DNA of 64,000 nucleotides from Octopus sinensis (taxonomy: Eukaryota), in contig NW_021834219.1 in the NCBI RefSeq assembly GCF_006345805.1, positions 1 to 64,000 on the forward strand. Reading direction: 5' to 3'. Shown here one piece after another: positions 1 to 64,000 of this stretch; the first letter of the stretch is position 1; each line of letters begins with the position of its first letter. Under the pieces are notes generated by a model, which was not told the origin of the DNA, made no database searches, and was given only the letters and a program-made list of their open reading frames with translations. Both the position numbers and the translations under genes were made by a program.

Positions 1-29
1 CACCAATGATTTATTTATAGTGCTCAAAT

Positions 30-236
30 TTTTGTGCCGCACATTAGCTCACTCACTCCATCAAATCGACGTTGCTGAATAGATGCACTGTGAACCGCGC
101 GTCAGGTGGAAGTGATCGCAGAGCAAGGTGAGCTGAAGTGTTTTACTCAAGAACATAACGCACCAACCAGTCAAGGAATTAAAATCACGATCACTAAGTC
201 GTGAGGGCAACACCCTAACCCCTAAGCCATGCGCCC
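30..236 (-). mobile_element. tRNA-derived SINE, 5' head (family B, related to 28350-28677 and 43583-43880)
   Basis: Reverse strand reads GGCGCATGGCTTAGGGGTTAGGGTG...GATCGTGATTTTAATTCC (A/B-box-like), then GTTCTTGAGTAAAACACTT, shared with the copies at 28.6 and 43.6 kb. Confidence 0.7.
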
Positions 237-384
237 TGAAGATAAATATATTTCTTTTATACACTCATGTGTATGCCTATGTCTTTAATTTTACTGTTTA
301 TTTTTATCTTCTCCCTATAGTGATTATTCTCAATATATTGTATTTGTAATTTCTTATTTTATACTATTTTTACTTTTATTATTT

Positions 385-603
385 TACTCTTTTACTCTTT
401 TACTTGTTTCAGTCATTTGACTGTGGCCATGCTGGAGCACCACCTTTAGTCGAGCAAATCAACCCCAGGAATTATTCTTTGTAAGTCTAGTACTTATTCT
501 ATCGATCACTTTTGCCGAACCGCCAAGTGACGGGGACGTAAACACACCAGCATCGGTTGTCAAGCAATGTTGGGAAGACAAACACAGACCCCCATAAACA
601 TAT

Positions 604-640
<37 letters not shown>
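385..640 (-). mobile_element. SINE family A, 3' half
   Basis: TACTTGTTTCAGTCATTTGACTGTGGCCATGCTGGAGCACC...AGTACTTATTCTATCG...GGGGACGTAAACACACCAGC; the same tail recurs many times in the window. Confidence 0.85.
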
Positions 641-643
<3 letters not shown>

Positions 644-920
644 GGAAACGGTAAGAAACTTGTCGTATATATATATATATATATATATTGATATGTATAT
701 ATATGTATGTATATATACAGAAGGCCGTTTAAAACGCTAAAGTTTTAAATTTCCATCTACCACAGGATTCATGAAAAAAGCAAACAAAAATTGACGCAAT
801 GGTTACAAAATGAGGATTAATGCATAAAATAAGAGAGAGAGGGTGAATGTGGGAGAGAGATCTACAGGCAGTCATACAGACAAAGAGAGGGAGAAATGGA
901 GAGAGCGAGAGAAAGAGAGT

Positions 921-929
921 GATAGATGA

Positions 930-1002
<73 letters not shown>

Positions 1003-1047
1003 CAGTCAGACAGGCAGTCAGACAGACAGACAGACTGTTAGATAGAT
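921..1047. repeat. (GATA)n/(GACA)n microsatellite
   Basis: Direct reading. Similar tracts at 2859-2990 and 14222-14291. Confidence 0.95.
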
Positions 1048-1049
1048 AA

Positions 1050-1698
1050 TTTTCTTTATTGGCAACACAGGGCTGCACACAGATGGGACAATTTACAAAG
1101 TAGAGCTTTTCTTTTGGGGGATGAAAAAAACAAAAAACAAAAAATAAAAGAAACAAAAAAAAGGTGGCGTAGGTTTTCGATCAAAAGGGATCGTAAAAGG
1201 GAAAAAAAAGAACAAAAAATAAAAATAAAAAAAAAAAAAAAAAGAGAAAAGGAAAGGAACAAAGAAAAAAGAAATGAAAAAAGAAGAAAACGGGAAAAAA
1301 GGGGAAGAGGAAAAAAAAACGATCAATAGGGATCGTGTATCACAGTGTTATGATGTATGGTGTAAAGGGGAGTCAAGTTAGGTTTATCCGTGGGAAGAAA
1401 GCCTACGAAAAAGACCGCGTAAACCTCGGTCAATATTATAATATGTTACCACATTTGTTTGCAAGTGGGTAACCCGCTTTTCAGTTTCTGGGTTCATAGG
1501 ATTATGCTCAAGGTGGCTCCGTCATTCATACGTGCCATTCTTGCTACATTCACCCATCTTTTTTTAAAACATTCGCTAGACAAACTTGCCTCTCTACTCT
1601 CACTTTCCTTTCAAGTGGTACTTGAAGAAGTGATGAGAGATTGACCAGAGAGGAAAGTGTTTGTCTCCAATCCTTTCAGACGCGTCCACCAAATACAT
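1050..1698 (-). mobile_element. L1/Tx1-type LINE, 3' end (ORF2 C-terminus plus 3' UTR)
   Basis: Minus strand translates, with frameshifts, to CIWWTRLKGLETNTFLSGQSLI...KYHLK...KKRWVNVARMARMNDGATLSIIL*. The IW..R motif is typical of L1/Tx1 ORF2 ends. A T-rich UTR ends TGTCCCATCTGTGTGCAGCCCTGTGTTGCCAATAAAGAAA. Confidence 0.65.
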
Positions 1699-1704
1699 AC
1701 ATAC

Positions 1705-1830
1705 ATATGGTTCTGGGTTCAATCCCACTGTACGAAATCTTGGGCAGGTATTTTCTGCTATAGTCTCGTGTCCACCAAAGCCTTGTGAGTGAATTTGGTA
1801 AACGGAAACTGTAACAAGCCCGATATATAT
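1705..1830 (+). mobile_element. SINE family A, 5' part
   Basis: CATATGGTTCTGGGTTCAATCCCACTG...CCAAAGCCTTGTGAGTGAATTTGGTAAACGGAAACTG. Confidence 0.8.
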
Positions 1831-1835
1831 ACATA

Positions 1836-2320
1836 GACTGATAAGGGAGACAGCCTCCCTATCGCAAGTAAGAGCGTCAGATTATCGATGATTTCCGATT
1901 GAATTAATCCTCATCATTGACACTCCGCTGCCTAGAATTAAGCTGAAGTCGCTCTGTCAGTTTATAGAAAATACCATAGGAATATGTGGCTGTTTCAGTA
2001 TAGTGCTTTGCCTGTGGCTAAGAATTGCTTTGACTCCTATTTCTAGCAATGCCGTGGCTGACTTGAACCATTAGTCACTTTAGTTACGATTGTACTTGTG
2101 TCTTTCAGTTTTTAAATTGCAACTAACCATCTTAATAATTAATAATTTTCACTTTACCATTTTGCTGTAGTCAGTCAAGAACTGCTTTGCCTTCGGTTAA
2201 AGTTGTTTTGACTATTATTTCTAACAATGGTGGTGCATAGTTGTACCCTATATCGCTTTAGTGACGATTGCACTTGTGCCTTTTGGGTTTTAACTTGCAA
2301 CTAGCCACCTTAATAATTTA
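1836..2320 (-). mobile_element. PLE-like terminal repeat remnant with degenerate HHR-like motif
   Basis: Homologous in reverse to ~27295-27485. Minus strand 1876-1921 reads GTCA-ATGATGA-GGATT..AATCG-GAAA-TCATCGATA-ATC-TGAC. Confidence 0.45.
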
Positions 2321-2855
2321 TACACACACACAGGCACACAAATATATATATATGGATGTGTGTGTGTATATATTCACACACATACACATGATAGTAACCG
2401 ACAGAAGTATTACAGGAAAAAGAAACAGGGAAAGAGAAGGGAGGGAATGTGATTTTGTATGCTATTGAGTGTTAGTTAATGTCAATATATACGCTTATAT
2501 GTATACATGTGTATATGACTGCGTGTCTGAGAAATTGAATCTTTGTATGGGTATGCGTATGTGTATTTATATATGCATATGAGTGGGAGAGCGGACGTGT
2601 TTGATTACCATCACGTGTACACAGTAGAGGATCTAATATCTATATAATCTGTGCATGTGTAAATATGTACAGAAATTTTGTATTTGTAACAGCGTGTGAA
2701 AGTATGTTTTTTATTGATTGATATCTTTGCTAAAAGATCAAAATGAGAAAATAGTGAAAGAGGAAAATATGTTGAACACATAAAGATGTTTACTGGTATT
2801 GTTGTTTGCAAATAGTATATGTATTTGTTTTAAATATGGGTTTAAATATGGGTTT

Positions 2856-2940
<85 letters not shown>

Positions 2941-3139
2941 AAGAAAGATTTATAGATAGATAGAAAGAAAGATTTATAGATAGATAGACAGGAATGTAGG
3001 TAGAGTGATAGATATGTAGGTCGGTAGATAGATAATAAGCGTATATATAGATAGAAAACAGATAATTGTACAACTGACAGAAATATTTATACACACATAC
3101 ACATGCAGTTATATAAGTCTTGGTTGTATATATGTGTGC

Positions 3140-3177
<38 letters not shown>

Positions 3178-3232
3178 TCATACATACCCAAATATATATA
3201 TAAATGTATAAACAGTGAACTAAACCCCTCTT

Positions 3233-3317
<85 letters not shown>

Positions 3318-4214
3318 TGTTAGAGAGGACAACAAACATTAAGACAATGCAATCATCTCAAGTCATATACAATATTATTGCTGGAAAAAAATTCAGTCTT
3401 ACACCTGTTTCTGGGATATCCATGAGTATGGGATATCAGAGACAAATGGGGAAAAATAGAGAAAATGAGAATGTTATATACTAATTAAATGCCGACATAG
3501 AGGAAGTGAGTAAAAGGATAAGGAGATGGAAAGTAAGAAGAAAAATGAACCATAAAAGTTTGTCGTCCTTTTTAATAATTAATATATCCGCTGCATTGGA
3601 AATCTGCTATGGCTCCATCACTACCGTCTCGGCTATAACCTTGGAGCCTTAGTAATCCGTTACAGCACTTACCTAGCGTACCTAATCGTTTAGATCACTT
3701 GTGAACTAAACTTCCATACTTTCTATACATATATACATACACACACATTGCTCCGAGAATGGTCATGTTTTCTAAGTTTAACTAATTTAATTCATCTTCA
3801 TATTGGATATTATTTCAAGGTGTTACTGATGCTGGGTTTAGAGAATAGAGTCATTTTAAGAAATAATTCCATTTTAAATTTATAATGAATTTCTAAGTCA
3901 AAAATGATAGCGCATTTTATGTTTCTGGCTTTAACATACTCCGAAAACAAACAAGTTCGAACACGGCCAAAGAGCTGAAAAAATATTACTGATCATACAC
4001 TAATAAATGAAGGAAAATGAAAAAGACAATACCACAGGAATGACGTTCTAACAGCGAATAACATGAGGCAACATAAAAACAACGCCTTTTTTTTAAAATG
4101 AGGTTACAGGTTATTTATTTAAGAGGTATTTTGTTGGTACTTTTTGCAGCTCGAGTTACTGCAAATTAGCTCTTCAGTTACTTTATATAATTAGCTGGAA
4201 AGGGATCTGGGCTG

Positions 4215-4740
4215 ATTTAAGCCAATTAGACAAATTTGTTCAAACTGGGTCCCGCGTCAAGAAAGGGCCCAGCAGACATGCTCGAGCGGAGGACGCTATG
4301 ATGAATTTTTAGTATATCATTGTGGGCTAACGATGAAGCCTGAAACCTACAACGATTTTGGCTGCAACTGGCGTACTACACGAAGCATAAAACGTCAATC
4401 TTCAGCTTTTTTAGAGTAGAGGGCCCCCACACTTCTTCGTGCCGCATCTATTGGTGGAAATAGTTTCTGGCAGGGATGGCGGTAGTGGTGTTAGACAGAA
4501 CAGGTTTAATGCTAATTGGACAGATTTGTTCAAATTGGGTTCTGCGCCAAGAGAGGACCCCGATCACATGTTCGAGTGGAGGATGCTATAATGAATTTTT
4601 AGAATACCAGGCCCTGAACGCTTTTTGGTTGGTATTAGCGTACTACACGAAACATAAAACTTCAATCTTCAGTTTTTGTAGAGTAGAGGGGTCCCACTGA
4701 CAATTCTTTCATTGGGCACCGCACTTCCTAGCTCCGGGCT
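4215..4740. repeat. Diverged direct duplication (~200 bp units)
   Basis: 4221-4430 and 4511-4698 share CCAATTAGACAAATTTGTTCAAACTGGGT...CATAAAACGTCAATCTTCAG...GAGTAGAGGG. Confidence 0.75.
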
Positions 4741-5034
4741 TGATAGAAGACACATTAAAAAAATACAACTGTGGAAAGATGGCATGAAAATCTAGAGTCA
4801 GTCGATTACGTTGAGATTCAGTTCTTGACTAAGACTTCATTTTATCGATCCAGATTCACGAAAGGCAAAGTTGTCATTAAAAAAATTTAAACTCAGAACA
4901 TAAATGAAGCAAATTATTTTTGTACGATGTCCTATCGACTTCGTCAGTCTAAAGGAGTTATAAATAAATACACTGGTATGTAAAAGAAAGCGATACATTA
5001 GCAACAGAAGCAGTTGCTGAGAGTTAATTTTCAT

Positions 5035-5912
5035 TCTTAAATGTTCTGTTAGGACAAACTTTACTGCGGTAATTATCATGATAGAAACTCTCATATTTGC
5101 TTTTGGGGCAAAATACACCCTTGTTTATATCACTAGCTGGGGAGATAAATCCCCGTCACCATCAGCGCCGAGACCACCAGATCACGTGGTTTCGACTTAT
5201 CAACGATGGTTATTCGACCGTTAGAGGCAGCAGCAACTCAACTCATTTCTCCGCCAGTAATAAATAGATTTACAGCACCTGCCAGAACAGCCGCTGATGT
5301 CGCGATTAGCCAGTGAGCTTCTTAAAAAATATATATATATTAGCGACAGAGGCCGCTTTAATACCGAGAAATAATATTCATCTCCACTTAAACGTGGATG
5401 TACTATTAGAACAAACTATACAGCAGCAGTTGCCATTTAAGAAATGATCATTTTTTTTTGTATATATCACTAGCGGGATATATTTTGTTATATCACTAGC
5501 GGGAAGCTAAATCCCTAAGAGGGGCTAAATATTACCTCTCGGTATTAACACTGCCTATGTCACTAATATATGTGTTTGTTAACGACTTAACTGCCTAATC
5601 GTGACACCAGCGCCTCGTCTGGCACTCTCAAACCATACATTGCTGGCGATGAGGTGAATCGCTGCTGTCTCTAGCGGTCGAGCGTCCATCACCAATAAGA
5701 CCAAGGAAGGTTGAAATCATGTGATCTGATGGTCTCACGCTAGTGACGGGGTTTTATCTCCTCGCTAGCAATATAAACAAGAGTGCATTTTGCACCAAAA
5801 ACACAATATTAGAGTTTCTCTCATCGTATCTACCGCAGTATAGTTTTCCTTAACAGATCATCCCATGTTTAAGTGCGGATACATATTACCTCGCGATATC
5901 AATACTGCCTCT
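5035..5912. repeat. Unclassified ~350 bp dispersed repeat present as an inverted pair
   Basis: ~5040-5400 is the diverged reverse complement of ~5525-5910. Further copies at ~30965-31140, ~36690-36850 and ~41410-41775. Confidence 0.75.
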
Positions 5913-6143
5913 GAACACTTTCGGCTCAATCAATGATAGTTTCATGTAATTCCTGGCCCGATATTACTACTGTGATGTTCTGTCTTATTGAGACGCATTG
6001 TACGGAAGTTCGAATAGCAGTTGATTCTTTAAGTTAGTATATAGCTGTATTATTGTGTATACTGCCCCTGGCTAAGGAGATTAAATAGAGGAAGAAGTTG
6101 AAAAGATTCAGATTGTATTTTCTTTACTTTCCCAAAACAAATC

Positions 6144-6720
6144 AGGCGTGGCTGTGTGGTAGGAAGTGTACTTCCTAATCACATGCATGGGTTTCAGTCC
6201 CGCTGCGTGATATCTTGATCAAGTCTCTTCTACTGAAGCCTCGGACCGACAAAAGGTTGTGAGTTGATGTGGCAGATGGAAACTGAAAGACGGCCGTCGT
6301 ATATGTAAGCACACACGCACACGCACACACACATATAGCTGCAGGCGTGGCTGTGTCTTGCACAGTAACTTCGGGAGAACCAAAGCCTTGTAAGTATATT
6401 TGATGGACGAAAACTAAAAGACGTGTGTGTGTTTGTGCGTGTGTGTGTGTGTGTGCGTGTGTGTGTGTATGAGTGTGCGTGTGTGTGTGTGTTTGTATTT
6501 GTGCCCATAATAACTTGACAACAGCTGGAGTTGGCGTTTACTTAGGCAACAGTAACACTAGCAGTTCGACAAAATGTTCCTATAGAAAAAAGACAGACAG
6601 ACAGAACAAGTATGAAGCTTTTAAAAAGTACTTGTTCGATTTGTTCCACTGAAATTTTTCCAGGCGGTGCTCCAGCATGGCAATAATCTAATGACTGAAA
6701 CAAGTAAAAGAATAAAAGAA
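6144..6720 (+). mobile_element. SINE family A (composite, two heads)
   Basis: GGCGTGGCTGTGTGGTAGGAAG...GGGTTTCAGTCCCGCTGCGTG...GGAAACTGAAAG, then (TG)n, then tail GCTCCAGCATGGC...ATGACTGAAACAAGTAAAAGAATAAAAG. Confidence 0.85.
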
Positions 6721-7149
6721 TAAAATATAAAAATAAGGAAATGTCATACCTGATGAGGTTAAACGTGTAATGAAACAGAATTGCACACGAACGGGATACG
6801 ATACCGAAATATCATTATTTGGTGGTTTGAGACGTCCGGCGCCCTGGGACGCTAACATAAAATTTTGACTTTGTTAGAAGTCTCGTCTCACTGAAGATGA
6901 TGTTTGGTGGGATACTTGACTGTCCCACTGTCTTGACCAGGCCATCATCCGCAGTATCACCATGTGTACTACATAAACATGTGAATTGACCTCTTCACGT
7001 TATTTATTTTTCACTTTTTTAATTTCTTTTCATTTATTTGTTTCGTAAACTGTGGTCTTTTTTACAGTCAGAAATAATACGTATAAATCGCCTGAATATC
7101 TTTTTAAAAATACTATAAGAAATAGAAAAGTTAAGAAAAGTAATGTGAC

Positions 7150-7572
7150 TATGAGGTACGAAACTTGCTTCCCAACAAAATGGCTCCGAGTACAGTCCCA
7201 CTGCGTGGCACCTTGGTGTCTTCTACTATAGTCTTCAGCCGACCAAAGCCTTGTGAGTAGATTTGGAAGATGGAAACTATAAGAAGGCCATCATGTATAT
7301 ATATGTGTGTGTGCGTGCGTGTGCGTGCGTGTGCGTGCGTGTGCATGCGTGTGCATGTGTGTGTGTGTGTGTGTGTGTGTGTCTGTGTGTGTCTGTGTTT
7401 GTTCCCATTCCACCACTTGACAACTGGTGTTGGCACGTTTACATCTCCGTAACTTAGCGGTTCGGCAAAGGTAACCGACAGAATAAGTACCTGGCTTAAA
7501 AATAGGACTGAAAATTCTTCAAGGTGGTGCCCCAGCATGACCGCAGTCTAGTGACTGAAACAAATAAAATAT
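7150..7572 (+). mobile_element. SINE family A, near full length
   Basis: Head, internal (TG)n and tail CAGCATGACCGCAGTCTAGTGACTGAAACAA. Confidence 0.85.
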
Positions 7573-8169
7573 AAATGCTAAAGCAAAGAAAAATATATTA
7601 ATTTAATATATCGTTTTAAAAGGACGTAATAAATTTGAAACAAAACCAATTTCAATTAAGAAATAAAGTATAAAAAACGCTAAAACTGGAAGTATTTCTC
7701 GAAACACATGCATTGCAATGGCTGTATCAACTGCAAAATTTATATCATGCTATAAAATTTTGACAGTTGAGAAGCTCCTGGTAAATTATTCGACTGTGGT
7801 TGCAGGAGCCTAATAAATATTACTTTTTGAATACATAAGTTACCACCGATGTTTCTAGCGAAGAACTTGATAGAAAACCATAACTTCTGTGGTCTGACAG
7901 CTGTCGAAATGGCTTTTTTTTATGTGCTCTCTAAAGCGTTTATGAAACGAACGAATGGCTCTGTGTATGAAAAACCTGTTACATTCTACATATTTAATAG
8001 AAAACATTCATTATCTAAGCTTTCATTTGTCATGTATTTTTAAGTGGATAGTTTGCTAGTGTTTGTATTCGATGGGATCATATGTTTTCCATTACACTGT
8101 GAGTTACTTAAATAAAATTCCGTATAAACACGTCGCTGTCCAAATTTTATGCACCTTCAAAAATTACAC

Positions 8170-8600
8170 TTTGTAACACGAATTTTGTCCTTAAGTAGCA
8201 ACTGTTACTTTCTATTTGATTATTCCTAGAAAGTATGAAAATTGGCTAATATTTCCTTTAAACTTTGTTTTCATTACATTTATTCGAACCTCAAAAACTC
8301 CCCACTACTCTTGCTCATCATCAGAGATGCACATATTGTCAGCCACAAAAGGACATGCTCAACAGGTTGAGGTCAAGCAACTGACAAGAAAATCTGTGCT
8401 ACTCAGCAAAACAATTTGCTATAACGATATTTCTGCTTCAGCAACTCAACCCTGAATCTGTCTGAAATATAATGGAAAATAAGTGAATTTCAAAACACTG
8501 ATATCCAGGTAACAAATGCAAAGTTTGGAAGGAATAGTAATCAGTTACTTTGATTTTTGGATAGAAGCAAATAAGAAATAGCATTAACTGATCACAGACA
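8170..8600 (-). mobile_element. Decayed RLE-type non-LTR retrotransposon fragment
   Basis: Reverse homolog of 46215-46660. Contains GTTGAGCATGTCCTTTTGTGGCTG, resembling the VEHVLSGC part of the CCHC finger of RLE LINEs. Confidence 0.5.
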
Positions 8601-8859
8601 ATAAATGAATAAATAAAAAAGAAAATTTAAAATTTTGTTACACAGTGTTGTCAAGCATCTTCAAACTACTTCTGCTTATGAGAGATTTACTACTGCAATA
8701 TCATCCATGTATCTCGTTAAGTCGACTCAAGAAGATACCAACGTATACTGTGCAAGCCGCACAAACGTCACTGCGGAACGGTAGTGATCGAATTAGGCCT
8801 GCGTCCTTTATTCTACAGCCTTAGCGTGGGGCATTCCCTCAACATGCCTTTCTGAATGA

Positions 8860-9260
8860 AATAATGGCATAATCAGTGGGGGGGGGTGTCTTAATGCGGC
8901 TAGGTTCTTGTTTCAACATGAACTTGCAGATCTCGATCATGGGAATGGTAATAACCTCGACATGGCAACCCTCTTTCCATTCAAGACAGGCAGATCTCTA
9001 GCCTGGGACGCGACGTGGAGCGACACGTACTTCAGTTCCAACCTTGCAGCATTACCTGCAAACCTGGATGTCGCCGCCTGTAGTGCGGAAGAGAGAAAAA
9101 TCAATAAATATAGGTGCTTTCCTGGTCACTATCAGTTTGCATCAGACGCCGTTGAGACAAGTTAACTAGGATCTCATACTACCAATTTTCTCTGCAAAAT
9201 AGGGATAACATCGACCTGTTGGAGAAATTAGCCCCGTGAGGTGGAATAGCTGCTGTAGCG
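8860..9260 (+). pseudogene. CRE-clade LINE, restriction-like endonuclease fragment
   Basis: ORF 8908-9165: TLFPFKTGRSLAWDATWSDT...AACSAEERKINKY...FASDAVET fits the CRE RLE pattern (WD.T..DT / AE..K..KY / F...A.ET). Confidence 0.75.
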
Positions 9261-10004
9261 AACAATGATGATGATGATAATGAGTGTTGCTGGTAATGTA
9301 ATTGTGGTCATTACCGCGGAGCGTGGCTGAGCTCTCCACCAGTTCTGGAATATATGGCCCATTGCCCCATCTCCCTCCATCTTCCGCTGCTTTACCCCGC
9401 CCTTTTTTCCTATTTTCTTCTTTTTCCCTCTCATTTCTTTCCTCTTTCTTTGAATCTGTGTGAATCTTTTAAATTTAAAACCTATGTCAAATAGAGAGAG
9501 AACTCACTTATTAGAAGGATATTGTAAAAGCAAACCAATTACTTCACAATTAAGTTCACGGTAATAATTGGAAGAGTGTCCAGATGTAAAAACAATTATT
9601 TCAACAAAAACATGCCCAGGAATGAACTCTTTACGAGGATTCCTCTGCTTTGTCGTGCGATGCACGAGAAAAAGCAGACAAATGTCACTTAATCATACTC
9701 CACATCGGATAATGTCATTTTCAATAACTTGGAACAGACAAAATGATCAGATGTGCAATGCATTCGATCATTGGTATGGTCAATGTCCGATAGGTTAGGA
9801 CTAAACAAAAATAAAACAAAAGACATTTTCATGTAAGAAATTATTAGTAATCAATGACCTTGTTGCAACTTCAAGAGCTATTTTTATTCTCATTGCTGAA
9901 GAGAAATATTTTGAAAAATGTTTCTATTTCACCCAATCAGAATCAGTTCAACTTTAATTAAAATCTGTTTTCCGTCTCAGTTTTTTCCGTCTCCAGACAG
10001 TTAG

Positions 10005-10800
10005 GTGATACAAAAAAGGGACAACAAAAAATACGATACAAAGAAAACAAAGACGGGTCATCCGGAGTTTTCTTTCCTCAGTCGAATTCCAGATTATCTT
10101 TGCAATTTTGACTGGTAATACTCGAGATTGCGTCAATCTTCCCAGTCCCAAAGTAAAACTAAGCTAAGAGCATTAGATTCCTTGGAAGAAAGCAGTGAAT
10201 GTACACGAAAACAAAGACAGAAAAAAAACTGATAATGTTACACAAATACAAATAACAGGACATAACAACAGTTGTCTTTCGACTAAGACCGAATTAAATT
10301 AAGCTGGCGTGTGTGGACGTAAAGTCTTACAGCAGGGATACAAAATTTCTCAGGCACAGGGAGGAATATAGATGTTACAGGGACGGCGACCAAACCAAGA
10401 AAGGAAGGTCAGGCTTGGCCGAACACCGAACACGTGGGGAGAGAAAAGAGAGGGGTAGAGGCAGAGGACAGACGAAGAGGGAGAGAGAGAAAGAAAAGGA
10501 GAAAAGAAGAAAATGTTAGTGAAAAGAGGAGGGAAAGTGAGCATGAAGAGAAGGCCTGGAAATGTGAGAGAGGGGAAACGAAAGAACGAAGAGTGGAATG
10601 AACGAAGTAAGCGTGAAAGGGCTGATAGAAAGAAGGAAAGAATAATAGAAAGAATAGAGCCGTAGAAGATTTAGATAAATATATACTTACATACAAGAGA
10701 CCAAAGTGTACGATAAGAAAACTTCGAATGACTCGTCCTTGCTTTCTTTGTATCGTCTATCTGGATGTTTTGCGTTCTTGTCCCATTTTGTATTTATATA
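10005..10800. mobile_element. PLE-like non-autonomous element with inverted ends
   Basis: 10007-10073 (ACGATACAAAGAAAACAAAGACGGGTCATCCGGAGTTTTCTT) is an inverted copy of 10715-10797; the interior is purine-rich. Confidence 0.55.
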
Positions 10801-10831
10801 TAAAACATATAGCGGCGTACGTAAACTTTGG

Positions 10832-10880
<49 letters not shown>

Positions 10881-10882
<2 letters not shown>

Positions 10883-11110
10883 TAGCAGCTAAGCCTGATT
10901 TCACCTGGTCTGGTTGGATGATGTGGCTGTGATCGTTTTCGGTTAGACGTCTCCTGTTTCGATTGGATCCTCCAGCTATGTGAAAATTTCCTGACCCCCA
11001 TCCCGTCAGAAAACAGCTTCTAAGCAACTGGTTGTTTTAATGGCGGAAGAAAGGGAAATTCTATTAGAAAAAGTTTTAATTGATTTTCTCGGTAAGTATG
11101 GAGGTTAGGA
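10881..11110 (-). mobile_element. Possible Helitron-type 3' end
   Basis: (TA)n-ACTAGCAGCTAAGCCTGATTTCACCTGG: CTAG terminus plus a degenerate subterminal hairpin. A similar end is at 52092 (ACTAGCTGAAGGTGACCCGCTCTACGCGCGGGT). Confidence 0.4.
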
Positions 11111-11918
11111 AAAAATACAAACTGCATTCCAGTCTGTGCACCTGTCTCCACCTGAGAGCCATTTTTCACGCGAATCCACCCACGTTTGGCTGTGAACCTC
11201 AAGACAAGAAACAATACAACGATCGCCCATATCCAATTTATAACATAGATATATATATACATGAGCATGTGCATATACATAGTCATGTACATATATACAC
11301 ACATGCATACACATACAAATATATATGTATTTATGTATATGTAAGTGTGTGTATACATATATATGGCGAGAGAGAGATAGAAGAGAGAGAGAGGTATGCA
11401 CACACATACAGACACAGCACATATTTTACTAGCAATTATGTTGCATAGCCGGTTCTTGCACGGACATCCACATATATTTATATTATCACCGTAATTATGA
11501 TAAGCGTAATATTCATCATCATCATCATCATTGTTTTCGTTGTTATTGTTTTGCTGTCATCGTCGTTGTCGTCGTCTCCATCATCGTGGTCGTCATTATC
11601 GTCACCATGTTGCATATCCGGTTCTGGGCGTCGGCTGTTATGACGTCAGGCTGTGTATATGTCGCAGCAGACGAAGCTATCACAACACTACGGTCCTATC
11701 TCCATACAATATTCATTAGGACACTGTCCAAGTCAATAGACGTATATGAACTATTCAACACAATTTACATTTTGATTTTCGTTCGAAAAGCTTTTCGATA
11801 ATTTTTCAGGTTTTCTATTCTTTAGCTTCTATAATAGATGTGGTAAGTGTGTATGTGTATGTGTACGTGTGTGAGTGTTTGTGTGTGTGAGCGTGTGTCT
11901 GTGTGAGTATCTTATATA

Positions 11919-12406
11919 TTGGTTTGGCCAAAAAGTCCGTTCGTTTTTTTTTTAGGTGAAAATGAAAATAAAGTAAACAATTGTGAAAAATGTATTTAAT
12001 CAATACAATAGTTATCATTTGCTTCTATAACCTTTCGCCACCTGTTGGGTAGATCTTTAATCCCCTGTTCGAAGAATTAGGCTCTTTATTAGCAAAAAAA
12101 ATTCCAAGAAAGTTTTCACGTCTTCACCAGAAGTAAAATTTTTTCCATTCAATGAATTTTGCAGTAACCGAAATAGATGGGAAAAAAGTATAAGATGCCG
12201 ATAGTACTCCGCCCGGTCTTCCATGTCTAGGCTCAAATGCAATCAAACAAGCTGCAATCTCTCTCCTTTGAGGCTTGTTACTCACTGATGTAACCTTGGT
12301 CGTTATACTGAATACAGTTTCTAAAGAAAAAGAATATCGGAACAGTGATTAGAAGACCGGTCAGTTGATACTAGAAAAAACGAAACGGACATTTTGGCCA
12401 ACCCAA
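11919..12406 (-). mobile_element. Internally deleted mariner transposon
   Basis: TA-flanked TIRs TTGGTTTGGCCAAAAAGTCCGTTCGTTTTT / AAAAAACGAAACGGACATTTTGGCCAACCCAA. Residual transposase C-terminus HLFRLLQNSLNGKNFTSGEDVKTFL. Confidence 0.85.
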
Positions 12407-12419
12407 TATATATACTTCT

Positions 12420-13282
12420 TTAATTTGCAGTTCTATATTTAACAGATGAGTAATTATGTACATTATTTACATTATTCACGTTTGATGGATCTTTGTCCTC
12501 ATCTTGATACTCCCTCCAGCCTTCTTCAGGTGTCTTGGGGAAATTTCGGACCTGGGTTCTTATTTCTAATAAATCTAATATTTTCTTATCATTCCTTAAT
12601 ACTGGTTCACATATGCTTCTCATATCTGTACTCTGTATCGTCCAGCGAATTCCCACCATCCATACAGTGTAAAGAGAGAGATTGCTCAGTGTCTAAAGCA
12701 TCGAGCAAAGAAGCGATCGTGATAGCCACCACGAAGAAATGATCAAGCTCAGTAACAATCTATTAAGCAACAACTACCTCAAAAACATTCTCTCCACTCC
12801 AATTATGAAGAAAAGAGAGGATGAAACCAATAAACTGTTCACAGTCTGTCTCCCTATGTGAAAGGCCCCTCCGAAAAGATACAAAAGATATGCGGCCCAT
12901 ATAACATCAGGACAGTATTCAAAAGCAATACAACACTTCGCAAATATCTCCTTCGAGTAAAACCACCAATAGAAGAGAATATGACCAAAAACTGCGTGTA
13001 CTCCATCCCCTGCAGCTGTGGTAGGTTATACAAAGGTGAAACATGCCGACCCTTCAAAATAAGGGTAGACGAACTTTGCAAAGCTGTGACACGGGGAGAT
13101 ATCGATAAATCGGGTATAGCTGATTATGTATGTAAAAATGGAGACCACCTCCCACTATGGATAAATTTAAAATAATAGACAGAGAACTCCGCTGGAAAAT
13201 ACGAAAACTAAAAGAAGCAGCACTGACCCCAAGATTCCGAGTTCGAATAATAATAATGATAATAATAATAATAATAATAATA

Positions 13283-13338
<56 letters not shown>

Positions 13339-14012
13339 GCCCTGATACAGTACCAGGCAGTGGCTCTCATGGCTTCTGATCTTAACTGATTGGAAGTGTT
13401 ATCATGTACATTGTTTTGTCTTGTATAAAAGATGGGCTACAGCAAATATTCTGCTCATACCACAGATTTGCTTGTCAGTTGTTTGACCTTAACCAGTTGA
13501 GCATGTCCCTTAGTGGCTGACGATATGTGCATCTTGATCACGAGCAGAAGTAGTGGGGGAGCATCATAGCCATGTGTGAGAAGGATTCTTTGGGGTTTGA
13601 ATAATTCACCTCTGGAAACATGGGTGTTTCGTTCAACGTCCTTAAACAACCCTTATTCAGGGACCTTTTGAGCGGGATGGGTTACTCGATCTGAAGAAAA
13701 TTCTAACTGGGCTCCACCTGCAAGGTCATGTGCTGTTTATCTTGATATGAGATCACCATGTCGCGCACATATGGTTGTGATGCATGTGCCTGGTATACCC
13801 TTATCAGACGGGTAGTCATGATGGGTATACTGGGCTTCGTATATTTTACCCCAGTGTCACTTTGATGGCATGCTCTGCTCGCTCACTCAATAATAATAAT
13901 AATAATAATAATAACAACATCTGGAGGCTGGAGGGTATATCAGCCGAAACGTTGTGTTAACAACAAACAAGATGAGGATAAATATCCGTCAGATGTAAAT
14001 AATGTAAATAAT
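12420..14012 (+). mobile_element. Penelope/Poseidon-type PLE, truncated, with inverted 5' pLTR piece and interrupted 3' end
   Basis: ORF 12858-13175 encodes GIY-YIG motifs (NCVYSIPCSCGRLYKGETCRPFKIRVDE...KSGIADYV) preceded by a LPYVKG-like thumb. 12455-12530 is the reverse complement of the terminal repeat at 13918-14012. Confidence 0.85.
13336..13888 (+). mobile_element. ~550 bp non-autonomous element in (TAA)n, derived from an RLE LINE
   Basis: (TAA)n on both sides. Shares ~130 bp (VEHVLSG-like CCHC remnant) with 8295-8420 and 46390-46525. Confidence 0.55.
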
Positions 14013-14186
14013 TTTCTTTAAGTTGTTTCAGACATTTGACTGCAGCCATGCTGGAGCACCGGCCTCAAGGGTTCCAGCCAACCAAATCGCCCCAGAGCTT
14101 ATTATTTTATAGTATAGTACACACACACATATATATACATATTTATATGTGTGTGTATATATACATATATATATATGTATACACAC

Positions 14187-14223
<37 letters not shown>

Positions 14224-14242
14224 GATAGATAGATAGATAGAT

Positions 14243-14292
<50 letters not shown>

Positions 14293-14365
14293 TCATATGA
14301 ATATGGTACTTAAGTTGAGGCACCAGAATTTAGTATGGTATTATCCATATCATTTAAAATAGGGT

Positions 14366-14580
14366 GATTATAATCAAAATAAGCAGCAAGGATATCTAAA
14401 GCTAATGCAGTACGATCGTTTCATGGGACTCCATTTAATTGAAATTCTGTTTTTTGTGCAGCTGAAGATTGCTCTACATTTTAAATTGAAGTAATGTTTG
14501 CATTGTTCAATTAAATGGAGTCGAATGAAACGATCGTACAACATTACCTCTAGTTATCCTTGTTGCTTATTTTGATTATA
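14366..14580 (+). mobile_element. Foldback mini-element with HHR-like motif
   Basis: ~75 bp inverted arms (TATAATCAAAATAAGCAGCAAGGATA...TTTAATTGAA / TTCAATTAAA...CTTATTTTGATTATA). CTGAAGA at 14462; GAAACGATCGTA at 14527. Confidence 0.7.
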
Positions 14581-14591
14581 TATATATATAT

Positions 14592-14670
14592 AAAATAAAT
14601 AACACTGAAGCAAAGCAACCCTAAATATATAGTGCGTGTGTTTTTATTGGCTAAATTGGCAATATATATC

Positions 14671-14747
<77 letters not shown>

Positions 14748-14876
14748 ATATTATATTGTTATATTTGGGAATGGTCATTTTGCCAATTTAGCCAATAAAA
14801 TCGTGTTTTTATTGGCTAAATTGGCAAAATGACCATTCCCAAATATAACAATATATATATTATATATATATATATG

Positions 14877-14934
<58 letters not shown>

Positions 14935-15580
14935 TATATATTATTATATATATATATATTGTTATATTTGGGAATGGTCATTTTGCCAATTTAGCCAATA
15001 AAAACACACGCACTATATATTTAGGGTTACTTTGCTTCAGTGTTTATTATTTTTACATTAATCTTAATCTTATTTCGGCCAGAGTTCTTTCGTCACACTC
15101 CTGTGACCGCATCAGTGATCCTTTGCTTTCTTCTTTCTTATTTTTGTGTCTCTCCTTACTAACGGTCTCTCCTTACTAACGGTCTCTCCTTACTAACATG
15201 TGTGACTATGTTTAGTAAGTGTGTGTGGAAAGTGACTGTAATATTTGTATCTCCTGTTTATATACGTTTGTGTAATTTGTATTTTGTTTGTTTTTGTTTC
15301 TGTTTATTTTATTTTTATTTTGTTCATATGTTTACTCCTACTTATTATTATTATACTCTTCTCTTACTCTTTTACTTGTTTCAGTCATTTAACTGCGGCC
15401 ATGCTGGAGCACCGCCTTTAGTTGAGCAACTCGACCCCGAGACTTATTCTTTTTTTGTAAGCACAGTACTTATTCTATCGGTCTCTTTTTTCGAACCGCT
15501 AAGTGACGGGGACGTAAACACACCAGCATCGGTTGTCAAGCAATGCTAGGGGGACAAACACAGACACACAAACAAACACA

Positions 15581-15624
<44 letters not shown>

Positions 15625-16020
15625 ATATTTGGGAATGGTCATTTTGCCAATTTAGCCAAAAAAAACACACGCACTATATATTTAGGGTTACTTTGCTTCA
15701 GTGTTATTTATTTTTTACATTAATCTTAATCTTATTTCGGCCAGAGTTCTTTCGTCACACTCCTGTGACCGCATCAGTGATCCTTTGCTTTCTTCTTTCT
15801 TATTTTTGTGTCTCTCCTTACTAACGGTCTCTCCTTACTAACGGTCTCTCCTTACTAACATGTGTGACTATGTTTAGTAAGTGTGTGTGGGTGGGAAAGT
15901 GACTGTAATATTTGTATCTCCTGTTTATATACGTTTGTGTAATTTGTATTTTGTTTGTTTTGTTTCTGTTTATTTTATTTTTATTTTGTTCATATGTTTA
16001 CTCCTACTTATTATTATTAT
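14592..16020. repeat. Cluster of inverted and tandem copies of a PLE-like terminal repeat embedded in (TA)n
   Basis: Unit TTGTTATATTTGGGAATGGTCATTTTGCCAATTTAGCCAATAAAA occurs at 14757 (as a palindrome), 14959 and 15620, and partly, inverted, at 14592-14662. A diverged copy is at ~37530-37745. Confidence 0.8.
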
Positions 16021-16024
16021 ACTC

Positions 16025-16243
16025 TTTACTCTTACTCTTTTACTTGTTTCAGTCATTTAACTGCGGCCATGCTGGAGCACCGCCTTTAGTTGAGCAACTC
16101 GACCCCGAGACTTATTCTTTTTTTGTAAGCACAGTACTTATTCTATCGGTCTCTTTTTTCGAACCGCTAAGTGACGGGGACGTAAACACACCAGCATCGG
16201 TTGTCAAGCAATGCTAGGGGGACAAACACAGACACACAAACAA

Positions 16244-16282
<39 letters not shown>

Positions 16283-16438
16283 TACGACAGGCTTCTTTCA
16301 GTTTCTGTCTACCAAATCCACTCACAAGGCATTGGTCGGCACGGGGCTATAGCAGAAGACACTTGCCCAAGATGCCACGCAGTGGGACTGAACCCGGAAC
16401 CATGTGGTTGGTTAGCAAGCTACTTACCACACAGCCAC
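16025..16438 (-). mobile_element. SINE family A, full length (3' half duplicated at 15355-15585)
   Basis: Head ends GCTACTTACCACACAGCCAC at 16438; internal (TA)n; typical tail. Confidence 0.9.
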
Positions 16439-16485
<47 letters not shown>

Positions 16486-16511
16486 TATTATTATTATTAT
16501 TATCATTATTA

Positions 16512-19500
16512 TTCAGTAGTTTTATTTTTTATAGAGTGCTTTCACTTCACTACTGAGCGCAGCTCTGTGTGCCTTGGGTGCTCTGATGGTTATTGTATGG
16601 GAAGTGTTCTGCGTAGGATGTGTGCAGTGCCTAGTAGTGCAATTTTCTGTACGTTGTATGTGTTTGTAATTCCTGGGGGTTTTGTTATGTATTTGTCTGA
16701 ATATTTTTTTATCATGCCTAATGCAACTACTATGATAGGAATTGTTTCTGTTTTTAGATTCCACATTCTGGTTACCTCCATTTCCAGGACTTTGTATTTT
16801 GAAAGTTTCTCCATTTCTTTTAGAGACACGTTGTCATCTGCCGGTATTGATACATCAATTAGAAAGCATTTTTTTTCTTCATGATCTCTGACAACTATAT
16901 CTGGTCTGTTGGCCTTAATTTCTCTATCTGTGTGTATCGGCATATCCCAGAGTATGGTTGCTTTCTCGTTTTCTGTGACCTTTTCTGGTGTGTGCCTATA
17001 CCATCTTTTTTCTGTTGTTATTTCATAATGTTGGCATAGCTTCCAGTGTATGTAGGTTCCAACTCTCTCATGTCTGGGCAGCCAGAGATAATATGATTTA
17101 TTGTTTCTTGTCCATCTCCACATATTCTGCAGTTACTTGTTATATTTCTTTTCATTACATGTTTTTGGTAATTTCTGGTGGGGAGGCTTTGGTCTTGTGC
17201 TGCAATTAAAAATCCCCCTGTCTCTGATTTGAGTCCTGAGCTTCTCAACCATTGCTGGAATTTTTCTTTGTCTATTTCTTTTGCATTTAGTTTAGTCCAG
17301 TATTTACCGTGGAGGGGTTTTTCTTGCCATCGTTTTATCATGGTTTTTTGCTGTTCTAGTTTTAGTTTGCATTTAATTTGTTTTATAGCTTTTGTTGTTT
17401 CTTCATCTTCTTCTTCTTTATATTTTTTAGGTGGTATGATTTCTTGTTTGTATTTGTCAGCTTCCTTAAATACTGAGAACAGTTTTTTGTTTTGCTTGTG
17501 TTTTGCCGCTATTTGTATCAGTTTTCCTTCCTTCTGAAGTAGATATTTTTGCAGTCCTATGGTTGTTATTTTATAGTAGTTTTCCAGCTGTATAAGGCCT
17601 CTACCACCTTCTATACGTTGTATACATAGTCTTTCTATGTCAGATTTTGGGTGATGCATCCTAGACCCTGTCATTATTTTTCTTGTTTTCCTATCTATTT
17701 TGGTCAGTTCATTTAGTGTCCAGTTAAGGATATTGTAGCTGTAATTTATAACTGGGACAGCTAAAGTGTTAATACCTATTATCTTGTTTTTAGCATTGAG
17801 CTCTGTTTTTAGTATTGATCTAACTCCTCTATAATATTCTTTTTTTATTTTCTCTTTCATTTGTGTGTGTTGTGTCTTATCTAGTTCATGGATTCCTAAG
17901 TATTTGTAAGTTTGGCTTTGGTCTAATTCTTTTATTTCATTGTTTTATCTAGTGTGATGTTGCTACTCTTAACTAGTTTTCCTCTTTTCATGGTTAATTT
18001 GGCGCATTTTTCTAATCCAAATTTCATATCTATTTCTTTGGTAAATCCATGAACTGTCTTTAATAGTGTTTCCAGCTGTTTGTCATTTGCAGCGTATAGT
18101 TTTAGGTCATCCATATATAAAAGGTGGCTGAGCGTTTTGCCGTAACATTTATATCCGCATCCAGTTCTATTTAGCATGTCAGATAGAGGTGACAGTGCCA
18201 AGCAGAAAAGGAGTGGTGAGAGCGTGTCTCCCTGGAATATTCCTCTTCTAACGGGGATGGCTTTGGTTTTCATGAGTCCCTCTTTTGTTTGGAGCTGTAG
18301 CACTGTTTGCCATTTATTCATAGAGTGCCCAATGAATTTTATAATTGTTGGTGCTACTTTGTTAATGGCTAGTGTTTCGATGATCCATGTGTGGGGGATG
18401 CTATCAAACGCCTTTTTGTAGTCAATCCAGGCCATACTGAGGCCTTTCTTCTTTCTGTGGCTGTCTTCAGTTATGGCTTTATTGATCATTAGTTGATCTT
18501 TACAGCCGTATGAGCCTTTGCGGCATCCTTTCTGCTCTTCTAGAAACAGGTTGTTTTCATCTAGGTGCTTGTTCAACCTTTGCGATATCACTGCAGTAAA
18601 TGCCTTGTACATGGTAGGGAGACAGGTTATTGGTCTGTAGTTTTCTGGTTTTGCTGTCTCATTTGATTTGGGAATTAAGATGGTATTTCCCCTTCGTTAG
18701 CCATTCAGGCATTGTCTCTCGCTCTGCTAGTATGTTGTTAAAGTTTTCAGCCAGCTTTTTGTGCATTCTTGTTAGATATTTCAACCAGAAGTTGGGGATC
18801 TTGTCATGCCCAGGTGCCTTCCAGTTGCTTACTCTTTGCAGTGACTGGGTGACCTCTTCAGTTGTTATGGGGATCCAAAGTTGCTCAGATGCTGAGTTTG
18901 TTATTTCAATACTCCTTTTTTTTGGTTGTTCTTTCGCCGACCATATTTCTCTCCAGAATTCTTCCACTTCTTCTGCCGTTGGTTCTGCAGTGATTTCTAT
19001 TTTATTTTTGCCAAGTTCTTGGTAGAACTTTTTGGGGTTGGAGTTGAACTTTTTGTTTTGTTCAAAGAAGCGCTGGCGTTTCTCGCACCGGCGGATCCTT
19101 TGTGCTTTGGCAAGGATATCTTGCTTTAGCTTTTCTTTTATCTCAGGTAAATCTTTTTGTGTGATGTATTTGCGGAGTATTTTTGTTTTCTTTTTGTTGC
19201 TCAGTAGCGTTGATTGTCTACTGATTTCATTAAGAATCGACAGATCTTTTCTTATTTTTTGTATTTTGTTTTGGATGTTATTTATCCACAGGATTTGTTT
19301 GGGTGGTGTTACTCCTGTTTGGACGGGTTTGAGTGAGTATCCAGCTTCTTTTGTGGCTGCAGTGGCTGCTGCGTATACTAAGTTATTTAGCTCAGTGATA
19401 TCGCTTTTTGTTTCAGTGGCTATTAGTTCCGTGACGGCTAGGTTAATGCTGTTTATAATTGGTGTTGTTGTTTCGTCTATTTTGATTTTTGGGAGGTATG

Positions 19501-20528
19501 ATCGGTGGTCCATTTTGAGCTCTGTGGTTTTTAGTTCTTTGATTATTCTACTTTTTATATTATCATATTCATTAGGCTCCTCTTCCTTGTTTCCAGGTTT
19601 TAGATTTGTGTCGTTTTCTTTCTTATTTGTATGTTTGTTTGTCGTGTTGGGAGTGTTACATTTGTCTTCGTGTTTTACTGTTTCAGTGTTTATATTATTG
19701 GGCATTGTTGTGTGGCTTCTATCTACATTTTCCTGATGTATTTTTTCTTTTAGATGTTCTATTTCTATTTCTGATATTTTTTTTGCGTTGAGAATATATC
19801 TCCGTATATTTGCTAGTTTCTTAGGGTTCATTGCTATATCCAAGTCTATATTTATGTTGCTTTCCTTCCATATTTTATATGTATGTGTTGTTGTGTTTTC
19901 ATTCTTTGGGTAGAGCACTGCTGTAAAATAGGCATGTAGGATAGAAATGTATTCCTCACGTGTCCATTTATGTCTTTTGGGTTTTATTTGCGGGACATGA
20001 GGAACAACGTCCGGCCCATTATTTTGACGGTCGTCATTTTCGTAGGGTACCGGTCCGTTCATTTCTGTTGTCACATTGTTTTGCACGTGTAGTTTTTCGT
20101 ACATTTTATGTTGTAAGTTTAATGTACGTACTTCCCGATTGCTATTCTTGGGTTGAATAATATCGGTGTTATTTAATTTCTTAGTAGTTTTTTTTGTACA
20201 TAGTGTTTGTGGTCGGAGATGATCTAGTGTTGATGGGTCGTAATCTACCACGCATGTTTTCATGTGTTGTGTTAGAGGTGGAGATGATATCGAGTTAAAA
20301 TATATCATTTCGTTTCGAAAATAGTAATAAATTTCAATTAGTATCACTTACTCGGATACAGTTCATTCCTTTGTCAGTAAATTTTTGGCTCCATACGATG
20401 TCTTTGTATTCGATGTTTGTGGATAGATTTCGGAGCGCTGTTTTAACGCTCTCACATGTTTAACGTCCCCGGTGCAATCTTCGTTTAACGTCCCCGGTGT
20501 AATCTTGTTTAACGTCCTCGGTGTAAAA
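16512..20528 (-). mobile_element. R4/Dong-type RLE non-LTR retrotransposon, near full length, frameshifted
   Basis: One original ORF split into 18659-20347, 17932-18612, 17018-17860 and 16590-17123. RT motifs WIDYKKAFDSIPH, GIFQGDTLSPLLF, HLLYMDDLK. CCHC finger CRICGDGQETINHIISGC. RLE motif RPDIVVRD..FLIDVSIP..K..KY. (TAA)n on both flanks. Confidence 0.92.
17932..18612 (-). pseudogene. Reverse transcriptase core of the R4/Dong-like element
   Basis: EQKGC, DYKKAFDS, QGDTLSP and YMDD motifs. Confidence 0.95.
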
Positions 20529-20529
20529 T

Positions 20530-20583
20530 TATATTATTATTATTATTATATTATTATTATTATCATTATTATTATTATTATTA

Positions 20584-20619
<36 letters not shown>

Positions 20620-20636
20620 GTATAATAATAATAATA

Positions 20637-20684
<48 letters not shown>

Positions 20685-20770
20685 TAATAATAATAAATAA
20701 TAATGATAATAATAAATAATAATATATAATAATAATAATATAATAATAATAATAATAATAATAACAACAA
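20530..20770. repeat. (TTA)n/(TAA)n microsatellite with an orientation switch
   Basis: TTA repeats up to ~20620, then TAA repeats. Confidence 0.9.
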
Positions 20771-21815
20771 CATCTGGAGGCTGGAGGGTATATCAGCCGA
20801 AACATTGTGTTAACAACAAACAAGATGAGGATAAATATGTGTTTTGAATTATGCAGGCGTTACGGTCTTACCGTTATAATCGTTACATTATTCTTATTAA
20901 TCATATTAATTTCAGTCGTTTGGATTTTGGGTCACATGACTTTGTTATTAGTATTAATGCTGGTCAAAAGTTTTTACTATGTTTCTCAATAAATACAATA
21001 TCATTTGAAGCACATGGGCTGTTGCTGCTGCTACTGCTACTGCTGCTACGGCTTCTATGTCTATCAACATTTTTCTTTCTAAGAGAGCTATGATCAAAAG
21101 AATTCCTGTTGTGACCTTCACGTCTTCATTCCTGTGCAGATAAGCCCATACCGCGTTATTAAAAACTTCTATTCTCTTAGTTGTATCGGTCATTAGACTG
21201 TGGCCATGCTGTGGCACCGCCTCGAAGAATTTTAATCGATGTATCGACCCAACTACTTTTACATTTGCAGCCTCGAACTTATTTTTTCACTCTAGTTACA
21301 TATAAAGTAACAAACTAAGGAAAAGAGATCCTTCAAAAGGGTGTGTTATACATCCAATTCAATGGTACTTCAGTTCGAAACCATACAAATATTGGTATAA
21401 TGAAATTACAATTATAAATTAAGTATAAAGATACTATTGAAAATCAATTATTTATCTATATTATATTATTACATGATATACTATGAATATAATATAGCTT
21501 AATATTATGTAACATAAACAAGTTGCTTCGACATATGTACATTTTCTGATATACATACACAATAACAGTTCCCTTTTATATAAGTCACTTCAGGGTCATG
21601 GTTTAATTACAGACGACATTCCGTGTGAAAGGACTGCTGTATTGTAAAAATTAATTCATATGTCTATGTATTTATTAACGACCTCGAACCCACAACTGTA
21701 AACAAGAGAGACAGAGAAAGGCAGAAACAAGGAAAATGCCACTTATATTTGAACACTATACAAATATTCTCTTAAAAATCTTTTCTTTTAATTTTTCTAA
21801 ATTTAATTATTTAAT

Positions 21816-21862
21816 CGTTACAGTTGAAAAGGTCTCTAATGACCGAAACCGGTACTGAAATG
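21816..21862 (+). ncRNA. Minimal type I hammerhead-like motif, U3-A8 core variant
   Basis: CGTTACAG-TTGAAAA-GGTC-TCTAAT-GACC-GAAA-CCG-GTA-CTGAAATG. Confidence 0.6.
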
Positions 21863-22923
21863 TTCTTTATAAAATTATTTTAGCATTTTCTATCTTGACT
21901 TGTTTTTTCATATATATCAACTTGTGTGTTCCTTTTCATCCTTATACGTATATATATATATATATTGTATATATTTATAAGTATCTAAGTCTTCCCCTCT
22001 GTATAACTGCAACAAAAAATATATAAACAATTATATCTTCAAAACAACAACTGTCCTATTTGTTTAAATTTTTTGATTGAAAAACAATATTGTTTAAATT
22101 AACTAATAATAATCTTCTATATTTTTTGTTTTCTCGGTGGGATAATACCGTAGTAGATATGAATCGAAACCTATTAAACATTTTCCCTTGTATACTCAAT
22201 TTATCGTAGGGAGAATTCCGTAATGAACATTAATATATATACTTAAGGTTCTAAATGCGATAACCAAAGTACCCCATAGATATATTTTTAAGTTATAGTA
22301 ATGAAAATCAAATAAACATATTTTTTAGGGGTAACTAGATTTGAAGTTACTTAAATAATGATTGTTATCTGTATATTAGAGAAGGGAGAATTTAGTGAAT
22401 CGGTAGAAATCATTAATATAACACAAACAAATAATAAAGGCAATGAATTAATCTATATTATTATTTACAAAACAAGGGACCACATATGGTGCATATCCAA
22501 ATTCTATCAATACTTTCAGAAGTAACAAAAAACATTGTTGTAATAAGAATACAATTTATAAACTATACAATACTATAAAAATTACTATTTTGATTATTAA
22601 ATTTATTAGAGTAATTCAAATGAAACTATCTATTATTATCCTTATTATTATTATAATTATAATCAAGTAAGTAATAAATGAAATACGTGTATTTATACAT
22701 CATTCATTTAATATAATGAAGACATCCTATTTGTGATATGTAATTAATATCAAATACTATTATAATGATAAATTTAACAGTAACTACAAGAATATGCACT
22801 AAAATGAATCAATTCAGAATTGGTACACTAATAATCACTTTTCTAAATTAAGTTATTACATAGATTGGGATGACAAAACTCAAAAATGCACATGTCTACA
22901 CACACAAAAATATATACATACAT

Positions 22924-23007
<84 letters not shown>

Positions 23008-23024
23008 ATACATATATACACATA

Positions 23025-23215
23025 TCGTTAGCCACTACACACATTTTTTTCTCTCCTTGTTTCTCTACTTGTTTTTCTGTGCCCCTTTCTGCAGAAGAGC
23101 GTAGGCTCGAAACGTAAAAGACTTTTACTATTTCTGAGCGTTATATTAATACATCTGTTTGTTTTCTACACCACCTGCCTTCGTCTTTTGTTTTCTCCGT
23201 AAACCCTCCCTGTGT
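23025..23215 (+). mobile_element. Solo terminal repeat of the PLE at 39.1-40.7 kb
   Basis: Reverse complement of ~39160-39340. Other copies at ~36535-36670 (+) and ~56807-56975 (-). Confidence 0.8.
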
Positions 23216-23275
<60 letters not shown>

Positions 23276-23392
23276 TACTGCTATTTAGCCCCAGGAAACA
23301 CCGTTTCCAGCTGACCATGTGAAACAAGCGTTTTGTGTCCTTATGTTTTCAGACAGGGGAGATAAGCACCTCCACCCAGCAAAGCCAAATAT

Positions 23393-23433
23393 CCACAGAC
23401 TAGTTTCAGAGTCATTGCTCTTCATCAGTCTGG
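23393..23433 (-). ncRNA. Minimal type I hammerhead-like motif, canonical core
   Basis: Minus strand CCAGA-CTGATGA-AGAG-CAATGA-CTCT-GAAA-CTA-GTC-TGTGG; palindromic stem III (ACTAGT). Confidence 0.75.
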
Positions 23434-23454
23434 AGTAGCTTGGACTTGGTAGCT

Positions 23455-26400
23455 TGGTTCTTTATTACAGGCACAAGGCCTAGACACAGAGGGGACATAC
23501 AAAGACATGCGGGAACAAAAAACGCATGAAGGATGAATGTGAAATGAATAAAATTACAATGCAATTGAGACGACCATCTCGCCCCCGCTGCGAGATGAAA
23601 TCGTGGATTCCTTTTCCTTAAAACTTTACATTTTATATAATTTGTAGCTTCGCTTTTACCCTACAATTATAAACATTTTAAACAAATGTTCATACAGGAC
23701 TTACATATTTCTTTTCCTTTTTAAACTAAAAGTCACCCAAATATTTATCACAGTATTTAAAATACTTTTGAAAACCTGTTCATTCATCAGTTGCAAGATT
23801 TACTTGTCGAACGTGTCTTTGCATCGCTGCGTCGTTTTTGCTGGTTGAGTGGTTTTGTGATGCTTTGCAGAAGTTTATGAGTATAGCGTCACCATTCTTT
23901 GGGTGAACATTGCTGAGATGGAGAAAATGAAGACATATGCGACAGCAACGGGGAGTCGGGCTTCCGTCGTCTCAGGCCTGCTGAAGCAATACGAAATGTG
24001 CTGGAATGAAGACATGGCTAAGAAATATGGAAAATAGCTAGAGATGGTGCAGAAAGAGAGGCCATCAAAGGAGGAAAAGGCGAAAATGGAAATTATGGTG
24101 GTGGAATATAAATCGTTTTCAAGGAAAAATAAAAGAATACAGAGGCGCAACTAAGGATGCTGTGGAGGAGTGTTTGAAGGAATTGAAGGATGTGTCGTTT
24201 TTCACAAGAGGCAAGAAATACGGGTCTGTGGAGATCAGATTTATTTCAGAGGAGGCAGCAAGGAAATACGCCAATGAGACGTTAACTAGCGGAAATTGGA
24301 TGCTCTTTCCTAAATCCTGGGTAGAAGTCCAACGAGGATTAGGGTGGGTAGGATCCCGCCGAAAATAGAGCCGGAATGGTTAATAGCAGCAATTTTTTTT
24401 CTGGAAAAAAGGAAGAAGTAGAGATAGTTATGATAACCAGAAACCAACAAATAAGTTGTTGGCGGTTTGGTTTGGAGGTGGTTTTCACGGCAAGTCAGAC
24501 AGTATACGATACCATACCGAAGACACTGGAATTGCCAAACGAGGACAAGCTGGATATAATGTTGCTATGAATGTGGCAAAAGAGGTCACATTAGAAGAAG
24601 GTGCCCAGAAATAATGGAAAACATAGAAATGGAAACGCAAGAAGGCGTGATGGAAGAGAAGAAACAGACACGGGAAGAGGAACAGAGAGCTGATTTTGAG
24701 GAAGCTAAGTCAAGGAAGAGAGAATGGAGGAGCTCATCGCCGAAATTTGAACATGGACAGAAATATAAATCACGGGATCAAGTGAGATCACAGAGGAAAG
24801 AAAATACAAGCAGAACATCACCATGTGAACATGCAGACTCACAATCGCTCAAACAAACAGATTTACAGACACATAAACTCATAATCATACATACACACGG
24901 AAGCGTAAAAGCTGACAGAGTTGCAGAAACTAAAAAGCACAGATACAGAGACACAACATGGAGACTTACAATCACACAAACATGCAGACCCGCAGACAAA
25001 AATATATACACAGACATACAGCTACAAATAAATATACAAGAAGAGACACATGATAGTACAGAGTCACAAAAACTAAAAAGAGCAGGCATGCAGACGTAAG
25101 AGGAACGGAATATATTTGATAACAAATCGGTCGACACAAAAAATAGAAATGAAAATAACTAAAATGAAAGACATTGTTAAAGTGAACCTCTCAGATGGTC
25201 ACAATAGGGAGACGAGATGGAAAAAGATAAGTACAGAAAGTTAAAAAAGGCTTTCTCATCAGATATAAACCTACTGGGGCCCGAGGTGAATTTCGAACCC
25301 AGCACTCCAGTGGTGAACTATGAGGAAATTAAGAACTATACAAAATGGTAAGTAGACTTTTATTTTGAAAAGAACTGTTGAAAACTGTTGAAATAATTGA
25401 AATAACGTAACCACCCCGGAGCAGGGCTGGGTGGCCGTCCCATATTCATTATATAATTTCACTATTCCATTCTTTCATGTGTTGTTGTCCCCACATGTGT
25501 GTATTGTCCCATCTATGTTTAGCCGTTGTGGGTAATAAAGAAATCAGTTGCAAAATTTTCTTGATTTTCCTTTTGTTTCTCCATAAAAAGTTCAAATATT
25601 TATTTTTCTTAGGTACAGTCTTTACAAAATTATAATGACTTACCACTTCTGTCTCTCACAATGTCTTTCAATTTTGCAATGTTTTAAGTTGTCGTGTCCT
25701 ATTTCACTATAATTTTTCTTTTTGTTTGTGTTTTTCATGTTGTCTCTTTGTCTCTATATTTCTGCTGTTTTATGGTTTCTTATAATTGCGTCTGTGTGTC
25801 TGTGTGTTCGTTTGACTGTAATTCTACATGTTTCGTCTGTGTGTCTATGTTTTTAGGTTTCCGTAAATCTGAGTTGTCTTCTTTCTGATCTGAATGACTC
25901 TATACTTATAAGTCCTTTACTGGTAATTCTATCGGTAAATTTTCTCCGTTTCTCGTCGTTGGTTGGGTTTCCTCTTCCATTGCTTTACACTTCTTCAATT
26001 CCACGGTAGTCAGTGACTTCCTTCCCTCTCTTTTCCTGGGTCTCACCTCCGCAAAAATCCCGTCATGTTCTCTTTTCTGTTTCTGCATTTTTTCTACCAT
26101 TATATTTTCCTAAACAGTCTCCTCTACCATTTCCACTACTGCTCTAGGGCATTTCTTTTTCAAGTGCCCTCTTTCACCACATCCGTAACACTTTGGGGAG
26201 GGGTCACCCATCCAACATTATTTTCAACTTTTCTCCATTTAGTAGTTTCTGAGATTCCGCCATTTCGTCGTAATATTTCGGCCTCATTTCACAGATTATC
26301 TCTACACCATAGCCCCATTATTTCATTTGTTGTGTTCGGCTTATTTTGCCAATCTTCAGGTCTTCACTTCCCTTCTCCAGCGTTGAATTAAAAATTGCGA

Positions 26401-26900
26401 CTATTACCCATTCTGGGTCTATTTGCGGTGGGTTTCTTCCCACCCTAATCCTAATGATTCTTTTGACCAAACAGTTTGGCATTAAATTCCATTTCTCTCC
26501 CTGTATCAGCGTGTTGTCAGTTTTTTCGCTTCCTCTTCTGATACAAAGGTTACTATTATAGTCGCATATTTCTTTCCTCTTGTAAAGAAAGTCATTCCTT
26601 CTTCTATTTGTTCCTCCAAGATTTCCTCTATCTCTTTCTGCGGCGCATGTTCTATTCTATTTACATTCGAAAATGTTCTGAATCTGACTGTCTTCTTTTC
26701 CATTTTTCTTTTTCCTCTTCAAGCAAGATCATTTTTATATTTGACCCTTCTTTTTTATCATATCATAATATTTGGCTATCTCCACCTTCAGTAGCCTCTG
26801 CGTAACTTTTCATTTTTTCAATTGTTTCACTACCACCCAACAACGGCGGTTTTGCTAAAAGAATCGGCTAGATTCCTTCCAAAAACAACATAAAAAGTGG
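23455..26900 (-). mobile_element. Outer ORF1-only (HAL1-like) retroposon, ~1.7 kb net of the nested insert
   Basis: TSD CTTGGTAGCT at 23445-23454 and 26901-26910. Decayed ORF ~26820-25640: EKMKSYAEAT...FFTRGKKY...RIRVGRNPPQIDPEW...CYGCGERGHLKKKC. 3' tail at 23455-23505. Confidence 0.75.
23797..25542 (+). mobile_element. Inner ORF1-only (HAL1-like) retroposon
   Basis: TSD ATCAGTTGCAA at 23786-23796 and 25543-25553. Decayed ORF from 23918: MEKMKTYATAT...FFTRGKKY...RIRVGRIPPKIEPEW...CYECGKRGHIRRRC. Tail TGTCCCATCTATGTTTAGCCGTTGTGGGTAATAAAGAA. Confidence 0.8.
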
Positions 26901-27190
26901 CTTGGTAGCTGTCGATGCTTATTCACCTTTGAAAACATATAGATTTCAAGTGAAATAAATTCACTGATCTACAAAATTAGAAATATTACATTTCTAAATG
27001 TCTTAGAGAGATTTATACACTAGCAGCACGATTAAATCATGGTTTGTTGCCAACTTAATGTGACAGTCCCAGGAAAGGTTTAGAAATGTAATATGTCTAA
27101 TTTTGTAGATCAGTGAATGTATTTCACTTGAAATTTTGTATGTTTTCAAAGGTGAATCGGCATCGAGAACTAACAAACTAAGCTATTCCA
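26901..27190. repeat. Inverted repeat (~100 bp arms) of the PLE-like host element
   Basis: TCGATGCTTATTCACCTTTGAAAACATA...CATTTCTAAA / TTTAGAAATGTAAT...TATGTTTTCAAAGGTGAATCGGCATCGA. Confidence 0.85.
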
Positions 27191-27592
27191 AACATAAGAA
27201 CAACCCTCTATCAGTTGTCGGCTGTTTATCTACTCCACATTCCGAACAGAATTTAAAATCAAAGAGAAAATAATTCACCGCCACACAAAGTGGCACCTGC
27301 AATGCTAGAAAGTTTATAATTTTCACATTACGATTTTGCGATATCATTCACTGATTCCTATAGTATTTTCTATAATACTGACAGACGAAGGTTCAGCGTC
27401 ACCACCTGCAATGGAGTAAGGATTATTGATGAGTATTTATTTCTAAACGAAATTAGCAAGCTAATCTAATACATTTTCTTGCGGTCAGTTCAAATAAAAT
27501 GTGCTGTCTGTGGCTAAAGTGTCTATGACACTTATATGTAGCAATGCTGGTGCTCACTTACCCTTAGTCATACACACACACACACACACACA

Positions 27593-27646
<54 letters not shown>

Positions 27647-27870
27647 GAAAATTATTAATTTATAATTAATAAATTTCACCAAGTAGTTTCGGTATGTAAA
27701 GGAACCATATTCGGTAAAAACTTATACAAGAAGTTTTATATATAATATAACAATAATTAAGGGTTTAGCAACATGTTGCTTAACCACATACCGAAAAATT
27801 TAGAAATAGCAGCCAAAAGACCGTTATTTCTTTTTGCTACAACTTGTTGCTAAACCCTTAATTATTGTTA

Positions 27871-27912
<42 letters not shown>

Positions 27913-27915
<3 letters not shown>

Positions 27916-28016
27916 CGTTGAAGGAAATGTTCGTGCGCCGCGTTAAGTATTATTTTAACACGTTAGAGTGTTAAAATAATGCTTAACACGGCGCACGAAC
28001 TTTTCCCTCAACCTAG
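27913..28016. mobile_element. MADE1-like mariner MITE (near-perfect hairpin)
   Basis: TTACGTTGAAGGAAATGTTCGTGCGCCGCGTTAAGTATTATTTTAACAC / GTGTTAAAATAATGCTTAACACGGCGCACGAACTTTTCCCTCAACCTAG; ends resemble TTAGGTTG mariner TIRs. Confidence 0.7.
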
Positions 28017-28349
28017 TGTGTGTGTGTGGGTGTGTGTGTGTGTGGTGTGTGTGTGTGTGGCATTTAAATTCCTCATCAAGGTTTTTCACTGCTGTCAATG
28101 CAATTTCTAATTTTTAATATTTAATTCTAAAGTTTTAGTAAGGTTTTGTTAAATTCGCTATTTCACTCCACATACCTTGTCTTATATTTTCATGCATATT
28201 CTTATATCATAAATTGCTTATTTCTATTATTTTCTTAATTAATACTTTTAATATGTTCTGAATGTCTTAATGTATTTGTTGTATTAATGTACGTCATAAA
28301 TACAAGATGATTATTTAATTTTGTTTCTTCTTTAAATTATATATATAAA

Positions 28350-28675
28350 GGTTAAAGACCCCCTTCGGTCATGAATGACCATGGGATTGCACCTAGAAAG
28401 TTACCCTCCTAGACACAAGTCCGGGCAAGGTTGTTTATGGAAGACCAGCAGTCGCCCATGCATACCAGCCTCCCCTCTCCACGCCACCAGTGTTATCCAA
28501 GGGAAAGACAAAGGTCGATACAGCTTGGCACCAGTGACGTCGCAACTCATTTCTACAGCTGAGTGAACTGGAGCAACGTGAAATAAAGTGCCTTGCTCAA
28601 GAACACAACACGCAGCCCGGTCCGGGATTCGAGCTCACACCTCACGATCGTAAGCTCGACGCTCTAACCACTGAG

Positions 28676-28677
<2 letters not shown>
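28350..28677 (-). mobile_element. tRNA-derived SINE family B
   Basis: Head GGCTCAGTGGTTAGAGCGTCGAGCTTACGATCGTGAGG...TCGAATCCCGG. The 3' part is shared with 38135-38300. Confidence 0.85.
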
Positions 28678-28715
<38 letters not shown>

Positions 28716-30515
28716 TATAATCACTCCAAATCCACTCACAAACGCTTGGTCGGCCTGAGGCTATAGTAGAAGACACTTGCCCCGGGACTGAACCTGGTAT
28801 CATTTATTTGGAAAGCGAGCTTCTTACCACACACGTGCTTCCGTACACTTTGTGCCTGCCAAATTCATCCCCAAGTCATTATTGGGCTTGAGCGAACAGT
28901 AGAAGACAGCTGGCCAAGTTGTCGTATGGTGGAACTGAACCCGAAACAAGATGGTTGAAAAGTGAGCTTTGTATTAACACAGCTTTACCCGCGCCTATGG
29001 TGAGTGTTGTTCATTTTGTCTCTGAACCATCATGAAGAAAAGCAATGTCACCCTCGACAGCATTTGAGCTCAGAATGTGAAGATATGTTAACGATTCTGT
29101 CAGATCGCCACCTTAGATTTGAAAGTAATTTCTGCTGCTATTTTTCTTACCTGAGAAACCACTTCGAAGCAGCCACCTTCCGTTTTATTGCTGACCGTTT
29201 TCAGATAGTTATTGTTGTTGCTGTTGTTCCATTGTTATCAAAATGTACCTGTAAGTATTCCGTTGACATTGACCTTTATGGTGGCACTAATTGCTTTTTA
29301 TAATCACTTGGCTATAGACCACTTCATATTGTCCCTTCCTACTTCTTTCTCTCCCTACCTCTCTCTGTTTCTCGCTTTCTTTCTGTATCCTTCTGTAACT
29401 CTCTGTCCGTCTCTCGCCATTTCTCTTTCTCCTTGCGTCTCTCTGCCTGTCTCTCTCTCACTCTTTCTCTTTCTTTTCCCCTCTCTGTCTATCTCTCTTT
29501 CTCTCTCCCGCTTTCTCTCTCTGTCCTCCTCCCGCTCTCTGTCCATCTGTCTGTCTCACTCTCTCTTTATCTTTCTCTCTGTGTCACTCTATCTGTCTAT
29601 CCTCTTACACGCCGAGATTTCTTTCTTTTGTTTGCCGTCTTCCTCCTTCCTTCTTCCTTTTTCCTTCTTTCTTACTCTCCTTTCTACTCTTTGCACTGAA
29701 CTAGTAACTTTTTCACGATTACTGACACCCGGCAATCAAGGCAAAAAGGATCGCAGCTTAACTAAACCCACCCACGGCGCTTGACCGAATGGCGCAAATC
29801 AACTGGGCATTCTGGTAGTATTTGAAAGAGGAGAGAATGTGCCAAAAAGTCAAGTTGTGTTGCTCGCTGGTCACTTATCCATTTAACTTCAATACCCACG
29901 CACAGAACACAGGTGGATCATTCAGACAAAAAGAATGCATTTCCTTTAAAATCTCCATAAATAAAACTAATTTCACTTTCATTTCATAAATGTCATTTCT
30001 TTATAGTATTTATTTTCCATTGTTTTCATTCTGTTTTTAAACTAATTCGATTATATGTATAATTGTCCATTTCCTTCTTCAGTGTCCCACTTTTAGTTCG
30101 CACTTACGCACGTATTTATGTATGTATGTATGTATGTATGTATGTATGTATGTATGTATGTATGTATGTATGTATGTATGTATGTTCGCTTCTTTTTAAT
30201 TTTAGAGGAAATTTTAACTGGCCACCCACTTTGTAGTAAGGTTGTGAAGAAAACTAACTTGTTTCAATCATCATCGGCTAAATCTTGAGAAGGTCTTCAA
30301 GATTTTTATGGCCCAAGATATCGTGATCATTTGTTGCATATGATTTGCATTTTCTTTCACAAAGATCGCAAATTCAGCCATATTTTGCTCCAAATGGGTA
30401 TTCTGTTGCTCCAATAATAATGGGTGTAAAGATGAATGTTTATGTTGGGTACTGGATTTGTAAACTCATTATCAAGGGTCTATAGATGTCATGTGTATGT
30501 ATATCTGTATATCTG

Positions 30516-30626
<111 letters not shown>

Positions 30627-31236
30627 ATGTACCTACGTATGTATGTATGAATGAATGAATGTTTGAATGTTTTCATGAATTTTTGTATGAATATGTTTAT
30701 TTATGCATATGTATATAAGTGAATGTATATGTTTATGTATGAAGGTTTTGTGTATGTAGATATTTTAATTTCTGTGTATTTGTGAGTGTGCCTATATGTG
30801 TACAGGTGTACGTGTGTATGAGTGTGTGTACGCGTGTAAGTGCCTATTTTCATGTTGCTATTGTTGTTATTTGACCCTCAAAATTAATTCTAAACCGATA
30901 TAAAACTATGATCAAATGCATTCCATATAGTCAAGCAGGAACCTATATGATATATCATACAGTGTTAAAAATATATATATATATTAGCGACAGAGGTAGC
31001 TTTAATACCGAGACGGAATATTTACGAGTAAAGAGTACATTTTGCTCCAAAAAGTCAATATGAGAGTTTCTCCCATGGTAATTACCGCAGTATAACTTGT
31101 TTTAATTAAACATCCAAGTTTAAGTGGGGATACATATTATATAGTGTGTCTTTCTTTTCTAAGAACAGTAAGGTATAACTTGAAAGGTATTCCGTTGCTA
31201 CTTCTTGCAAGAGTAGCGGTCAATTAAGGCTCGATA

Positions 31237-31285
<49 letters not shown>

Positions 31286-31396
31286 TATTGTTATTAGCAA
31301 TAGTAATACCGAGATAATATGGTAAGATGATTTACGGAAAATAACAGCTAAATTTCCCTCAGATCACTTTCTTATTGTTTTTGATAATTAGATGGG

Positions 31397-31514
31397 TGCA
31401 GGCTTGGCTGTGTGGCAAGAGGCTTGCTTCCCAACCATCCAGATTCAGTCCCACTGCATGACGACCAAAGCCTTGTAAGGGATTTTGTTAGACGACGGAA
31501 ACTAAAAGACCGTC

Positions 31515-31569
<55 letters not shown>

Positions 31570-32190
31570 TAGATATATATATTCATATGTGTGTGTATGT
31601 GCACACGCGTGTGTCTACGTTTGTCTCCCACCACCGCTTGAAAACTGTAACCTCAGCGATTCGGCAAAAAAAAAGAAGACCGATAGAATAAGTACCAGGC
31701 TTAAGGAAAAATAAGTACTGGGGTCGATTTAATCGACTAAAATTCTCGAAGCTGGTGCCCAAACAAGGCCGCCGTCTAAAGCCTAAAGCAAGTAAAAGAG
31801 AGAAAACAATAGGCGTAGGAGTGGCTGTGTGGTAAGTAGCTTGTTTCCCAACCGCATGGCTCTCCGTTCAGTCCCGCTGCATAACACTTTAGGCAGCAAG
31901 TGTCTTCTACTATAGCTTCGGGCCGACCAAAGCCTTCTGTGTGGATTTGATAGACGGAAACTGAAGGATGACCGTCGTGTGTGTGTATGTGCGTGTATGT
32001 GTGTATGTGTGTTAATATGTGTGTGAGTGTGCGTGCGTGTGTATTTGTGAGTCCCCTACTACCGCTTGACAACTGGTGCTGGTGCGTTTACTTCCTCGTA
32101 ACTTTCCGGTACGGCAAAATATATCGATAGAATAAGTACCAGGTTTAATAAAAATAACTCCTGGAGGTCGATTCATTCTACTTAAAATTT
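31397..32190 (+). mobile_element. Two tandem SINE family A copies
   Basis: Heads at ~31400 and ~31812, each followed by a microsatellite and a tail. Confidence 0.85.
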
Positions 32191-32339
32191 CTTAAAGATA
32201 TATTTGTACGTAAGCGTGTATGTGTTTATGTGATTCTTATAATATTTTTTCCAGTTTTCTTTCCTTTTATATTCTTCCCTCTCTGTCTCTGTCTGACCCT
32301 ATCTTTTTCCCTTTCTCTATCTGTCTGTCTGCATGTCTA

Positions 32340-32376
<37 letters not shown>

Positions 32377-33365
32377 TCCTCATCCCGCCTCTCTCTCTGT
32401 TAGTTTCCGTTCTTTCAGCTTCTTTCTGGCTTCCTTCCAGCTAATTGGCATCAATAATAGCTTTGCTAATAGTTTGTATGCGTCCTTTGTATACCGATGT
32501 ACATTGTAAAAACATTGACATTGCAAATTCAATATATCGCGTTCGGTTGAGAGTTTTATCTTTTTTTTTTAAGTTAAACAGTGTCAAAACAATAAAATGA
32601 AACAAAAACAAAGAAAAAATGGAAAAGAAGAAAGAAAAGGGAATATTTGCAGAATTTAAAGTTCTTGTAATTGCAGCAGGAGTAGTAGTAGAAACGCTAG
32701 TCGTAGTTTCTTGCTGTTGATGCAATTCTTGTAGTTTCTCCTGTAGTACTTTCTGCTAATACTATTATTACGGTTGTTTGTTTGCTTGTTTGTTGCCGCG
32801 TCTGCTATTCTAAATTGCGTATCTTTAAACGATTCGTAGGATGTAGTTAGTGGAAATAAACTGTAGCAAGTGTAAAGACAAACCATATATCTACTCATTT
32901 ATTTGCAGCACACCTTCCATTTACCAGTTTCTCTCCTCTCCCTGCGAATTTTATACACATACACACGCACACATACATGCGTATAAATATATATATACAT
33001 ATACACAGGTACATATATATTCATACACACACATATATATGCATGTATGTAAGTATTTATATACATATGTATGTGTATATATAATTATACATATATATAC
33101 ATACATATACATACATATATATATGTATGTATATCTATATATGTATATGCATGTAAATATAATTACACAACTATACAAACATGCACACGTACACACACAC
33201 ACATACATATATGTACATAAACACATATATATATGTATTTATATATACACACATATATTTATACATACATACATATATATGTATAGTATCCATATAGGTG
33301 TGTGTTCCAGTATCACTTTTGTTGTGATGATTTAAACGAACTGAAGGACCTACGTATATATATAT

Positions 33366-33416
<51 letters not shown>

Positions 33417-33959
33417 TATGTAGCCGCCTAACATAATAGTATAAGTATATATTAACTCAATTTGTTTTTCCTGGGACAATGTCGTTGTATGCATGGCTTA
33501 ATCATCACTGTAGATCTTGTAGTAGTTTCTGTTCCTGTATTTTTATATTGTAAGTCTTTTTTGTTTTTCCGTTCTGTAATTTGTTACATTACGAAAGTAT
33601 CAACAAGAGCTTGTGCCGTGGAGGTAATATTGTGATAAATTCATTAGAATCAGCCAAAGCGAACGGTTTTCGGAACGAATGAAAAAGAAGACAAGAAAGA
33701 GAACAGTTGAATTCAAATAGCGGGAGAGAAAGATAGAGAAGCGGAAGAATGTGACAGAGAGGGCGAGAGAGAGATGGATGAGCCAACATAAGTTTCAGAA
33801 TGTAAATATATAAGACATCAATTTAAGCTGAACTTCATCAAATGTATTTGGTGGGGCGGGGAAGTAAATGGAATGATTTCTGTTATCAAAATCAATGTAA
33901 TCTGCATTTAAGGAAGATTAAAATACGCATGCGCATACTTCAACCATAGTCGTATACAT

Positions 33960-34625
33960 TATTGTTTACTATTATGGCTGGGTTCCAGCTCTGGCCGTAG
34001 ATTGGCAAAGTCCACCTGCCACATTTCTCGGCTCAAAATAACTGCCGCCAAGACATGAATACATTTTAGGTCAGTGTCTGCAGTCAAGTTGTCAATGTGT
34101 GACGACGTTTTCCTCTTCTTACATCCCCACAAAGTGGGTCCCACAAGACTAATTTGGATGCTCCCAGGTCATGGTTGCACACATAGTGATAAGATGGTTG
34201 CAGTCGTCTTTGCCTGATCTTCTCGCTAACTTTCAGCAGGTTTCCAATAAAGGTATTCTTTTTTCATATGACGCTGCCATTTCACATTTAGAGCCATTCG
34301 TAGCATCATTGGGTACCAGCCATCTAGCCCGTTCAATAATTTCTGTGTCAGTGTCCAAGTTTCATTGATTATAGCACTGATTACTATTTGCAAGCTGTTG
34401 CTTATAACATAGCATTTATTATTATGGCAAGGTTCCAGAACTGACCACAGCAACATAGTCCACCTGCCACGCTTCTCGGTCCAACACGACTACCTCCAGC
34501 TCCTGGATACATTCCGGACCAGTGTCTGCGATCAATTTGGATGATTCAAGTCGAAGGTGGCGCACGCATTGACCAGAGAGTCGCAGCCGTTTTTGCCTGA
34601 ACTTCTTTAATTTTCGGCCTGTTTC
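33960..34625 (-). pseudogene. RTE-type LINE, two 3' end fragments
   Basis: ETWTLTQKLLNGLDGWYPMMLRMALNVKWQRH, and two ends ADT...DREAWQ / SREMWQ typical of RTE C-termini. Confidence 0.7.
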
Positions 34626-34734
34626 ACTACACAAGTACATTCACACAAACAAGAATACACATACGCACAGAGAGAGGCATATTTATGGGTGTTTGCCTGT
34701 TTATATACGTTTTAGATTTTGGAACGACGCAAGT

Positions 34735-34915
34735 AATTTCGGGGTAGGAGGTAAGTCAATTAAATCGACACTAGTGCTGGTATTTATATTTCATGGATCC
34801 CGGAAGGATAAACTGTAAAGTCGGCTTTGGCAGAACTTGAATTCAGAATGTGAAGACGGACAGAATACCGTCAAGCACTTTGACCAGCGAGTTAACGCTT
34901 CAGTCGGCTGGTCGC
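34735..34915 (-). mobile_element. SINE family C, diverged
   Basis: Homolog of 59691-59921 (AAAGTCGGCTTTGGCAGAACTTGAATTCAGAATGTGAAGACGGAC). Confidence 0.7.
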
Positions 34916-35037
34916 TCTTTTGCGTTAGTGCGTGTGTGTGTGTTTGCGTACGCACGTTTGTGTGCGCGCCTGTGTGTTTGTGAATGTATATATAAGTATA
35001 TATATATACATACATGTATACATATATATATTATATA

Positions 35038-35078
<41 letters not shown>

Positions 35079-35144
35079 ATATATATATATATATATATAT
35101 ATATAAGTATATATGTACATAGATATGTACTATATATATTGTAT

Positions 35145-35185
<41 letters not shown>

Positions 35186-35679
35186 ATTATACTTATAATT
35201 ACAATTATATTTATCAAGAGGATTCAATAGATTCGAGATATTTTAATAACAGATATCAAAGTAGAGTCAAGGACAACATACCCGTATACCATACTATAAC
35301 TGGGATGATAACTTTTTCTGTTTTCTACTTTCACCATGCTATAGGTGTGTAGAATGATTTATTTCCACACATATTTAAGATCTCCAATTTTCTCTCTGAA
35401 TCGGCACTGAGATGAGAGTCATTATATTATGCATCCTATGGTATTTGTGTGAAAAGTCTCAAATGTTAAATTCTATTTTAATTTTATTTTACTTGATGAA
35501 ACTGTTCTTACACATGATGTAATTAATCTGTTCATGAATAAAGAAATCGTCTGAAACAGCTGTAGTGAAGCTCAACTCATCTGTCTTATATGTGGGTGTG
35601 GATATGTGTGTTTGCGTGTGCGTGCATTAACAGACAATTACATATATGTTATATTTATATGTACATGACACTCTCTCTC

Positions 35680-35781
<102 letters not shown>

Positions 35782-36967
35782 GTATATATACATACATTCA
35801 TACATATACATGCACATACATACACGCAAGCATATATATTCTTAGAAGCCTCTGGTCGAATTGGAAGTGTCTTTATGCATCGGCGTACACCGCCTCTGTT
35901 GGTCTGCTCGATACTGTAATACTGTGATATTTTGATACGCATGCCTGTATATCTGTATGTATATACCGAGTTAATATATAACCATGCATGTTATGTAAGA
36001 CTCATTAATCAAAAATCGAGCTATTCCCATGAAATCAATTACATTAATAATAATGTTTCTGAGAAGGAAATGAAAATATATGGTTGTGTCTCGTAGATAT
36101 TGTACAAAACTGATATCAATATATTATCTAAATCCAGAGGAGAAATTTCTTTTGCTATTCCTATAAGTCACCCCAGCCGGGATGATCAAGGAGGATATGC
36201 AGAGATACACATACACAAACACAGACACATACACATATTTTGTTATTGAAATTCCAAAATTGGTTTCTCTCGCGAATCAAACTTAACGCCATTGCGATCA
36301 TCAGGCAAAAGCCCTGGGAACCGCAGTGGCAGGAAACACTACTCACTCAGTTTCTATAAAGAAAGCATATAATTTATAACTTGAACTGAGCACTTCTCTT
36401 TCATTTGTTCGATGCAAAGCAACATACTTATTTCAGCATATGGAACCATCAATCCCGACTCGTTTTTTCACTCTTCGTTTCCTCTCTCTGTCTATGTCTT
36501 TGTCTCTGTCTGTCTGTCTGTCTCTATCTCTCCTCCTCTCTCTCCATTTTGTTTCATCTCATTTCTTTCTGCGGAAATCGTAGGCTCGAAACGTCAAAGA
36601 CTTTTCCATTTTTCCCGAGCGCCAAACTAATATTCCTGCTTGTTGTTCCCTCTGATTGTATCTTTTCTTTTCTCTACATTTAAACCATGTATATTAGCGA
36701 CAGACGCAATATTGATAGCGCGATATAATATTTATCCCCACTTAAACGTGGATGCTTTATTAGAACAAACTATACAGCGAAGTTACCAAGAGAGAAACTC
36801 TCATATTGGCTTATTTTTGGTACAAAATGCACTCGTCTGTATAGCTATCGAGGATATATACATGTCTGTGTGTGTATATGTGTTTGTGGATGTATATGTG
36901 TGTGCGCGCGCGCCTGTGTACACACATAAACACACATACACACACACATATACACTCACATTTGTTA

Positions 36968-37162
36968 TGTTAGATGATACAGGACAACAAAAACCAAAGC
37001 AGGAGGGGTATTTCAAAGCATTTAGAATAATTTAATTAGAGTAAGGTGAATTTCAATTTGAAGCCTTACAAATTTGAAGATTTCAAATTCACCTTAGCCT
37101 AATTAAACTATTCTTGAGATACTTGTCTTACCTTGATTTTGTTGTCCTGTATCCTCTAATAT
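36968..37162. repeat. Foldback element
   Basis: TAGATGATACAGGACAACAAAA / TTTTGTTGTCCTGTATCCTCTA and TAAGGTGAATTT / AAATTCACCTTA. Confidence 0.75.
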
Positions 37163-37293
37163 ATACCTGCTAACTCGGAAGCCTAATACGGATCCCTAGC
37201 TCTAGCCTCAGCTGTGAACTTAAAACCTGACAGATGACCAGTTATAACACTTACTCAGCGTACCTATTCGTTTAGACCACCAATACACACACA

Positions 37294-37328
<35 letters not shown>

Positions 37329-37990
37329 AGAGAGAGAGTGAGAGAGAGAGAGTGGTTGTATACTGTCAATTTAACGTGACAGTAGGGGATTACACCACCG
37401 CTGCTCAGCCTTAGGAAGCATCGACGCTTCCTGTCGGCCTTGAACATATGTTTACGTTCCCATCATCAGTCTAGAGTATCAAATGCTTCCTAGGGCTAAA
37501 GTGGTGAGGTAATTCCCTTTACAGGACTGGCTGACGGTTAGTAAGGAGAGACACAATAAGAAAGAAGAAAACAAAGAGGACCACTGATGCAGTTACAGGA
37601 GTGTGACGAAAGAACTCTGGCCGAAATAAGATTAAGATTAACGTAAAAAATAAATAACACTGAAGCAAAATAACACACAGATATATAGTGCGTGTGTTTT
37701 TATTGGCTAAACCGGCAAAATGACAATTCCAAAATATAACAATATCTGTTTCAAACACACGACTTCACATAAAAAAATCTTGCACAACAAATATTATATA
37801 TATATATATCTATATATATTATATATATATACATATATATGTATATACATATATAAATATATGTCTACATACATACGTACATACATACATACACATATAT
37901 ACATATACACACTGATATATAATTATCGGTGATACATATATGCGTATATATATATGCATACTTATTTGTATGTATATATATATATATGTA

Positions 37991-38033
<43 letters not shown>

Positions 38034-38482
38034 AATATATATTATTAGTATACATACACACGTGTATACATACATACATACGTACATTTATATACAGAGA
38101 CACACACACGCACACGTATATATATGTTGTGTTGTGACCCCCTTCGGTCATAAATGACCATGGGATTGCACCTATAAAGTTACCCTAGGCAAGGTTGTTT
38201 ATGGAAGTCCATCAGTCGGCCATGCATACCACCGATGTTATCCAAGGGAAAGGCAAAGGCCGATACAGCTTGGCATCTGTGACCTCGCAGCTCATTTATT
38301 AACGTGCAAGTGGCCGAGCAATTCTCAGAGACGGGTACCCTTAACGTAGTTCTCGGGGAGATTCTGCGTGACACAGTGTGTGACAATGCTGGCCCTTTGA
38401 ACAACAATCCTATACATTCAGGCCATACAAATGTGATAACTGGACATATCGTCTTCATTTCAGTGTTCAACACTAAATTCAG

Positions 38483-38519
<37 letters not shown>

Positions 38520-38891
38520 AAATATGGAGGTGGAAACAGAAGAAAAGTAGATGGAAGACTTTTAAATTTAGAAAGAATTTAATAAAATCATTTAAAAATT
38601 ATAAAGAGACAATATAATATATTAACGGTTTCGATGATGAATCAAATATTAAAAAAATTTAATTTATAAACATTTGATGTAAAAACAGTTTAGCTTCTGT
38701 TTGGTGGTTAAATCATCTCTGGAGTTTTTTCATTGAAGTCTTATGCAAATATGGTTTGTTATAGTGTTCAAGGTGTTAGAGAGAAAGAGATAGTGTGTAA
38801 TTGTCTATTGTCTTAAAAATCTCTGTGGGTTCGTGCCGAAGGAGTGGTTTACAAGCATTTATTGAATTGTTTTATGCCCATCTGTTTGTGT

Positions 38892-38949
<58 letters not shown>

Positions 38950-39154
38950 ACCGTAAAAGTTCATACATACGTCTATATACGCACAAGCACAAGAAAAACC
39001 ATGGTTAAAGGTAACATAAAAAAACATAAGGAAGTACACAAATCATAAAAACCACGTTCATATACGGACATGCCCTTATGCACTCATACACACACACGTC
39101 CATATATGTACATACCCGCACATGTTTATATACGCATACACACACATGCAAATA

Positions 39155-40718
39155 TATATAAACAAAAGACGAAGGCAGGTGTAGTACAAACAAACAATGT
39201 ATTAGTGTGGCGCTCAGGAATAGAAATAAAACAAGTCTTTTACATTTCGAGCCTACGCTCTTCGACAGAAAGATACACAGAAAAGAAACAAGGAGAGAAA
39301 CAAGGAGAGAAAAAAATGCGTGTAGAGGCTAACGATCCAACATGGCGTTCTGATTTCAGGCAGAAGTCAGAGATGAGAGGTCAGACGTTAGACGCTAGAG
39401 GGATAGTAAGGGAGATAACAGGGTCAAGTGACCTCACTTCAACATGAATGTGCGTGTGTGTATAAGAGAGTATGTATGTGCGTGTGAAAGAGGGCTGGTG
39501 GTCTGGACGTGTGTATGTATGTATGTATGTATGATGATGTATGTATGATGTGATGTATGGTGTAGTGTAGTGTGGTGTGATGTTGTGGGGAGGTGGGGGT
39601 AGGCGAGAGTGGGGAAAGCCCATGTGGGGGTGTGGGTTTGGCTGGGGTTGGGGTAGAGTGAGAGGGGGAGAGAAGAGAGAGGAGGGGAGGAGAGAAGAGA
39701 GAGGGGAGGAGGAGGGAAGAGAGATAGAGGAGATGAGGTGGAGAGGGGAGGAGAAGGAAGGAGAGGAGGATGGGGATGGGAAAGGAGGGGAGAGGGAGGG
39801 AATGAGAAGGGGAGTGAGGGAGCAGAGAGAAAGAGAGAAAGGGAAGAGGGAAGAAGAAAGAAGAAGAGGGAAGAAGGGAAAGAAGGGAAGGGAGGGAAAG
39901 AGAGTAGGGGTGAAAGGATGAAGGACTGAAGAGAAGTAGGAGTCGGGGGGGGGGGTTAGATGAAAAGGGGGGGAGAGTTGAGACCAAATGGCGTAAAAGA
40001 GCGAAGAGAGAAGATTAATCCCAGTTCACGGCGCAAGCGGGAATCCGGATGGCCTCTGTGCAACGACAATCCGAACACAGACAGGTGTTGCAAGGAGTGA
40101 CCGATGGAGCGGAAATGGCGTGAGACTGGTGTGTCATTAGCATGGCGGAGGTCTTGGAGGTGTTCCGCGAACCGGTCAGCCAAGCGGCGTCCCGTTTGTC
40201 CGATATACAGAGAATGGCAGAGAGAGCAGGAGATGCAAAAGATGATATTGCTGGAGGTGCAGGTAAAGGAGTCGATGATGCGATAGGGCCGATGATGGGT
40301 GCCAGTGAGGAGGGTGGTGTTGGAGAGGTAAGGGCAAGTGCGGCAGCGTGGGCGGGAGCAGGGGAACGAGCCAGGTTGGGAGGTAGGGTCAGGGAAGAAG
40401 CTGTGGACCAAAAGGTCTCGTAGGTTATGGGCTCGTTTGAAGGATGGGAGGCGTCGGTTAGGGTCGGTGTGAAGTGGACGGGTTTGACTGGAGATGCCGG
40501 AAAGCTCGAAGAATGGTGCGAGGGAGAGGTAGGGTGGTGGGGTGGTAAGTGAGGGGAAAAGGGAGGCGAGAGTCTGCAGGCGGGTTCGGGGAGAGCAGAT
40601 GCACGGTCTACGGAACGTGCTCTGGCAAGGGCGGTGTGGATAGTGGTGAGAGGGTATCCACGTAGGATGAAGTGGCGAGCCATGAGTTGAGACTGAGTCT
40701 CAAAGTCATGGTCGTCAC
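39155..40718 (-). mobile_element. Neptune-like PLE, 5'-truncated: GIY-YIG endonuclease, low-complexity 3' UTR, terminal repeat
   Basis: ORF 39956-40411: CSRPRCRTC...FTCTSSNIIFCISCSLCHSLYIGQTGRRLADRFAEH...PVSRHF...H...RELGLIFSLRSFTPFGLN. Upstream HFILRGYP thumb motif. Truncated at (TA)n. Confidence 0.9.
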
Positions 40719-40770
40719 TATATATATTATATATATATATATATATATAAATGTATATACATATATATAA

Positions 40771-40814
<44 letters not shown>

Positions 40815-40929
40815 ATAAATACATATATATACATATATATATTTTTAATACAACCAAAGTACCTAGAGATGAAAGTAGTAAGTATAATGAGAAGTAATGT
40901 TATCGCCAATTCAATATAGATGGTCTGTA

Positions 40930-41362
40930 AGAAAAGTTTTTAACCTCTGGAGGAGCCTCTTCCGGCTGGTTATCGATGCAATATAACAACACATGTATAT
41001 TGCAAGCAGGGGAGCGAACCCCTAACATCTAGCAGAGTTGGCGATGGACATTACTTCTCGGTATAGTTACTACTTTCATCTGTTACCGAAATTTTCTAAC
41101 TAGCTACTTTGCTCGTTGCAAGATCAGTGACTGATTGTCACTTATTTTTGTATATATTGCGAGTTGGAACACATAGCCGTTACCTCTAGTAGGCGGTTGT
41201 CCACCGCTGACAATGTGCACAAATAGCTCGAAACTGTTCTGTCTGATGGTCCCGTCGTCTGTTAGAAGATGTTAGGGATGTGCTCCCCTCTTTCTAATAT
41301 ATATCGGGTGCAGATTGCATCGATGACCAAGTGGAAGAGGCTTCTTCTAAGTTTAAAAGCGG
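40930..41362. repeat. Foldback element, ~100 bp diverged arms, degenerate HHR-like motif inside
   Basis: AGCCTCTTCC...TCGATGCAAT...GGGGAGC..CCCTAACATCT / AGATGTTAGGG..GCTCCCC...ATTGCATCGA...GGAAGAGGCT. CTGACAA...GCTC-GAAAC at ~41207-41235. Confidence 0.7.
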
Positions 41363-42789
41363 TAGTAACATCGGTGCATAGGAAATAGCTATATTGAGGT
41401 AGCGACGAAGATTTTTTTAAAAACCTATCTGGCTAAATCGCGACAGCAACTCCTGTTCTGGCACTCTCAAACTATTTATCGTTGACGATGAAATGAATTG
41501 CTGCTCCCTCAAGCGGTCGAGTGTACATCATTGACAAGATTAAATAAGGTCGAAATCATGTGATCTGGTGATTTAAGCGCTGGATGTAGCGGCGATTTAT
41601 CTCCTCGCTAGTAATATAAACAAAAGCGTATTTTGCACCAAAAGCCAATATTAGAGTTTCCTTCCTGATAACTACTGCAGCATCGTTTGTTCTTGCAGAA
41701 CGTCCACTTTTCGGTGGGGATAAATATTACCTTTCTGTACTAATACTGCTTCTGTCGCTAATATATATTTTTAAACATACTGTATGTTTACTAGCTCCCT
41801 TTTTATATTTCGCGGTGATTATTTTCGGAAGAAACTTTCCTGGTGGTTATTTTACATCGTAGTTACAAATTAGTTAATGTTAGTTATACTCGTTAACTAG
41901 ATTATTCTGTAAAAATTATCGCCGTCGTTAATATATTAAATTTATCCTCCAATAACAAACTAGTACAGGTGTCTTAAGTTTCTTTAGGAATGTCGATATA
42001 TGGTGATTAAGGTCAGTTTATTAATGATCTCAGTGATTTATATACTGCATAATCTCGCTAAGTAATTGTGAAATTAATTGAAACCTAAAACTGAAATATA
42101 TGCAACATGCGATCATCTATTTTTTAGTATTATTATTATTACCAAATGAATGCGTAATACACATGCGGTTCAATACCAGCACCTGGTCTTTGAATGTCTA
42201 ATATAATTCAGTCAATTGTGTATATTCAAGGCACACTTCACCGTTCCCCCCCACACACACACACACGCACAGACGCAGACACACACACATATGCACACAT
42301 ACGCACACACAAGCATACACACTCACACACATTCATCTCTGGTTCGTCCTTCATATGTTAACATCCAAATATTTTAAGTTGAGCGTCGATGGCATTTTAT
42401 ATACTTGCGGCATCCAGAGAAAGCTATAACCATTGCTCCCCTTTCAAAGATTATTTTTAAAATGTACATTCACACATGCACAAATCCATAAACTAATGAT
42501 TCCCACCGGTGGAGCATACGACCTGGGAAAATTATGGTGGGGCGTTGGATCCAAGAATTTTTCTTCAGTGGGACATGGAATTCTGAATATCATTTTTCAC
42601 GGACTTTTGGTTAACTCAACTAATGCTAGTAGAAGTTTCAATGCAGTTTCAAGAAGAATTATCAGAATTGTAACGTGATGAATCAGTGATTACTTTGTTC
42701 ACCAAGATGTAGCCTATACAACTATATTTTGTACAAGTTTACAGCAATAGTGTCATCGAAACCTAAATCTTCCTTTTTTTTCCTGTTTT

Positions 42790-43245
42790 ACCCACCTGTC
42801 TCAGTCATTAAATCGCGGCCATGTTAGGCCATTCTACCTTTAAGAATTTTTAGTTGAATGTTCAAAATGAAAGGTACCAAGATATACATATGTCATGAAG
42901 AAATTTTAATTGAATCGACCCCAATACTTACATTTTTTAAAGCCTGGCACTTATTCTATCCGTCTTTTTTGCCAAACTACTAAGTTACTAGGACATAAAC
43001 ACACTGATACCGGTTTTCGAGCATTGGTGGGGAACAAACATAGACACAGAGGAACACGCATAGTTACATACATATATACACGACGGGTTTCTTTTAGTTT
43101 CCGTCCACAAAATCCATTCACAAGGTTTTGGTCAACCGAAGACTATATTAGAAGGTACTCCCTCAAGGTGACACCTAATGGGACTGAACTCAGAACCATG
43201 TGGTTAGGAAGTAAGCTTCTGACCGCAGAGCCACGCTTGCGCCTA
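42790..43245 (-). mobile_element. SINE family A, diverged
   Basis: Tail and head (GGGACTGAACTCAGAACCATGTGGTTAGGAAGTAAGCTT) are recognisable. Further copies at 28725-28990, 45105-45230, 46755-47065 and 49845-50155. Confidence 0.8.
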
Positions 43246-43582
43246 TACGAAAATAATTTCTAAATATTATATCGGGAATAAAGACATTTTTCAGAATTCA
43301 GACGCCAAAAGAAAATATCGATTGAAAGAAATAAAACACGAAAGATTACAAACACACACACACTGGTGATACAGAATAGCAATGGAGTTTTGTTAAAACA
43401 ATTTCAAAGCTGTCTTCGTTGTTATATCATTTGATATATGTCTTTCCATGCCAAATTTGAAAGCGGGGGGAGGGCTCATTACCGATATGTGTGTGGAGTG
43501 CGTGTGGGTGTGTGTGTGTGTGTGTGTGTGTGTTGTATATGTGTGAGGTGTGTGCGTGTATGTGTGTGTGTGTGGATGTGAA

Positions 43583-43880
43583 AGCATGTTGCTCAGTGGT
43601 TAGGGTATTCAGCTCGCAATCATTAAGGTCGTGAGTTCGACTCCCGGCGAAGTGTTGTATTCTTGAGGAAGACACTTTATTTTACGTTGCTCTGCTCAGC
43701 TGGCAAAATGAGTTGTACCTGTACTCCGGGCAGCTTTGTAACATTCTGTGACGATGAACTTCCCTGAGAACTGCATTAAAGGTATGCGTGTCTGTAGATT
43801 GCTCAGCCACTTGTATGCTAATTTCAGATGCAGGCTGTTCCATTGATCAGATCAACTGGAACCCTCGTCACCATGACCGA
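43583..43880 (+). mobile_element. tRNA-derived SINE, family B-type head
   Basis: GCTCAGTGGTTAGGGTATTCAGCTCGCAATCATTAAGGTCGTGAGTTCGACTCCCGG (A and B boxes). Confidence 0.8.
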
Positions 43881-44113
43881 CAGAATGTCAATGGGAGATA
43901 CAAAATGACTAGAGTTAAGACATTTTGTATCTCCCAGGCTCCACTTATGACGTACAAATCAATTCACTTCTATCGAGGACAATACTTTTTTTTAAATATC
44001 GCAGCCTGGAATCGAAATCGCAACTACATCATTTCAAAGTTGAATTTATAACCAGACAATTCAGTGACAGTGCCCATTTTTTAAAATACTATCCTTATCT
44101 CTCATTTCCTCCT

Positions 44114-44170
<57 letters not shown>

Positions 44171-44647
44171 CCTCTCTTTCCCTTTTAGAGAGAAATCAAT
44201 AAAGCCATAACTTGTTGTAATGACGGAACTAAATCTCCGAGCTGTCGACATGTCACGTGTTCTCAGCTGGACCGTCTGCTGCCGTATGTCACGTCAGCTA
44301 TTGTATATTTAACGGACTTTTCAGCAGATTTCTGTGGCGACAGGTTGCTTGTCTTCTTGCCACTAACACACTGTTATCGGCAGGCTAACAATATCGCAGT
44401 TCTTTATTACCACATCGTTCTTTATTTTATTCTTTCTTCCCTATTTCGTTTCGGGATTGTATTTATTTTCTTCTTTTTTTTTTTCTTTTGGCTCTGCTTT
44501 GTGTCTTTCGACTCTATTGAAAAAAACTTCTTAGATTTCAGCTATACTTGTGCGAGCACGCACACACACAGACGCACACATACATAGAATATACACATAA
44601 TCACTTTTATGTCGTTTCTGCACGTTATATATATATATATAATATAT

Positions 44648-44729
<82 letters not shown>

Positions 44730-44730
44730 A

Positions 44731-44764
<34 letters not shown>

Positions 44765-44778
44765 ATATATATATATAT

Positions 44779-44809
<31 letters not shown>

Positions 44810-44922
44810 CACATATATATATATATATATGTGTGTCTGTGTGTATATATATGCATATTATATATATAGAGAGAGAGGACATTGATAGATAGATAGATAT
44901 ACATAATTACATACATATATAT

Positions 44923-44955
<33 letters not shown>

Positions 44956-45239
44956 ATGTGTGTACATATATATATATATATTATATATATATACATATAT
45001 ACATATATAAAACACACACAGACGCACACGGTATATGCATAAATCTTTGTACCACACACACAAGCACACGCGCGTGCGCACATATATATCTTTATATATT
45101 TATGATTTGTTTCCCAACCACATGGTTCTGGTTTCAGCCCCATTGCGTGGCACCTTAGGCAAGTATCTACTTGCCTCAGGCCAACCAAATCCTTGTGAGG
45201 GATTGCTAGACGGAAACTGAAAGAAGCCCATTGTATATA

Positions 45240-45319
<80 letters not shown>

Positions 45320-45360
45320 TATAGATATATATAAATATATAATACATTATATACATATAT

Positions 45361-46160
45361 GTACGAGTCTGATCAATAAGTATTCGGACTGTTGCTATAG
45401 TAACGAATCTAAAACACGTAGAGTAAAACCGCTTGACATAAATTGATCTCAAACTCTGTTGTGCATGTGCACTAAGTTTTAACGTTTTACCTCACTTATT
45501 CTATTTACAGCATTGTTTGGAATGAAGGTGTATAGCGTGCGATCGTCGCATTGAACATGACAAAGTTGAGCAGAGAATCTGCAGCAAATTTTGCCCAAAG
45601 CTTGGTGATGCCTACTCAGAGATCTACGCCAAGTTTTCAAAAATGCTTTCATCCTTCTCGACACAATCAAGGAGATCTTGTGCAACAGAAACTCGAGTGC
45701 CTCTTTTGGTCAGCTGAAAGCAATTTTGGCACAAACTCGGCAGACACGCGTCTCATCACCAAATCTCCAGTGATAATGGACTGAACTGAACCGTAGCTAA
45801 TCCACATATTCTTTGATAACTCAAGGATGGTGATTCGATGATTTTTCCCTCTCAACTGCACGAACATCAGCAATGTTTTTCTCAGTTATGCTGGTTGCAG
45901 GTCTCCCAGAACGTTCGTCATTATCGACATTTTTTCGGCCGTCTTGGAAACGTCTGAATCACTCGTACACTTTGGTGCGGCTCATAGACTCCTCCCCGTA
46001 CATTTTCTATACCTTTGCGTAGATCTCTGAGCAGTTATCGCCATGACAACTTTCTCTGTCATGGTCAATGTGACGATCACACGCTACACACCTTCCTTCC
46101 AAGCACAGCTGTAAATAGCAGACGTGAGCTAGAACTTAGTGCGCATGCGCAACAATCAGT
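45361..46160. mobile_element. Rearranged mariner transposon made of two inverted 5' halves
   Basis: Minus-strand transposase N-terminus RITILELSKNMWISYGSVQSIITGDLVMRRVSAEFVPKLLSADQK. 45457-45633 is an inverted homolog of 46013-46155. TACGAG..TGATCAATAAGT TIR-like start. Confidence 0.8.
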
Positions 46161-46214
46161 GTGGGAAACAAAAGATAGAATCAGCCCACCGTTGGACTGA
46201 TTACGCTAACAAAA

Positions 46215-46660
46215 CTTTGTTTTTGGTCAATAAGTGATATCTCCTATTTGCTTCTATCTAGAAATCAAAGAAAATGTCTACTATTCCCTTCAAAGTTTGA
46301 TTTGTCACCTGGATACCAATGTTTAAAATTGACAGTTAGATTTCAGACAGATTCAGCGCTGAATTGTTGAAGCAAAGATATTGTTATAAATATTCTGCTC
46401 AACACTACAAATTTGCTTGTCAGTTGCTTGACCATAACAACTTGAGCATGTCCCTTAGTGGCTGACAATATGTCCATCACTGACGATGAGCAGGAGTAGT
46501 GGGTGAGCATCATAGCCATGTGATGAGAGAGATTTGGTGAGTTTGAATAAATGTAACAAAAACAAATTTGGAGGAAATATTAGCCATTTATCATACTTTC
46601 TAGAGGCAAGCAAGTTGGAAATAGCAATTGCTACCCAAGGACAAAAACCGTGTTATACAA
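46215..46660 (+). mobile_element. Decayed RLE-type LINE fragment
   Basis: Homolog of 8170-8600 and, in part, of 13445-13578. Confidence 0.5.
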
Positions 46661-46880
46661 CAGAATTGACTCTAAGTGTAGGATTTTAAAATATATTTAA
46701 GTTGTTCTCAATCGGGATCTATATTACATTTTGTTATTAAAGCTTATGTTCATTTGGCTGTGTGGTACGAAGTTTATTTCCCAACCATATGATACCGGGT
46801 TCAGTTCCACTGTGATTGGATTTGGTAGACTTGTAAGTGGATTTGATAGACGGAAACTGAAAATAACCCGTCGATAGAAG

Positions 46881-46943
<63 letters not shown>

Positions 46944-47124
46944 TTGTTGTGTGTGTGCTATGTGTGTCTAAGCTTAAAAAGCTAAGTCCTGGAATCAATT
47001 CTTCGACTACAACTCTTCAAGACGGTGCTCTAGCACAGCTGCAGTCAAATGACTGAAACAAGTATGAATTAAATTACTTATACTTCAACAATAGACAAAT
47101 ATTAAAATACTTTTTTATATATAA

Positions 47125-47516
47125 CTAGCATATCGCCCGGCGTTGCTCGGTTTGTAAGGGAAATAACTATATAAACATTTTTAGAGAGTTATAGCCAAAA
47201 AATTGAAAAAAATGCATTAAAAATGGAAAAAAAATGATGGTAATTTTTTTTTAATCGTTGACTCATCGTAGACATTTTTAGAGAGTTACTTCCCTTATAT
47301 AATAGCGAAAAAATGCATTAAAATGGAAAAAAATGATGGTAAATTTTTTTTAAATCGTAGACTCATCGTAGACGCGCGCTAATACCCAGAAGGGCTCGAT
47401 ATGAATCACGACTATAAGATACCCGGTTTTGGTTAAACTGCACCGCAAAATGTGGGAGTAGTTAGGAATCTAAATCGTAGGAGACAGACACACAACTTCA
47501 TTTTTATATATAAAGA
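47125..47516 (-). mobile_element. Non-autonomous Helitron
   Basis: 5' TCTTTATATATAAAA, 3' hairpin CCGAGCAACGCCGGG and CTAG, inserted between A and T, no TSD. Highly similar to 53978-54476. Confidence 0.85.
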
Positions 47517-47589
47517 TTACTAATAATATTGAAGTACAAAAATATAAACATGGAATAGCTATGGGATGTGTGTGTGTGTGGGAGGTTAA

Positions 47590-47780
47590 TCATCATCATC
47601 ATCATCATCTAAATCCGGTTTTCCAAGCTGACATGGGTTGGACAGTTTGATTGGAACTGGTAACACCAGGGGCCGCTAAATCTCCATTCTCTATTTTCGC
47701 AGGGTTTCTACGACTGGATGATCTTCCTAATGCCAACTACTCGCCAGATTGTATAGGATGATTTTTCTATGATACCCTCA
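47590..47780 (-). mobile_element. Retroposon with (GAT)n tail, family D
   Basis: CATCATC...CCGGTTTTCCAAGCTGACATGGGTTGGACAG...GGATGATCTTCCTAATGCCAAC. A + strand copy at ~52160-52471 ends GGACGTTAAACGATGATGATG. Confidence 0.7.
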
Positions 47781-48009
47781 ACTTCCTTTAACTTTTGTTT
47801 TCCGTACATTTGAGCCATGTATAGTACACTCTCAGTTGGTCTCTCCAGTTTGATCTTGCCTGACTGAACTCCCTCCTCTCTTGAACTTTCTTCTCTCCTA
47901 CCTTCTCAGACATTCAGTACCTCTCCTTATCCACCTTAACATCACACCATACGGATTATCATTGGAACTTTACACTTTTCGGACTCTGCCATTATGGATT
48001 TTATTGTTG

Positions 48010-48081
<72 letters not shown>

Positions 48082-48089
48082 TATATATA

Positions 48090-49196
48090 TTGTTCGTGTT
48101 CGTACTCATTTTGCCCCGCTGCTTGGAATTTTGTTGTAATTCTCTCGCAGGAAGGCCTAGTGGATTAGTGTTCTGTCTTTGCCTTCGAAACATGCTTCAG
48201 TCTACTAGCGACAGCTGATGACGGGGTTTTTTCCTTGTGTAGCACGTCCTGTAACTGTTTTTTTTCGTTTTCTTGTTTTTTGTTTTTTTTTGTTTTTTCC
48301 GTCTTTCTACGTCTTATTGTGGTGTCCTGTACTCACGTATAATTATTTATATATGCATGTATATATACATGTAGATGTAGGTACGTACATATATGTTGTA
48401 TGTATGCATATTTTTTATTTATATCACATTATTGTCTGACAGCGCCCCGCGTCAGGTTCGTTCCGATTCGTCGTTTCGTTCCACCTCTTGGTTACTGTTT
48501 TTTTATATTATTATATATTTAAGACGCGGAATTCTCTCCTTTGCTTTACCCTCTCCACCCTCTCATCCTCCCTCCCTCCCACTCTCTCTCTCAGCCGCGT
48601 GTCCCCCTCCTCCTTCCTTCTTCCTTACTGCCAGCCTATAAAAATTTCTTTTACACGTTGCTCCTACTACTGAAAAGACTGCCTTCCACGCGCTGCTACA
48701 GTATCCTTCGTCTATGCCAGAAAAAAAGGCTTTTTCGTTCGTCCTCTCTTGGTGTTTTGATTCCTGTATCGTATTCTCTTTTTATTTTCTCGTTTTGTAT
48801 TTATTTGTATTTATTGTACATGTACTTTTATTTTTGCAGTTTTATTATTACGTCCTGTTCGTGTTCGTACTCATTTTGCCCTGCTGCTTGGAATTTTATT
48901 TTAATTCTCTCGCAGGAAGATCTAGTGGATTAGTGTTCTGTCTTTGCCTTCGAAACATGCTTCAGTCTACTAGCGACAGCTGACGACGGGGGTTTTTTCC
49001 TTGTGTAGCACGTCCTGTAACTGTTTTTTTTTTTTTTCGTTTTCTTGTTTTTTGTTTTTTGTTTTTTTTTCCCTTTCTACTTCTTATTGTGGTGTCCTGT
49101 ACTCACGTATACTTATTTATATATGCATGTATATATACATGTAGATGTAGGTACGTACATATATGTTGTATGTATGCATATATTTTATTTATCACA

Positions 49197-49200
<4 letters not shown>
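48090..49200 (+). mobile_element. Non-coding element with ~340 bp direct terminal repeats (pLTR/retrozyme-like)
   Basis: 48091-48430 and 48857-49197 are highly similar direct repeats around a ~425 bp core, with (TA)n on both flanks. Confidence 0.75.
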
Positions 49201-49236
<36 letters not shown>

Positions 49237-49243
<7 letters not shown>

Positions 49244-49720
49244 GAAGTAAATATATGGCACAACGAAGTACCGATATTTACTGGAAAATAGCGAACGTAT
49301 AATAACACGCTAATGTATAGCTTCACCGCGTATCTACTAGCAAAATGCGTGTGTGCAACAAACTTGAAAAAAATTGTCTTACCTCCAGCGTTTTGGCGTT
49401 TCAGTCGAGTGTATTGGCATTGATGTGGCAACATCTGAAATGTTATCGAGGTATATGTTGGCTGATGAAGATAAATCAAGTATATGTGTGCAGACATGTC
49501 TTGAAAAATCTGAAACCGGTCACACATTATCCCTTTCTAGGTATTTCATCTTTCAGATGTTCTCCCTGGAGGTAAGAAAATTTTTTTCAAGTTTGTTGCA
49601 CACACGCATTTTTGCTAGTACATACGCGGTGAAGCTATACATTAGCGTCGTATTATTACGTTCGCTATTTTCCAGTAAATATCGGAATTTCGTTGTGGCC
49701 ATATATTTACTTCTATGTAT
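49237..49720 (+). mobile_element. Foldback element with ~150 bp arms and a central HHR motif
   Basis: ATACATAGAAGTAAATATATGGC...CTTACCTCCAG / CTGGAGGTAAG...GCCATATATTTACTTCTATGTAT. HHR core at 49462-49521. Confidence 0.85.
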
Positions 49721-49798
49721 AATTTTCCCTCACGGGCTATTCTTTACTGGAAAGCAATACTCTCGTATTGCATTATATATATATATATATATATATAC

Positions 49799-49843
<45 letters not shown>

Positions 49844-50711
49844 GGGCAAATATCTTCTACAATAGCGTCAGGCCGCCGAAGCCTTGTAAATGGATTTGTT
49901 AGACGGAAACTGAAAGAAACCCGTCGTATATATATATATATATATATAATTTGGGTAGCTCTGTTTGTCCTCCACCACCACTTGAGAACCGGAGTTGATT
50001 GGTTTACGCGTCCCCGTAACCCAGCGTTTCGGCAAAATAGACCAATAGAATAAGTACCTGATTTAGTAAAATCGAAGTGCTGGAGTCGATTCATTCGAAT
50101 AAAATGCCCTAGTATGGCCACAATTTAATATGTGAAACAAGTAGAGGATAAAAGATAGAAGATTTGCTAAATTCTAATAAGTTTTTCCTAAATTTTCAAA
50201 ATATATAAAAAATTACCTTAGTACACATATCAAATATATGTGTTTACATGTCTGTGCATATAAGGGTATGTATGTAGTTTGCATGTTAGTGTGTCATACT
50301 TGTTGACCGCTCCATTAGCGAAGACATAGCAGCTTTACTACTTACAAAATAGTAAAAATCTGTTATTCATACAGAAATATTCATTGACGTGGAATTGACA
50401 TTTTTTTCTTTGTTCCTTTATTATATGTGGTCACATATCTTAACTAATAAATTTTAATACATCCTTTTATTTTATTCATATATGAAATAGAAGCAGTGCT
50501 AGTGCAATGAATGTTATCAACCACACATAGCGTATATGCAGGTAGGGCCATAGGCATGAAAAACACTGACAAGAAAGTCAAGGTCAGACGAAACAACACC
50601 CCCCAAATCCATCCAGGAGTGTTTCTCCATGTTTGTGGTTTCTCAACATCACTTGCCCGAACCGAACCCGATGTGTATTGCAACACCAATCCTCGACTGA
50701 TATATATATAT

Positions 50712-50758
<47 letters not shown>

Positions 50759-51974
50759 TAAAAACTATGTTCTGATATTCCCGGATAATACATAGGTAAG
50801 AATAAATTCAAATATGAAATAGAAGCAGCGCTAGTGTAATAAAAATCCACCACATATGTTTAACATACATACAAAGGGTTGTTTACCGGTGTTGTTGCGA
50901 TTTAGCGTGATGGAGATTATTCCTCAAAATCATAGACAGGCGAATAACTCGCCCCAAAACTGGCGAAACATTGAAATCCAACACATCTGAACGGCATTAG
51001 AGGTCAATTGTCTCGCCTGTCCAAGACATTCAGTTGTTTTAACAACCGACGCTTTGAAAAAGTATTCTACACCGCGTCAAACACGAAGGGGCTTGTGTTT
51101 AAAACATGTGTGGTCGATAATGTGTTTATTAGATATTTTTTATTGTAATCCCTATTTTGTTTCTGAAACTAATAAGTTATTTTTTGGCACGCACACACAC
51201 ACACACACACACACGCACGCACACACACACACACACACATACAAACACACATATATAAATCTATGCATGCATATATATATATATATATATATGCACTTTT
51301 GTGCACATGCATGCATGTTTTTGTGCTTTAAAACTGATCAATAATTAACATTTATTCGCATGTGAATGGTACAAAATAGCTTATACACGTGCACACAACT
51401 ATGAGTGAGGGAGTACACGTGCATGTGTGTATATTAGCATATACTTATCTTTATTGTCTTCTACTCCGTGTCGACTTACAAGTAAAACGACGAGCAAAAC
51501 CCATACACCGTCAATTATGATCTGTGTTATATATTGTTACATCATTAAAGTTTTTAAAGATTAAAAGCTGACATCAGTGCTTCTGAAAGAAAGCCTGTGG
51601 TTACTCGTGCTACAGACTCGCACACTCTTCAAGGGTGTGGCATTTTTCTATTGATCGTCCATTAAAAGTGTGTATGCAAGTATGTATATATGAATATATA
51701 GATATGTGTGTGTGTATGTATGTGTGTGTCTGTCTGTGAGTGTCTGTGTTTGTATGTTTGTGTGTATGTCTGTGCGTTTGAGTATGTGATATCTTTTTAT
51801 CTTTTATCTTTTCTCTGTTTCAGTCATTAGACTGTGACCATGCTGAACATCGCCATGATGACCAATGACTGAAACAAGTAGAACATGCAAGAATATGTAT
51901 ATGAGTGTATGTATGTTTGCATATTATATGTAATATATATATATATAATAATATATATATATATATTTATATTA

Positions 51975-52029
<55 letters not shown>

Positions 52030-53461
52030 ATATATATATTTATATTTATATATATATATATATCTGCATATTGTATATATATATATATATATACTAGCTG
52101 AAGGTGACCCGCTCTACGCGCGGGTAAGAGTGTGGGTGTTACTTTCTGTTGCTTCCTTTCAGCACGTAAAAAGCACCATCCGAACGTGGCCGATTGCAGC
52201 ACCGCCTTGACTTGCTTCTGTGCCGGTGGCACGTAAAAAGCACCAACCGATCGTTGCCACTGCGAGAACCCCTGGCACCAGTGCCGGCGGCACGAAAAAA
52301 GCACTCACTACACTCACAGAGTCGTTGGCGTTAGGAAGGTCATCCACCTGTAGAAACACTGCCAGATCAGACTGGAGCCTGGTGCAGCCTCCTGGCTTCC
52401 GAGACCCCGGTCACACTGCCGAACCCGTGCTAGCACGGAAAACGGACGTTAAACGATGATGATGATGATGATTCTCCGTATTTGTTTCTCTCTCACTTTC
52501 CCACTCTCTTACTTTTCCTTTTTCTCGGACTCTCCCTCGCTGTCTCTTACTCTCTATCTTTATCTATCTCTCTCCAACAGAAAATCTTGAGTAAGTTGAG
52601 AAATAAAATATTTAGAAAGATCAATCAGAAATATGAAGCAGTGGCAACGGAAAGGTCTGCTTCAAGGCAGACAGCAAAACGCTAACATTTAAAAGGGACA
52701 GACGAACTTGCGAGCTGAATAAAAATAATAAAATATTGGAAACCAAAGTTTGAAGGGATAGAATCTGAGGATAGTAGAGTCACCATGGCTGGCATTTGTT
52801 AACGACGGACAGCAACGTAGTGACAGTTTAACGGCTGGCGTAAAATTTGGAACTTGATGTAAAAGAAAATTCGTAAACACCAATTTTTGAAGCGATTCTT
52901 TCTCACGACAGTAGACTCACCATGGCAAGCATTCAAAACTTCTTTATCATGGACGGCAACACATTGACTATTAAAAGGCTGGCACAAATTTTTTGCTTGA
53001 TGTAACAGAGAATTCCTAAACAGCCGCTCCTTGAAATTTTAATCCCCTCCAGCCCCATTTAGACCCCTTTTCACATTTTGGTTAATATAACCCGATTTCA
53101 TTCGGGTCTCTGGGGCCACATTTTATAAGATGAGGAATTTTGTCCTGGAGGTGACGCCTTTCATTTGAGGAACAAAATAGTTGTCATGCAAACTTGTCAG
53201 CACCGTTAACATAGGTGTGCATATTTTGAGCTGAATCGACCGACTACGTAATGCACACATTATATATATATGTGTATATATATATGTGTGTGTGTGTGTG
53301 TGGTGTGTGGTGTGTGTGCACGCATTATATATACAAATGTATACAAATGAGATATATATCTGTATAAATTAAATTAGAGATAAAACCACTAATAGGCAAA
53401 TCAAACAGTGAAAAACCAAAAACAAAAACATAAAAAAAGAAAATATAACATAGAAAATATA

Positions 53462-54476
53462 TCTATATATATAAAACTGTAGTTGTGTGAGTGTGTGTCC
53501 CCTTCGATTTAGATTCCTAACTACTCCCACATTTTGCGATGCAGTTTAACCAAATTCGGGTATCTTATAGTCGTGATTCATATCGAGCCCGTCTGGGTAT
53601 TAGCGCGCGTCTACGCTGAGTCTACGATTTTAAAAATAATTTAACATCATTTTTTATTCCATTTTAATGCATATTTTTTCGTGTGTCGATGGCGGCGGAG
53701 TTGGCGTGCACGCTCACGCCTGCACCTGTGTTGCTTCTCCCCCTTCTTCCCTCCCTCGTGAAGCTGTGGGGAAGGGAGTGTAAGGAAATCAACGTCGTAA
53801 TGCGTTGTCAAGGAGACCAGCGTTCTTTTAGAACAACGACTTCATGGCTTGAAGTCGCCAAAACAGAAATCGCTAAAAAAGCTGAAACGGATCCACAAAA
53901 ACGGCAAAAACCGCCACACAGGGCAGGTTTCCTGTGCAAACAATTTGCACAACCGAATGTTTTAGTTGTTGCACAAATTTTTATATATAAAAGTGAAGTT
54001 GTGTGTCTGTCTCCTACGATTTAGATTCCTAACTACTCCCACATTTTGCGGTGCAGTGTAACCAAAACCGGGTATCTTATAGTCGTGATTCATATCGAGC
54101 CCTTCTGGGTATTAGCGCGCGTCTACGATGAGTCTACGATTTAAAAAAAAAATTACCATCATTTTTTATTCCATTTTAATGCATTTTTCGCTATTATATA
54201 AGGAAAGTAACTCTCTAAAAATGTCTACGATGAGTCAACGATTAAAAAAAAATTACCATAATTTTTTATTCCATTTTAATGCATTTTTCGCTATTATATA
54301 AGGGAATTAACTCTCTAAAAATGTCTACGATGAGTCAACGATTTAAAAAAAAAATTTACTATAATTTTTTATTCCATTTTAATGCATTTTTTGCTATTTT
54401 TTTGCTATAACTCACTAAAAATGCTTATATAGTTATTTCCCTTACAAACCCGAGCAACGCCGGGCGATACTGCTAG
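53462..54476 (+). mobile_element. Composite non-autonomous Helitron
   Basis: A|TCTATATATATAAAA ... CCCGAGCAACGCCGGGCGATACTGCTAG|T. Second 5' end at ~53978; three ~100 bp internal tandem units. Confidence 0.85.
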
Positions 54477-55179
54477 TAAAATATAAAATTGAAAACTTTA
54501 AATTATTTAAATTGAAAATAAAAATTATTAAATTATATTTATAATTTGTTTAAAAATATATATAACTATGAAAAAGTTTAATATACATAAATACAGATAT
54601 ATACACTTTGTATATATACATTATATATACATATTTATATATAGAACACACACACATACATTATATATAAATATTTATATATAGAACACACACACACACA
54701 CACACACACATAAATGAACGCAAGAATATCTGATTCATAATATTTGTTCTCATGCTCGTGTGTGTTTGTTGGTGACAGACATATACTTAAAAGAACGCCG
54801 CCGAAGTGATAGGAAGGTAGGAAACAGAGTCAGTGAAAAAAAGAAGGAAATAGCGATAGTGACAGATACTTTAAATAACCGTAGTGGACTTCTGAAAGTT
54901 ATGAAGAGGAGTGACAGAGTACTGGAGGAAATAGGGTGAGGTAGGAAGATGGCCCCTAGCAACCACACAGTTTAAGATAGAGATTTCTAAGGTAGCCCAC
55001 GCGCATCGTCACCTCATTCTACATGTCCCTGTAAATTTTGGAGCGAATCGGACGGGATGTAGTGGCATTGAAAGCCATCCAAGCGGTAAAAACGCATTTC
55101 AGTTTTATATATAGAGATATATATATAAATACATATATATATGTATATATACATACATATATATAGATAAAATACACGC

Positions 55180-55223
<44 letters not shown>

Positions 55224-55263
55224 CAACACACACACATATATATATAATATATATATATATATA

Positions 55264-55360
55264 TAATTTATTTTATAGAAGGAGCTTCTACAGGACTAGA
55301 ACTGTTTCATTCAAATGAAACAGTTCTAGTCCTGTAGAAGCTCCTTCTATAAAATAAATT
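55264..55360. repeat. Perfect palindrome, ~46 bp arms
   Basis: TAATTTATTTTATAGAAGGAGCTTCTACAGGACTAGAACTGTTTCATT-CA-AATGAAACAGTTCTAGTCCTGTAGAAGCTCCTTCTATAAAATAAATTA. Confidence 0.95.
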
Positions 55361-55424
55361 AATTTACTCTGCTATGTATTGAGTACCTTATTTACTGTGG
55401 TTAACCCCGACTCAACCCGGGACC

Positions 55425-55472
<48 letters not shown>

Positions 55473-55526
55473 TATATAATATATATAAACATACATAATA
55501 GATCATAATAGATAGATAGATAGATA

Positions 55527-55991
55527 GTCAAGAGGGTGGCTGCTGGAAGACCGTATGTCTGGCAACAGGACTCTGCACCATGCCACAGAAACAAGAGAAA
55601 CCACTCATGGTTGTCAGGCAATTACTGCAACCACAACCACCCCTAACATTTGACAGCCTAACTCCCCAGAATGCAACCCCCTTGATTATTATGTGTGGAT
55701 CGCAGTTGAGCGAGAAACCATCAAAACGCCTTGTAACACCGAAGATGAACTGAAGGGAAGGATTATGGTAGCATTCACCAACTTAGAGAGGGAGACCACC
55801 CAGAAGAATTGTAAGAGATTCTGAAGATGCCTTGAGGCCATGATTGAAGCCAATGGGCGATTTTATTGAATAAATTTACTTTAGTATTTCAAGATATTTT
55901 TATGTAATTGTGGGAAATATATCAGTTACAATGAGATGTTAGTGTTATTTCAATGTTTGCGTGTAACGTATACGACAAGATATTCTTTGTA

Positions 55992-55995
<4 letters not shown>
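55527..55995 (+). pseudogene. Tc1/mariner (maT, DD37D-like) transposase, 3' fragment
   Basis: GRPYVWQQDSAPCH...PNSPECNPLDYYVW..VERET...NTEDELK...CKRF*RCLEAMIEANG. Confidence 0.8.
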
Positions 55996-56049
<54 letters not shown>

Positions 56050-56221
56050 AATGTAGGATAACATTTTTTCGAAAAACAATTTTAACAATGGCTAGCATAT
56101 TAAAAAAATACCTTTAAAGGTTAAATTTATAAACAACTTATAAATAAACGAAAAAATTTCTAATGCAAAATATGCAGACATATTGTCCATAACCATATAA
56201 ATTTTCACAATACGCACGCTA

Positions 56222-56755
56222 CTCGAAAAAAGGTCGACAGAAATTTCTAAAAAATTCCATTATTACAATATCGGACTGATTTCAGAGTTAGTTCATAAGA
56301 ACCCTCCCTTCGTCAGTGATAAATATGGCAAAGAAATAAATGAGATACTTACTCATACCCATGGAAGAAGCAAACACTAAGTCATCAGTACAATTAAGTG
56401 CCCCAAATGCATCCAAAATAGAAATACTCCAGCCCATTCAAGATACGTGCGATTTGAAGTGAGGCTCCCACCGTGTGAGAGAGTCCGGAAGTGAACACTT
56501 AAATTTATATCTAATGTAGGACTATAAGTATGTGTGTCGAAGAAAGCCGACAGAAATTTCTAAAAATTCCGTTATTACCATATCGGACCCGATTTCAGAG
56601 TTAATTCATAAGAACCTTCTCTTCGTCAGTGATAAATGCGGCAAAGAAATAAGTGAAATACTTACCTATACCCACCCACGGCAGAAGCAAACACAAAGCC
56701 ATGACCACAACTAAGTACCTCAAATATATTCAAAATAGAAATTCTCCAGTCCAAA
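56222..56755 (-). repeat. Tandem dimer (313 bp period), each unit carrying an HHR-like motif
   Basis: Units at ~56223-56455 and ~56537-56752. CTGACGA cores on the minus strand at 56310-56316 and 56623-56629. Confidence 0.8.
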
Positions 56756-57019
56756 GTGTCTAGTTTCGGCATATTTGGCACTAGAAATTATAAATATATA
56801 TATATAGGGGGAGAATTCCGAATAAACAAAAGACGAAGAAAACAAACAGATGTATTAGTATAACGCTCGGAAATTGAAAAAGTCTTTAACGTTTCGAGGC
56901 TACGCTCTTCCACAGAAAGGAACACAGAAAAAAACAAGGAGAGAAAAAAATTGTGTTTAGATGCTACCGATGTATTTATCTCTCACCACATGGAGTACTC
57001 ATTTTGTTTTATTTTCTGT

Positions 57020-57678
57020 CACGGATCAGTACATTATACGTGATGGCTGCCCCCTCGTTATCGAGTATGGCCATTGCACGAAGCTCAACTGTTACTGGTG
57101 CTGTGATCGAATGTGACTTTTATTTACTTTTTAAGGTTACAGCCAGCCATTCAGTTGAGACTCACAGCACCATCAACAATCATGAACAATGTTGTTATCG
57201 TACAATGCCCGTGAAAGAAGATTTTTTTTTAAAGTGAGGAAAGGCTGTGCACTGAGTCAATCCCACTCACTAAGCAACAGCAGCCATAATCCGAAAAGAA
57301 GGACAAGTCGACATCATCGGTAACCACTGGGCCGCAGGTTTTATGTCGGAGTTATCCCAGTTACCTGAGTTACCTTCTCCTTGAAGGATGCCCTAACAAA
57401 GTCTAGGAGTCCTTCACTACCAATGGTTTAACTGCGCGATCGGGTATTTAGTCCGATTATTTCTATGCCCCCGCGCATGATATATCCTTAAGATGACCGT
57501 TGACTTTCAAGAGTTCCTCCGCCCTTTGACGGGTTTTGTTTTCCATCCCGCAGGGTGTCCAATAAACACCCTCCTCACCAAGCAAGCTTGGTGGGGTTGC
57601 CGGTTTAGTCGCCGATGGCCCGACCATGCAACAGGTTGTACTGGGTTACATGTTAACAGTAGCACTCGAAAGTGACCT
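57020..57678 (-). mobile_element. RTE-like LINE, 5' UTR and start of AP endonuclease
   Basis: GC-richer UTR-like segment (GGCGACTAAACCGGCAACCCC) leads on the minus strand to ITYNVL, resembling the APE start motif TYNV. Confidence 0.5.
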
Positions 57679-57710
57679 CACACAAACACATACATACATA
57701 CATACATACA

Positions 57711-57746
<36 letters not shown>

Positions 57747-57756
57747 TATATGTATG

Positions 57757-57803
57757 TTAGGGTTAGGGTTAGGGTTAGGGTTAGGGTTAGGTTAGGGTTA
57801 GGG
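57757..57803 (+). repeat. Interstitial telomeric repeat (TTAGGG) x ~8
   Basis: Direct reading; one unit is the variant TTAGG. Confidence 0.9.
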
Positions 57804-57950
57804 TATTTAGTCCGATTATTTCTATGTCCCCGCGCATGATATATCCTTAAGATGACCGTTGTATGTATGTATGTATGTATGTATGTATGTAGTATGTATG
57901 TATGTACGTATGTATGTATGTATGTATATATATATATATATATATGTATG

Positions 57951-57984
<34 letters not shown>

Positions 57985-58089
57985 ATATATATATTTATAT
58001 ATTTATATATATGTGTATGTAAGCATATGTATGTATCTATGTATAATGTACTGATCCGTGATAGAAAATTAAACAAAAAGAGTACTCCA

Positions 58090-59400
58090 TCTGGTGAGAG
58101 ATAAATATTACTTATTTAAAGGTCGTAATGTATGTATTAAAGCGCTACTAATAGTTTTATATGTTGAGGAAACTGAAATATATTCTTCAGGCGCAAACAA
58201 CATATCATAACGAAGTAAAGAAATTGAGGAAATAATAGAGGAAACATGAAAGAATTGAGAAGGCAGCATATAGAAAATGCAGGCAGTAAACAACGGATAA
58301 ACGAAAAATAAAAACTAAACTGTAAAAAATATAAAGTAAAAATGTAATAGAGCTATCCTCCTTAGATCTTAAATGATAAGGCTGGAAAGATAACTAGGCA
58401 TTCAGGAATAGGCGGAATTTTCCAATTCTCACAAAATATATTTATATATATGCATGCAACGACTGAAAATTTCTGACCTGGAGTTCAATAGAGAATGAGG
58501 GATTTTATCTCTGAACAGGATCTACGCTCTTTCAGCCCAACAAAGTCCACATTTATTTCATCCATTCACATTTGGTATGGATTTCTCAATTACTTTCCAT
58601 TGGTGTTTCGTTATCTTTCAAAGTCCATACGTGGATAACCAACTTAGTAGCTTTACTTTTGTCCCTGTTTCGGAAAGAGGTTATGCGATTGGCATAGCGA
58701 TTTTTAAATTCTCCTTCACATAATTCAAAATAGGTATTTTTATCAATTGCATTTAGGGTTGCCTCATACATGATAGATTTAGTCATACATTGTTATTCAA
58801 GGGGACAGGATCCTGGGTCGCGACAGTTGCAACTGTAATTCAGGCTCTTAATATTGACCACATGAAATGATACTCTTCGTATTGGGGCAGTATATATATG
58901 ATAATTTCACAGATCACCTATTAAATATTTTCCACTATCTGTGAGTGGCTGGAAAGTGTTTGTCTTTGAGAGACATGATCTTTTACCTATGTTAGTTTTT
59001 ATATTAAGCAAAAATTAAGAGGCGAACCAAATAATTTTCGTTCACCTATTTTTAGGTTTTGTACTACTTTATATTTGATGCTATTAGATCTATTATTAAT
59101 ATTTTGATTAATATTAGAGAGATCATATATTAAATTATATTTTCAGCCACTAGTGGCTAGAGCCTTGTTATAATAGGGGGTAATTTTGTCGAAAACTTCT
59201 TTGGAAGAAGAGAGGTTAAACGCTCTGTTACTAATATTTGCTATCAGGATTCTAAATATTACAGGAGGGTGACAAGACTGTTTCTGTATACATGCGAGTT
59301 TCCAATTAGGCTTATGGTAATGTTTAAATCTAGGGCAGCAGCTAAACAATCAACTATAGAAAGATTAGTTGCTACTGTAATTTTAAGTCCTAATTGATTA
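58090..59400 (-). mobile_element. Decayed PLE of a third type (CNC..CP linker plus GIY-YIG-like endonuclease)
   Basis: QSCHPPVIFRILIANISNRAFNLSSSKEVFDKITPYYNKALATSG, KIIWF, CNCRDPGSCPLNN, IMYEATL...YFELCEGEFKNRY..SF..TKL..HVWTLK. HHR-like motif downstream at 58142-58194. Confidence 0.75.
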
Positions 59401-59690
59401 AAGCTAGAAAGGATACAGATGACCCGTTAGCAATTGAAACCTAAAGGCGACGACTCACGACTCAAAATGTCACGAAAAGCATTAACTCAATAATTTGACG
59501 AAAGAGAGGAAGCGAGAAAGCTCCTTACCTTAGTGAGACAAACTCACGCAAAACGTAGCAGATATATCCATTTCACGCGATTTCGAACTTTGAATCATTG
59601 TCGCATAACTCGCCTCGTCAAATCATGAGTAAAACCGTTCAAGGCGTGCGCTAATTTGAAACGGTAAAGGTGTATAGTATAAATAATACA

Positions 59691-59921
59691 TATTTCTTTA
59701 CTGCGCACAAGGGGCTAAACGCAGAAGGGACAAACAAGGACAAAGGGATTAAGTTGATTATATCGACCTCAGTGCGTAACTGGTACTTATATAATCCACC
59801 CCGAAAGGATGAAAGGCAAAGTCGACTTCGGCGGAATTTGAACTCAGAACGTAAAGACAGACGAAATACCGCTAAGCATTTCGCCCGGTGTACTAACGTT
59901 TTTGCCTGCTCGCCGACTTGC
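59691..59921 (-). mobile_element. SINE family C, full length with 17 bp TSD
   Basis: TSD ATAGTATAAATAATACA at 59674-59690 and 59922-59938. tRNA-like head (GAGTTCAAATTCC); core GTCGACTTTGCCTTTCATCCTTTCGGGGT; LINE-like tail. Confidence 0.9.
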
Positions 59922-60218
59922 ATAGTATAAATAATACAGGTGACCCGTCAGTAATTCCAGCCTAAAGGCGACTTTATAAGCAACAGTAAAAATTAGTACC
60001 AGCATTGCCTGAAACAAGTGTTAAAAACGACTCAAAATACCACTAAAAGCATTAACTTTTTGAGTCGTCTTTGACTCTTGTTTCTAGCAATGCTGGTACT
60101 ATTTTGTGCCCTTGTTTATAAATAAATGAATACATATATTCCTTAACAAAAAATAATAATAATAATAATCAACGAAACAAACGAACAAAATAAAATTTAA
60201 TAAAACATATCCACCAGA

Positions 60219-61500
60219 ATGGCTAGCCACCAAAAATCCAACAAAAACTGGTCTGATAATGAAGTCGACGTTCTTATCAGCACATGGCATTGCCTTACCC
60301 AAACAGAGAGCATAGGCGCTTCGTGTCTGAACGAAATTGCTAAACGAACAGTTCACCATTTGCAAACTCGATCTGAACAGCAGATACAAAATAAATTAAA
60401 ACAAATCGAAGTTGCTTTTAAATTAATAAATAAACACTTCGATAAACTGAGATGTGTTTTCTCTTCGAACGCATCACCGGCGCAACAACAGCAACCTGAA
60501 CAACAAACTCAGCGGCAACAACAACAACAACAGCTACAGCAACAACAACAACTTCAGCAGCATCAACAACAACCTCAACAACAACCTCAACAACAACCTC
60601 AGCGGCAACAACAACAGTCTGAACCACTCCTTGATTCATCTACAATGGCCGATTTGCTAAACGAAACGATTGACCCCCCCCCTAGTCATCAGGGTCACAC
60701 AACAGGAAGCACCACTCCTTCCTTTCAATGCCCCAGCAGCTCAATCATCATCACTGTCAACATCATCTCCTCTGATTACTACTACTACACCCACTATCGA
60801 TCCACAAACATCTTTGTCTACCGCTATCTCATGGAATCCACCTCCTCAATCACCCTCACTGTCAACATCTCTTCTGCCTACTACTACTACTACTACTACT
60901 ACTACTAATGCTATCTCAAGGAGTCTACCTCCTACAGATCACAAAGGTCGCCAAAACTTCAACAAACTATCATCTATACCTCTCACAACTCACACACGCA
61001 CCTACACACCCACTCGAAACCCCATCATTTGCCGATATTCTCTTCGCCATAGATTATGCACTGATAGAGACTGCAAATTCACCCATTTACCTGGAACAAA
61101 ACGCTCAATCCCCACAAACTACAACAGCCACCACCATAATACATACTCTATTACAACACCACCACAACCACCAATATCTCAAACAAGGAATCCTCAAATC
61201 TGCCGCTATTCCCAGCGAGACAGATTGTGTTTTCACAGGGATTGCCCCTTTACCCATCTCCCGGGGACTCGTCGGACAAATGATAAGATAAATAAAAATA
61301 AAAGCAAAAAAACCTACGACTCATATAGAAATAACCACTCATATAAAAATAACCACAACCACCGTCACCTACAGTTCCCTAGACAGGAAACTTCTTCCTC
61401 TTTTTTAGCTATAATGAATCTAGCAAAAGAACTGGAAAAAAACATCCGAGCCATCACCCACCACCATCCACCACTATCACCCCACTGCACATGCCATTAA
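60219..61500 (+). pseudogene. ORF1 of CR1-group LINE (frameshift near the C-run at ~60675)
   Basis: WSDNEVDVLISTW...RSEQQIQNKLKQI (Myb/SANT-like), polyQ, Ser/Thr-rich linker, and two C-x8-C-x4-C-x3-H motifs. Overlaps the ORF2 start by 10 nt. Confidence 0.7.
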
Positions 61501-64000
61501 AAAGCAAACAAATAAGCAAAACACCAAAACAATTAAAACAATCCACTCTCGCCTCAACATTTTTGCTTAACGCCAAAAGCATCAGCCCTACCACCAATAC
61601 TCAAAAATGGAAAATAAAATTCCTGGAGGACTGGGTTGATGCCCATCCAAACCACATCCCTTTCTTCGTCCTCACCGAAACCCATCTTAGTAACCTCCAC
61701 TTGGAAGCCGAGGTAAAAGTTAAAAACTTCAAAGCCATTCGTGCTGATCGTGCTGGCAGAAGAAAGGGTGGGACTGCCATTTATGTTCATGATTCTTTCT
61801 CAACAGAGGCTATGAACATATTTTCCAATGGATACTGCGAAGCAGTCGCTGTATTCAGTCAAACCAACAACTTAATAGTAATTGGGCTCTACAGACCACC
61901 CCAAACGCCCCTACCATGCTTCAAGGAATGCCTCAATAACATAAAGTGTTTCATTCAGCAGTATCAATCTGACAACATCTTAATGATGGGGGACTTCAAT
62001 CTCCCTGGAGTTGACTGGTCTACAAACAGTCTGCCGCCAGGTTCTTCTGTCTCAACCCCTGACAGGGAGGCAGTGGAATCGCTTCATGATTTCATGGATG
62101 TTTTCTTCCTGTCCCAACTGGTGCTCGAACCAACGAGATGTCACAAAAACGTCCTAGACTTAATTTTCAGCAATCACACTGACACTATGCACAATATTGC
62201 AGTGGAGAAAACTCTACTCTCTGATCATGACATGGTTCTCTGTGATCTGAGATTTCACCGGCCAAAATGCAAAACAAACGTCATCCCTCCTGTCCATCCA
62301 TTTGACACTATGGATTGCCACAACGCAAACTGGGACGCGATCATTAATGATCTTGCACAAGTCGTTTGGTCCTTCACGTACACATACACACCCACTAACA
62401 TCAAAAACATCGAAAAGTCCTGGCAGTCATTTGTAGGCACCATTACGAACATATGTGCAAAAGACACCCCATTAAGATCTGCAAACAAATCTAAGTGCAG
62501 AATCGCTGGAAATAGAAAAACTCTCATCAGGAAAATTAAAAGAATTAACAAAAAAAATCAACAAGCTGAAATACTGTCAACAGCAACACACCAACCTGAC
62601 TGCCATCACGTCACTAGAGATTAAAAAACATAACCTCCAAAACAACATGATGTTTATCATCAATAGTCAGAGAAGAGTTGAAGAGGCCTGGGCCATTGAG
62701 AAGATCAAACTTAATCCAAAAGTGTTCTTCTCATTTGCAAAAAAAACACAAAGTTACTGGCTCCACTGTTGGCCCTCTGATTGATGAAAATGGTACTCTT
62801 CAAGACAATGCCAAAACCATGGGAGAGATATTGCAGAAACAATATTGCTCTGTTTTCAGCAATCCTGATATGGCTGATCAGGGCTGTATCACTGATGTTA
62901 CTCCCCAATACACTTTATCGGACATAACCTTTGGCGCTCCTGATGTCTTAACAGCGATAAAGGAAATGAAGCATAATTCAGCAGTAGGTCCCGATAGATT
63001 CCCTGCTTGTGTCTTGAAGATGTGTCAACACCAACTTGCACCCCCTCTAGCCAATCTGTGGCGGACTCACTGGATGCTGGATATATACCAGAAAACCTTC
63101 TATCCCAGTCTGCTGTCCCAGTTTTCAAAGAAGGAAACAAATCCCTTGCCGTGAATTACTGTCCAATCTCACTCACCTCTCATATCATTAAGGTATTTGA
63201 GAGAGTGATGAGATCGCGTATGACTCACTTCCTTGAGAGTCATAATATGCTGAACTCCAACCAGCATGGATTCCGTAATGGAAGGGATTGCCTGACGCAG
63301 CTACTGCATCACTTCGATGACATTTTGAGAGCCTTGGGAGAGGGATCCAACTCTGATGTCATCTACCTTGATTTCAGCAAGGCCTTTGACAGGGTTGATC
63401 ATAAGATCCTTCTGAGAAAGCTGTCCAATATTGGTGTCACTGGAAAGCTGCTGCAGTGGATCAAGTGCTTCCTGTCTAACAGAACCCAACATGTTGTAGT
63501 CGAAGGAGTCAAATCCAGCCCAGCCAAAGTCAGTAGTGGTGTCCCACAAGGCACAGTGTTAGGCCCACTTATCTTCATCATCTACATTAATGACATCACT
63601 GACATCATCAAACACAGTAACATCCGAATCTTCGCTGATGATTCCAAGCTCCAGAAGGTTATCAATGGCGTGGATGACCGGGTAAACCTTCAGTCAGATC
63701 TACTGACTGTTGTCCAATGGGCGGAAAAGAGCAACATGTTGCTAAACGAAGAAAAATTCGAATTGATCTACTTTGGAAGGGAGAACTGTGGACTACAACA
63801 TAAACTGGGCTACACATATAAGCAGCAAAGTTGACATGGCCCGCAGAATGTGTTCCTGGATTCTCAGAACCTTCCAGTCGAGAGATTCCCACACCACTAT
63901 CCTTCTCTTCTCCAATTTTGCCCGACCTCACCTTGAATACTGCTGTCCACTGTGGTCTCCCTACACGAAACGGAATATTATGAAAGTTGAAGGTCCCCAA
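61491..64000 (+). pseudogene. ORF2 of CR1-group LINE: AP endonuclease plus reverse transcriptase, frameshifted, cut by the window edge
   Basis: LTETHL, GGTAIYV, LYRPP, MGDFN, LDLIFS, SDHD; YLDFSKAFDRVDH, GVPQGTVLGP, FADD. After a short deletion, another + frame reads WILRTF...RPHLEYCCPLWSP. Confidence 0.93.

Follow-up and report, generated by a model that had tools for sequence, protein, structure and literature searches.

How two copies of a gene for an ORF1-like protein, one inserted within the other, came to be spread through a genome with no reverse transcriptase gene of their own is the question raised by a locus in a 64,000-nucleotide stretch of Octopus sinensis DNA (hereafter the window). 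A reading of this DNA made from its letters alone (the sequence-only reading) proposed that the two represent separate, old subfamilies of a non-autonomous retroposon that encodes ORF1 alone and is mobilised in trans. This is also the best reading of the evidence presented below, and it is supported by multi-copy relatives, an ORF1-type fold, purifying selection and a tail that is also found on an APE-RT LINE.

Two retroposons nested in opposite orientation

The locus comprises the following parts, where TSD denotes a target-site duplication.

23445..23454: outer TSD, left copy (10 bp)
23455..23796, minus strand: outer element, 3′ part with ORF end (approximate), 3′ UTR and tail
23786..23796: inner TSD, left copy (outer-element sequence)
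23797..25542, plus strand: inner element (1746 nt, 11-bp TSD)
25543..25553: inner TSD, right copy
25554..26900, minus strand: outer element, 5′ part with broken ORF starting at ATG 26813
26901..26910: outer TSD, right copy (10 bp)
27079..27193, minus strand: inverted arm with the counterpart of the empty outer site (by similarity)

Each element is flanked on both sides by its own duplication, as the sequence-only reading had described. The window contains exactly two copies of the inner TSD, ATCAGTTGCAA (at 23786 and 25543), and exactly two of the outer TSD, CTTGGTAGCT (at 23445 and 26901). When 40-nt windows were paired at random 3000 times, 2 pairs had a 10-mer in common and 0 an 11-mer. Excision of the inner element restores an outer element of 1689 nt, and both elements therefore have the length of ~1.7 kb originally given for them. 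The host junction was likewise said to be mirrored in the inverted arm, and the empty outer site indeed aligns with 27079-27193 at 87% over 117 nt (E 2e-33).

The target of the outer element is itself a high-copy repeat, and empty sites of both elements are found in other copies of repeats. Many contigs from sequencing runs join ~23440 to ~26900 as expected of an outer-empty site, with an exact 10-base overlap in one. Each of three runs has one contig that lacks the inner element and passes from 23796 to 25615; these contigs, ~85-90% alike, probably derive from one locus. Bounded by TSDs and lacking terminal repeats, both elements were retrotransposed as units. They are interspersed and oppositely oriented rather than arranged in a head-to-tail telomeric array, and the insertion point of the inner element is the 3′ coding end of the outer one. 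An LTR or TRIM origin was rejected given the absence of terminal repeats. An assembly artefact was also rejected, since the 5′ junction of the inner element is spanned by near-identical contigs from X1 and X3, one of which may be the source sample.

Both copies carry a decayed ORF1-like gene

The coding features are listed below.

23918..25351, plus strand: inner ORF1-like gene (RRM-RRM-CCHC-linker-C-terminal domain) with several frameshifts and stops
24563..24604, plus strand: inner CCHC knuckle (zf-CCHC E 0.003, below the Pfam cut-off)
26149..26190, minus strand: outer CCHC knuckle (zf-CCHC E 4.7e-5, above the cut-off)

The first and last residues of the inner ORF are the same as those of P0010 (O. 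bimaculoides A0A0L8HJ83), and the closest match to the outer ORF is P0015 (O. vulgaris). Several frameshifts and stops interrupt each ORF, and both copies are dead. The motifs EKMK(T/S)YA.AT, FFTRGKKY and RIRVGR.PP.I.PEW and a single CCHC knuckle were confirmed in both elements, while DNA similarity between the two is restricted to a 63-nt core (84%) and 91 nt at the 3′ end (76%), in agreement with the strong divergence noted at the outset. Neither element yielded an ORF2 (APE/RT) match better than E 0.035 in tblastn searches with three ORF2 proteins, which agrees with the original description of elements without endonuclease or reverse transcriptase. That description also had the knuckle leading directly into a short UTR and tail. 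The short UTR stands, as evident by the mere 191 nt between the end of the inner ORF at 25351 and the TSD, but the direct step does not, because ~250 more codons follow the knuckle and encode a charged linker and a conserved domain of ~65 amino acids.

An octopod protein family with a predicted type I ORF1 architecture

An HMMER profile of the ORF matched 520 protein clusters (50% identity) at E<=1e-3 and 171 at <=1e-10, whereas one 70-aa piece of the outer protein returned no matches in a word-index search of proteins. When the names of 26 ORF-family matches were looked up, 17 bore an Octopus or Argonauta name and none that of another organism.

An AlphaFold model contains two beta-alpha-beta-beta-alpha-beta domains (residues 59-217, pLDDT about 90), and Foldseek matches these best to proteins with tandem RRMs (E 4e-4). 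Pfam RRM finds no match at the sequence level in the family proteins. The predicted RRM-RRM unit lies immediately upstream of the CCHC knuckle, in keeping with the definition of type I ORF1 proteins, in which one or more RRMs directly precede a CCHC (PMC4120745). Two or more knuckles occur in none of 150 matches, and one occurs in 15. The octopus protein differs from the type I pattern in its single knuckle and in the ~65-aa domain that follows the long linker and has no clear fold match; its model (pLDDT 71, from 7 sequences) gave nothing at E<=1e-3 with Foldseek and a best Z of 5.7, to ferredoxin-like folds. Neither Transposase_22 nor APE/RT is present among the best 25 of the 40 families matched by 110 aligned members (the remaining families being single-member), and L1 ORF1p is not among the listed fold matches, a result compatible with kinship. 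On these models we predict a LINE ORF1 of type I and not of the mammalian L1 type. APE and RT domains are also absent from 30 long family matches, although their absence from matched proteins says little because ORF2 would occupy a separate frame.

Comparison of the inner and outer genes gives a dN/dS of 0.22 over 139 codons (dS 1.6), computed on locally aligned and hence conserved segments. This value is below 1 and supports the view that ORF1 evolved under purifying selection between the two subfamilies. A tree of 21 core domains has 3 well-supported branches out of 18, with P0010 placed with the P0015 group (99/95), and has no power to separate autonomous from non-autonomous members. The 110-row family alignment is too divergent for locus scans. 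Neighbours of the family in the Atlas include ZCCHC3-type RBD pairs and DUF4283, which we regard as leads only.

A 3′ tail in common with a LINE and a SINE-like element

Features bearing on the 3′ end are as follows.

23458..23497, minus strand: outer 3′ tail, common to the inner element, LINE stub and SINE-like element
25505..25542, plus strand: inner 3′ tail
23563..23603, minus strand: hairpin in the outer 3′ UTR with loop AGCGGGG (homologous inner position 25405-25445)
1051..1700, minus strand: 5′-truncated L1/Tx1-group LINE stub of the likely helper family (ORF2 C-terminus 1497-1697, U-rich UTR, tail 1052-1090)
59693..59915, minus strand: SINE-like element with the same tail (B-box-like motif read by eye)

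Both elements end in AATAAAGAA without poly(A), and this end abuts the TSD of the inner element and is separated from that of the outer element by 3 bases. The tail is not confined to these two elements: the ~45-nt sequence (matches span about 41-52 nt) also ends the LINE stub at 1051-1700 and the SINE-like element at 59693-59915, in which Rfam finds no match. Alignment of the tail with the stub scores 40, compared to maxima of 30-32 in 1000 shuffles. The inner and outer elements have ~150 nt of UTR in common, whereas the stub, whose UTR is longer and different, has only the last ~45 nt in common with them.

Despite a frameshift, the C-terminus encoded by the stub is 60% identical over 68 aa to P0169, a protein of 1148 aa with APE, RVT_1 and zf-RVT domains. 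A relative of this protein, P0168, is nearer to human L1 ORF2 (E 4e-50) than to R2 (E 4e-24), and the helper relatives thus combine APE, RT and a C-terminal zinc domain with an RT of the L1 group. The label ‘Tx1’ is our presumption, made from motif resemblance. It also draws on the O. vulgaris listing, in which L1-Tx1 is the class of the L1 group. That species has 80 such families, and the 13 that were recently active account for 421 insertions and 2.29 Mb, with a length of about 5.4 kb each (Table 1 of PMC13282606). L1-Tx1 LINEs are the likely helper class, and since the SINE-like element has the same tail, two different kinds of parasite probably depend on the LINE. The only protein that joins the family ORF with a helper ORF2 is P0007, a probable chimeric gene model. 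Searches of metagenome, viral and prokaryote collections gave 0 matches to the tail pattern and 0 confirmed loci for ORF2 relatives.

Local folding of the hairpin region is supported by comparison with shuffles in the outer element only (z -2.3, versus +0.5 for the inner), and whole UTRs fold no better than shuffles (z 0.86, -1.62 and -0.06). Conserved RNA structure in the 3′ UTR is a lead and not a result.

Related copies in sequencing runs

Contigs aligned at 80% likeness cover all 30 bins in each of four runs (1649-2471 contigs per run). Most of these are <95% alike and many fall on the flanking repeat and the tails, with depths at the listed ORF positions of up to 34 (outer) and up to 16 (inner). 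Record 25 of run X8 aligns from 25242 to 25524, across the inner stop codon and UTR, and has 95 further tail-side letters unaligned. Judged by its ORF end, UTR, tail and new flank, this contig is a paralog of the inner element at another site, and it is the one clear case of ORF-to-tail continuity among 32 alignments listed from >8,600 pieces. Record 12 of run X12 spans 25217-25454. In the outer family, the alignment of a paralog breaks off before the tail, at 23649, and leaves 88 letters unaligned in X1. Eight Logan/ENA clusters of the ORF consist of element-like contigs of 1.5-2.8 kb, which is no evidence as such contigs are short anyway. That the family is multi-copy in octopods, as these alignments suggest, is part of our best reading.

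Mode of propagation and alternative explanations

We assign a probability of roughly seven in ten to a LINE family that is non-autonomous but retains ORF1, in the manner of HeT-A, HAL1 and Ag-Sponge, and that was moved in trans via the common tail. An intact master would have been transcribed from its own 5′ end, because both copies are full length and have a similar 5′ start. The encoded protein, with its two predicted RRM folds, CCHC knuckle, charged linker and C-terminal domain, would coat this RNA and may join the ribonucleoprotein of the helper, as has been proposed for HeT-A, HAL1 and Ag-Sponge. The helper APE-RT protein would then bind the ~45-nt tail, nick the DNA and copy the RNA by target-primed reverse transcription, generating the 10-11 bp duplications. 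Insertion of the outer subfamily into a high-copy repeat came first, and the inner subfamily later entered the outer element, after which both decayed.

A different origin for the same non-autonomous family is unlikely, though it is the strongest of the rival accounts. Another LINE lineage, or a Tx1 lineage now extinct, could have supplied its ORF, with the tail acquired from the helper. This would change the origin but not the mode of spread. The short match of the stub, confined to its last ~45 nt when the two elements have ~150 nt of UTR in common, is what tail capture would produce, no ORF1 of Tx1 was observed adjacent to the helper ORF2, and type I ORF1s are spread over many clades, including I, Jockey, R1, L2 and CR1 (PMC4120745). 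However, RRM/CCHC variants of ORF1 in non-mammalian animals have been described as fitting the Tx1 clade (PMC5203782), and a Jockey-type source is disfavoured by the three knuckles of Jockey-lineage ORF1s (PMC4120745), given that no protein among the 150 matches has even two.

Sporadic internal deletion of two-ORF LINEs, during or after insertion and with no self-propagating ORF1-only family, is a little less probable again. It would leave TSDs as well, and O. vulgaris does carry the 80 L1-Tx1 families, 13 of them recently active, noted above (PMC13282606). Yet two subfamilies separated by a dS of about 1.6 must both have lost ORF2 cleanly while retaining one homologous short UTR, neither has an ORF2 remnant, the same join of ORF, UTR and tail recurs in the paralog at another site, and the one ORF2-bearing stub of the window has a different, longer UTR. 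We consider it very improbable that the elements are processed pseudogenes of host genes from a ZCCHC3-like RRM-RRM-CCHC family, with AATAAA as polyadenylation signal. No poly(A) follows AATAAA, a LINE and a SINE end in the same tail, and the hundreds of divergent clusters, several of them fragments fused into unrelated gene models, are as expected of repeats. These points outweigh the single intronless ORF, the TSDs, the AATAAA near the end and an Atlas feature score of 0.89-0.90 to ZCCHC3-like clusters.

Beyond mobilisation in trans, octopods might harbour a long-lived, self-diversifying ORF1-only lineage that diverged over tens of millions of years into many subfamilies. Its protein would have been preserved by purifying selection despite being unable to copy anything itself, and the lineage would parasitise Tx1-group LINEs by tail mimicry, alongside the dominant SINEs. 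We hold this larger picture tentatively, at less than even odds. If true, it would be the first Tx1-dependent, and the first non-telomeric invertebrate, ORF1-only radiation of such size, and would offer a natural test of the reasons for which a parasite retains ORF1 and an extra C-terminal domain.

Comparison with known systems

The strategy is already known from flies, mosquitoes and mammals, whereas a cephalopod member was not found described in the literature searched. The main text parts and supplement terms covered of the O. vulgaris transposable element paper (PMC13282606) describe no ORF1-only family, and literature searches, whose scope lay outside Repbase, Dfam and the O. vulgaris library, found none from cephalopods or Tx1. 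New here is the ~45-nt tail in common with an L1/Tx1-group LINE and a SINE-like element, which likely names the helper, for an octopus SINE as well. With these findings, a set of Octopus proteins labelled ‘uncharacterized’, along with chimeric gene models, can be understood as transposon ORFs missed by Pfam. No new mechanism is shown, and both copies are dead.

HAL1 is a non-autonomous element from the L1 group that encodes only ORF1p (PMC5753468), and the octopus elements follow the same ORF1-only strategy. The mammalian L1 ORF1 is of type II (coiled coil-RRM-CTD, Transposase_22), in contrast to the two predicted RRM folds and one CCHC knuckle of the octopus protein. HAL1 ends in poly(A), whereas the octopus elements end in a specific tail. 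The octopus elements are therefore not HAL1 itself, and the term ‘HAL1-like’ applied to them by the sequence-only reading fits their strategy but not their membership.

That reading also held ORF1-only elements to be mainly mammalian, which does not agree with the classing of HeT-A (Jockey) and Ag-Sponge (CR1) with HAL1; ORF1-present non-autonomous LINEs are listed there from three clades only, Jockey, L1 and CR1 (PMC5786205). HeT-A likewise has only a Gag-like ORF1 and borrows ORF2 from another element, and ORF1-only telomeric Jockey elements indicate that lineages can spawn new ORF1-only families (bioRxiv 10.1101/2025.06.09.658640). The octopus elements differ in being interspersed with TSDs, in having one knuckle rather than three and in their likely L1/Tx1-group helper. 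Ag-Sponge of Anopheles, a CR1-derived bipartite element (PMC5786205), belongs to the same ORF1-present class but to a different clade, and is likened here by description alone. With its specific tail and ORF1 selection across deep subfamilies, the cephalopod L1/Tx1-group case would represent an additional independent origin, and a clean system in which to ask how ORF1p benefits an element dependent on borrowed ORF2p.

Architecture of the nest

The nest consists of two fossil ORF1-only retroposons that are real, well resolved, and members of a large octopod family. As the sequence-only reading had proposed, removal of the inner element (23797-25542, plus strand, 1746 nt) rejoins the outer element (23455-26900, minus strand, 1689 nt), and removal of the latter restores a host sequence. 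This sequence has 87% identity to the inverted arm at 27079-27193. Both target-site duplications were borne out, and each word occurs only twice within 64 kb. Among 3000 control pairs, none shared an 11-mer and two shared a 10-mer. Also confirmed in both elements were the common motifs and single CCHC knuckle, and neither carries any trace of ORF2. Terminal repeats are absent from both, and both sense strands are A-rich. Each ORF is disrupted by several frameshifts and stops, and the elements are therefore fossils.

Other mobile elements of the window are as follows.

16590-20347, minus strand: LINE, almost complete and spread over several frames, carrying RVT_1, zf-RVT and a long N-terminal ORF; presumably R4/Dong-like; no APE-type endonuclease was seen in the scanned pieces
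60204-64000, plus strand: LINE whose Myb/SANT-like and CCCH-like pieces of ORF1 are followed by APE and RT; we take it to be CR1/L2-like
39956-40699, minus strand: part of a Penelope-like element, with a GIY-YIG match (Pfam E 0.005)

The segment directly left of the nest (~23025-23200) resembles, we assume, a Penelope-like end.

A predicted ORF1-type protein under selection

A profile built from in-frame pieces of the elements' ORF matched 520 protein clusters (50% identity) at E<=1e-3. Seventeen of the 26 clusters looked up were named, and all 17 come from Octopus bimaculoides, O. sinensis, O. vulgaris or Argonauta hians, an octopod placement for the window. The inner ORF (23918-25351) starts and ends as does P0010, an O. 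bimaculoides protein (A0A0L8HJ83), and the closest match of the outer ORF is another matched protein, P0015.

Pfam recognises zf-CCHC alone, in 12 of 110 aligned members. AlphaFold, run with 110 sequences, predicts two alpha/beta domains (residues 59-217, pLDDT ~90) with the knuckle next. Foldseek ranks tandem-RRM proteins highest for this model, at E 4e-4 to 1e-3 and low TM, and a wider fold search yielded ferredoxin-like folds of a generic kind, with Z reaching 7.8. Type I ORF1 is defined by an RRM directly before CCHC (PMC4120745), and RRM/CCHC variants in non-mammalian animals are called consistent with Tx1 (PMC5203782). Downstream of a charged linker, a conserved ~65-aa domain is present in seven matches and the inner element.

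Over 139 aligned codons, most differences between inner and outer elements fall at third positions (0.29, 0.27, 0.48), with dS 1.6 and a dN/dS of 0.22 that is biased lower by the choice of alignable segments and higher by decay after insertion. The ORF was under selection between the two subfamilies.

In Octopus gene models P0007, P0022, P0044, P0062 and P0082, pieces of this ORF are joined either to the ORF2 end of the LINE or to genes with no relation to it (WD40, LDLa, astacin). These are likely annotation chimeras, with exonisation as the alternative.

A shared tail and a candidate helper

Two further elements carry the tail that ends both retroposons.

1051-1700, minus strand: 5'-truncated LINE stub, L1/Tx1-group
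59693-59915, minus strand: SINE-like element of ~220 nt, ending in a fourth tail copy

A degenerate tail pattern gave three matches in the window and none in 100 shuffles. This pattern was derived from three tails and is circular for those matches; therefore, the fair test is the shuffle of alignment scores, in which the tails score 40 versus maxima of 30-32. The third match (1052-1090) lies at the end of the 650-nt stub. Upstream of it, the stub codes for the C-terminal 68 residues of an ORF2, 60% identical to proteins P0165 and P0169. P0169 has APE, RVT_1 and zf-RVT domains, and P0168, a relative, is much nearer to human L1 ORF2 than to R2. PMC13282606 counts 80 L1-Tx1 families in O. vulgaris, 13 of them recently active.

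The UTR common to inner and outer elements spans ~150 nt, of which the stub and the SINE-like element have only the last ~45. The tail on the SINE-like element fits the contig depth peaks at the inner and outer tails, and its presence on all three kinds of element suggests that an L1/Tx1-group LINE moves an octopus SINE. Plausibly, a LINE of the stub type is the helper, visible within the same window.

At the equivalent UTR position, both retroposons have a hairpin (inner 25405-25445, plus strand; outer 23563-23603, minus strand) with loop AGC(A/G)GGG and differing stems, significant in the outer copy only. At its 3' end the stub adjoins a (TATC)n/(TCTG)n microsatellite, which may reflect a preferred target.

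Contig support and the host repeat

Contigs from four public sequencing runs, of 24 listed, were aligned to 23300-27050 at 80% likeness. They cover 30 of 30 bins in every run (1649-2471 contigs per run, mostly <95% alike); the joins described here are among the 32 pieces listed, of more than 8,600. Many contigs join ~23440 directly to ~26900, one with an exact 10-base overlap, and the outer target is therefore a high-copy repeat, with no insertion in its other copies. In three runs, one contig each (85-90% alike) joins 23796 to 25615. These probably represent a single locus, a member of the outer family that lacks the inner element; its alignment ends at 23649, short of the tail.

Record 25 of run X8 covers the inner ORF end, UTR and tail start, followed by 95 unaligned letters, and is read as an inner-family copy at a different site; record 12 of X12 likewise crosses the inner-family stop. 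Near-identical contigs in X1 and X3 span the inner 5' junction. Both junctions of the outer element are spanned in X12, a distant run, by contigs ~86% alike (records 8 and 15). Its insertion therefore probably predates that species split, unless insertion recurred at one host-repeat site.

The target (23300-23454, 26911-27193) is a very high-copy repeat, here a near-perfect inverted pair.

26943-26998 and 27079-27134: arms of the inverted pair (96%)

Mode of spread

The elements have a single ORF and no ORF2, target-site duplications, no terminal repeats, a shared tail and paralogous copies. Our preferred reading, to which we assign a probability of roughly 0.7, is an ORF1-only retroposon family copied in trans by an L1/Tx1-group LINE via the shared tail. 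The same family, but with an ORF that came from another lineage and a tail that was captured, is unlikely, and two sporadic deletions are slightly less probable still. Retrocopies of a host ZCCHC3-like gene are the least probable origin, and we give it very little weight.

Under copying in trans by the LINE, the element would be transcribed from its own 5' end, the ORF1 protein would bind RNA, the helper's ORF2 would recognise the tail, and the RNA would then be copied by target-primed reverse transcription. Such retained ORF1 proteins are said in PMC5786205 to act, probably, by forming multimers with the autonomous partner's, and by analogy the same role is proposed here. A more doubtful, tentative proposal is that the family represents a long-lived radiation of ORF2-less elements, parasitic on Tx1-group LINEs.

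Comparison with known systems

PMC5786205 lists HAL1, HeT-A and Ag-Sponge (clades L1, Jockey and CR1, respectively) as ORF1-present bipartite non-autonomous LINEs, and the octopus elements would work alike. The earlier label 'HAL1-like' thus holds for the mode of working; however, the elements are not HAL1, as they have a different ORF1 type and no poly(A). Unlike HeT-A, they are not telomeric. No cephalopod or Tx1-derived ORF1-only case was found in the literature searched, including the accessible parts of octopus papers PMC9115989, PMC8967140 and PMC13282606 and, likewise, of PMC5753468, PMC11203168 and PMC4758252. Repbase, Dfam or a Zenodo consensus library could contain the family, perhaps under 'L1-Tx1' or 'Unknown'. 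The octopus family probably joins an already known class, the ORF1-present non-autonomous LINEs.
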